A stretch of DNA of 40,000 bases from an uncultured Candidatus Peribacteria bacterium (GCA_964466055.1 CAYXLW010000008.1:820-40819), one strand, 5' to 3'; positions 1 through 40,000 are shown, numbered from the stretch's first letter. Translations and numbers: made by a program. The notes: a model not told the origin generated them from the sequence alone.

Positions 1-93
1 GCACAACACGGCATATCTGGTTTCGCTACGCTTCACCCAAATTTACTTTCCGCTACGCTTCAAGTAAACTTCAGATATCCTGAAACGTTGTGC
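1..93 (+). repeat. Imperfect-hairpin element A (attC-like candidate), truncated or starting at the window edge
   Basis: GCACAAC(1-7) pairs with GTTGTGC(87-93) and ATATCTG(13-19) with CAGATAT(72-78). An inner stem TTTAC/GTAAA is also present. The same element recurs in direct orientation at 6435-6531. Confidence 0.6.
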
Positions 94-96
94 GAC

Positions 97-171
97 ATAT
101 TTTTCAATATTTTTTCTCAAATAGAAATTTTGTTGAAGAATTTAAAAAAGGAATGGAATTTTTATTTTTTT
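97..171 (+). repeat. Left arm of a ~75-bp inverted repeat (partner 6305-6378)
   Basis: Three collinear exact blocks (tatttttcaatattttt, attttgttgaagaattt, ggaatttttatttttt) match the reverse complement of 6305-6378. Confidence 0.6.
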
Positions 172-176
172 ATTTT

Positions 177-204
177 AATGAGGGGGATATAATGAGGGGG
201 ATAT
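177..204 (+). repeat. Perfect tandem duplication of a 14-bp unit AATGAGGGGGATAT upstream of mod
   Basis: Units at 177-190 and 191-204 are identical. Each contains GAGGGGG followed by ATG AGG GGG ATA TAA. Confidence 0.8.
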
Positions 205-292
205 AAGGTGTTTTCTCCGCTCCGCTACGAAAACGATTTATTTATAAGGGGAAAACGAATATAATACAATTACTTAACTTGGATATAAAACT

Positions 293-2806
293 ATGGCTAC
301 TATAAACGAAAACAAATTCTACTCTGCACTTGAAAATATCTTCACAGGTGCAAATATTGAAGGTGAGAGTGGCTATGTAAATCTTCTCAAGATTAAATCG
401 AGTTATTACAAATTGATTTTAGAGCAATTCAAAAAAGATGTAGATAATGAGAAGATAATCACTGATTCATTCAAGGAAGAGTTTTTTGACAAGCTGTATT
501 CTTTTTTTGAGAAATATTTTAGTGAAAGCGGAAGTGTATATTTTGTGAAAACTGCAAACTGGCAAAGAGTGTATGAACAGGTTTATACAGACAATAAAGA
601 TGTCGTCCTGTTTTGGAAAACGCACATGCTGTATTATGTGAAGTCAGATATTTTATTTCAAAGTATTGATGTAGAGATAGAAGACGAGGAAAGCAAGCAG
701 AAATACAATTTTTATTTTGATGTAGGCAGTTTACAAGCCAAGCAAAACAATGAGAAAAAGTCTCTGGTATTTACTTTTCGTGAAATCACAGAAGAAAAAA
801 ACAGCGAAGAAGTCTTGAATGAAAAGCAAGGCAAGAAAACCTTTGTTTTTGATGTGGCGTATAGCGAAAAGGGGAACAAAACAAAAATTGACGATCTCGT
901 AAAGCAAACAAAAATTCCTGAACAAATCATCGAAAAGGCTTTTGCGACTTTTAGAAAACAAAGTGAGGTTGATTTCTTTATCAACAAAAATGCCGAGAAG
1001 TTTTTGACCGAACAGCTTGATATGTATTTGCATCAAATCTTACTTCATGAAGAAAACAAGTTTGAGCAAAAAAGACTCGATCAAATCAAGACGATCAAAA
1101 TCTTTGCGAATAAAATTATTAAGTTTATTGCTCAGTTTGAGGATGAGCTGGTGAGAATTTGGAACAAGCCAAAGTTTGCCCTTGGTTCAAATTATGTGAT
1201 TACGATTGATAAACTTTCAAAAGAGATACTGGAAAAAATTGCCAAGCACAAAAATCTCAAGGAACAAATCAAGGAATGGCAAGATTTAGGCATGATTGAT
1301 GAAAGTTTTAATTTTGCAAAAAGAGAAGAGAAGCACAAATATTTGCCGATAGATACGAAGTATTTCAAGGACTTGGAAATGGAAATTTTAGGTTTGTTTG
1401 ATGATATTGATGAGGCTTTGGATGGAAGGCTTATTCATAGTGAAAACTATCAGGCTTTGAATACTTTGTCAGAAAAATACAAAGAAAAAGTACAGTGTGT
1501 TTATATTGATCCACCGTTTAATCTTGGACAAAATGCAGACTTTGATTACAAAGTAAATTACAAAGATGCAAACTGGGCAACGCTTTTAGAAAATAGATTA
1601 AGATTTGCTCACAAGCTCTTATCAGATACTGGAAGCATTTTTGTTAGATGTGATTATAATGGAAATTTTATTGTAAGATGTTTGCTTAATGAGATTTTTG
1701 GAAAAGAGAATTTTAGAAATGAGATAATCGTAAGCAAATCAGCCAAATTAACAGAAAAAATAAATCGTTATCATAGTGGACATGATTCTTTGTTTTTGTA
1801 TTCCAAAAGTGATAATTATCATTTTGAAACTCAAAATAAAGAAAGAGTAAAAAGAAATTGGAGAGGAATGCATCTGCCAGGTATAAGATGGTCACCAATA
1901 AAAGAAGAATATTTAAATCTGTATTCAAAAGAAAATATTCAATATAAAAATAACAAACCTTCTACGAGAGCAAGAATTATTTTAGGTAGGGAATTATTGC
2001 CTCCTGGAGATAGACACTGGGCATTAAATCAGGAAAGTATTTTTGAGCTCGAAAAAGAAAATGGTATTATTTGGGAAAGCAATGAACCTAAATCATTAGA
2101 AGGAAGTGAACAAAAATTAACGGATAATTGGACGGATTGGGTAGGATATTCATCAGATTGGGGATTTTCTACAGAGAATCATGAAAAAGTCTTAGAAAGG
2201 TCTATTCAAACAGCAACACAAGGAAATGATCTTGTTTTAGATTTCTTTGCAGGAAGTGCAACAACACAAGCAGTATCTCAAAAATTTGGCAGAAAATGGC
2301 TTGGAGTAGAAATGGGGGATCAATTTTTTAATGTAGATTTACCAAGACTTAAACAGGTTATTTTTGGAAAACAGAGTGGGATAAGCAAAGATTTAAAGGA
2401 AAAATATAAAGGTGGTGGGTTTTTCAAATACTACTCCCTCGAACAATACGAAGACACACTCCGCAATATGCAATACAAAGACTACAATCAAAACACTCTT
2501 TTTGCGACCGAAAAGAAAACCTTTGAGCAATATGTCTTTTATGCCGATCAAAAATTTGCTCATGTCTTGGAAGTAAACAAAGAAAAATTAGAAATAGATT
2601 TTGACAAACTCTATCCAAATATTGACTTTGCCGAGACAATCTCAAACCTGCTCGGAATGCCGATCAAAAAAATCACAAAAACAAGTGTCGTTCTTCAAGA
2701 CGGAGAAAGCGAAAGAGAGATTAAGACAAATTATAAAAATATGAATAGTGAAGAGAAACTGGCTTTTTTGAGGTTACTCAAACCTTTGCTTTGGTGGGGA
2801 AATTAA
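293..2806 (+). CDS. mod: Type III restriction-modification methyltransferase (Mod-like, beta-class amino-MTase) with a long N-terminal extension
   Basis: Motif IV is VYIDPPFN (about nt 1499-1522). It precedes motif I DLVLDFFAGSATT (about nt 2228-2266), giving the IV-TRD-I order. The gene is followed 24 nt later by a Res-like helicase-nuclease. Confidence 0.8.
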   Translation: MATINENKFYSALENIFTGANIEGESGYVNLLKIKSSYYKLILEQFKKDVDNEKIITDSFKEEFFDKLYSFFEKYFSESGSVYFVKTANWQRVYEQVYTDNKDVVLFWKTHMLYYVKSDILFQSIDVEIEDEESKQKYNFYFDVGSLQAKQNNEKKSLVFTFREITEEKNSEEVLNEKQGKKTFVFDVAYSEKGNKTKIDDLVKQTKIPEQIIEKAFATFRKQSEVDFFINKNAEKFLTEQLDMYLHQILLHEENKFEQKRLDQIKTIKIFANKIIKFIAQFEDELVRIWNKPKFALGSNYVITIDKLSKEILEKIAKHKNLKEQIKEWQDLGMIDESFNFAKREEKHKYLPIDTKYFKDLEMEILGLFDDIDEALDGRLIHSENYQALNTLSEKYKEKVQCVYIDPPFNLGQNADFDYKVNYKDANWATLLENRLRFAHKLLSDTGSIFVRCDYNGNFIVRCLLNEIFGKENFRNEIIVSKSAKLTEKINRYHSGHDSLFLYSKSDNYHFETQNKERVKRNWRGMHLPGIRWSPIKEEYLNLYSKENIQYKNNKPSTRARIILGRELLPPGDRHWALNQESIFELEKENGIIWESNEPKSLEGSEQKLTDNWTDWVGYSSDWGFSTENHEKVLERSIQTATQGNDLVLDFFAGSATTQAVSQKFGRKWLGVEMGDQFFNVDLPRLKQVIFGKQSGISKDLKEKYKGGGFFKYYSLEQYEDTLRNMQYKDYNQNTLFATEKKTFEQYVFYADQKFAHVLEVNKEKLEIDFDKLYPNIDFAETISNLLGMPIKKITKTSVVLQDGESEREIKTNYKNMNSEEKLAFLRLLKPLLWWGN

Positions 2807-2829
2807 TTTAAAACTTGCAGAATTAACTT

Positions 2830-5664
2830 ATGAAAAATACTTTAGAAAAAATTATCGAAGAAAAAAGCTATGACGATCTTGGATTGTGGTGCTTGCCAAA
2901 CCTTGCCAAATTTTCAGAAATTAAAACACTTTATGAATACCAAAGAAACGCCCTTAAAAATATAACCAAAGTCTTACATTTATATTTTGAATCAGAAGAC
3001 GGAAAGAAGGCTTTATTTGAAGAATACAAAAAACATGGACTTGATAATAAAGATTATGCCGTTGAGAAGTTTTTATCTCGTACAGATAAACAAAATGGCT
3101 TAATAAACAAAAGATTTTCTTTTTTTCAAAACCATTTCCGAACGCTTGGAAGCTATGACGAAGAGCATATTTCAGGAAGTAATTTCTTAAATCGTGCTTG
3201 CTTTTGGATGGCGACAGGAAGCGGAAAAAGTCTTGTTTTGATTAAAACTATTGAGCTTTTGGATTATCTAATGAGTCAAGGACTGATACCAAAAAAAGAA
3301 ATAATGCTTTTACTTCCTCGTGAAGACCTGATCAAGCAATTTACCAAAGAAATTGAAAGTTTTAATAAAAGCAAAGAAAGAAAAATTGAGCTGGTAAACT
3401 TAAAAGATTATGAAGATGACAAACAGGGATTTGCTTTTGATTATAGTATTAAGGTTTATTATTACAGAAGCGACCTCATAAGAGACGAGAGAAAAGAAAA
3501 TATCCTTGATTATCGAAGCTATGAAAATAATGGTGATTGGTATGTATTTTTAGACGAAGCACACAGAGGAAGTAAAGAAGATTCACTCATGCAAGATTAT
3601 GTCGCTATTCTTTCAAAGAATGGATTTTTATTTAATTTCTCAGCGACTTTCACCGATAGCATTGACTATGTTACGACTTGCTTCAATTTTAATCTCGAAA
3701 AATTCATATTGGCAGGATATGGCAAAAATCTTTATTTGAGTAATTCATATTTTGACTTTACCAAAGACAAAGATGATTTCTCGGAAAGAGATAAACAAAA
3801 ACAGGTTTTAAAATCCTTGATCGTGTTTAGCTTTGTCAAAAAAGCAAAAAATGAGCAAACCTATCATCATCCTTTACTCATAACGCTCGTAAATTCTATC
3901 AATACCGATGATGCGGATTTACTTTTATTTTTCAAAAAATTAGAAGAAATAGCGAGTGGGAAAATTGATGAAAAACTCTTTACAGAAACCAAAGAAGAGA
4001 TTTTGAATGATCTAAGAAATCATAAATCTTTTGTTTTTGGCGATGAAGTATTGGATTTTGATCTAAATATTGTAGAAAAGATCACGCAAAAGAATATATT
4101 TGAGCAAGTCTTTAATGCTTCGAATTATGGGAAAATAGAGATATTGGAAGGCGAAAAAGGCAAAGAAATAGTTTTAAAACTTGAAACCAGTGAAAAGCCT
4201 TTTGCACTCATTAAAATCGGAGATGCAAAGAAATTTCAAAGAGAACAACTTGGAAGTAATTATACCTTTATCACAAGCTTTGATTCTAAAAAATACTTTG
4301 AACATATCAATAAAAGCGAAGATATAAATCTATTACTTGGAAGTAGAAGTTTTTATGAAGGTTGGGATTCAAATCGTCCAAATGTGATTAATATGATTAA
4401 TATTGGGAAAAAGGATGCAAAGAAGTTTGTTTTGCAGGGAATAGGAAGAGGGATAAGAATCGAGCCACACAAAGGCGAACGAAAAAGACTACCTCAAAAT
4501 CATGCAGATAAAAATGTATTACTTGAAACCTTGTTTGTATTTGCGACTGACAAGAACGCAGTCAAAGCAATTATAGAGACAGTAGAAAATGAAAAAGACA
4601 CAGACGAGGTGGAAATATCACTTTTTGAGAATCAAAATAAACCCTTTGATCTTCTTATTCCTGTCTATAAAGAAGAGGAAGCTAGAGGGAAAATTTCAAA
4701 ATTTAATATTGAAAAAGAGAGCTTAGAGCGATTTGAAAATTACATACATTCTTTTGATATTGATACTTTGCTTGCCAAAACAGCCATATCTCAAAAAGAC
4801 CTTGAATTTTTGTTAAATGAAATTGAAAACAAGAATCTTTTTCAAATAAAAGAAGAAAATGTTTATAGCGATATGGATTTGCTTTTGCAAAGAATCACAA
4901 ATCATATTTCTGTAAAAAATAAGGTTGTCTCAGGTATAAAGGAAGTAACCGACGAAATAATCCATTTCAAACATATCAAAGTAGTAAATTTTAGTGATGA
5001 AGAAATTGGATCATTCAAGGATAAAATTCAGAAAGTGAAAGATTTTGAAGCAATAGACAAAAAAGAAATTGCACTCAAGTTTGCAAAAGGAGAAATCGAT
5101 GAAAAAGAGTTTAACAATCGAGTAAATGCGACAAGTGAAGAGTCTTTCAAAGACCTGAAAATCAAAAAAATTGCAGAGCATTATTATTTACCTCTCATCT
5201 ATTCAGATGAAGAAAAGGTAGAATATATCAAGCACATTATCGAAGTGAAAAGCGAAGTAACTTTTATTAAAAATTTAGAAAAACATATCAAAGAAAACAA
5301 GCCTGATTGCGAATGGATGTTTAGTAAGATAGACCAAAGTCTTGATACTTTTCACATTCCGTACTTTTACAAGAAAGATAATATTTATCGAAAATTCTTT
5401 CCTGATTTTATTTTTTGGATTAAAAAAGGAAATGAATACAAAATCATTTTCATTGATCCAAAAGGTACAAGCAATGCAGATTATCAAAATAAAGTTGATG
5501 AATTTGAAAAGCTGTTTTTAGAAAATGGAAAATCTAAAACCTTTGAGTACAAAAAATTTGAAATAACTTTTGATTTAAAACTTGTTGCTCAAGATGTGAA
5601 CACAGTAAGTGATAAATATGATAAGTATTGGTTTGGAAATGAAGATTTTAACTTTTTGGGATAA
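2830..5664 (+). CDS. res: Type III restriction enzyme Res subunit (SF2 helicase plus C-terminal PD-(D/E)xK nuclease)
   Basis: Contains Walker A WMATGSGKS, DEAH box LDEAHRG, FSATF and QGIGRGIRI. The C-terminal FFPDF...IFIDPKG fits PD..(D/E)xK. It is co-oriented with mod. Confidence 0.8.
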   Translation: MKNTLEKIIEEKSYDDLGLWCLPNLAKFSEIKTLYEYQRNALKNITKVLHLYFESEDGKKALFEEYKKHGLDNKDYAVEKFLSRTDKQNGLINKRFSFFQNHFRTLGSYDEEHISGSNFLNRACFWMATGSGKSLVLIKTIELLDYLMSQGLIPKKEIMLLLPREDLIKQFTKEIESFNKSKERKIELVNLKDYEDDKQGFAFDYSIKVYYYRSDLIRDERKENILDYRSYENNGDWYVFLDEAHRGSKEDSLMQDYVAILSKNGFLFNFSATFTDSIDYVTTCFNFNLEKFILAGYGKNLYLSNSYFDFTKDKDDFSERDKQKQVLKSLIVFSFVKKAKNEQTYHHPLLITLVNSINTDDADLLLFFKKLEEIASGKIDEKLFTETKEEILNDLRNHKSFVFGDEVLDFDLNIVEKITQKNIFEQVFNASNYGKIEILEGEKGKEIVLKLETSEKPFALIKIGDAKKFQREQLGSNYTFITSFDSKKYFEHINKSEDINLLLGSRSFYEGWDSNRPNVINMINIGKKDAKKFVLQGIGRGIRIEPHKGERKRLPQNHADKNVLLETLFVFATDKNAVKAIIETVENEKDTDEVEISLFENQNKPFDLLIPVYKEEEARGKISKFNIEKESLERFENYIHSFDIDTLLAKTAISQKDLEFLLNEIENKNLFQIKEENVYSDMDLLLQRITNHISVKNKVVSGIKEVTDEIIHFKHIKVVNFSDEEIGSFKDKIQKVKDFEAIDKKEIALKFAKGEIDEKEFNNRVNATSEESFKDLKIKKIAEHYYLPLIYSDEEKVEYIKHIIEVKSEVTFIKNLEKHIKENKPDCEWMFSKIDQSLDTFHIPYFYKKDNIYRKFFPDFIFWIKKGNEYKIIFIDPKGTSNADYQNKVDEFEKLFLENGKSKTFEYKKFEITFDLKLVAQDVNTVSDKYDKYWFGNEDFNFLG

Positions 5665-5666
5665 TT

Positions 5667-6095
5667 ATGAAATACACAAAAACTCAAATAGATGAATATT
5701 TTAGCGATTATATCAAAGCAAATGAACAAGCTATAAAGTCTCGTTTGGAATTTTTGCTTGAACATTACACAGAACAAGATCAAGTAATTTCTCCAGATGT
5801 TTATTATTGTTTTAAAGAAGCAAGACATACATATATGATGGGAGATTTTGTCGCTTGTATTATTATGTGTGCTGTAGTATTGGAAAGACGATTAGCTAAG
5901 CTATTAGAATTTCCTGTCTATGATCCAACAGATGAAAAATCAGCATTATCTGAAACAGGATATAAAATCTTGAAACCTGCTTTTGAAAAAAACATCATAA
6001 ACCAAAAAATGTTTAAAGAATTAGAAAAATTATTTGAATTGAGAAATAATTATGTTCATGGAGTAAGTAAAGAAAATCCAAAAGATAAAAAATGA
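5667..6095 (+). CDS. HEPN-domain protein (DUF4145-like), third gene of the R-M operon; the frame stays open past the TGA to 6251
   Basis: It starts 3 nt after the res stop. It carries an Rx4H motif, ELRNNYVHG (R 6042-6044, H 6057-6059), and an upstream AVVLERRLAKLL helix typical of DUF4145/HEPN. The in-frame TGA at 6093 is followed by 51 sense codons. Confidence 0.55.
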   Translation: MKYTKTQIDEYFSDYIKANEQAIKSRLEFLLEHYTEQDQVISPDVYYCFKEARHTYMMGDFVACIIMCAVVLERRLAKLLEFPVYDPTDEKSALSETGYKILKPAFEKNIINQKMFKELEKLFELRNNYVHGVSKENPKDKK

Positions 6096-6254
6096 ACAAG
6101 ACCACAAATGAAAGATCCGATAAAACATGCTTTTGTATGTACAGATAAAGACTATGGAAAGGAATTAGAAGACGATGCACAATTTGCTATTAAAATATTA
6201 TTTAGAGCTTGGGAAGAATTACATTATTCAAAATTAAACTATCACAAATAAGGT

Positions 6255-6303
6255 GTTTTTCTTTTTCCAATTCACCCCTAACCCCTCTTGGAAAAAGAAA
6301 AAC
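6255..6303. terminator. Strong hairpin (15-16 bp stem, 17-nt loop) closing the R-M/HEPN operon
   Basis: TTTTTCTTTTTCCAA (6256-6270) is the exact inverse complement of TTGGAAAAAGAAAAA (6288-6302). The hairpin lies just after the TAA at 6249-6251, not after the TGA at 6093. Confidence 0.55.
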
Positions 6304-6304
6304 G

Positions 6305-6378
6305 AAAAAATAAAAATTCCAAATAATGATAAAATTCTTCAACAAAATAATAAGGAATGAAAAAATATTGAAAAATAC
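6305..6378 (-). repeat. Right arm of the ~75-bp inverted repeat (partner 97-171)
   Basis: Its reverse complement shares three exact 16-17-nt blocks, in the same order, with 97-171. Confidence 0.6.
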
Positions 6379-6434
6379 GCTTCGGGGTCGTTGCACTTGA
6401 TTTTCTTCCGTTAACACTACAGAAAATCACCCTC

Positions 6435-6531
6435 GCACAACACAGTATATCTGGCTCGCTCCTGCCGTCGCTCGACCCATATTTGCCTCCGTTTCACTAC
6501 GGCAAACATCAGATATACTGAAACGTTGCCC
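6435..6531 (+). repeat. Imperfect-hairpin element B (attC-like candidate), a direct repeat of element A
   Basis: The 5' end is GCACAACACAGTATATCTGG and the 3' end is CAGATATACTGAAACGTTG. AGTATATCTG and CAGATATACT pair perfectly over 10 bp. The inner stem TTTGCC/GGCAAA replaces the TTTAC/GTAAA of element A. Confidence 0.6.
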
Positions 6532-6824
6532 CAAAAATAAAACAGAAAGTTAAGGTAAGATTCTCAATTACACCCTTAGAGGGAATAAGGTACTAGAACC
6601 CCTGTATTTTAAGCCCAAAACGCTTATTTTTTGAGTGTGTTTATCAAGAAATAATAGGACATAAAAATATTTTACTACCGCCCCTTCTCCATAGGTACAA
6701 GAGTCTATAACCTTTTTTAATAAGAATGGTATAAACAAGGGATTTAAAAAACAAAAAACACTCAAAAGTTCGAGTGTCCCTTCTCCTTAGGTATGCGGGT
6801 CATAGGGCAGAATGATGCCCCTTC
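6532..6824 (-). repeat. tRNA-trailer mosaic repeat, copy a (modules M1, M2, M5)
   Basis: Read on the minus strand from the tRNA-Gln 3' end, it starts with the AGGGGCAT..TGCCCTATGAC hairpin. It continues with ACACTCGAACTTTTGAGTGT plus a T-run, then AAATCCCTTGTTT and GCTTAAAATACAGGGGT. It is homologous to 14219 onward. Confidence 0.65.
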
Positions 6825-6899
6825 TGGCTGGGGTGGTAGGATTCGAACCTACGAATAACGGAGTCAAAGTCCGCTGCCTTACCACTTGGCGACACCCCA
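6825..6899 (-). tRNA. tRNA-Gln (anticodon UUG), CCA encoded
   Basis: The minus strand reads TGGGGTGTCGCCAAGTGGTAAGGCAGCGGACTTTGACTCCGT...GGTTCGAATCCTACCACCCCAGCCA. The anticodon loop is CTTTGAC. It closely resembles canonical bacterial tRNA-Gln. Confidence 0.9.
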
Positions 6900-6922
6900 A
6901 CAATTAACACTAAAGCTGTCGG

Positions 6923-6951
6923 ATTTTACTTAAGATGACCTCTTTAGACAA
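6923..6951 (-). promoter_or_regulatory. Candidate sigma-70-type promoter for tRNA-Gln (TTGTCT-N17-TAAAAT)
   Basis: On the minus strand the -35 TTGTCT lies at 6951-6946 and the -10 TAAAAT at 6928-6923. The -10 is about 23 nt upstream of the tRNA 5' end. Confidence 0.35.
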
Positions 6952-7027
6952 GAGAAAGTTTAACACAAAGAAATGTATTTAGTTTTTAATCAATAAATGT
7001 ACAATACCATTGTTTTAAAATAAAATA

Positions 7028-7363
7028 ATGGAACTTCTCTCAGACATCTTAAAATTAAGTCTCAAAAAACATGGATTAGGAGAATCTGCATTTGCATCCA
7101 TGCTAATTAATAGAGCAAATCAAATTATAAGAGAAGAGCTAGGAACATTAGCAATTAAAAATATTCGGGTAAAAAAGATAGAAAAAAAAATTATATATAT
7201 AGAAATCACAAAGCCTGCATGGGCACAGGAATTTCATTTTTTTAGACATGAATTTTTAAATAAAATTCGAGAATCTTTTCCTAAAAAACAAATTTTAGAT
7301 ATTCGTATAAAAATAATCGGAAGAGAAGATTTATACGATACAGTTCAACAATTTGGTAAATAA
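7028..7363 (+). CDS. DUF721 (DciA-like) domain protein
   Basis: The size (111 aa) and pattern fit DUF721. The pattern includes LINRANQIIREELG and the IRVKKIEKKIIYIEITKPAWAQEF region. Confidence 0.5.
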   Translation: MELLSDILKLSLKKHGLGESAFASMLINRANQIIREELGTLAIKNIRVKKIEKKIIYIEITKPAWAQEFHFFRHEFLNKIRESFPKKQILDIRIKIIGREDLYDTVQQFGK

Positions 7364-7371
7364 TAAAATAT

Positions 7372-8664
7372 ATGTTCAAATTTTTACGAAAAATTATTCC
7401 AGAAACATCTTTTATAAGACTTGCCTATTCTTGGACAAAAGCGATTTTAGCCAATATAAAATATAAAAATCCTTCAAAAGATTTACGAGTTATAGGTATC
7501 ACAGGAACAGATGGAAAAACTTCAACAGTACATTTTACAGCTCAAATATTAGAAAACTTAGGATTAAAAGTTGCAATGTCATCTACAGAAGAAATTTGGA
7601 TAGCAGGAGTTCATAACGTAAATAAAACAAAACGAACAACATTAAGTCCGTTTATTATTCAAAATTTTTTAAATGAAGCAAAGAAAAAAAAGTGCGATGT
7701 AGTAATCATTGAAGTTTCGTCACATTCCATTACTCAAGGACGAATCTTTGGAATTGAATTTGATGGTGCAGTAGTAACAAATATATCTCAAGAGCATGGT
7801 AATTATCATAAAGATTTAGAAGAATATGCTCGAGTAAAATCAAAATTATTCCAAGTTGTAAATAGTTCTCCCAAAAAAAATAAAGTTCTGATTTTAAATA
7901 AAGAAATGGAATTTTATGATATGTTTTCCAGAATATCTCCAGAAATATCAAAAACATATGCAATCGAAGATAGTAAAACAAATATAACAGCAAGAAATTT
8001 AATAATTAGAGAAAATGGCACTAGTTTTGACTTAGGAAGAGATGATGAATATTTTGAAACATATCTGCCAATTCCAGGAGATTATAATGTAGAAAATATA
8101 TTGGCAGCCTCTTTAGTTGCAGAACATTTAGGCTTTCCAATCCAAAAAATTGCTGAAAAAATTCCGCTATGTCAAAAAGTTCAAGGAAGATTAGATGAAG
8201 TTGATATTCCAGCAGATTTTAAAGTTTTTGTAGATTTTGCACTAACTCCAGGAGCTTTAGAAAAACTATTGAAATATGCCTCAAGTGTTGCAGAAAGAAA
8301 TGTAATTCTAGTTTTTGGATGCACTGGAGGAAACCATGATCATGAAAAACGTTCTATAATGGGAAAAGTTGCTTCAAGTCTTGCAGATTATATTGTGATA
8401 ACAGAAGATGAAACATATGGAGAAAATAATGAAAAAATTATGAAAGACATAGAAATAGGTTTTGATAAAGGTTTCATTGCATATAAGAAAATTTCGGATA
8501 GAAAAGAGGCGATTCATTTTGCCTTGAGAAATGCATGTAAAGGAGACATTATCCTTATTACAGGAATGGGGGCTTTTCAAAGTAGAAATAATGGAAAAGA
8601 AGAAATCCCTTGGAATGATAAAAAAGAGGTTCAAAAATATTTTAAACTTAAAAAAAATGTCTAA
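7372..8664 (+). CDS. murE: Mur ligase, UDP-N-acetylmuramoyl-tripeptide synthetase (MurE-like, short form)
   Basis: Contains GITGTDGKTST P-loop, EVSSHSITQGR, TNISQEHGNYH, DYNVENILAA and a VFGCTGGNHDHEKR...ITEDE C-terminal domain. Confidence 0.8.
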   Translation: MFKFLRKIIPETSFIRLAYSWTKAILANIKYKNPSKDLRVIGITGTDGKTSTVHFTAQILENLGLKVAMSSTEEIWIAGVHNVNKTKRTTLSPFIIQNFLNEAKKKKCDVVIIEVSSHSITQGRIFGIEFDGAVVTNISQEHGNYHKDLEEYARVKSKLFQVVNSSPKKNKVLILNKEMEFYDMFSRISPEISKTYAIEDSKTNITARNLIIRENGTSFDLGRDDEYFETYLPIPGDYNVENILAASLVAEHLGFPIQKIAEKIPLCQKVQGRLDEVDIPADFKVFVDFALTPGALEKLLKYASSVAERNVILVFGCTGGNHDHEKRSIMGKVASSLADYIVITEDETYGENNEKIMKDIEIGFDKGFIAYKKISDRKEAIHFALRNACKGDIILITGMGAFQSRNNGKEEIPWNDKKEVQKYFKLKKNV

Positions 8665-8977
8665 AAGATCAGAAGGAATGGCCCAAATTATAGGAGAAAT
8701 AATTGCTCCTTTCGTTTATAAAATCCTAGATCCTGAAATATTTGGATTAGCAACTATTACGCATGTAAAAGTAAGTACAGATTTTAGCTTTGCTGATGTT
8801 TATATAAGTACAATGAAAAACAAAAAAGAACTGGAGGAAATTTTAAGGAAAAATGTATATCACATACAAAAAGAGCTTAATCAAAAACTTCAAAAGAAAA
8901 GAGTGCCTAAAATTCGTTTTAAAATAGATTTTACATCAGAATATGTTGATAAAATTTACTCAAAATTGAACGAATAA
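8657..8977 (+). CDS. rbfA: Ribosome-binding factor A
   Basis: MSKRSEGMAQIIGEIIAPFVYKILDPEIFGLATITHVKVSTDFSFADVYIS fits the RbfA N-terminus. I place the start at the ATG at 8657, which overlaps the murE stop. The longer 8531 ORF would overlap murE by 130 nt. Confidence 0.75.
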   Translation: MSKRSEGMAQIIGEIIAPFVYKILDPEIFGLATITHVKVSTDFSFADVYISTMKNKKELEEILRKNVYHIQKELNQKLQKKRVPKIRFKIDFTSEYVDKIYSKLNE

Positions 8978-9005
8978 AAAATAAGGAATAATATTAATTT
9001 ATATA

Positions 9006-9407
9006 ATGAAAATTCTTGCACTAGATTATGGTGATGTTCGTGTAGGTGTTTCTGTTGGAGATACAAACACAGAAATAGCATTTACTCGCAATTTTTTATC
9101 TAACGACAAAACTCTTATTGAGGAAATAAAAATTATTTGTGTTAAGGAAAATATTGAAAGAGTGATTATTGGGAATCCTATTATGTTAGATGGTTCAGAA
9201 TCAGAATCAAGTATTCAAATTAATGATTTTATAAAAAATCTAAAGAAAAAAATAAACATAGAAATTGAACTTATAAATGAACAATTTACTACGAATATAG
9301 CACAAAATAGGTTAAATAAGGGGATATGTAAAAATAAGAATAAAAAACAAAAAATAGACTCAGCTTCAGCTCAGGTTTTATTAGAGAATTATTTCAGGAA
9401 AAAATAA
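9006..9407 (+). CDS. ruvX: Holliday junction resolvase-like / pre-16S rRNA nuclease RuvX (YqgF)
   Basis: Has the MKILALDYGDVRVGVSVGD N-terminal motif and the expected size of 133 aa. Confidence 0.75.
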   Translation: MKILALDYGDVRVGVSVGDTNTEIAFTRNFLSNDKTLIEEIKIICVKENIERVIIGNPIMLDGSESESSIQINDFIKNLKKKINIEIELINEQFTTNIAQNRLNKGICKNKNKKQKIDSASAQVLLENYFRKK

Positions 9408-9449
9408 TTTGTTTTTCTAAAAATTCAAATTTGAAGAAAGAACTACGAG

Positions 9450-10466
9450 TCAATATTTATTAAGAATACCAATAATATTATCTGTCATTTTATTAAACTC
9501 TTCTTTTGATTGCTTTAAATTTTCTTGTGTGCCTTTCACATTTTCAAATCCATCGTCAGGAACTAGATTAAAAATAGCTTTATTTTTTTCTTGTGCTAGT
9601 GGAGATAATTGACCATAGTCTTTTATTATAGCTAAAGGATTTTTCCAAGAACTTTCTACAAGTCCATTTTTACAATGCTTTTCCGATAAATACTCTTTTA
9701 CTGATTCAGGTATTTTTTTCATCCAACTAGCATTTGTCTTTATTGGTTTTTTCGCATATTGATTATATGAGTTAACAATATAACCAATAAATAACCCTTC
9801 TCCCCCTAAAACCTTATCTGATGTAATACCATTATTTTTTGCTAATGCTTTTCCTGTCATTTTCCAATTATTTTTCCAATCTTCAAAATTTACACCTAAA
9901 TTTTCTATCCCCTGTACAGAAAATGCATCTGGCATCAAAGGTGTAATAAAGTAATCTGAACCAAGAAAAATAATTCGATTTAATAGTCCTAAGGTTGGAG
10001 ATGTATCTATAATAAAAATGTCGATATCTTCTTCACTTCCTTTTTTATTTAAGAAACGATCAATAGCACTTGTACTAAAAAACCCTCGTTCTAAGCCTTG
10101 AGCAGCTTCTCCCCAAGAAGCAATTAAGGAATTTTCATAATTACTAAGCTTTAAGCTTCCTGGTAAAACTAATAGATTTTCAGAAATTTCTTGAAATTTA
10201 ATACTTGTATTTATATCACTTCCTCCTTCAATAATTCCCTTCAATACTCCATAAATGTTATCATCTTTCGGAGAAAATAAATGTTCCTCTAAAAAATAAT
10301 CACCTAAAGCAAGTGATGATAAATTGCACTGAGGGTCTAAATCTATTAAAACGGTTTTGTATCCCTTTTCAGCGAATTTAACAGCTGTATTATAAGATAG
10401 AGTAGTTTTTCCAACTCCACCTTTATTATTAAAAAAAACTAATTTTTTTGGTCTAGGAAATGTCAT
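9450..10466 (-). CDS. ParA/MinD-family P-loop ATPase with a C-terminal extension (orphan)
   Basis: Contains the deviant Walker A FFNNKGGVGKTT, DLDPQCNLS and IIDTSPTLG. At 338 aa it is longer than typical ParA, and no adjacent parB-like gene is present. Confidence 0.7.
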   Translation of the reverse strand: MTFPRPKKLVFFNNKGGVGKTTLSYNTAVKFAEKGYKTVLIDLDPQCNLSSLALGDYFLEEHLFSPKDDNIYGVLKGIIEGGSDINTSIKFQEISENLLVLPGSLKLSNYENSLIASWGEAAQGLERGFFSTSAIDRFLNKKGSEEDIDIFIIDTSPTLGLLNRIIFLGSDYFITPLMPDAFSVQGIENLGVNFEDWKNNWKMTGKALAKNNGITSDKVLGGEGLFIGYIVNSYNQYAKKPIKTNASWMKKIPESVKEYLSEKHCKNGLVESSWKNPLAIIKDYGQLSPLAQEKNKAIFNLVPDDGFENVKGTQENLKQSKEEFNKMTDNIIGILNKY

Positions 10467-10536
10467 TTATAGTTATTATTTAATAGTAATTAGATGATAC
10501 ATTATATATAAAAAATGAAAATAGTTTAGTTGTTTT

Positions 10537-11463
10537 TCAAAATCCTTTTAAGGCATTAATTCTTTCTTCAATTGGAGGATGAGTAGCAAAAAGATTATTT
10601 ACAAAAAGTGCAATTCCTTTAGATTTTTCTTGAGGATTTTCAATAAATAACTGTGCAACATCTTTTCTTGTTACAGATTCAATACGAGCATCTTTAGATA
10701 TTTTTTCTAAGGCAGAAGAAAGAGATTTTGGATTTCGTGTAATTTGAGCTGAGCCAGCGTCAGCCAGAAATTCTCTTTTACGAGAGAGGGCAAAACGAAA
10801 GACTAAAGAAAGAAAATATCCAACAATTGCCAACAATAAAATCAATATTACAAAATTTGATTTTTTATTATCTTCCTTTTGATTGCTTACTCTTAAGCTA
10901 CGAAAAGCCATTTCTGTTATAAAAGAAAATATCCCAACAAAAATTATTGAAATTATTAATAATCTAACATCTTTATTTTGTATATGTGTTATTTCATGAG
11001 CAATTACAGCCTTTAACTCATCATCATTAAGTTTATTAATAATTCCTTCAGATAAACTTATTGTGTATGTATTTTCATTAATTCCACTTGCAAATGCATT
11101 TAAAGAAGTGTCTTCAATAATATTTATTTTAGGAGTTTTCATCCCCTGAGAAATACATAGATTTTCTACCAAGTTGTATATCTTTTTATTCTCTTTTCTG
11201 GAAAGTGGTTTTGCCCCTGTTGCCGAAGCAATCATTGAAGTATGTGAGAAATAAGCAATTAAGAACCATAATAAAACTCCACCTGTAACCCAAGGAAATG
11301 ACAAAAGAAAATTGCTGTTTGTTTCTTCGAAATTATATGAACGGCTATTTAATAGCCAAAATATCCATGTCAATCCTAAAATAAGAGAAGGGAAAGCAAG
11401 CAATAATAAGGTTGACTTAATATTATTCCGCCAAATTTGAGTCTGAAGACCAATATATTGCAT
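10537..11463 (-). CDS. htpX: M48-family zinc metalloprotease HtpX-like
   Basis: Contains the HEITHIQNKD (HExxH) motif and N-terminal and central TM segments. It lies downstream of lemA, which is the usual pairing. Confidence 0.8.
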   Translation of the reverse strand: MQYIGLQTQIWRNNIKSTLLLLAFPSLILGLTWIFWLLNSRSYNFEETNSNFLLSFPWVTGGVLLWFLIAYFSHTSMIASATGAKPLSRKENKKIYNLVENLCISQGMKTPKINIIEDTSLNAFASGINENTYTISLSEGIINKLNDDELKAVIAHEITHIQNKDVRLLIISIIFVGIFSFITEMAFRSLRVSNQKEDNKKSNFVILILLLAIVGYFLSLVFRFALSRKREFLADAGSAQITRNPKSLSSALEKISKDARIESVTRKDVAQLFIENPQEKSKGIALFVNNLFATHPPIEERINALKGF

Positions 11464-11477
11464 ATTCTATTATTTGT

Positions 11478-12041
11478 TTATTTAAAATCTATTTCAGGAG
11501 TTTCCTCTAAGTCTTTTCTTTTATCCCCTAAATCAAACATATCCTCTTTTTTAAAATTAAAAATTTTAGCCACAATATTCCATGGGAACATTTCAACATA
11601 AGAGTTTAGTTCTTTTGTAGATGAATTGAAGAATCTTCTTGCAGCAGCAAGTTTATTTTCGATGTCAGAAATTTCTTCTTGTAGTTGCATAAAATTTTGA
11701 TTGGCCTTTAGATCAGGATAAGCTTCAACTGCAATCTGCAAGCCTTGCATTGCTGAAGATAGTTGAGTCTCAGCAACTATTTTTTCATTTAAATTTTTGG
11801 CGCTTAGGGCGTTTGAACGTGCTTCGGTTACTTTTATTAAAATATCACTTTCATGTTTCATGTAGCCTTTTACTGTATTAATCAACTGAGGGATAAGGTC
11901 ATGTCTTTGCTTTAGTTGAACATCAATGTCTGCAAAAGCATTTTCACGATTATTTCTGAGTGCAATAAGTCGATTATAAATTGTAATGCTAAAGACAACA
12001 AATACGACAATAAGACCTAAAATGATGTAAGTAAGACTCAT
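11478..12041 (-). CDS. lemA: LemA family membrane protein
   Basis: Has an N-terminal TM and the YNRLIALRNNRENAFADIDVQLKQRHDLIPQL signature typical of LemA. Confidence 0.8.
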   Translation of the reverse strand: MSLTYIILGLIVVFVVFSITIYNRLIALRNNRENAFADIDVQLKQRHDLIPQLINTVKGYMKHESDILIKVTEARSNALSAKNLNEKIVAETQLSSAMQGLQIAVEAYPDLKANQNFMQLQEEISDIENKLAAARRFFNSSTKELNSYVEMFPWNIVAKIFNFKKEDMFDLGDKRKDLEETPEIDFK

Positions 12042-12075
12042 AGTTAGAAAATTAAAAATTAAAATTATTTTTTAC

Positions 12076-13437
<1,362 letters not shown>

Positions 13438-13550
13438 TTAATAAGTGAATAGATTCTAGTTTGATAATAAGTTATTTTCAACTTAATTCCATAAAGCTTT
13501 GATATTTATACCTAAATTTGATATAATACTAGGAAGTTTTAAAATTATTT

Positions 13551-14090
13551 ATGAGAAAAATTTTAACAACATTTCTGCTTTTTATATTCATGTTTTGCTC
13601 GATTGTTAATATAAGCATTGCAGATCCTACTACTACTATAAGTATCGGATCAAGTGGATCAACAAGTGTTACGAGCAGTAGTGGTGGTGCAAGTGGAGCT
13701 GGGAGTGGATCAGGAACAACATTAAAAGGTATTGCTGGGTCTGGAGCAAATACAGGAGCAACTCCATGTGTAAACAACCCTTTATTTGGAATTAATAATG
13801 AAGATTTGCTAGGAAGTGATAATTTCACACAATGTTTAGATCCGGGAGTTGATAAAACTTATGCATATAAATATTTGATTCCGTATATTATTAAAAAAAT
13901 TCTTGAAATAGGGGCAGGAGTTGCTGTTCTTATGATTGTTTATTCAGGTATATTATATTTAAGTATAGGAATAGATACGGAACAAAAGGGGACGGCTACT
14001 AAAAATATCATTTTTGAGATACTTGGACTTTTAATTATGATTCTTGCGAGAGCCATTGTAAGTATTGTAGAAAATTTACCACTAGGGTAA
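13551..14090 (+). CDS. Secreted membrane protein, TrbC/VirB2-like (type IV secretion pilin-like) with a Gly/Ser/Thr-rich linker
   Basis: Has a signal peptide, an SSGGASGAGSGSG low-complexity tract and two Cys residues. Two C-terminal TM helices follow (IGAGVAVLMIVYSGILYL and IIFEILGLLIMILARAIV), as in small T4SS pilin-like proteins. Confidence 0.45.
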   Translation: MRKILTTFLLFIFMFCSIVNISIADPTTTISIGSSGSTSVTSSSGGASGAGSGSGTTLKGIAGSGANTGATPCVNNPLFGINNEDLLGSDNFTQCLDPGVDKTYAYKYLIPYIIKKILEIGAGVAVLMIVYSGILYLSIGIDTEQKGTATKNIIFEILGLLIMILARAIVSIVENLPLG

Positions 14091-14097
14091 AGATTTC

Positions 14098-14125
14098 TTG
14101 CAATTAACTTTTTTTTTGATACAAT
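14098..14125 (+). promoter_or_regulatory. Candidate promoter for tRNA-Glu (TTGCAA-N16-TGaTACAAT, extended -10)
   Basis: The -35 lies at 14098-14103, TG at 14117-14118 and the -10 TACAAT at 14120-14125. The -10 is 18 nt upstream of the tRNA 5' end. Confidence 0.45.
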
Positions 14126-14143
14126 CTTCCAGCTTTTAGACAG

Positions 14144-14218
14144 GGTCCCATCGTCTAGTGGTTAGGACTTCAGGTTTTCATCCTGGCAACAGGGGTTCGA
14201 TTCCCCTTGGGATCACCA
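14144..14218 (+). tRNA. tRNA-Glu (anticodon UUC), CCA encoded
   Basis: The sequence is GGTCCCATCGTCTAGTGGTTAGGACTTCAGGTTTTCATCCTGGCAACAGGGGTTCGATTCCCCTTGGGATCACCA. The acceptor GGTCCCA/TGGGATC pairs, and the anticodon loop is TTTTCAT. Confidence 0.9.
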
Positions 14219-14632
14219 ATAGGGGCATGATATTGCCCTATGACTCTAAAGGATAGGGCTTACGAACACTCGAACTTTTGAGTGTTTTTTTGATTATAAA
14301 ATCCCTTGTTTGTACCATTTTCATAAAAATTTATAGCAAAATGGTTCTATTTCTTAATACTTATAGTGAAGGGGCGTTATGAATTTTTTTCATATACCCA
14401 ATTTCTTTGTTTATTTTCAATAAAAAACAAGAGTTTTTAGCTTAAAATATAGGGGTGTGCTTCCCTAATACCTACTAAAACGCACACTAAGGGCTTATAA
14501 AAGACATTAACCTATCCAAAACTGACATCCCAACAAAGGGGTGTTTTTTGGTTATAAATTCCTTTAATGGCTACATAAAACGACAAAAAAGATGTTAAAA
14601 AGGTTCTAGTCCGTAAAGGTGGAGCCAGATAG
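14219..14632 (+). repeat. tRNA-trailer mosaic repeat, copy b (modules M1, M2, M3, M4)
   Basis: Starts with the same AGGGGCAT..TGCCCTATGAC hairpin, ACACTCGAACTTTTGAGTGT terminator hairpin, AAATCCCTTGTTT and GCTTAAAATATAGGGGT as after tRNA-Gln. It continues with CCCAACAAAGGGGTGTTTTTT, AAAAAGGTTCTAG and GCCAGATAG, which are shared with 19741-20030. Confidence 0.65.
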
Positions 14633-14699
14633 AAAATTTCTGCGAAAAAGTCCTGTTAGGGGCTTTTTTGCTATTTCGTAAAGTTGAGCAATAAGCAAT

Positions 14700-14939
14700 G
14701 TGTAAAAAAATTTCCGCAGTTCCAGCTCGATTTTTCCATCGATTAAATATGCGTTCTAACTCAAACTTTTCAGGATTTTGGAAGATACCCATTATAAAGG
14801 GCAGACACTCCTTTATCTTCCTTCTTATTCTCCTGATCTTATTTCTATTGAGCTTAAATGGACTCAAATCAAAGCTATCAGAAGACAAAAGCCCTGCCCT
14901 GTTTATGAAGCTTTTTCTTTTTGTAATTTTTTGTCCTGA
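14700..14939 (+). pseudogene. IS630/Tc1-mariner family transposase remnant (C-terminal fragment)
   Basis: The frame containing 14820 reads ..ILEDTHYKGQTLLYLPSYSPDLISIELKWTQIKAIRRQK.. and ends with TGA at 14937-14939. This matches the LPPYSPDLNPIE..W..IK signature. Stops interrupt the frame upstream, and no intact DDE region remains. Confidence 0.6.
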
Positions 14940-15092
14940 TTTATCTTGTTCTAGCTATAGTACCCCAAAATGAGACAGAAAGTTAAAGCAGACAACAGAT
15001 AAAAAATATAAATTTTAATATCCATTTATCTGATTTATAAAATTATCTGAATTTTAGGAAAAAACTACTATTACTTTAGAAAAAAAATAATA

Positions 15093-16205
15093 CTAACTTC
15101 TAATAAAAGTGAATGGATGTTTCCCATTAGAAAATGGATATTTTTTAGGATCAAGAATAATTCCTGTTATTTGATTATCTTTATTATTTCTCATAATATC
15201 AGCTCTAAATTTTAGTCTTAAACTATCCAAATGAGGCTGTTCATTAGATGTTCCTTGGGCATGGTGAGGAAAAACATTATCTACACTTTTATTAACAGAA
15301 TATAATCCAAATTGACCTGGTTTTGGATGCACAGTTGCTCTAAGTGCATTAGGTGATATATTTTCTATAATATTTAGCTCTTTAACTGTGTTATAACATG
15401 CAATATATTTTAATGTCCTAATTGTTGATTCTTCTTTTACCCACATTCTTAAATCATATGCTTCGGGATTAAAACCAAATAAATCTTCATCACTGACTCC
15501 TGTACTAAAGGCTAGCGCCAATGTTTCAAGAGAAATACTCTTATCAATTGGTATGATAAGAGCTAAGCTACATTTTAATTTTGTCACAAAACTAATAAAA
15601 TCAATATCTTGCCCTTTTTTAAAAACGTCTAGAACTTTTTTGAGATTCGATTCTTCAATATTTTTATAATCATTAGGATAAAAATTCACTTCATCAAAAA
15701 GTTGCACATGAGAATCTACTTCTAAATATTCAGATATAGATTTAACATTTTTATAGTATTTTATTCCAGCTTCTTCTTTCATACCAATTGGGTCATAATA
15801 TTTCCTCCCATCACAAGATATTTTAAATTTAGCTCCATTAGGATATAAATGAGTAATCGCTTGAGAAATTTCATAAAATCTAAGTATAGATGCCACTTCT
15901 GAGATATCTACTTCACTACCATCTTCTGCCCACGTTTTTAATGGATTGAGTATTTTGAATGCGAATAGAACTAAAATTAACTCTATTGGTCTATCGTTTC
16001 TTATGGCATCTTTTATCTTATTAAGAAAAATATCTTCGTTTTCTTCTATATATTTTATTGGTCCTCTTCTATACCTATTCATTGAAAGTAATTTCAAAAT
16101 TTGCATTGCCTTAAATTCAATTGTTTTTTCTTTATCACAACTTTCAAGAATAGGATGCTCCTTCGAAATATAATCAGCTCTTTTTTCTCCATTCTCTTCA
16201 GCCAT
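15093..16205 (-). CDS. Dit1/PvcA-family protein (isonitrile synthase-like)
   Basis: RPIELILVLFAFKILNPLKTW...ISEVASILRF...YPNGAKFKISCDGRKYYD resembles the PI.L.L..FPFK..NP.K / Y.PGA...I.SDG core. RATVHPKPGQFGL...FPHHAQG resembles the C-terminal R.S.H / (P)WH region. The call rests on motifs only. Confidence 0.45.
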   Translation of the reverse strand: MAEENGEKRADYISKEHPILESCDKEKTIEFKAMQILKLLSMNRYRRGPIKYIEENEDIFLNKIKDAIRNDRPIELILVLFAFKILNPLKTWAEDGSEVDISEVASILRFYEISQAITHLYPNGAKFKISCDGRKYYDPIGMKEEAGIKYYKNVKSISEYLEVDSHVQLFDEVNFYPNDYKNIEESNLKKVLDVFKKGQDIDFISFVTKLKCSLALIIPIDKSISLETLALAFSTGVSDEDLFGFNPEAYDLRMWVKEESTIRTLKYIACYNTVKELNIIENISPNALRATVHPKPGQFGLYSVNKSVDNVFPHHAQGTSNEQPHLDSLRLKFRADIMRNNKDNQITGIILDPKKYPFSNGKHPFTFIRS

Positions 16206-16257
16206 TACTTTTAATTTGAATAAATCAATATCTCCTTTTTCACTCTTTACAGGATAA

Positions 16258-16545
16258 AAAACATCAGCTGTAAGTGGAGGAGGTATTGGTAATGCCTTAT
16301 ATGCCAGTAAGTTAGCAATTGATTCTATTCTTAGTAATTTTGATAACCCTCAAGCAGTATTTTTTCAAAATTTAGAAGATATGGCAGATAGTCTGAATCA
16401 AGATATTCAAAAAGTAGCAGTAATGTATCCAAATACATTTGCTGATAAGAAAAAAGCTAATGATGGCTACATGGACAAAGTGAGAGAAAAGAGAGATGCA
16501 CAATCTCATAATGTTGAAAAAGTTTCATTACAAGAAATCAAATGA
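16258..16545 (+). pseudogene. 5'-truncated gene fragment (unknown function), overlapping the downstream nucleotidyltransferase start by ATGA
   Basis: The frame is open from the TAA at 16255-16257 and reads KTSAVSGGGIGNALYASKLAIDS...VSLQEIK*. There is no start codon before the internal M (54 aa left). It abuts the 5' end of the divergent 15093-16205 gene. Confidence 0.35.
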
Positions 16546-17133
16546 TCAAAAACAACAACAACTTTGGCATTGGAGATCCTTTTATACGTGCGGTAAATAT
16601 TGTTACTCCTAGGTTAGAGCAAAACGATATTCCTTATGGATTGTGGGCAGGAGTTGCAGCAAAAATATATGGCTCAGAAAGAGATCTTAGCCAAGATATT
16701 GATGGTTTTAGTTCATGATAAAAATATTCAAAAAGTTATTGAAATATTCCAGGATTTAGGTGCTTTTTTAAAACATTATAATAAAATTGGCATTGAAACA
16801 CGTTTAGCTTGCTTTGAATTAGACGGAATAGGTGTAGATATTGTAGGAAATTGTAGGATTCTAGAAAGATATAGTTATAACCCTGATGATGAAATGTTTA
16901 AACGAATAAACCTGATTGAATTTTGCAATAAATCAGTGCCAGTCATTTCTCCCGAAGATGTTTTTTTGTTCAAAGCTTTATGTCAAAGAGATGTTAATGT
17001 TGGAAAGTCAGATGTTGTTGATGCAATAGCAATCAATAGAAAAAATAAATTAGATATTGAATATCTTTTTGAAAGAGCAAAGAATTGTGGAGGACTTGAA
17101 AGAGTTCGAAGTTTTATTGATAGTCTTAAATAA
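16542..17133 (+). pseudogene. Pol-beta-superfamily nucleotidyltransferase, interrupted by a +1 frameshift near 16704-16705
   Basis: Frame 0 reads MIKNNNNFGIGDPFIRAV...GVAAKIYGSERDLSQDIDG then FSS*. Removing one G of GATGGT gives DIDVLVHDKNIQ..., which continues the 16636-17133 ORF. This restores a GS-x8-DxD NTase motif. Confidence 0.6.
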
Positions 17134-17409
17134 AAAGGAGTGTAACACCGCCTTACTTTTTAGATAAATCAAGTGACATTCTAGAAAAAATCTTTTATCA
17201 AAAGTTAATTTTTAGCTTCATATAAACAACTAAATAACTTGAAGCAAATTTAAAATTTTATATAAAATCATTTAAAACACCTCAAAAAATTCCATGCTCA
17301 ATAAACAACTATTCTTGTGTGATTTTATAATATGATTTGTATCATTTTCGGGTTACATTATAGTTTATGTCATGCTTTTATTGCTAAAGCTTGAATAATT
17401 AAAATTAAA

Positions 17410-17437
17410 TTTGACTTCAATAATGTTTTGGGTATAT
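17410..17437 (+). promoter_or_regulatory. Candidate promoter for the DUF5320-DUF134-cupin-YibE/F operon (TTGACT-N16-TATATA)
   Basis: The -35 TTGACT lies at 17410-17415 and the -10 TATATA at 17432-17437, about 35 nt upstream of the ATG at 17473. Confidence 0.35.
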
Positions 17438-17472
17438 ACTCATAATGCTTTTATTCTTTAATCAAAGAAAAT

Positions 17473-17724
17473 ATGTCAAATTTTGATAAAACAGGTCCTA
17501 ATGGACAAGGAGCTATGACAGGACAAGGGCTTGGTTCTTGCGCTGGAAATCAACAATCAAGTATTAGGGGATTCGTGGGGCGTGGCGAAGGACGTGGAAG
17601 AGGAGGTTGCGGAAGAGGTTTTTTGAGGGATACTTCATTATCTCTTGAAGATCAGGAGAAATTCTTAGAGAATAGGCTCAAAGCTATTCGAAAGCTCAAA
17701 AATAATGCTAATTCCGAAAAATAA
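17473..17724 (+). CDS. DUF5320 family protein
   Basis: The MSNFDKTGPNGQGAMTGQGLGSCAG N-terminus, Gly/Arg-rich middle and C-terminal coiled coil match the DUF5320 pattern. Its stop overlaps the next start (TAATG). Confidence 0.6.
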   Translation: MSNFDKTGPNGQGAMTGQGLGSCAGNQQSSIRGFVGRGEGRGRGGCGRGFLRDTSLSLEDQEKFLENRLKAIRKLKNNANSEK

Positions 17725-17999
17725 TGCCTCGTCCAAAACTCTGTAGAAGACTTTTGTTAAGCCCTAAAGTAACTTTTTATAAACCTCAGGGAATTCCTTT
17801 GAATTCTTTGGAAGTGATAGAATTAACGCATGAGGAGTGGGAATCGTTGAGATTAAAGCACATGGATGGACTTAATCAAATGCAATCAGCAAAAAAAATG
17901 GCTACATCCCAAAGTACTTTGCAGAGAATTCTTTCTTCCGCTCAAAAAAAACTAGGGCAAGCAGTCGTAAAAGGCTCAGCCATTAAAATTATCAACTAA
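17724..17999 (+). CDS. DUF134 (UPF0251) putative DNA-binding protein
   Basis: MPRPKLCRRLL..P..TFYKPQGIPL...IELTHEEWESLRLKHMDGLNQMQSAKKMATSQSTLQRIL is the characteristic DUF134 pattern with an HTH. Confidence 0.7.
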   Translation: MPRPKLCRRLLLSPKVTFYKPQGIPLNSLEVIELTHEEWESLRLKHMDGLNQMQSAKKMATSQSTLQRILSSAQKKLGQAVVKGSAIKIIN

Positions 18000-18011
18000 A
18001 CACCAAAAAAC

Positions 18012-18410
18012 ATGAAAGGATTTAACCTCAATATTGAAAAAGCCACTTTGGAAAACGAATATTTTCGCAAGGTGCTTTATACTGGTAACTATAGCCAATT
18101 GGTTTTAATGTCTTTGAAGCCAATGGAAGAAATCGGGATGGAAGTTCATTCTGAAAATGATCAATTCTTTCGTTTTGAAAAAGGTCATGGAAAATGCATT
18201 ATTGATGGGAATGAATACACTGTTGAAGATGGGTCTGCCATTATTGTTCCTGCAGGCACAGAGCATAACATTATCAATACTTCCAACACGGAAGCATTAA
18301 AGCTTTACACTATTTATTCTCCAGCTCATCATAAAGATGGGATTGTAAGAATAACTAAAGAAGAAGCTGAAGCTAACGATGAAGAATTTGATGGTAAAAC
18401 TACTGAATAA
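18012..18410 (+). CDS. Cupin domain protein
   Basis: GMEVHSENDQFFRFEKGHGKCIIDG...IIVPAGTEHNIIN fits the cupin_2 motifs G(x)5HxH..E and G..P...H.N. Confidence 0.65.
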   Translation: MKGFNLNIEKATLENEYFRKVLYTGNYSQLVLMSLKPMEEIGMEVHSENDQFFRFEKGHGKCIIDGNEYTVEDGSAIIVPAGTEHNIINTSNTEALKLYTIYSPAHHKDGIVRITKEEAEANDEEFDGKTTE

Positions 18411-18433
18411 AGAAAAATTTTAACTCCATATTA

Positions 18434-19585
18434 ATGCGCAATTTTTTATATATATTGATATATGTGATTGTAGGGGTATTGGCTTTGACGTTAATGTGGA
18501 TTGTGCCAGAACAAAACCAAAAATTTACTTTAAATGAACAAAAAAATAATTATACCTATGAGTTTATACATGGAAAAGTTGAAAACGTAATACCTTCATC
18601 AGATGATGATGAAGCACAAATCCTGGGAATTAAAGCAAATTCAGGAGAAGAGAAAGGCAAAATGATAAGTGCTCCTGTAAGCTCAATGAATAATTTCAAT
18701 ACCTATAAGATTGATGATGAAGTACAAATTTATAAAATGACAAACACGGCAACTGAAGAAGTTAGTTATGAAACAGCCGATTATTATCATCAAGATGGAC
18801 TTAAATGGATTTTTACCATTTTTGCCGTAATTGCAATTATAATCGCTCGAAAAAAAGGGATAACAGCAATTATAAGTATTATTATTTCCATAATTCTTTT
18901 TTACTTTATTTTCTTAAAAATGGTGATAGCTGGATATTCGCCATTAACCTCCTGCCTGATTTTTGTTTTTATAGTGACCGCATTAACTATTCCGCTTATT
19001 CATGGATTTAACAAAAAATCATTATCAGCCATATTAGCTATTACAGTCGGATATCTCTTTTCAATTTTGATCTCGTTTGCCTTCAAAGATATAGTCCAAT
19101 TGGGCAATGCTCCCGATGAAGAATTTCGAATGCTTGGAATCATGTATCCCAATATAGAGCTATCTGATATAATAATCGCTTCTTTATTCATGGGGGCAGT
19201 AGGTGCTTTAATCGATACGGCTATTTCAATATCTTCTGCTATTTTCGAAGCATTAAAAGAACACTCTCAACAGACTTTTAGACAAGTCTATAAAATTGGA
19301 ATGGAAATTGGAAAAGACGTTCTTGGCTCTATGATTAATACTCTACTTTTTGCGTATTTAGCTAGTAGTTTGCCTTTTTTGATTATCATTTCATTGAGCA
19401 AAGGAAGCAATTTAACTGAATTGGTAAATATGGATTTTATTGCTTTAGAATTAACAAGAACATTTGTTGGAGCAATTTCTCTGGTATTATTAATACCTAT
19501 TACAGCCTCCATTTCTGCTTATTATTTTACAAAAACTAAAACATGTTCCAACCCTCCATCCAAAAATGAGAGATGGAAAATATAA
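18434..19585 (+). CDS. YibE/F-like polytopic membrane protein
   Basis: Has an N-terminal TM, a ~100-aa extracytoplasmic domain and then about 6-7 TM helices. This architecture and size are typical of the YibE/F family. Confidence 0.45.
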   Translation: MRNFLYILIYVIVGVLALTLMWIVPEQNQKFTLNEQKNNYTYEFIHGKVENVIPSSDDDEAQILGIKANSGEEKGKMISAPVSSMNNFNTYKIDDEVQIYKMTNTATEEVSYETADYYHQDGLKWIFTIFAVIAIIIARKKGITAIISIIISIILFYFIFLKMVIAGYSPLTSCLIFVFIVTALTIPLIHGFNKKSLSAILAITVGYLFSILISFAFKDIVQLGNAPDEEFRMLGIMYPNIELSDIIIASLFMGAVGALIDTAISISSAIFEALKEHSQQTFRQVYKIGMEIGKDVLGSMINTLLFAYLASSLPFLIIISLSKGSNLTELVNMDFIALELTRTFVGAISLVLLIPITASISAYYFTKTKTCSNPPSKNERWKI

Positions 19586-19740
19586 ATATTTATGTCTACT
19601 TATTCATCTTATAAGATTATATGAATTTCAGATAACACTATAATTTTATAAATTGAGTTTTTTTTATTTTTTTTCTAGTTTTTTTATCTTATTTGAATAA
19701 AATATCAAACTTTATTTAAGATAAATCTACCTAATTACTA

Positions 19741-20105
19741 CTCCAAAAGTTCGAACTTGTTCTACGCACCCCAGCCAGATAGTGCACTAATGGCTATCCT
19801 AAGCCATAAACCTATGTAAATCGAGCACCCCAACAAAAGGGTGTTTTTTCGTTCAAAGAGCCTTTTGTGGCTTGTATGTGCCATTAAAAAGGTTCTAGGC
19901 CTATCCCCCTATGTATGTAGGACACTATTGGCAGTAGTAAAATATTTTTTGTAGCTTAATTTTTTTGATACAAATATTCAAAAAAATGATAACTTTTGCG
20001 CTTAAAATATAGGGGTTCTATTCTTCTTTATCCTTTATTTGTTTTGATAAATTTAGATATATTTTATCATATTTTTCACCTTAACTTATGTCTCATTTTC
20101 GTGAA
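19741..20105 (+). repeat. Mosaic repeat, copy c (tRNA-Gln 3' fragment, then M3, M2 and inverted M5)
   Basis: GTTCGAA(19749-19755)..CTAC.CACCCCAGCCAGA(19767-19779) copies the T-loop-to-CCA end of tRNA-Gln plus 2 trailer nt. CCCCAACAAAAGGGTGTTTTTT, AAAAAGGTTCTAG, GCAGTAGTAAAATATTTTT and GCGCTTAAAATATAGGGGT are shared with copies a and b. Confidence 0.6.
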
Positions 20106-20235
20106 ACATTATATTTTACTTTGGATATCAATACCTTTTTAGGGATTATTTTGTTTTGGAGAAGAGTAGTCCTTGACTTTTGTAAATGTGATATATAAAC
20201 TGAACATAATTCATTATATTATAATAATTCATACT

Positions 20236-20892
20236 ATGACTTATGGCACATTGACTTCCTCTCAAAAAAGAAAATTGAAGGAAAAACAAGATAGAGTCAA
20301 AAGCATTTTAAATGCAGCAGAGAAAATTCTTCTAAGCAAAGGATTAGAATCCGTTACTATCGATAAAATTGCTGAAAAATGTATGTTAAGTAAAGGAACT
20401 TTGTATTTATATTTTAAAAACAAAGATGAAATATTAGCATCGCTTACACTTAAAATTACAAATATTTTTTTAGCTCAATTAAAACAAGTTCCTCAACAAA
20501 AAACAGGAGAGCTGCAATTAAAAAAAATTCTGGAAGCATATTATCATTTTATGAAAGAAAATTTTCAGCACTCAAAATTGAGGACTCATTTCATCACACA
20601 CATTCAAGATAAAAAAATATATACAGGAGAAACAATTAATGGAATCAGAATAAAAAACAATGAAATAATTGAAATAATACATTCTGCTATTAAACAAGGA
20701 ATGCAAGATGGTTCATTTCGAAAGGATATTAACTCATATGAATCCATGCATCTTATAGAAATTATAAATTTAGCCTTTTTATCTAAAACATTAGAAAAAG
20801 ATTATCAAGAAAGACTTAAGGAGGAATTTAATATTGAACTAGATGCGTTTATAAAAAATTACTTCTTATATGTAACTCATATTTTAAAATAA
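20236..20892 (+). CDS. TetR/AcrR family transcriptional regulator
   Basis: VTIDKIAEKCMLSKGTLYLYFKNKDEIL is the TetR HTH signature. I prefer the ATG at 20236 over the TTG at 20173, which is better read as a -35 box (TTGACT). Confidence 0.8.
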   Translation: MTYGTLTSSQKRKLKEKQDRVKSILNAAEKILLSKGLESVTIDKIAEKCMLSKGTLYLYFKNKDEILASLTLKITNIFLAQLKQVPQQKTGELQLKKILEAYYHFMKENFQHSKLRTHFITHIQDKKIYTGETINGIRIKNNEIIEIIHSAIKQGMQDGSFRKDINSYESMHLIEIINLAFLSKTLEKDYQERLKEEFNIELDAFIKNYFLYVTHILK

Positions 20893-21014
20893 TTATTCTT
20901 AATTTACATAAAATGAAAAGGGGCATTGATCCATAGCGGCAAAAATCTATAATAAAAGTTTTACTAAAAGAATTGTATTTACAGATGAATTTCTATTAAT
21001 TAACTTTCCGTGTC

Positions 21015-22193
21015 ATGAAAACTTTATTTAAATATTTCGGATATTTACATTTTAAAAAAATGTATTATTCAATTTTAACAGTGATTATAGTCGGATTAAT
21101 CTCTTCAATACCTTTCTCTAATACAGTAGTTGCAGATGCAACGCCAAATTCAACAATTTATGAAGTATTACAAGATAATTCAGAATTCTCTAAATATCTA
21201 TCTCTTATCGAAAAAGCAGGACTTGAAGAAACTTTTAAAATTACAGGTATAGCAGTTACTAATAACCTTGTAGTTCTTGCTCCTACAAATGAAGCCTTTA
21301 ATATGCTTGATACCAAAAAACTTGAGACTATAGAAAACAATACTGAATTATTAAAAAAATTAGTACTTTATCATGTAATGTATAAGGATGATTTTGCATA
21401 TGGGATAAAATATCGTCTTCCAATAAATACTTTCGAACAAGAAAACCTTGTTCCTACTAAATTAGGCAAATTGCGAATGAACAGAAGTGCATCCATTGTA
21501 AATGTTTATAAGGCTCCAATTAATGGAACCGTACTTGCTATAGATGATGTTCTTATACCAAAATATATAAAAAATTATATCAAAGATAAAAAAGGTATTT
21601 ATGATTTATTTCCAGACTTACTTGATACATTAGAAAACAACAATGAATTTGATACCTTTGTTTCTCTTATTAAAGAAGCCGAACTAGAAGATTTATTTGA
21701 AGGGTATAAGCCTTATGTTGTTTTTGCTCCGACAGATAAAGCATTTGAAAGTTTTGATAAAATAAAATTAGCTAGAATAAAAAATAATAAAGAATTACTC
21801 ATCAATTTGATTGAGTATCACGTAGCAGACATGAGAAAAATTATACGTTTTGTTAATCACGATCTTCCTCTAGAAACAATTCAAGGTGAAGTCATTGAGT
21901 CAGATAAACACAAAGGCATACTTGAGTTTAACAATGATGTGTTTATTGTTGATACTTATAAAGTGCCATCGAATGGATCAGTATATGCTATCGATGATGT
22001 GTTTGTGCCAGAGTATGTTCAAAATAGTTTGGATAATAAATTAATGAATAATGAAAATATTCGAGCAATTGAAATATGGGAAACTTCAAATCCATTAGAT
22101 AGATTAAAAACATTAAGACAAAGATTATATTCAATAGAGAACTTAAAAGAACGAATACAGTTTATGCGAGATGTTTTATCATATAAAAATTAA
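21015..22193 (+). CDS. Secreted protein with two fasciclin (FAS1) domains
   Basis: Has a signal/TM segment and two repeats. Each carries VLAPTNEAF or VFAPTDKAF, L..HV (LVLYHV / LIEYHV) and NG.V.AIDDV.(I/V)P. Confidence 0.8.
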   Translation: MKTLFKYFGYLHFKKMYYSILTVIIVGLISSIPFSNTVVADATPNSTIYEVLQDNSEFSKYLSLIEKAGLEETFKITGIAVTNNLVVLAPTNEAFNMLDTKKLETIENNTELLKKLVLYHVMYKDDFAYGIKYRLPINTFEQENLVPTKLGKLRMNRSASIVNVYKAPINGTVLAIDDVLIPKYIKNYIKDKKGIYDLFPDLLDTLENNNEFDTFVSLIKEAELEDLFEGYKPYVVFAPTDKAFESFDKIKLARIKNNKELLINLIEYHVADMRKIIRFVNHDLPLETIQGEVIESDKHKGILEFNNDVFIVDTYKVPSNGSVYAIDDVFVPEYVQNSLDNKLMNNENIRAIEIWETSNPLDRLKTLRQRLYSIENLKERIQFMRDVLSYKN

Positions 22194-22218
22194 TATATTA
22201 CTATTTAATTAAAATTTT

Positions 22219-23352
22219 ATGAAAAATTTTACAAGAAATTTTACAAGAAATTTCCTATTTATCTTCTTATCAATAGGAATTCTTTCCAGTTGCACCTTGA
22301 TACCAAAAAATGAAGAAACAGAAGAAAGAATTGTTGAACTTGAACAGCAATTAGGCGAATTGCAAAATAAGCTCAATCAGAAACAAGAAATCATTGATAA
22401 GCAAAAAGAAGAGGGAAAACCACAAGAAGAGTCTGAAAAACCACAAGAAAAGGATAAAGAACCTGTTATTACGCCCGATGTTAAGATTGAACAGCCATCG
22501 TCATTTATTCAGCTCTTAACCCCAGTAAATAACGCTATATTTTATGAAGAACCTTTCTATGTTACTGGGGGAACTTCTTTAAACTGTAATAAAATTGTTG
22601 TTAGAGCGGAGAACGAAGAATACGACATTGACGACACTTACACTCTACAAGATTACAAGCGTGGAAGCAGTACATTCAAATATGGAATTAAGCACGCTTG
22701 GGGTAATCTAGATGTGGGTAAAAATACATATAAATTTACTGCTGAATGTGATGGCGGTACAAGAGAAGCAACAATAAATCTATTTTTCGAAGCTGGCGGT
22801 GGAGTAGAAATGGGCAAGCCAGTTATTTATCTTTACCCGCAAAAAGAACAACAAGTTTTTGTTCTTCCAAAGCCAGAAGGTGGTATCACAATTTCAGAAC
22901 CAGAACTTGGAAGTGGATGGGAAGTTACTGCCTACCCTGATGGTACTATCGTGGACGAAGCAGAAACAGTATGGCCATATCTTTTTTGGGAAGGTTACAG
23001 CAACCTTGAAGCGCCAAAAGAAGGATTCCTTGTTCATCAAGAGAATTTAAGTTCCTTTTTTGATGAAAGACTCACTTACTTAGGCTTAATAGGAAAAGAA
23101 ATCGCAGATTTTAAAGAGTACTGGCTAGAGCAACTTAATGAAGAAAAGTATTATTTCATCTCTTTCGTTTCACAATCAGAATTAGAAGAGCACGCACCAA
23201 TTTTAGTTGAACCAAAACCCGACACAGTAATTAGAGTGTTCTTTGATTACAAGACATCTGATACTCCTTTTACCTTTACAGAACAGAAACTTGAAAAAGG
23301 TCCGAAACGAAATGGATTTACAATGACCGAATGGGGCGGAAGACTTTATTAA
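22219..23352 (+). CDS. Putative lipoprotein with coiled-coil linker, unknown function
   Basis: Has a lipobox-like LSIGILSSC, an E/K/Q-rich coiled region and a conserved-looking C-terminal domain (KPVIYLYP...WPYLFWEG...). Confidence 0.5.
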   Translation: MKNFTRNFTRNFLFIFLSIGILSSCTLIPKNEETEERIVELEQQLGELQNKLNQKQEIIDKQKEEGKPQEESEKPQEKDKEPVITPDVKIEQPSSFIQLLTPVNNAIFYEEPFYVTGGTSLNCNKIVVRAENEEYDIDDTYTLQDYKRGSSTFKYGIKHAWGNLDVGKNTYKFTAECDGGTREATINLFFEAGGGVEMGKPVIYLYPQKEQQVFVLPKPEGGITISEPELGSGWEVTAYPDGTIVDEAETVWPYLFWEGYSNLEAPKEGFLVHQENLSSFFDERLTYLGLIGKEIADFKEYWLEQLNEEKYYFISFVSQSELEEHAPILVEPKPDTVIRVFFDYKTSDTPFTFTEQKLEKGPKRNGFTMTEWGGRLY

Positions 23353-25121
23353 TAAAAATTCTATCGGCTGTTTTCTTTGCCATTATAGTAGGTACTATTA
23401 GCCTGCTTTATTGGCATGGGAAATCATTAGATGAACTTACCGTATCTGTTCCCTACGGTTCACCTGCATTGTGGGAACGTATCTTAGATGAATCTGGTGA
23501 AATAAATGTTCCAAAATCAACCCGTGCAGTTATTCTTCCTCACCATTTGATTACAGCAACAGAACTAACGAAAGTTTACAGAGGAATTGCAAAACAATTT
23601 CAGCCTAAATTGATTGTTTTAGTCGGCCCAAATCATTTTGAAGAAGGTGAAGCGAATATACAAACATGCAATTGTACTTATTCCACTATTAAGGGTGAAT
23701 TAAAAACAAACACACGAATGCTTAAAAAAACAATTAAGAGCGATTCGATTGCTATTAATAATGAGCCTTTTGGAAAAGAGCACAGCATATATGGTCATGC
23801 ACCATTTATTAAAAACTTCTTTCCTAAGGCAGAAATTATTCCTTTTATAGTGAAATGGAAGTCGTCTGACAAGGAAGTAGACCAATTAGCCACCCTTATA
23901 AAATCGTTTGATAATAAAGATGACATATTGCTGATTGCTAGCGTGGATTTTTCACATTATATTCCTCATCTAGCGGCTGATTTTCATGATGAGTCTTCAA
24001 TTGTCGCTATTCAAAACTTTACTCAAAATGCTATCAAATCTATTGAAGTGGATTCACCTGCTTCCCTACGACTTATAACACGTTTTGTAGAACAACAAAA
24101 CTTAATGAAGGCTACATTATTGCGTCATACTAACAGTCAGGATTTCTTCAGAGAGCAAAAACTTGAACAAACAACCAGTCATCTTTTTATTGCCTTTTCA
24201 GAAGGCCAAAAGGAAAAGTTATCTCAAATTAGCATGCATTTTTTTGGCGATGCGATGTTCGACCGAGAAATTTCAAAACTTATTGAAACAGAAGATATAC
24301 TAGTCACACTTGCAGGTGAAGAAGGTAGATTTTTTCAGGGCAACGATTATAACATTTTGAACTTAGAAGGAGTTTTGAGTAATCATAATAAAGCTCAAAA
24401 AAAAGAAGTTACATTTCGTTTTAATCCCGAACAGGTACTACCCCTTTTACAAAAATATGGGTTCAATGTGATTAATACGGCAAATAACCATATTATGGAT
24501 TATTTTTTAACAGGCACAGAAGATACACGGAATTTTCTTTCAAAGGCAAACATGCTTTCCTTTGGTGATTATGAAGTGGGTCCTAAGTCATGCACTACAA
24601 TCGAAAAAAATGATTTAAAAATCGCTTTATGTGGATTTAATGATGTAGGCAATGTATTGCAGGTAGAAACCGCTCTTGAAATTATAGCCAATGCAAAAAA
24701 AAAGCATAATTTTGTTTTTATAAATGTTCATTGGGGCGAAGAATACAACACATCACCAACTAAGCGACAACAAGAACTCGCACATCAATTTATTGATGCT
24801 GGCACAGATTTAATTATCGGCCATCACCCTCACGTAATACAGCCAATGGAAATATACAAAGAAAAACCTATTTTCTATTCGTTAGGGAATTTTATTTTTG
24901 ACCAAATTGAACCCAAAGAAGTAAAAACTGGACTTTCAGTAGGTATCATTGCTACACGTGAAAAAATGACACTTTACGTATTGCCATTATATACAAATGA
25001 CGGGAAACCAAGTTTGCCAAATACTAAGGAAACGATGGAATTTTATGAACATTTTTTAAAAGAACAAGAAGACTATCAGTCCAATATTCGTGGAAAACTG
25101 GTAATTAATGTATCTAAGTAG
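23331..25121 (+). CDS. Membrane-anchored fusion: MEMO1/AmmeMemoRadiSam-B-like domain plus CapA/PGA_cap metallophosphatase-like domain
   Basis: The N-terminal half has AVILPHHLI...LIVLVGPNHF and ASVDFSHY (Memo-like). The C-terminal half has FGDAMFDR, NLEG, TANNHIMDY, VHWGEEY, IGHHPHVIQP and YSLGNFIFDQ (CapA-like). Confidence 0.6.
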   Translation: MGRKTLLIKILSAVFFAIIVGTISLLYWHGKSLDELTVSVPYGSPALWERILDESGEINVPKSTRAVILPHHLITATELTKVYRGIAKQFQPKLIVLVGPNHFEEGEANIQTCNCTYSTIKGELKTNTRMLKKTIKSDSIAINNEPFGKEHSIYGHAPFIKNFFPKAEIIPFIVKWKSSDKEVDQLATLIKSFDNKDDILLIASVDFSHYIPHLAADFHDESSIVAIQNFTQNAIKSIEVDSPASLRLITRFVEQQNLMKATLLRHTNSQDFFREQKLEQTTSHLFIAFSEGQKEKLSQISMHFFGDAMFDREISKLIETEDILVTLAGEEGRFFQGNDYNILNLEGVLSNHNKAQKKEVTFRFNPEQVLPLLQKYGFNVINTANNHIMDYFLTGTEDTRNFLSKANMLSFGDYEVGPKSCTTIEKNDLKIALCGFNDVGNVLQVETALEIIANAKKKHNFVFINVHWGEEYNTSPTKRQQELAHQFIDAGTDLIIGHHPHVIQPMEIYKEKPIFYSLGNFIFDQIEPKEVKTGLSVGIIATREKMTLYVLPLYTNDGKPSLPNTKETMEFYEHFLKEQEDYQSNIRGKLVINVSK

Positions 25122-25200
25122 TAATAAAACCGTCTATACTGTCCCCCAAAATTCAGACAATTCTATAAGGCAAAAACAAGATAATGTTATTAAAGCTAGC

Positions 25201-25749
25201 TTACGAATACTTTTTTTTCACAAAGTCCCTTAATAGATCAATCGAAAAAACATAATCCTTTATTTTATGAGGCACTCCATTATTCTTTTTGGTTACGGCA
25301 AATAATTTTTCCTCATCCATTTCTGGATACTTATAAAAATCGTGTTGGAAGTGATAAGTGATATAACGCATACATCCAAGTACGCTTTTGTTGTTTGTTT
25401 TAGTAATTATAAATGAATCATGTTCAGACAAAATCTTTTTAATGGCTGTTTTATTTATTTTTTCATATTCCAAATGTAGTTCCAAGTGCCAAATAAAAGC
25501 ATAACTGAGGTTTTGAAATGTCTTTTTGCGTACTTCTGGAATTACAAATGAGTAGAGTGTTTTTTCATTAGTAAAAAGAAGGTGTGTTTTTCTATTTGCT
25601 ATAAAAATATTGGCATACCAGTTACCTATCCCTTGAGTGATTTCTATAGGAGCAAGATCATCCACTTTTTTTAATGGCTCGGGAAGTTTTTTAAAAAGCT
25701 TTTGGGTGCAGTGAAGAAGTTTCATAATTTTTTTAGTATAATGTGCCAC
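25201..25749 (-). CDS. Hypothetical protein, co-oriented 18 nt downstream of the relE-like toxin gene
   Basis: A 182-aa ORF with no motif I can name. Its tight spacing suggests co-transcription with the TA pair. Confidence 0.4.
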   Translation of the reverse strand: MAHYTKKIMKLLHCTQKLFKKLPEPLKKVDDLAPIEITQGIGNWYANIFIANRKTHLLFTNEKTLYSFVIPEVRKKTFQNLSYAFIWHLELHLEYEKINKTAIKKILSEHDSFIITKTNNKSVLGCMRYITYHFQHDFYKYPEMDEEKLFAVTKKNNGVPHKIKDYVFSIDLLRDFVKKKYS

Positions 25750-25767
25750 AAAAAGGTAATGTAAACT

Positions 25768-26043
25768 TTATAATCTAGTTGATAAAAGCTGATAAACAAT
25801 TGATCTGTGCTTTATAATGAAGATTTTTACAGACTCCTTCTCAATCCTAAACACCACTCTGTAATCACCAACTCTTAATTTTCTAAAGCCTTTCAGAGAT
25901 TTTCTTAATGGCTTACCAAATAATTCTGGTGATTTCATAAGCTTTTCTTCAATAGCTTTTTTAATCATTTGCTTATCTTTTGAAGCAATCTTTTTAAGAT
26001 CATCATATAAAACTAAGTCATGATAATAAATCTCGTATTTCAT
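25768..26043 (-). CDS. relE: Type II toxin, RelE/ParE superfamily
   Basis: MKYEIYYHD..L..I....KQMIKKAIEEKL..P..FGKPLRKSLKGFRKLRVGDYRVVFRIE...V.I..I.HR is the classic RelE/ParE pattern. The ATG at 26043 overlaps the antitoxin TAA by 1 nt. The tracked 26052 start is a TTG. Confidence 0.75.
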   Translation of the reverse strand: MKYEIYYHDLVLYDDLKKIASKDKQMIKKAIEEKLMKSPELFGKPLRKSLKGFRKLRVGDYRVVFRIEKESVKIFIIKHRSIVYQLLSTRL

Positions 26044-26264
26044 TATTTCCAAACATCTTTATGAGATAAAAACTTAGCATTTTTGTCATCTCTAGACTCT
26101 GCTAATTCGTTTAAAACTCCATCTTCATCAAGTTCAATAGCTTGTTTAATTAATTCAGTTGCTTTTGTAGCTACAGGAACATTGTCTCTTTCTGCAAGTG
26201 TTTTTAGGATTACTTCAAGATTATCAGGCAATGTAACATTAATCCTCTTTTTTATAGTTGGCAT
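26043..26264 (-). CDS. Ribbon-helix-helix type II antitoxin
   Basis: The KKRINVTLPDNLEVILKTLAERDNVP N-terminus (beta-strand plus helix, RHH-like) sits immediately upstream of the toxin and overlaps it. Confidence 0.65.
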   Translation of the reverse strand: MPTIKKRINVTLPDNLEVILKTLAERDNVPVATKATELIKQAIELDEDGVLNELAESRDDKNAKFLSHKDVWK

Positions 26265-26346
26265 AATTTAAAATAGTTAGTGTGCCATAAGTGTATCACA
26301 TAACTCTTAGATAATCAATACTTACTTACTAATAAATCTAAAATAA

Positions 26347-27716
26347 GACACCACTTTTTATAGTGTCTCATTTGTCTCATTTCTAATCTACATAACCATT
26401 GTTGTAACGATCGGCGTTGTATCATCACGAAAAGAAACCGAAGAGGATTTTATGATTGCCAATCGGAAAGTTTCGGGTGTACAGATTGCCGCAACTATGA
26501 GTGCGGGCTTTTTTGACGGAGCAGTTCTTTCTATTTATTTGGCTTACATCTATCAATACGGTATGTCGGCGACGTGGATGTTTGTCGGATTGGCAATTGG
26601 GTTTATTTTACTTCGCAAGCGTTACGCACTCATCATTAAACGCAAGGCTGATGAAGTACAGGCATACACAATGCCAGAATATTTTTTCAAAATATTTGGT
26701 AAACATAATATGGATTAATGTTTTCTTTTTTATTGGTGTTCCAATATTTTTTGTTGATGATAGTCAACTTTATTATCGCTGGGAAATTATTATCTCTTAT
26801 TTTTCCTTTGCCATATTACCTTTCTGTAATTATCGGTGGAGTAGTTATTCTTTCTTATTTGCTATTAGCAGGATTCAAGGCAGTAATTAAAACCGATTTT
26901 TTCCAGGTGATGATAATGTTTGTTATGAGCCTGACCGTAGCTATTTTTCTGTTTGGTAAAACTTCAATCCCCATGTCGGAATTTAATCCGATTACACTCG
27001 GAGTTGGTAACTTAATCGGATTTTTATTATTAGGAAGTATAGGAATTTTAGTGGCACCGGACTTATGGCAACGTATTTTTGTGACAAAAGATGAAACAAA
27101 TCTCAAACGTGGACTTGGATATTCGGCAGTAATTTTGCCACTTTTGTCCATCATTATAAGTATTGTTGGTTTAGCGACAAAACAATTTTTTCCTAATATT
27201 TTACCAGAAGATGCGTTAATCACTGGTTTTTCAAAATTATTACCGTTTGGACTAAAGGAATTTGGCATGGTACTACTTTATGCTGTCGCACTTTCATCGT
27301 CTGATACTATTACTTTTACGATTTCTTCTATCTTCACACGCGACTTAAAAAATTACACCAAAAAATACAGCGAAGAATCCATGAAAAAATTAACAAGATT
27401 TTTTATGTTGTTGTTTGTCTTTGTAACTATAATTATTGCGATAGCCTACCAAAATATAATTACTCTTGGACTATCAATGAGTAGTTTGTCTTTAGCTTTA
27501 TTTCCTGTTATTTTCGGGTCATTTTATTGGAAACTCAATGAAAGAGCAGTATTTTGGAGTCTGTTTTTATCTTTTGTAAGTGTTATAATTATTTTTATTT
27601 CCGACAAAGTTACCCCTGAGAATGCAGCAATTTCTTTGCCAGTAGCCCTAATAACCCTGTTTGTTTTCCATAAAATATTTAGTCGGAAAAAATTGACTGT
27701 TGCATCAAGCCAATAA
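26347..27716 (+). pseudogene. Sodium:solute symporter (SSS) family transporter, disrupted: no canonical start and a frameshift near 26700-26717
   Basis: The frame opens after the TAA at 26344 with ..FLIYITIVVTIGVVSSRKETEEDFMIANRKVSG.. (SSS TM1 plus the R motif) but has no ATG/GTG/TTG before TM1. The reading frame changes at ..FGKHNMD* / MFSFLL..., and the TM-rich SSS-like sequence then continues to 27716. Confidence 0.6.
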
Positions 27717-27775
27717 GGGGTTTTGGGCTTCGGGCATTTTACCCCTTTAATTCCCCTTTGCCCTTCGCCCAAAAC
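27715..27775. terminator. GC-rich structured intergenic element between convergent genes (probable bidirectional terminator)
   Basis: AAGGGG(27715-27720) pairs with CCCCTT(27742-27747), and TTTTGGGC(27721-27728) with GCCCAAAA(27767-27774). T- and A-runs flank it. Confidence 0.4.
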
Positions 27776-27787
27776 AAAAAACAAAAT

Positions 27788-28078
27788 TTATAAAACATTC
27801 TTAACTAAAAATTGATTGTTTGCTTCTCCTTGTTGTGAAGCATCAAGCATTTTTTGCATTTTCTCGTCAGGCTGTGGAACAACCTTATCTTCTCTTATAA
27901 CGTGCTCTAACCCTGTAACTTGATAAATTGGAGCTACTCCTGTTACATCAATTTCATTAAGTTTTTCAGCATGCTCTAAAATAGCAGAAAGATCTTTTTG
28001 GTATCTTTTAATTTCTTCTTCTGTAAGTTCTAACCGTGCCAATTTTGCAATTTTTATAACTTCCTCTCTTGTTAACAT
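27788..28078 (-). CDS. gatC: Glu/Asp-tRNA amidotransferase subunit C
   Basis: MLTREEVIKIAKLARLELTEEEIKRYQKDLSAILEHAEKLNEIDV is the typical GatC sequence, and the protein is 96 aa. Confidence 0.85.
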   Translation of the reverse strand: MLTREEVIKIAKLARLELTEEEIKRYQKDLSAILEHAEKLNEIDVTGVAPIYQVTGLEHVIREDKVVPQPDEKMQKMLDASQQGEANNQFLVKNVL

Positions 28079-28173
28079 AAGAATAAATTTTATGAATTAT
28101 TTAATTTATTAAAGTTTAAAACTATCTAATTTATTTGCTTTTTATACGGGAATTGTAATAAAATTTTCATACA

Positions 28174-28470
28174 ATGGAAAGTATAAAGAACATATATTTG
28201 GTTTCTAAATTTCTTTTTTTTAGCACGGGAAGTGTAATTTTTCTTCTAGCCTTTTTTTTAAGAAATGGATTTTTTACACATTACTCAAAATTTGGAATAC
28301 TCATTTTAGATGTACCTTTTCTTTTTTTTGGGCTTGTGTACCTTCTATCAAATATAAAAAAAGAAGAAGAGGAATATAATTCAGTAATGGAGGGGTTTAT
28401 TTCATTTTTTGGAATACTAATCTTTGCACTTATAGTATTTTTTCACTTTGCTTTTCCCGATTTAATCTAA
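28174..28470 (+). CDS. Small membrane protein (3 TM), unknown function
   Basis: A 98-aa ORF with three hydrophobic helices. Its 3' 178 nt are duplicated at 29397-29574. Confidence 0.5.
   Translation: MESIKNIYLVSKFLFFSTGSVIFLLAFFLRNGFFTHYSKFGILILDVPFLFFGLVYLLSNIKKEEEEYNSVMEGFISFFGILIFALIVFFHFAFPDLI
28292..28469 (+). repeat. 178-bp direct repeat, copy 1 (3' part of the 28174-28470 gene)
   Basis: Aligns without gaps to 29397-29574 with 11 mismatches. Confidence 0.85.
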
Positions 28471-28476
28471 AATTAG

Positions 28477-29370
28477 TCATTTCTCGCACTTTTTTATTCC
28501 AATAGTTATTTTTGCGCCATTATTTGCTTCATGTTTTTCTTTTAGCCTAGGATTGTAGCTATTATCAAGTCCGCCATTATGTTCTGCCTTAACTATTATT
28601 CCTCTTTCGTCAGTATCTCTTAGACCCGATCCTGTGCCCTTTGTAGTTTCTCCTTTATTGAAAATTGTACTAGCATCAGGAAATTTAGTTACATCGATTC
28701 CTTTCCCATTATCTAAAAAGGAAATATAAATCATGTCATCATATTCAACAACTTCAATTAATTGGCTTGTTGCTAATCCGTGTTTGTAAGAATTTTTTAA
28801 TATATTTAAAATTAATATTGAGATATCTCCAATATTTCCTGATATTTTAGTATTATTTGGAATATTATCGATATTAATATTTAATTTATAATCCAAATCT
28901 CTTTGCTGAGAAGCATATAGTTTGCTTATCGTTGTCATCAAATCGTTTAAATTAACGGTCTTCTTATTATTTTGTATTTCTTGTTCTATGATATCGTCAT
29001 CAAGGAATATAATTAAACTTTCTATAAAACTCCTTATAAGAAAAAAATATAACTTTATTTCATTACAAACTTCAATATCCTGACTTTCTTCTATATTTTT
29101 ACAAAGCATTTCAGTTCTGCTTATATCCATATTGATATCATGATCATATAAAGGATAGACAATATCTTTAAAAGAGAACGCAATAAATTCTAATATGAGA
29201 GAAACTTTCTCTTTAATAAATATACTAATTTTTTCAATATTAGATTTAATTTTTTCTGCTTCAGTATTCTCTAATGTGGTCAATTTTTCTTTGATATCAA
29301 GAATAATGTCCCAATAAGGTTTACTTATTACAGTCAGTTTTTCATTTAAAAAATTTAAAGATGTAGTCAT
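28477..29370 (-). CDS. Orphan GHKL/HATPase_c-domain protein (histidine-kinase-like ATPase) without a recognisable H-box or sensor TM
   Basis: Has an N-box ILNILKNSYKHG, G1 LDNGKGI and G2 TKGTGSGL. There is no HE..PL-type phospho-acceptor motif, no TM segment and no neighbouring response regulator. Confidence 0.6.
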   Translation of the reverse strand: MTTSLNFLNEKLTVISKPYWDIILDIKEKLTTLENTEAEKIKSNIEKISIFIKEKVSLILEFIAFSFKDIVYPLYDHDINMDISRTEMLCKNIEESQDIEVCNEIKLYFFLIRSFIESLIIFLDDDIIEQEIQNNKKTVNLNDLMTTISKLYASQQRDLDYKLNINIDNIPNNTKISGNIGDISILILNILKNSYKHGLATSQLIEVVEYDDMIYISFLDNGKGIDVTKFPDASTIFNKGETTKGTGSGLRDTDERGIIVKAEHNGGLDNSYNPRLKEKHEANNGAKITIGIKKCEK

Positions 29371-29396
29371 TTGATCGTTAAATTAATTTAGGGGAA

Positions 29397-29574
29397 TTGG
29401 AATACTCATTTTAGATCTACCTTTTCTTTTTTTTGGACTTGTCTATCTTCTATCAAATATAAAAAAAGAAGAAGAAGAATATAATTCAGTAATGGAAGGA
29501 TTTATTTCATTTTTCGGAATACTAATATTTTCACTTATAGTATTTTTCCACTTTGCTTTTCCCGATTTAATCTA
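29397..29574 (+). repeat. 178-bp direct repeat, copy 2 (orphaned 3' gene segment, no start codon)
   Basis: It keeps the open frame GILILDLPFLFFGLVYLL...FAFPDLI*. An in-frame TAA precedes it, and its stop overlaps the stop of the convergent carbamoyltransferase gene (CTAG). Confidence 0.85.
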
Positions 29575-31335
29575 GTCTAATTCAAATTGTCCAATATATT
29601 TTTCTTTTAATTCAGAATCTATAAATCGTAGATTTTCTTTTTTATCTAATAAAAAATTCTCCATAACTAAATAATCCATTTCTGTGTTTACAAAAGCCTG
29701 AAAAGCTTCTTTAGGAGTGTTTACCATAGGCTCACCTCTTACATTAAAAGACGTATTAATAACGACTCCGCATCCAGTGAGCTTTTCAAATTCTTTTATA
29801 AGTTCATAATATTTTAGATTTTGCTCTTTGTTCACAGACTGGATTCTTGCAGAGTTATCAACGTGGGTAACAGCAGGAATATTTTTAGTTTTTACAGGAG
29901 CAGTTAAAAGCATATAAGGACTTACTTTTTCTAGGTCAAAATAATCTTTTATTCTTTCTTCTAACACGCTAGGAGCAAAAGGTCTAAAGCTTTCCCTAAA
30001 CTTAACTTTTAAGTTCACTTTTTTCCAATTATCTTTGTTCCTAGCATCAGCAATAATTGAACGGTTTCCAAGGGCTCTTGGTCCAAATTCAGATCTATTT
30101 TGAAACCAACCAACAACATTTTCCCCATTTATCAGTTTAGCTACTTCCTTACAGCATTCTTCAGAATTCTTAAATTTTTTATACTTGATTTTCTTTGATT
30201 CTAAAAATTCATGTATCTTTTCTTCACTAAAACTTGGTCCTAGATATGGTGAAAAATAATTTAATGGATTCCATTGAATTTGTTCGTTTTTATACCAATA
30301 ATAAAGTGCTGCCCCCAATGCTCCTCCTGCATCTCCTGAAGCAGGTTGAATATATATATTCTTAAAAATTTGTGATTTTAAAATCTTGCCATTAGCAACG
30401 CAATTAAGTGCAACACCACCTGATATACATAAATTATCAAAATTTGTTATTTCTTTTGTGTGTATTGCAAGATTAAGAACTATCTCCTCAGTAATAGCTT
30501 GAAGTGATGAGGCAATATCAAAGTGTTTTTTATTTAACTTACCTTCCTGTTTTCTAGCAGGTTCATCAAATAATTTTTCTAAACTTCGACTGTACATTCT
30601 AAGTCCTTTTTCAAATTTAAAATACTTCATGTTCAATTTGAAAGAGCCATCTTCATATATATGAATCAACTTCTTCATTTTATCTAAATATTTAGGTTCT
30701 CCATAAGGAGCAAGCCCCATAACCTTATATTCAGCTGAATTCACCTTAAATCCTAAATATCCTGTTATTGTTGAATATAAAAGTCCCAAAGAATCTGGAT
30801 ATTCTATCTCTTTTAGCATCTCAATTTTACCATCTTTAAAAATTCCAATAGAAGTTGTTGCAAATTCTCCTACTCCATCAATTACTAAAATTGCGGATTC
30901 CTTAAATGGAGACGTATAAACGGAACTTGCAGCATGAGATATATGATGTTCAGAAAAGAATATTTTTTCCTCAGCGATATTTAAATATTTTTTTATTTTT
31001 GTTTTAATGAACAATTTATTTTTTAGCCAAATAGGAACTGCTTTTATAAATTGTAAAAATCCAAATGGCCATGTGCAAAGAAAGCTTTTTAAAATACGTT
31101 CAAATTTCAAAAATGGTTTTTCGTAAAAAACAACAGTATCAATATCTTCCATAGAGATTCCTGCATAATCCAAACAAAAATCTATCGCATTTTTTGGAAA
31201 AGATTCATCATGTTTTTTTCTTGTAAAACGTTCTTCCTGAGATGCGGAAATGATTTCTCCATCCTTAAGCAAAACTGCTGCACTGTCATGATAAAATGCC
31301 GATATTCCTAAAATATATTTTTCTTTTTTGATCAT
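29572..31335 (-). CDS. Carbamoyltransferase (NodU/CmcH/TobZ family)
   Basis: ILGISAFYHDSAAVLLKDGEIISASQEERFTRKKHDESFP is the family N-terminal signature. The protein is 587 aa, with the C-terminal YrdC-like/Kae1-like arrangement typical of the family. Confidence 0.85.
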   Translation of the reverse strand: MIKKEKYILGISAFYHDSAAVLLKDGEIISASQEERFTRKKHDESFPKNAIDFCLDYAGISMEDIDTVVFYEKPFLKFERILKSFLCTWPFGFLQFIKAVPIWLKNKLFIKTKIKKYLNIAEEKIFFSEHHISHAASSVYTSPFKESAILVIDGVGEFATTSIGIFKDGKIEMLKEIEYPDSLGLLYSTITGYLGFKVNSAEYKVMGLAPYGEPKYLDKMKKLIHIYEDGSFKLNMKYFKFEKGLRMYSRSLEKLFDEPARKQEGKLNKKHFDIASSLQAITEEIVLNLAIHTKEITNFDNLCISGGVALNCVANGKILKSQIFKNIYIQPASGDAGGALGAALYYWYKNEQIQWNPLNYFSPYLGPSFSEEKIHEFLESKKIKYKKFKNSEECCKEVAKLINGENVVGWFQNRSEFGPRALGNRSIIADARNKDNWKKVNLKVKFRESFRPFAPSVLEERIKDYFDLEKVSPYMLLTAPVKTKNIPAVTHVDNSARIQSVNKEQNLKYYELIKEFEKLTGCGVVINTSFNVRGEPMVNTPKEAFQAFVNTEMDYLVMENFLLDKKENLRFIDSELKEKYIGQFELD

Positions 31336-31340
31336 AATTA

Positions 31341-31556
31341 TTAAAATTGTTCCTTAACATCCACAACTCTTTTATATTCTTTCCAATTTGTTATTTCTTT
31401 TTTCTTCCGAACTAACTTCAAGATTTTTAGAGGGATAGCAAAAAATGGAAACATAAGAAAATAAACCAAAAATAATATTATTCTTGTATTTATATACGCA
31501 AGAATTTCCGCAATTTGTAACCAATATTTTTTTAAAAAAAATAAAACCTTTTTCAT
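31341..31556 (-). CDS. Small membrane protein between the sigma factor and carbamoyltransferase genes (SxtJ-like, or a possible anti-sigma)
   Basis: A 71-aa ORF with a single long hydrophobic stretch, W.QIAEILAYINTRIILFLVYFLMFPFF. Its start overlaps the sigma factor stop. Confidence 0.4.
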   Translation of the reverse strand: MKKVLFFLKKYWLQIAEILAYINTRIILFLVYFLMFPFFAIPLKILKLVRKKKEITNWKEYKRVVDVKEQF

Positions 31557-32158
31557 TATTTTTTATCTTTTAAGTTACTGTTTTTATCTTCATAATGGTT
31601 TTCTAGCTTTTGAATAATTTCTTTTAATTTTGCGATAGCTCTACTCAATAATATTCGTATAGCTGTTTCAGATTTATCTAAAACGATTGCAATTTCTTTA
31701 TTTTGTAAATCATTAACGTACTTTAAAATAATAGCTTCACGCTGATTCTCTGGTAGTTGAACTAATGCTTTTTGTAATAAAACTTGATCGAAATAGCCAT
31801 TAGCAGATTCAGCAACATTAACTCTATCATCTTTAATTTCATCAACGAGTTCATCTATAGATATATTTTCCTTTCGTAAATAATCAATAACTGTGTTATT
31901 TGCAATACGGTATAACCAAGAAGAAAAAGGATATTTTGTTTTTTGATATTTATCAATGTTGTTCCATGCTTTGAAAAAAGCATCTTCTGTTAAATCTTCA
32001 GCTATTTCTTTGTGAGTTACTTTATAATATATAAAACGATATATATCTGTTAAATAAATATCATATATTTCCCCAAAAGCTTCAGTGTCTCCGTTCTGAA
32101 ATTTTTTTACGATGCCATCAATTTTTTTCTGATCCTTTTTTTCAGCCATAAATATCAC
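31556..32158 (-). CDS. RNA polymerase sigma-70 family factor (ECF-type, regions 2 and 4)
   Basis: Region 2 reads IYRFIYYKV...AEDLTEDAFFKAW...F.SWLYRIANNTVIDYLRK. Region 4 reads LPENQREAIILKYVNDLQNKEIAIVLDKSETAIRILLSRA. Confidence 0.8.
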   Translation of the reverse strand: MIFMAEKKDQKKIDGIVKKFQNGDTEAFGEIYDIYLTDIYRFIYYKVTHKEIAEDLTEDAFFKAWNNIDKYQKTKYPFSSWLYRIANNTVIDYLRKENISIDELVDEIKDDRVNVAESANGYFDQVLLQKALVQLPENQREAIILKYVNDLQNKEIAIVLDKSETAIRILLSRAIAKLKEIIQKLENHYEDKNSNLKDKK

Positions 32159-32330
32159 TGTTCAAAGTGAAAGCATTTTAAATAACTAGTAATAAATTGC
32201 AATTCTTATTCTTTATTTAAGAAGATAATATCTCTTTTTAATATTACAACGAAATAAAATAGAATCTATAACAAAAAAAACTTTTTTAACAAAATAGTAA
32301 TGATACAATATACATATAATATTTTTTCAA

Positions 32331-33107
32331 ATGAAAATTTTAAGTTGGAATGTAAATGGCATTCGTGCTGTTACTAAAAAGGGATTTTGGGATTGGCTCT
32401 TAAGAGAAAATGCCGATGTTATCTGTTTACAAGAAACAAAAGCACTAAAAGAGCAGGTATCCAACGATATTCAGTGCCCTCCTAATTATTATGCTATTTG
32501 GCATACAGGTAAGCCAGGATATGCAGGAACTTTAATATATTCCAGAGAAAAGCCAATATCTGAGAAAAATATTTTTGAAGAAATCCCTTATTTCCATGAA
32601 GATGGACGTGTTGTTGAAGTAAAATTTTTAAATTTTACGCTATTAAACATATATTTCCCAAATGGAGGAACTCGCGCTGACGGAAGAGAAATGCTTTCTT
32701 ATAAACTTAAATTTTATGAATATTTTTTGGGTTATATAAACGATTTGAGAGAAAAAGGGAAAAGTATAATTATTTGTGGAGATTTTAATATTTGTCATAC
32801 AGAGGTTGATATTGCCCGTCCAAAAGAAAATGAAAACTCAATTGGATTTCTGCCAATTGAAAGAAAAAAAATCTCGGAAATTATTAATAATGGATATATT
32901 GATGTTTTTAGATACCTTAACCCTGGAAAAAAAGATTCATATACATGGTGGTCTTATAGAGCTGGAGCAAGACCAAGAAACGTAGGATGGAGAATTGATT
33001 ATTTTTTCATTACCTCTGACTTAATATGCAAAGTTGAAAAAATAGAACATCAAACAGAAATAATGGGATCCGATCACTGCCCATTATGCTTGGAAATTAA
33101 TTTGTAA
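32331..33107 (+). CDS. xth: Exodeoxyribonuclease III
   Basis: Contains MKILSWNVNGIRA, LQETK, GDFN, WWSYR and GSDHCPL. Confidence 0.9.
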   Translation: MKILSWNVNGIRAVTKKGFWDWLLRENADVICLQETKALKEQVSNDIQCPPNYYAIWHTGKPGYAGTLIYSREKPISEKNIFEEIPYFHEDGRVVEVKFLNFTLLNIYFPNGGTRADGREMLSYKLKFYEYFLGYINDLREKGKSIIICGDFNICHTEVDIARPKENENSIGFLPIERKKISEIINNGYIDVFRYLNPGKKDSYTWWSYRAGARPRNVGWRIDYFFITSDLICKVEKIEHQTEIMGSDHCPLCLEINL

Positions 33108-33116
33108 ATAATTTTT

Positions 33117-33902
33117 ATGAAATATCCCAAAAGAGATCAAGGCTCTCACAAGGGGCAAAATGGTAAAATTCTAATTATTGGAGGGAATGAATTTTTCCAC
33201 GGCGCTCCAATTCTTACTGCAAGAGGAGCAGAAGCTTCTGGTTCTGATTTAATTTTTTTAGGAATCCCCAAAAAACACGCTGTGGTAGCAAGAATTGCTA
33301 GTGAAAATTTTATAGTTCATGAATTTAAAAAAGATTATTTTTCAGAACTTGATGTAAATCATTTTATTGAATTCGGAAACAGCATGTGTACAGCTTTTGT
33401 TATTGGAAACGGACTAGGAACTAAAAAAGATACACATAAATCTCTTATAAAATTTTTAGAAAACATAAAAATACCTGGGATTATAGATGCAGATGGACTT
33501 ATTCCAGAAGTTTTAAAAATAAAAAGGAAAAATGAATGGATATTTACTCCTCACTCAATAGAATTTGAAAGAATTTTTGGCATGAAAGATTCAAAGAATA
33601 ATATAAAAGAAATGTCTAAAAGGCACGATATCACCATTCTAAAAAAAGGTGTAGTTGATATTATAGCTTCAAAAAATAAGTATTTTGAAAACATAACAGG
33701 ATGTGCCGAAATGACAGTTGGAGGAAGTGGGGATGCCCTTGCTGGTGTTTGTGGAGCTCTTTTATCTCAAGGGCAAACACCTTTTGATTCAGCCAAAATT
33801 GCTGCCTATTTTTGGGGAAAAGCAGGGGAAAAAGTATTGAAAAACCAAAAATTCTTTAGTTCCAAAAATATATGTAAAATATTCCCAAAAACTATAAAAT
33901 AA
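33117..33902 (+). CDS. nnrD: ADP/ATP-dependent NAD(P)H-hydrate dehydratase (YjeF C-terminal family)
   Basis: Contains HKGQNGKILIIGG...GAPILTARGA, DADGL, ITPH and GGSGDALAGV. Confidence 0.8.
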   Translation: MKYPKRDQGSHKGQNGKILIIGGNEFFHGAPILTARGAEASGSDLIFLGIPKKHAVVARIASENFIVHEFKKDYFSELDVNHFIEFGNSMCTAFVIGNGLGTKKDTHKSLIKFLENIKIPGIIDADGLIPEVLKIKRKNEWIFTPHSIEFERIFGMKDSKNNIKEMSKRHDITILKKGVVDIIASKNKYFENITGCAEMTVGGSGDALAGVCGALLSQGQTPFDSAKIAAYFWGKAGEKVLKNQKFFSSKNICKIFPKTIK

Positions 33903-33949
33903 AAAAGAAAGCTAACGCACTCTTTTGTTATTTTTTATATTTTAACTTA

Positions 33950-34525
33950 TTAGTTTCGATTAACTATTCCTAAAGCATGTTTTTTATATATAGTCTCTTC
34001 AAGTCCTTCAACTGCGCTACGTATAAACTCTTTATCAACACCATTATTTTCATTTTCTTTATCAATCTCCTCAGTTATTTCTTTATGTTCAATTTCAATT
34101 CCTAATAATGAAGCTGCGAATGGCGCTTTTTCAAAAACGTTTCTTAAATTTACACTAAACGCAAGTGTTCCAACGGCGACAACTACTATAACAATAGTAT
34201 AAGCATGTTCGAAAAAATGAATAATTCCGCTTACCTTATGCTTCAATGATTTTTTTTCTTCAGATTTATTCTTAGCTTCAAGAAGGTTTTCATGGTACTT
34301 AATGCCTTCCTTTGTTATTTTGCAATGGAATCCTTTATTATCAGGAATTTCATCATTGTGGGTAATGTATTCTATTTCTGACAAATGATAAACAGCAGCT
34401 CGAAGTTCCTTAAACGATATTTTGCCTTCTAATTCGGACGATAGATTAACGTATCCTTTATCCCCACTTTCCAGTGATTCTATAAGTTGGTTTAAAATAA
34501 TCGATAGTGTTTTTGGTGTTGTCAT
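33950..34525 (-). CDS. Hypothetical membrane protein with a possible N-terminal winged-helix region
   Basis: A 191-aa ORF with a central TM (AYTIVIVVVAVGTLAFSV) and no diagnostic motif. Confidence 0.4.
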   Translation of the reverse strand: MTTPKTLSIILNQLIESLESGDKGYVNLSSELEGKISFKELRAAVYHLSEIEYITHNDEIPDNKGFHCKITKEGIKYHENLLEAKNKSEEKKSLKHKVSGIIHFFEHAYTIVIVVVAVGTLAFSVNLRNVFEKAPFAASLLGIEIEHKEITEEIDKENENNGVDKEFIRSAVEGLEETIYKKHALGIVNRN

Positions 34526-34865
34526 AGAGTTTAGAGTTATTTTTATATATGTAAATTATATCACTTTTTTAGAGTATGTCAATAATTTTTCATTGAACTA
34601 ATATTAAAAAAGGCAAGAAAAAAGCTAATTAATGTCTTTTTTTAGCCAAAAATAAAAATAAAAAAAGATTTTAAAATCATTATTATCAATAATTTGCTTT
34701 TTATTAAGAAGACTCTAAAATATATTTGATGAAACAATTAGCAAATAAATTTGGGGAAGGCTTTTATTGCTTTATATAACAAGCAAAGAGTATTTTTCAT
34801 TTTAATGCTTAAATTTCTTTGCTTAGATAAAAAAGCAAAGTCTTTTATTACTTAATCTTTTTATC

Positions 34866-35663
34866 ATGACAGGAAAATTGATGCGCATGAAACGTATTTT
34901 TGATCAAAGCACAAAAAAAACGGTAATTATTCCTATGGATCATGGGGTTACAGTTGGTCCAATTGATGGACTCTTAGATCTGTCCAAAATGGTTAATGAT
35001 GTATCAGAAGGAGGAGCAAATGCTGTATTAGGGCATATGGGGCTACCTTTGTATGGATATAAAAATATTGAAAAGAATATCGGATTAATTCTTCATTTAT
35101 CAGCATCTACAATAGTTAATCCTACAGATCCAAATGATAAAGTTCTTGTAAACACAGTAGAAAGAGCGATAAAAATGGGTGCTGATGCAGTTTCTCTTCA
35201 TATAAACATAGGATCAAAAACAGAATCGGAACAATTAGAAATTTTGGGAATGATAGCAGGAGACTGTATGGAATGGGGGATGCCACTTCTTGCAATGATG
35301 TACCCTAGGGGTGAAGGTTTAACTGATGGAGAAACATCTCCTGCGATGGTAAAATTGGCAGCTCGTATTGGAGCTGAACTTGGTGCAGATATAATTAAAA
35401 CATATTATACAGGTGATCCTGATACTATGAAAGAAGTTGTAGAAGGTTGTCCTGTTCCAGTTGTTATTGCAGGTGGGTCAAAGCTTGGAGATGAAGAGAC
35501 TTTAAAAATGATAAAAGGTGCAATGGATGCAGGATGTGCAGGAATTTCTATAGGAAGAAATGTGTTTCAACACAAAACTCCTGCAAAATTTGTTAAGGCA
35601 TCTTCATCCATTGTCCACAAAAATGCTTCAATTAAGGATGCGTTGAAAATTTTAAATTCATAG
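34866..35663 (+). CDS. DhnA-type class I aldolase family (fructose-bisphosphate aldolase / 2-amino-3,7-dideoxy-D-threo-hept-6-ulosonate synthase-like)
   Basis: Contains GKLMRMKRIF......VIIPMDHGVTVGPIDGL, GANAVLGH, ADIIKTYYTG (Schiff-base Lys context) and ISIGRNVFQ. Confidence 0.7.
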   Translation: MTGKLMRMKRIFDQSTKKTVIIPMDHGVTVGPIDGLLDLSKMVNDVSEGGANAVLGHMGLPLYGYKNIEKNIGLILHLSASTIVNPTDPNDKVLVNTVERAIKMGADAVSLHINIGSKTESEQLEILGMIAGDCMEWGMPLLAMMYPRGEGLTDGETSPAMVKLAARIGAELGADIIKTYYTGDPDTMKEVVEGCPVPVVIAGGSKLGDEETLKMIKGAMDAGCAGISIGRNVFQHKTPAKFVKASSSIVHKNASIKDALKILNS

Positions 35664-35678
35664 AATTTTAATTTTTAA

Positions 35679-35706
35679 TTGATTTTTGCTCTAAAGTTCT
35701 TATAAT
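35679..35706 (+). promoter_or_regulatory. Candidate promoter for secE-nusG (TTGATT-N16-TATAAT)
   Basis: The -35 lies at 35679-35684 and a consensus -10 TATAAT at 35701-35706, about 50 nt upstream of the secE ATG. Confidence 0.45.
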
Positions 35707-35756
35707 CCGAGCTACTTGAGTAGTGATTTTTTGATTTTAATGATTAATTTAATACC

Positions 35757-35927
35757 ATGAATAAATTTTTCCAAGACGCTCTTCACGAATTATCACAAAT
35801 TACATGGCTTACAAAGGATCAAGCTATTAAGTACTCAATAATAACTGTCATATTTGTTTTTGTTTCTGCGGTTTTTTTGTGGGGGATAGATACAATATTT
35901 ACCGAAATTTATAAACTTATATACTAA
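35757..35927 (+). CDS. secE: Preprotein translocase subunit SecE (56 aa; below the ORF-track size cutoff)
   Basis: Translates to MNKFFQDALHELSQITWLTKDQAIKYSIITVIFVFVSAVFLWGIDTIFTEIYKLIY*, with a single TM. It sits in the conserved position immediately upstream of nusG. Confidence 0.75.
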   Translation: MNKFFQDALHELSQITWLTKDQAIKYSIITVIFVFVSAVFLWGIDTIFTEIYKLIY

Positions 35928-35947
35928 AAAATTAATCAAAAATTTTT

Positions 35948-36496
35948 ATGCCAAGGCAAGATCCAAAACAAGGAAGGAACTGGTATGTGCTTCATACATA
36001 TGCAGGATATGAAGATGCAGTAGAAAAAGATTTAAGACAAAGAATTGAATCAATGGGGATGCAAGATCAAATTTTTGATGTTTTGGTTCCAAAAGAAACA
36101 CAGTATTCTGTTAAAAAAGGAGAAACGATTGAGGAAAAGAAAAAACTTTTTCCAGGATATGTTCTTGTAGAAATGATTGTAACAGAAGAGTCGTGGTATG
36201 TTGTTCGAAACACTCCAAATGTTACAGGATTTGTTGGAGCTGAAAATATCCCTGTTCCCGTAAGCCCTGAAGAATTTGGAGTTATTCAAAGACGAACCAG
36301 TAGTGATAAGGGTGTATATAAAAGTGATTTTCAAAAAGGAGACTTGGTTCAAATTATTGATGGACCATTTACAGGGTATAAGGGTGTTGTAAAGGATGTT
36401 GATACAAATAAAGGAAAGCTTAAGGTTCTTGTGAATGTATTTGAAAGAGAAACGCCTGTGGAGCTAGAATTTAGTCAAGTTAAAAAATCAGATTAA
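35948..36496 (+). CDS. nusG: Transcription termination/antitermination factor NusG
   Basis: Contains NWYVLHTYAGYEDAV, FPGYVLVEM and the KOW motif GDLVQIIDGPFTGYKGVV. Confidence 0.9.
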   Translation: MPRQDPKQGRNWYVLHTYAGYEDAVEKDLRQRIESMGMQDQIFDVLVPKETQYSVKKGETIEEKKKLFPGYVLVEMIVTEESWYVVRNTPNVTGFVGAENIPVPVSPEEFGVIQRRTSSDKGVYKSDFQKGDLVQIIDGPFTGYKGVVKDVDTNKGKLKVLVNVFERETPVELEFSQVKKSD

Positions 36497-36520
36497 ATAA
36501 CTTCAAATTTTCTAATTGAT

Positions 36521-37081
36521 ATGTCTAAAAAAACTATATTCATAGGATTAGTTCTTGTAGCGATTGTTTTTATTGCAGGCGATTTTTTTCTTAATAATTA
36601 CAAAAGATTCCTCATAAATTTTTTAGAAGATCAATCTCAAGATGAAGAAACTGATTCTTTAGTTCTCTATGAAGTTTTAAAAGATAAAGTTCCAGAAAAT
36701 GTTGTTATTGGTGAAAGTACGCCTACATCTACTTTATTTTCTCGTTTAGATATATCTATGCTAGGGTTAAGAGTTGCTACTCAAACACCAATTATGGATG
36801 AAATTATGAAATTTGGAGTTATATATGAGCTTTCAGGTGGAGAAGCATTATATTTTCAACTAAAATCAGCATTGGAACTTGTCTTAGAAGAAGACGATAG
36901 CGTTTTTGATGCAAACAACCTTGGAGAGTATGCACTTTATTATAATGACGCGAAAAGACCAGATGATGTTTTTTTATTAAGTCTAATACAAGGTAGAGTA
37001 TGGGGATTTGAATATCCTAAGAAAAATCATGAAATTTTTAAAAAATTAACAAAATCACTTGTAGAAGAAAGTCACTTATGA
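36521..37081 (+). CDS. Membrane-anchored hypothetical protein inserted between nusG and rplK
   Basis: A 186-aa ORF with an N-terminal TM (IFIGLVLVAIVFIAG) and no recognisable motif. Confidence 0.45.
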   Translation: MSKKTIFIGLVLVAIVFIAGDFFLNNYKRFLINFLEDQSQDEETDSLVLYEVLKDKVPENVVIGESTPTSTLFSRLDISMLGLRVATQTPIMDEIMKFGVIYELSGGEALYFQLKSALELVLEEDDSVFDANNLGEYALYYNDAKRPDDVFLLSLIQGRVWGFEYPKKNHEIFKKLTKSLVEESHL

Positions 37082-37126
37082 TAGGATCTGCACCCGTTAA
37101 ACTTATATATAAAATATTTAAATAAA

Positions 37127-37561
37127 ATGGCAAAAAAAACAATTGTAAAACGGATAAAAGTTGTTATTAATGGAGCAACTGCCTCGCCAGCACCTCCACT
37201 TGGACCTGCATTGGGTCAGGCTGGTATTCCTATTAACGATTTTGTAAAGGTTTTTAATAGTAAAACCGAAGACAAAAAAGGGTTGCCACTACCAACTCAG
37301 ATTATTGTATATAGTGATAAATCCTTTGATATTATCACAAAAGAGCCTAGTGCACGGTATCTTATTATGAGAAAAATTAATTTAAAAAAAGGTTCAGGAG
37401 AACCACATATTAATAAGGTTAGCTCTATTTCAAAAACTCAACTTTTAGAGGTTTATGAAGAGAAAAAAATAGATTTAAATGCTAACGACCCTGAAGCTGG
37501 TTGTAAAATTTTAGCAGGAACTTGTAGAGCAATGGGAGTAACCGTTGATTGGAATAAATAA
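37127..37561 (+). CDS. rplK: 50S ribosomal protein L11
   Basis: Contains INGATASPAPPLGPALGQAGIPINDFVKVFN. Confidence 0.9.
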   Translation: MAKKTIVKRIKVVINGATASPAPPLGPALGQAGIPINDFVKVFNSKTEDKKGLPLPTQIIVYSDKSFDIITKEPSARYLIMRKINLKKGSGEPHINKVSSISKTQLLEVYEEKKIDLNANDPEAGCKILAGTCRAMGVTVDWNK

Positions 37562-37588
37562 AAAATATCTTCATACTTTTTAACATTT

Positions 37589-37618
37589 AAGAACTAGTTT
37601 TTGCTAGTTCTTTTTGTT
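37589..37618 (+). terminator. Rho-independent terminator after rplK
   Basis: AAGAACTAG (37589-37597) pairs with CTAGTTCTT (37604-37612) around a 6-nt loop, followed by a T-run. Confidence 0.7.
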
Positions 37619-37705
37619 TATTAATTAATTGTATCTCAGTATCTTACGATGATAAATAAAAAAATCAGAACGAGAAACAATCTGCTTAGAAATATCAAAT
37701 ACTGA

Positions 37706-38815
37706 TTATATTTTTTTAAAACACCTTTTCCTAAATATAAATGCTCCTGCTAATGATAATATACCAGCAATAAAGAAAATTATTTCAGGTCCACTTTGTG
37801 CAAGTTTAGTGTTGCCTTCATAGTAAACATGCTGAAGAACAAAATTGTCTTTAGTTCCTGCTATTTCAATTTTTATTTCTTTTCCAATTACATTGCGAAG
37901 GTCTCTTTGTGTGTCAATTTTTATTTTCTCTCCACCTTCGAGTTCTAGCCAAAATCCAAAAGGATAACCAGTGCTTCTTTTTGGTGTTCCTGGTCGTAAA
38001 ATACCTGAAATTAAATTTGGATTAACCTTTTGTTTTACAGGGACTATATTTGTAGTTCCATGAATACCTGTATATAAGTCCGGTTCTTCATTTAAAGGAT
38101 CTTTTAATTCATTTGAGTAATCAAAAGAAGGCTGACTTACAGTATCATAAGTATGAGTATTTTCTTTAAATATATCATTAGTGGTATCTGCGTCTTCTTT
38201 TGGACTTGCTACTCCATGCGTTATTTCTTCAAAAGGGTTAGAGTTATTTGTTGTATCCTGTTCAAAATTAGTAGTTTTTTCAATCATTGGAATATCAGAA
38301 ACTAATATGTTTTCTTCAATTTCTGGGATATCAAATGTTTGATCTGTTTTAATGCTTAAGAAAGGATTAATTTCTTCAGCTTTATCCACAGGTTTTGGTG
38401 ACTTTATAAGTAGTGACTCTGTGTTTTGATCTGGTTCTTCTGCTGTATTATCAATATTGATATCTGGGGGGAGTGAGAATGGACTTTTATCAGGAGTAAT
38501 AAGAGGAGTGACTTCTACCTCCGTAGCTTCATTCTGAGTATCTGAATCAAAAGCTAAAAATGGGTTTTCATCAGAGGGAGCCTCTTCATTATTGCCTACA
38601 TTTGGAAGTGAAAATACATCAGCTTTATACGTTCCCGATCCAGGTTCCATAAAAACACTAATACTCAAAAGCATTAGTCCAATAGCTGCAAATCCAACAG
38701 CAAACTTATGTCCTTTCCAAAAACTTGTAGGAGATGAGCTACTATGCATTACTTGGTTTACTTGGCTATTTGCTTCTTGAATGTGTTCATCAATAGTTGT
38801 CCACGTATTTTTCAT
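37706..38815 (-). CDS. Surface/envelope protein with an N-terminal TM, an acidic low-complexity region and a C-terminal SGP-TM-basic tail
   Basis: The TM is FAVGFAAIGLMLLSISVF. A long D/E/N/T/P-rich region follows. The C-terminus reads ..KLAQSGPEIIFFIAGILSLAGAFIFRKRCFKKI. Confidence 0.5.
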   Translation of the reverse strand: MKNTWTTIDEHIQEANSQVNQVMHSSSSPTSFWKGHKFAVGFAAIGLMLLSISVFMEPGSGTYKADVFSLPNVGNNEEAPSDENPFLAFDSDTQNEATEVEVTPLITPDKSPFSLPPDINIDNTAEEPDQNTESLLIKSPKPVDKAEEINPFLSIKTDQTFDIPEIEENILVSDIPMIEKTTNFEQDTTNNSNPFEEITHGVASPKEDADTTNDIFKENTHTYDTVSQPSFDYSNELKDPLNEEPDLYTGIHGTTNIVPVKQKVNPNLISGILRPGTPKRSTGYPFGFWLELEGGEKIKIDTQRDLRNVIGKEIKIEIAGTKDNFVLQHVYYEGNTKLAQSGPEIIFFIAGILSLAGAFIFRKRCFKKI

Positions 38816-38866
38816 GATTTTTTAATTAATTTTTATTTTTGTTTTTTTTATTATCTTAATATTTTA

Positions 38867-39859
38867 TCAAATTTTTTGTCTATTAGCAAATATAAATGCT
38901 GTTATTCCCGATATTATTAATACAAATAATATGGATTTTGCTGGTCCAGAATCAACATGTTTTTTTGTTTTATTAAGAGTTTCTTGCGATTTAGTTATAG
39001 CCAAAGGAGAACTTGAAGAGTCTGGATATCCAATTTTAATACGTACTTCATCTGAATAATCGCTTTCTTTGTTTATATTATCATATGCAGTAATTGCAAA
39101 ATAATAATATTCTCCAGTTTTTAGTCCTTCCAAGTAATATTCTGATACATTTCCAACAGCTCTTCTTTGAAGATATCTCCCCGAAGTATTTGAGTAATAT
39201 ACATTATATCCTTTTACATTTTTGTCATTCTCCCATGCGAGTACAGCATACTCGGGACCTGATGTTATTCGTAAATCTGATGGTCTTTTAATTATATCCT
39301 TAGTTAGTTCTTCATCCTCATCTTTAACATTAGTTTTATTTATAACAGAAGAACCATCTCCATCTATAATTAAAGAAGCAGGATTTTCTTTTAAAATATT
39401 AACAGGAAATCCATCATCAAATACTCTTATCGAAGTATTTCCCGAACTATCTAATTTAAAATTATAAAAAAACACTTCAGTCTTTTTAGAAGAAATTCTT
39501 TCAAATGATATCTTTGCAACAAAAATTTCATTATCTTTAGTTCCTCCAGACATTGAGGATCTTCCGATTTTCACCACTCCCTTTTCTGCGTCGAAAGTAT
39601 TTTCTCCTGGTGCAATAAAATCAAAGGGACTTAAATTGGCATCTATGCTAATTCCTTTTAATACATTTGGATCATATTTTAACCAAGATTGTACGGATGT
39701 AATTGATTGAGATGAAGGATTTTGTATGTAAACAGAAACTGTTACATTATTTTCTGAAGTATTCTCTTGTTTTAATTCTAAGCTTGCGTCGGAAGTTACA
39801 GCAAATACTTGTGATGTAAATAAGCAAATAGTTAGCAATGTGAAGATTATTTTTTTCAT
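38867..39859 (-). CDS. Secreted cohesin-like plus fibronectin type III domain protein with a C-terminal SGP-TM-basic tail
   Basis: The signal peptide is MKKIIFTLLTICLFTSQVFA, so I prefer the start at 39859. The cohesin-like region reads VSVYIQN...LKYDPNVL...VAKISF. The FN3 region reads PSDLRITSGPEYAVLAWE..GYNVYY...YYYFAITAYD. The C-terminus reads ..HVDSGPAKSILFVLIISGITAFIFANRQKI. Confidence 0.6.
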   Translation of the reverse strand: MKKIIFTLLTICLFTSQVFAVTSDASLELKQENTSENNVTVSVYIQNPSSQSITSVQSWLKYDPNVLKGISIDANLSPFDFIAPGENTFDAEKGVVKIGRSSMSGGTKDNEIFVAKISFERISSKKTEVFFYNFKLDSSGNTSIRVFDDGFPVNILKENPASLIIDGDGSSVINKTNVKDEDEELTKDIIKRPSDLRITSGPEYAVLAWENDKNVKGYNVYYSNTSGRYLQRRAVGNVSEYYLEGLKTGEYYYFAITAYDNINKESDYSDEVRIKIGYPDSSSSPLAITKSQETLNKTKKHVDSGPAKSILFVLIISGITAFIFANRQKI

Positions 39860-40000
39860 TTTTGATTTTTGATTTAGTTTTTTATTTTTATCAAGCTTAA
39901 TTAATAATAATTCCTTCAAAATTTTTCAACATATTTTTTTCTTCTTCTCCAAAAACAGCACAATGACTATCTGAATTGTCATTATAATCATAACAAGTTA

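Follow-up and report, generated by a model that had tools for sequence, protein, structure and literature searches.

Sequence comparisons indicate that two hairpin elements in the 40,000-nt stretch of DNA analyzed here (the window), A and B, very probably act as attC-type recombination sites in an integron-like platform for gene capture of a Peregrinibacteria-like CPR bacterium; our literature search found no published description of such a system. An earlier note on this DNA had proposed two elements in direct orientation, and the window sequence contains both, as copies of the same structured site of about 100 nt:

1-93, + strand: site A, 3' end of cassette 1 (Ltp, upstream of the window)
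1-7, + strand: site A R'', GCACAAC
8, + strand: site A unpaired base, A
9-19, + strand: site A L'', CGGCATATCTG
72-82, + strand: site A L', CAGATATCCTG
83-86, + strand: site A spacer, AAAC
87-93, + strand: site A R', GTTGTGC; start of cassette 2
6435-6531, + strand: site B, final site of the array; covariance model R1 88.5 bits, E 6e-22
6435-6441, + strand: site B R'', GCACAAC
6443-6453, + strand: site B L'', CAGTATATCTG
6510-6520, + strand: site B L', CAGATATACTG
6521-6524, + strand: site B spacer, AAAC
6525-6531, + strand: site B R', GTTGCCC

By chance, the 19-nt 3' box would be expected 0.03 times in the window; it is there twice. Covariance model R1 scores site A at 87.6 bits on L001 9703-9807 and at 72 bits in the window, where the 5' flank is cut off; over the window and the upstream contig it returned no match at E<0.2 beyond A and B, and an Rfam search gave no match for the sites. 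The sequence shared by A and B begins 2 nt before window position 1 (tcGCACAAC), and the window start merely coincides with the start of element A. The inner stem reads AAATTTAC/GTAAACTT in A and ATATTTGCC/GGCAAACAT in B; the compensatory changes and the retained A.C mismatch that the earlier note had pointed out are real, and are general to the whole site family, whereas the perfect stem of B, put at 10 bp, is in fact an 11-bp middle stem. As the ssDNA fold z-scores of single sequences are modest (-1.0 to -3.5), it is covariation, rather than folding energy, that supports the site structure.

In the source contig, the order is recombinase gene (int), attI, Ltp cassette, A, a cassette with a restriction-modification (R-M) system and a HEPN-like gene, B, and then a tRNA-Gln trailer. 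The search for a tyrosine recombinase that had been suggested earlier identified one adjoining the array, just outside the window:

L001 8000-8824, - strand: Xer-like tyrosine recombinase, 274 aa, 884-1708 nt upstream of window position 1
L001 8927-8951: attI-like site, between recombinase and array
Upstream of the window: cassette 1, Ltp lipoprotein, 855 bp, ending in site A
88-6525, + strand: cassette 2, 6438 bp, type III R-M system and HEPN-like gene, bounded by the TT of A's R' and the G of B's R'
94-292, + strand: AT-rich cassette leader, of which 97-176 is one inverted-repeat arm
211-234, + strand: leader hairpin, GTTTTC-TCCGCTCCGCTAC-GAAAAC
293-2806, + strand: mod, type III DNA methyltransferase (PADLOC MTase_III, 836 bits; Pfam N6_N4_Mtase)
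2830-5664, + strand: res, type III restriction helicase-nuclease subunit (Pfam ResIII, SWI2_SNF2, DEAD)
5667-6251, + strand: HEPN-like gene, with an in-frame TGA at 6093-6095 that leaves ORFs of 142 aa and 47 aa
6290-6434, + strand: conserved 5' extension of site B, about 140 nt, with an inverted copy of the AT-rich module (6299-6380), an GTTGCACT motif and a hairpin GATTTTC...GAAAATC
6545-6899, - strand: tRNA-Gln (6825-6899) and its trailer of about 280 nt (ARAGORN, Rfam), the chromosomal flank of the array

The attI is a dif-like palindrome, TTCGTATAA-N6/7-GTTGTACGAAAT, about 115 nt from the int start codon; it is also given as TTCGTATAA-spacer-TTATACGAA. In 46 of 64 loci, conservation of the platform ends at ...TTCGTATAAWAACGA|GTT, at this distance of about 115 nt, and the sequence is variable beyond the GTT.

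Within cassette 2, an inverted repeat of about 80 nt lies just inside both hairpins (97-176 and 6299-6380). The AT-rich leader recurs in forward orientation at cassette 5' ends or beside attI in L015, L023, L027, L088, L081, L111 and other loci, and the 5' extension of B is found, with 92–97% identity, upstream of sites in L008, L017, L023 and L026, while L015 has only the first 109 nt of this module in common (96% identity). The HEPN-like assignment made earlier is favored by an Rx4H motif (LRNNYVHG) and by Foldseek matches of the AF2 model that are nearly all to HEPN proteins, yet weak (E 0.16–1); this ORF is, in correction of the earlier description, interrupted by the in-frame TGA, at which position the homologues, of 189–194 aa, have Gly. 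The tRNA-Gln trailer is paralogous to a tRNA-Glu trailer.

We determined that many CPR/Patescibacteria genomes and metagenomes contain the site family in arrays of uniform orientation. A scan with the 3' box recovered about 21 full copies, all in CPR MAGs and several per complete Peribacteria genome, and a profile search inside those loci revealed co-oriented arrays spaced by single co-oriented ORFs, so that the further copies asked for in the earlier note do exist. In L025, L028, L030 and L036, homologues of the recombinase precede the arrays in divergent orientation. As an independent test set, we used 80 metagenome loci (L037-L116) fetched by the recombinase alone. In these, a structure-only scan gave 53 matches upstream of int on the divergent strand versus 3, 4 and 0 in three control compartments. 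The covariance model identified 87 sites, all upstream of int (the cassette side) and 86 of them on the divergent strand, the exception being one site in L074; it found none in the 335 kb downstream of int. Of the 32 loci that extend 1.5 kb or more upstream, 30 contain a site. Genomes in which UGA encodes Gly and genomes in which it is a stop codon both have these sites, and the system may therefore move cassettes between lineages with different genetic codes.

The R''-L''...L'-R' layout of an imperfect palindrome is seen in 86 scanned sites. Across the family, 90.7% and 88.9% of the cells are paired, compared with 68% in shuffles and 27–40% with slid partners, and 19–23 of the 26 pairs show double-sided changes, figures to be read knowing that the L stems were partly chosen for complementarity by the scan itself and that the covariance-model alignment is biased towards the model structure. 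The inner helix, which had no role in finding the sites, is 92% paired. The covariation check proposed earlier thus supports the hairpin. L''/L' is an 11-bp duplex free of gaps and extrahelical bases in all 86 sites, an ungapped stem having been required by the scan. Departures of the R boxes from the integron consensus, asymmetric spacers and an unusually large cassette had been raised as caveats, and each of these observations stands: the family consensus is RYAYAAC/GTTRTRY, flanked by TC...GAMAT and with invariant AAC and GTT (the textbook RYYYAAC and GTTRRRY occur exactly in only 17 and 16 of the 86 sites); the two sides of the unpaired spacer differ in length (1 nt and 4 nt); and cassette 2 (about 6.4 kb) exceeds every other cassette seen, the median being 909 bp. 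The conserved inner stem, CCCAWATT...AACWT, has a fixed A.C mismatch and a one-sided branch at the central junction. Since the A.C mismatch of the top strand is a G.T pair on the bottom strand, bottom-strand folding is favored, and the bottom strand is indeed the more stable one in 77 of the 86 sites (p = 5e-14).

The R boxes mark the cassette boundaries. In 19 of 33 cases (9% at random), the R'' of a site is the reverse complement of the R' of the preceding site, while it matches its own R' in only 2 of 33; in L012, this complementarity is seen in five of five cases, and the attI R' is the reverse complement of the first R'' in 13 of 21 loci. A match to the previous R' and not to its own is what the circular permutation of integron cassettes by recombination at G|TT leaves behind. 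The window shows the pattern too: the R'' of B and the R' of A are exact reverse complements, whereas B's own R' has two mismatches; for cassette 1, A's R'' fits the attI R' at all but one position, which is C.A in the top strand and G.T in the bottom strand. At site A, the crossover would fall after G87. The longest ORF lies on the strand of the site in 32 of 33 cassettes, and the cargo comprises diverse accessory and defense functions. Cassette polymorphism maps to the GTT of the 3' box, where the conserved attI sequence also stops, and the attC-like boundaries suggested in the earlier note are borne out by further copies, the adjacent recombinase, covariation and GTT junctions.

The recombinase, currently annotated only as 'XerD' or 'tyrosine-type recombinase', has the integron integrase profile TIGR02249 as its best NCBIfam match, with 216.2 bits, which is below the cut-off of 265, and it scores 208 bits with XerA and 190 bits with XerC. 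In comparison with VchIntIA (2a3v), its residues 235-254 (20 aa) replace residues 183-245 (63 aa), so that about 43 residues, corresponding to the IntI-specific additional domain, are missing. A passage in Ghaly et al. (2022, PMC9668308) describes this domain as necessary for integron-mediated recombination, citing Messier & Roy (2001), and locates it, again after Messier & Roy, around patch III. The enzyme is therefore not a canonical IntI, and its catalysis on folded sites is an extrapolation, given the absent domain and the score below the TIGR02249 cut-off. The family, uniformly of about 270 aa, is very abundant in CPR. Its members are 75–87% identical across CPR phyla, while the Obg protein of the host reaches no more than 62% identity to its nearest relative and about 50% to other CPR, which argues for horizontal spread; the recombinase thus appears to be mobile rather than housekeeping.

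We weighed other explanations. It is improbable that annotation has simply missed a canonical integron, with a divergent IntI and ordinary attC sites. TIGR02249 is the top profile match and integrons have the identical int/attI/attC/cassette architecture and G|TT permutation, but the score is at the XerA level, the additional domain is absent from a family of uniform length, and the sites combine a 1/4-nt spacer and a shifted R-box consensus with a lack of extrahelical bases. Less probable again is that the enzyme is the single housekeeping Xer of the host and 'attI' its adjacent dif, as in XerS/difSL, with IMEX-like cassettes piling up at dif through a folded-hairpin site as CTX phage does. 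The Xer-like size and character of the enzyme, its abundance in CPR and a dif-like palindrome at a fixed distance of about 115 nt from the gene would fit, but the identity across phyla exceeds that of Obg, L036 has a second Xer-like gene, and a serine recombinase and phage-like genes often lie alongside; moreover, cassettes would on this reading, too, be captured at a hairpin site. Dispersed MITE/REP-type repeats or gene-end terminators with no role in mobility, alternatives allowed for earlier, would account for multi-copy, folding hairpins 3' of ORFs, but we give them almost no credence, as the sites keep to one side and, with one exception, one strand of the recombinase in recombinase-anchored loci, neither A nor B is followed by a T-run or called terminator-like, and neither termination nor MITE insertion explains the complementarity between successive sites. 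Equally remote are the ends of an IS200/IS605-type single-strand transposon moved by an HUH (Y1) transposase: directly oriented subterminal hairpins and a similarity that stops at a fixed tetranucleotide recall such ends, yet there is no TnpA or TnpB among the called genes of the window, the 10 kb upstream and L001, the arrays have shared boundaries rather than paired left and right ends, and the constant neighbor is a tyrosine recombinase.

The integron-like reading rests on resemblances that can be listed: a divergent tyrosine recombinase gene with an attI beside it; an array of co-oriented ORFs, for the most part single ones, with an imperfect-palindrome site after each; R''...AAC and GTT...R' boxes with an L''/L' stem, the structure being kept by covariation; crossover at GTT, with the last R' bases belonging to the next cassette; a favored bottom strand; and accessory and defense cargo. 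Integrons differ from the CPR system in the domain content and size of the enzyme and its close identity across phyla, in their L-stem extrahelical bases and spacers, in the R boxes and their flanks, in the inner stem with its fixed mismatch and one-sided branch, and in their hosts. They include a sedentary chromosomal type with sequence-conserved attC sites, such as the Vibrio cholerae repeats. Taken alone, the window resembles a CALIN (an attC cluster lacking an integron integrase), but a recombinase lies 0.9 kb outside it and is nearly always beside the arrays elsewhere. With the single-recombinase Xer/dif systems (XerS, XerH, XerA), the CPR loci share an Xer-like enzyme with no extra domain and a dif-like palindromic core site adjoining its gene, and with CTX phage and its folded ssDNA attP, an incoming partner site that is a folded hairpin mimicking a duplex site. 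However, unlike in Xer/dif systems and their exploiters, the sites all belong to one structured family, what is integrated is not a phage but gene cassettes of about 0.9 kb lined up in long arrays, and the recombinase is apparently not a housekeeping one. The pdif modules of Acinetobacter plasmids are likewise discrete accessory-gene modules bounded by Xer-type sites, but the pdif sites are double-stranded XerC/XerD sites of 28 bp that alternate in orientation, not co-oriented hairpins of about 100 nt, and the modules have no dedicated adjacent recombinase or attI.

Comparison among loci shows the cassettes to be discrete units whose ends are joined at the GTT of the R' box, the R'' of the 3' site being complementary to the bases with which that cassette begins, as though the cassette had formerly been circular. 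The site probably folds single-stranded, preferentially from the bottom strand, and R''/R' and L''/L' would then form two recombinase-binding duplexes around the 1-nt/4-nt unpaired spacer, mimicking the double-stranded attI core. Like IntI, the neighboring recombinase would excise cassettes (attC x attC) and insert them at attI (attI x attC). Strand choice may be set by the A.C (top) versus G.T (bottom) asymmetry together with the one-sided branch, rather than by extrahelical bases read by the IntI additional domain, because both of these are absent.

What defines an integron is an IntI that has the additional domain, together with attC sites whose extrahelical bases are read by that domain. 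Every architectural and comparative hallmark of an integron is present here in the absence of both, and pipelines such as IntegronFinder, which needs the IntI C-terminal profile, would be expected to miss or misclassify such loci. CPR bacteria are ultrasmall and have tiny genomes that are thought to be shaped by phage pressure. On balance, we favor the view that they harbor a widespread, horizontally spreading integron with a minimal Xer-like integrase, in which strand choice works through wobble/mismatch asymmetry and a branched center, and which is either a surviving Xer/dif-integron intermediate or an independent invention of the logic of cassette capture. If this is true, CPR would hold a large unannotated pool of mobile cassettes (defense systems, acetyltransferases, kinases, DarT and others), the additional domain would be dispensable for cassette capture at hairpin sites, and the platform would be a concrete candidate for the origin of integrons from Xer/dif systems.

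The two hairpin elements that the earlier note had described as one element in direct orientation, window 1-93 (site A) and window 6435-6531 (site B), were both confirmed and share the same layout: an R'' box (GCACAAC), one A, an 11-nt L'' box, a variable centre, a complementary 11-nt L' box, AAAC, and GTT followed by four bases. Two occurrences of the 19-nt 3' box were counted in the window (0.03 expected by chance), and comparison of both copies bore out that their similarity stops after GTTG. Using the exact Mod protein, we found the source contig (L001), in which window position 1 corresponds to L001 9709, and determined that the likeness between A and B starts just 2 nt before window position 1; the start of the window therefore coincides with the start of the element and does not create it. 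No Rfam family matched A or B at gathering thresholds or at a permissive E-value. Single-sequence folding of the two sites as ssDNA gave a modest gain over shuffles (z -1.0 to -3.5), the minus strand folding better than the plus strand.

The statement that no recombinase lies in the window holds for the window itself, but the source contig carries a tyrosine recombinase upstream of window position 1. The features follow one another as listed.

Order of genes and sites in the source contig (L001) and the window
L001, upstream end: phage-like genes (ParB-methylase, a weak terminase match, GIY-YIG)
L001 6641-7960: large serine recombinase, adjoining the tyrosine recombinase
L001 8000-8824, minus strand: Xer-like tyrosine recombinase (int), 274 aa, start probable
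Next to int: 116-nt gap, then GTTGTACGAAAT
Upstream of window position 1, plus strand: Ltp-type lipoprotein gene (cassette 1)
Window 1-93: site A
Between A and B, plus strand: mod, res and HEPN-like genes (cassette 2)
Window 6435-6531: site B
Window 6545-6824, minus strand: tRNA-Gln trailer

This order is the layout of a two-cassette integron. Since homologues of the tyrosine recombinase measure about 270-280 aa, its start is probably Met57 of the annotated ORF. The platform as a whole may ride on a larger integrative element; a homologue of the serine recombinase (32–36% identity) lies beside the tyrosine recombinase in at least 9 of 80 metagenome loci (L041, L049, L052, L100, L102, L105, L110, L112 and L113). 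The ~280-nt trailers of tRNA-Gln (minus strand) and tRNA-Glu (plus strand; window 14219-14500) are paralogous, with ~70–75% identity, and have in common a GGGGCAT...TGCCCT hairpin and a terminator, the likeness reaching almost to site B. Another repeat, of 88 nt and ending in a terminator-like sequence, was detected at window 14485-14572 and 19785-19872, and a 178-nt direct repeat (94% identical, window 28292-28469 and 29397-29574, 1105 nt apart) appears unrelated to the sites and cassettes.

When the 3' box was searched for in GTDB species representatives, 30 loci were identified. The whole element is present in about 21, all of which belong to CPR/Patescibacteria MAGs (Gracili-, Peregrini-, Peri-, Parcu-, Nomura-, Moranii- and Gottesmanbacteria, and Vampirococcus). 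Several copies are found in a single complete Peribacteria genome. Searching these 8-kb loci with a core profile revealed additional, more divergent copies, which within each locus have a common orientation and a spacing of 0.5–3 kb. In L025, L028, L030 and L036, a recombinase homologue (38–50% identity) is encoded ahead of the array in divergent orientation. An independent set of 80 metagenome loci was fetched by the recombinase protein alone (63–83% identity; 350 relatives confirmed) and scanned for AAC-N-X11 ... rc(X11, at most 2 mismatches)-N4-GTT, a structure in which AAC, GTT and the spacer lengths are the only family sequence used. Upstream of int (179 kb), 53 matches lay on the divergent strand and 3 on the other, while downstream (335 kb) the counts were 4 and 0. 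A covariance model built from 40 diverse sites (threshold E<=0.01) identified 87 sites in these loci, all 87 upstream of int and 86 on the divergent strand; no site at this threshold was downstream of int in any of the 80 loci. At least one site was present in 30 of the 32 loci having at least 1.5 kb upstream of int, and L043 contains 14. In these sequences, the architecture and the association of site arrays with the recombinase are both demonstrated. The one site on the recombinase's own strand among the 87 is the single site of L074 (453-606). Two sites of L053 (462-551 and 563-664), a mere 34 nt apart, amount to an empty cassette.

When applied with filters off to the window and L001, the covariance model scored only A and B, besides one weak match (E 0.21) that coincides exactly with the candidate attI, the dif-like site between int and the array. 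The sequence ...TTCGTATAAWAACGA/GTTRNNYGAMAT lies ~115 nt from the int start codon in 46 of 64 loci, with conservation on the left of GTT giving way to variability on the right. In integrons, the final bases of R' are part of the next cassette, so that the R'' of a cassette should match the R' preceding that cassette. We compared the four variable R-box bases in 33 consecutive site pairs: the reverse complement of R'' matched the R' of the preceding site perfectly in 19 of 33 cases, as opposed to 2 of 33 for the R' of its own site and 9% for random pairs. The six-site array of L012 matched in five of five cases, and in the window the R'' of B (GCACAAC) is the exact complement of the R' of A (GTTGTGC), B's own R' being GTTGCCC. 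Of 21 loci in which the variable attI bases were compared with the nearest downstream R'', 13 showed a perfect match and another four a single mismatch. Identical cassettes follow different neighbours, with identity breaking at GTT (e.g., L012, L027, L017 and L014). Taken at the sequence level, these comparisons place the cassette junctions firmly at GTT.

Structure was evaluated in a 40-site alignment by counting an R helix of 7 bp, an L helix of 11 bp and an inner helix of 8 bp. Paired cells amounted to 90.7%, compared with 68.3% in shuffles and 28–40% with slid partners; the covariation score was 0.56 versus 0.15, and 19 of 26 pairs had double-sided changes. Among the 87 covariance model matches, 88.9% of cells were paired versus 67.7%, with double-sided changes in 23 of 26 pairs. 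Although the L helix is partly selected for by the scan, the inner helix is not, and yet its pairing reaches 92%, and covariation is seen in 6 to 8 of its 8 pairs. As judged from these alignments, the stems of the sites are clearly under selection on base pairing. On the top strand the inner helix is broken by a conserved A opposite C, which on the bottom strand is a G.T wobble; folding with DNA parameters gave the bottom strand the greater stability in 77 of 86 sites (median -1.95 kcal/mol, p = 5e-14). On the 5' side alone, L'' is separated from the inner helix by 20–50 nt, a segment that in many subfamilies folds into a hairpin of its own and turns the centre into a three-way junction. A recurrent CGCT-rich sequence (TCCGCTAYCGCTAC or a variant of it; window 22-33, 51-62 and 217-230, and many loci) makes up the loop of several different hairpins, which lie in the cassette leader, in the 5' extension and in the variable centre of sites; it may serve to bind a protein or to nucleate hairpins.

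Thirty-three cassettes could be delimited; their median length is 909 bp, and in 32 of the 33 the longest ORF runs in the direction of the site. Their Pfam matches are diverse, with one member each (SDR, RidA, DarT, radical SAM, GNAT, solute symporter, AAA_21/AAA_15, HD and methyltransferases). Cassette 2, at 6438 bp, is the largest; it encodes a type III methyltransferase (Mod, 836 bits), a Res protein with ResIII/SNF2 domains and a third protein that the earlier note had called HEPN. That identification is plausible but not firm: an Rx4H motif is present, and the AF2 model of a full-length homologue (pLDDT 80) matches almost only HEPN proteins, albeit weakly (E 0.16–1, probability up to 0.93). 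Homologues of this gene encode 189–194 aa, while in the window an in-frame TGA (6093-6095), at a position that is Gly in all close homologues, splits it into 142 aa and 47 aa. The host reads TGA as a stop codon; in Gracilibacteria and Absconditabacteria, where sites of this family are also present, UGA encodes Gly. The in-frame TGA is therefore either a nonsense mutation (GGA>TGA) or a sign that the cassette came from a code-25 lineage. In L119, the same HEPN-like gene closes a type I R-M cassette and is followed by a 68-bit site. In L117, the same Res and HEPN-like genes precede only a 5' half-site (CGGGACACACAACAG..., 3960-4020), which looks like a truncated cassette end, and then unrelated phage-like genes.

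Two features absent from the earlier note are a ~80-nt AT-rich inverted repeat just inside the hairpins (window 97-176 versus 6299-6380, also 188-258) and the conservation of ~140 nt upstream of B in other genomes. The AT-rich leader is found in forward orientation at cassette 5' ends or beside attI. In L008, L015, L017, L023 and L026, the site is preceded by an inverted copy along with a GTTGCACT-hairpin extension; two of these, L015 and L023, are defence cassettes of several genes that contain both arms. A transposon with terminal inverted repeats was rejected because, although the repeat is real, the module recurs inside the attC boundaries of large cassettes; no target-site duplication was found for this repeat. 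The module is a recurrent design, for which promoter, insulator or antisense control are candidate roles; a promoter scan of the leader gave no excess over shuffle expectation and was not informative. In an independent sample (SRR7760392), the identical sequence is split, with contigs L002 and L005 ending at window 160, 6273 and 6462, points that lie within the leader, immediately ahead of the trailer module and within site B, as expected if these three are multi-copy or polymorphic in the population.

Four rival explanations were weighed: a canonical integron, a housekeeping Xer/dif system with IMEX-like cassettes, a MITE or terminator, and IS200/IS605 ends. The recombinase scored 216 bits against the integron integrase family TIGR02249 (cut-off 265), 208 against XerA (cut-off 220), 190 against XerC (cut-off 335) and 185 against XerD (cut-off 330), and its best PDB match is XerA. 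Its alignment to VchIntIA (PDB 2a3v) skips IntI residues 183-245, in place of which it has 20 residues, and it thus lacks the IntI-specific additional domain, which Ghaly et al. 2022 (PMC9668308) describe as a defining trait of IntI and as required for integron-mediated recombination. An ncRNA gene or cis-regulatory leader was rejected on account of the array organisation and the R''/R' permutation. Att sites of the adjacent prophage-like region were also rejected, since no third copy exists in the 9.7 kb upstream and the conserved-variable-conserved pattern with its covariation is not that of a recent attL/attR pair. A T-run, the mark of a terminator, is absent after both A and B. In IMG/VR viral contigs, neither the 3' box nor any close relative of the recombinase was found, and nothing in these contigs points to a phage-borne platform.

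On the model of IntI and XerCD/CTX, the bottom strand of a site would fold, and R''/R' and L''/L' would offer two duplexes for binding, separated by a spacer unpaired over 1 nt on one side and 4 nt on the other; this would imitate the dif-like attI (TTCGTATAA-spacer-TTATACGAA). The recombinase would then swap one strand pair at G/TT, and replication would resolve the intermediate. The platform, as read from its sequences, works like an integron, but without two defining features, the IntI additional domain and extrahelical bases. In the full-text literature, within incomplete coverage, no publication describing integrons or integron-like arrays from CPR bacteria came to light. The recombinase family is large, with at least 6113 proteins at E<=1e-30 among 8000 candidates scored; its members are typically 270 aa long, and the named ones are labelled merely 'XerD' or 'tyrosine-type recombinase/integrase'. 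The best 120 clusters, whose labels include Moran-, Portnoy- and Gracilibacteria, are 75–100% identical to the query, whereas the host Obg, whose homologues served to place the host, is only 62% identical to its best named relative, from a Peregrinibacteria bacterium, and ~50% identical to that of other CPR; this contrast suggests that the platform spreads horizontally.
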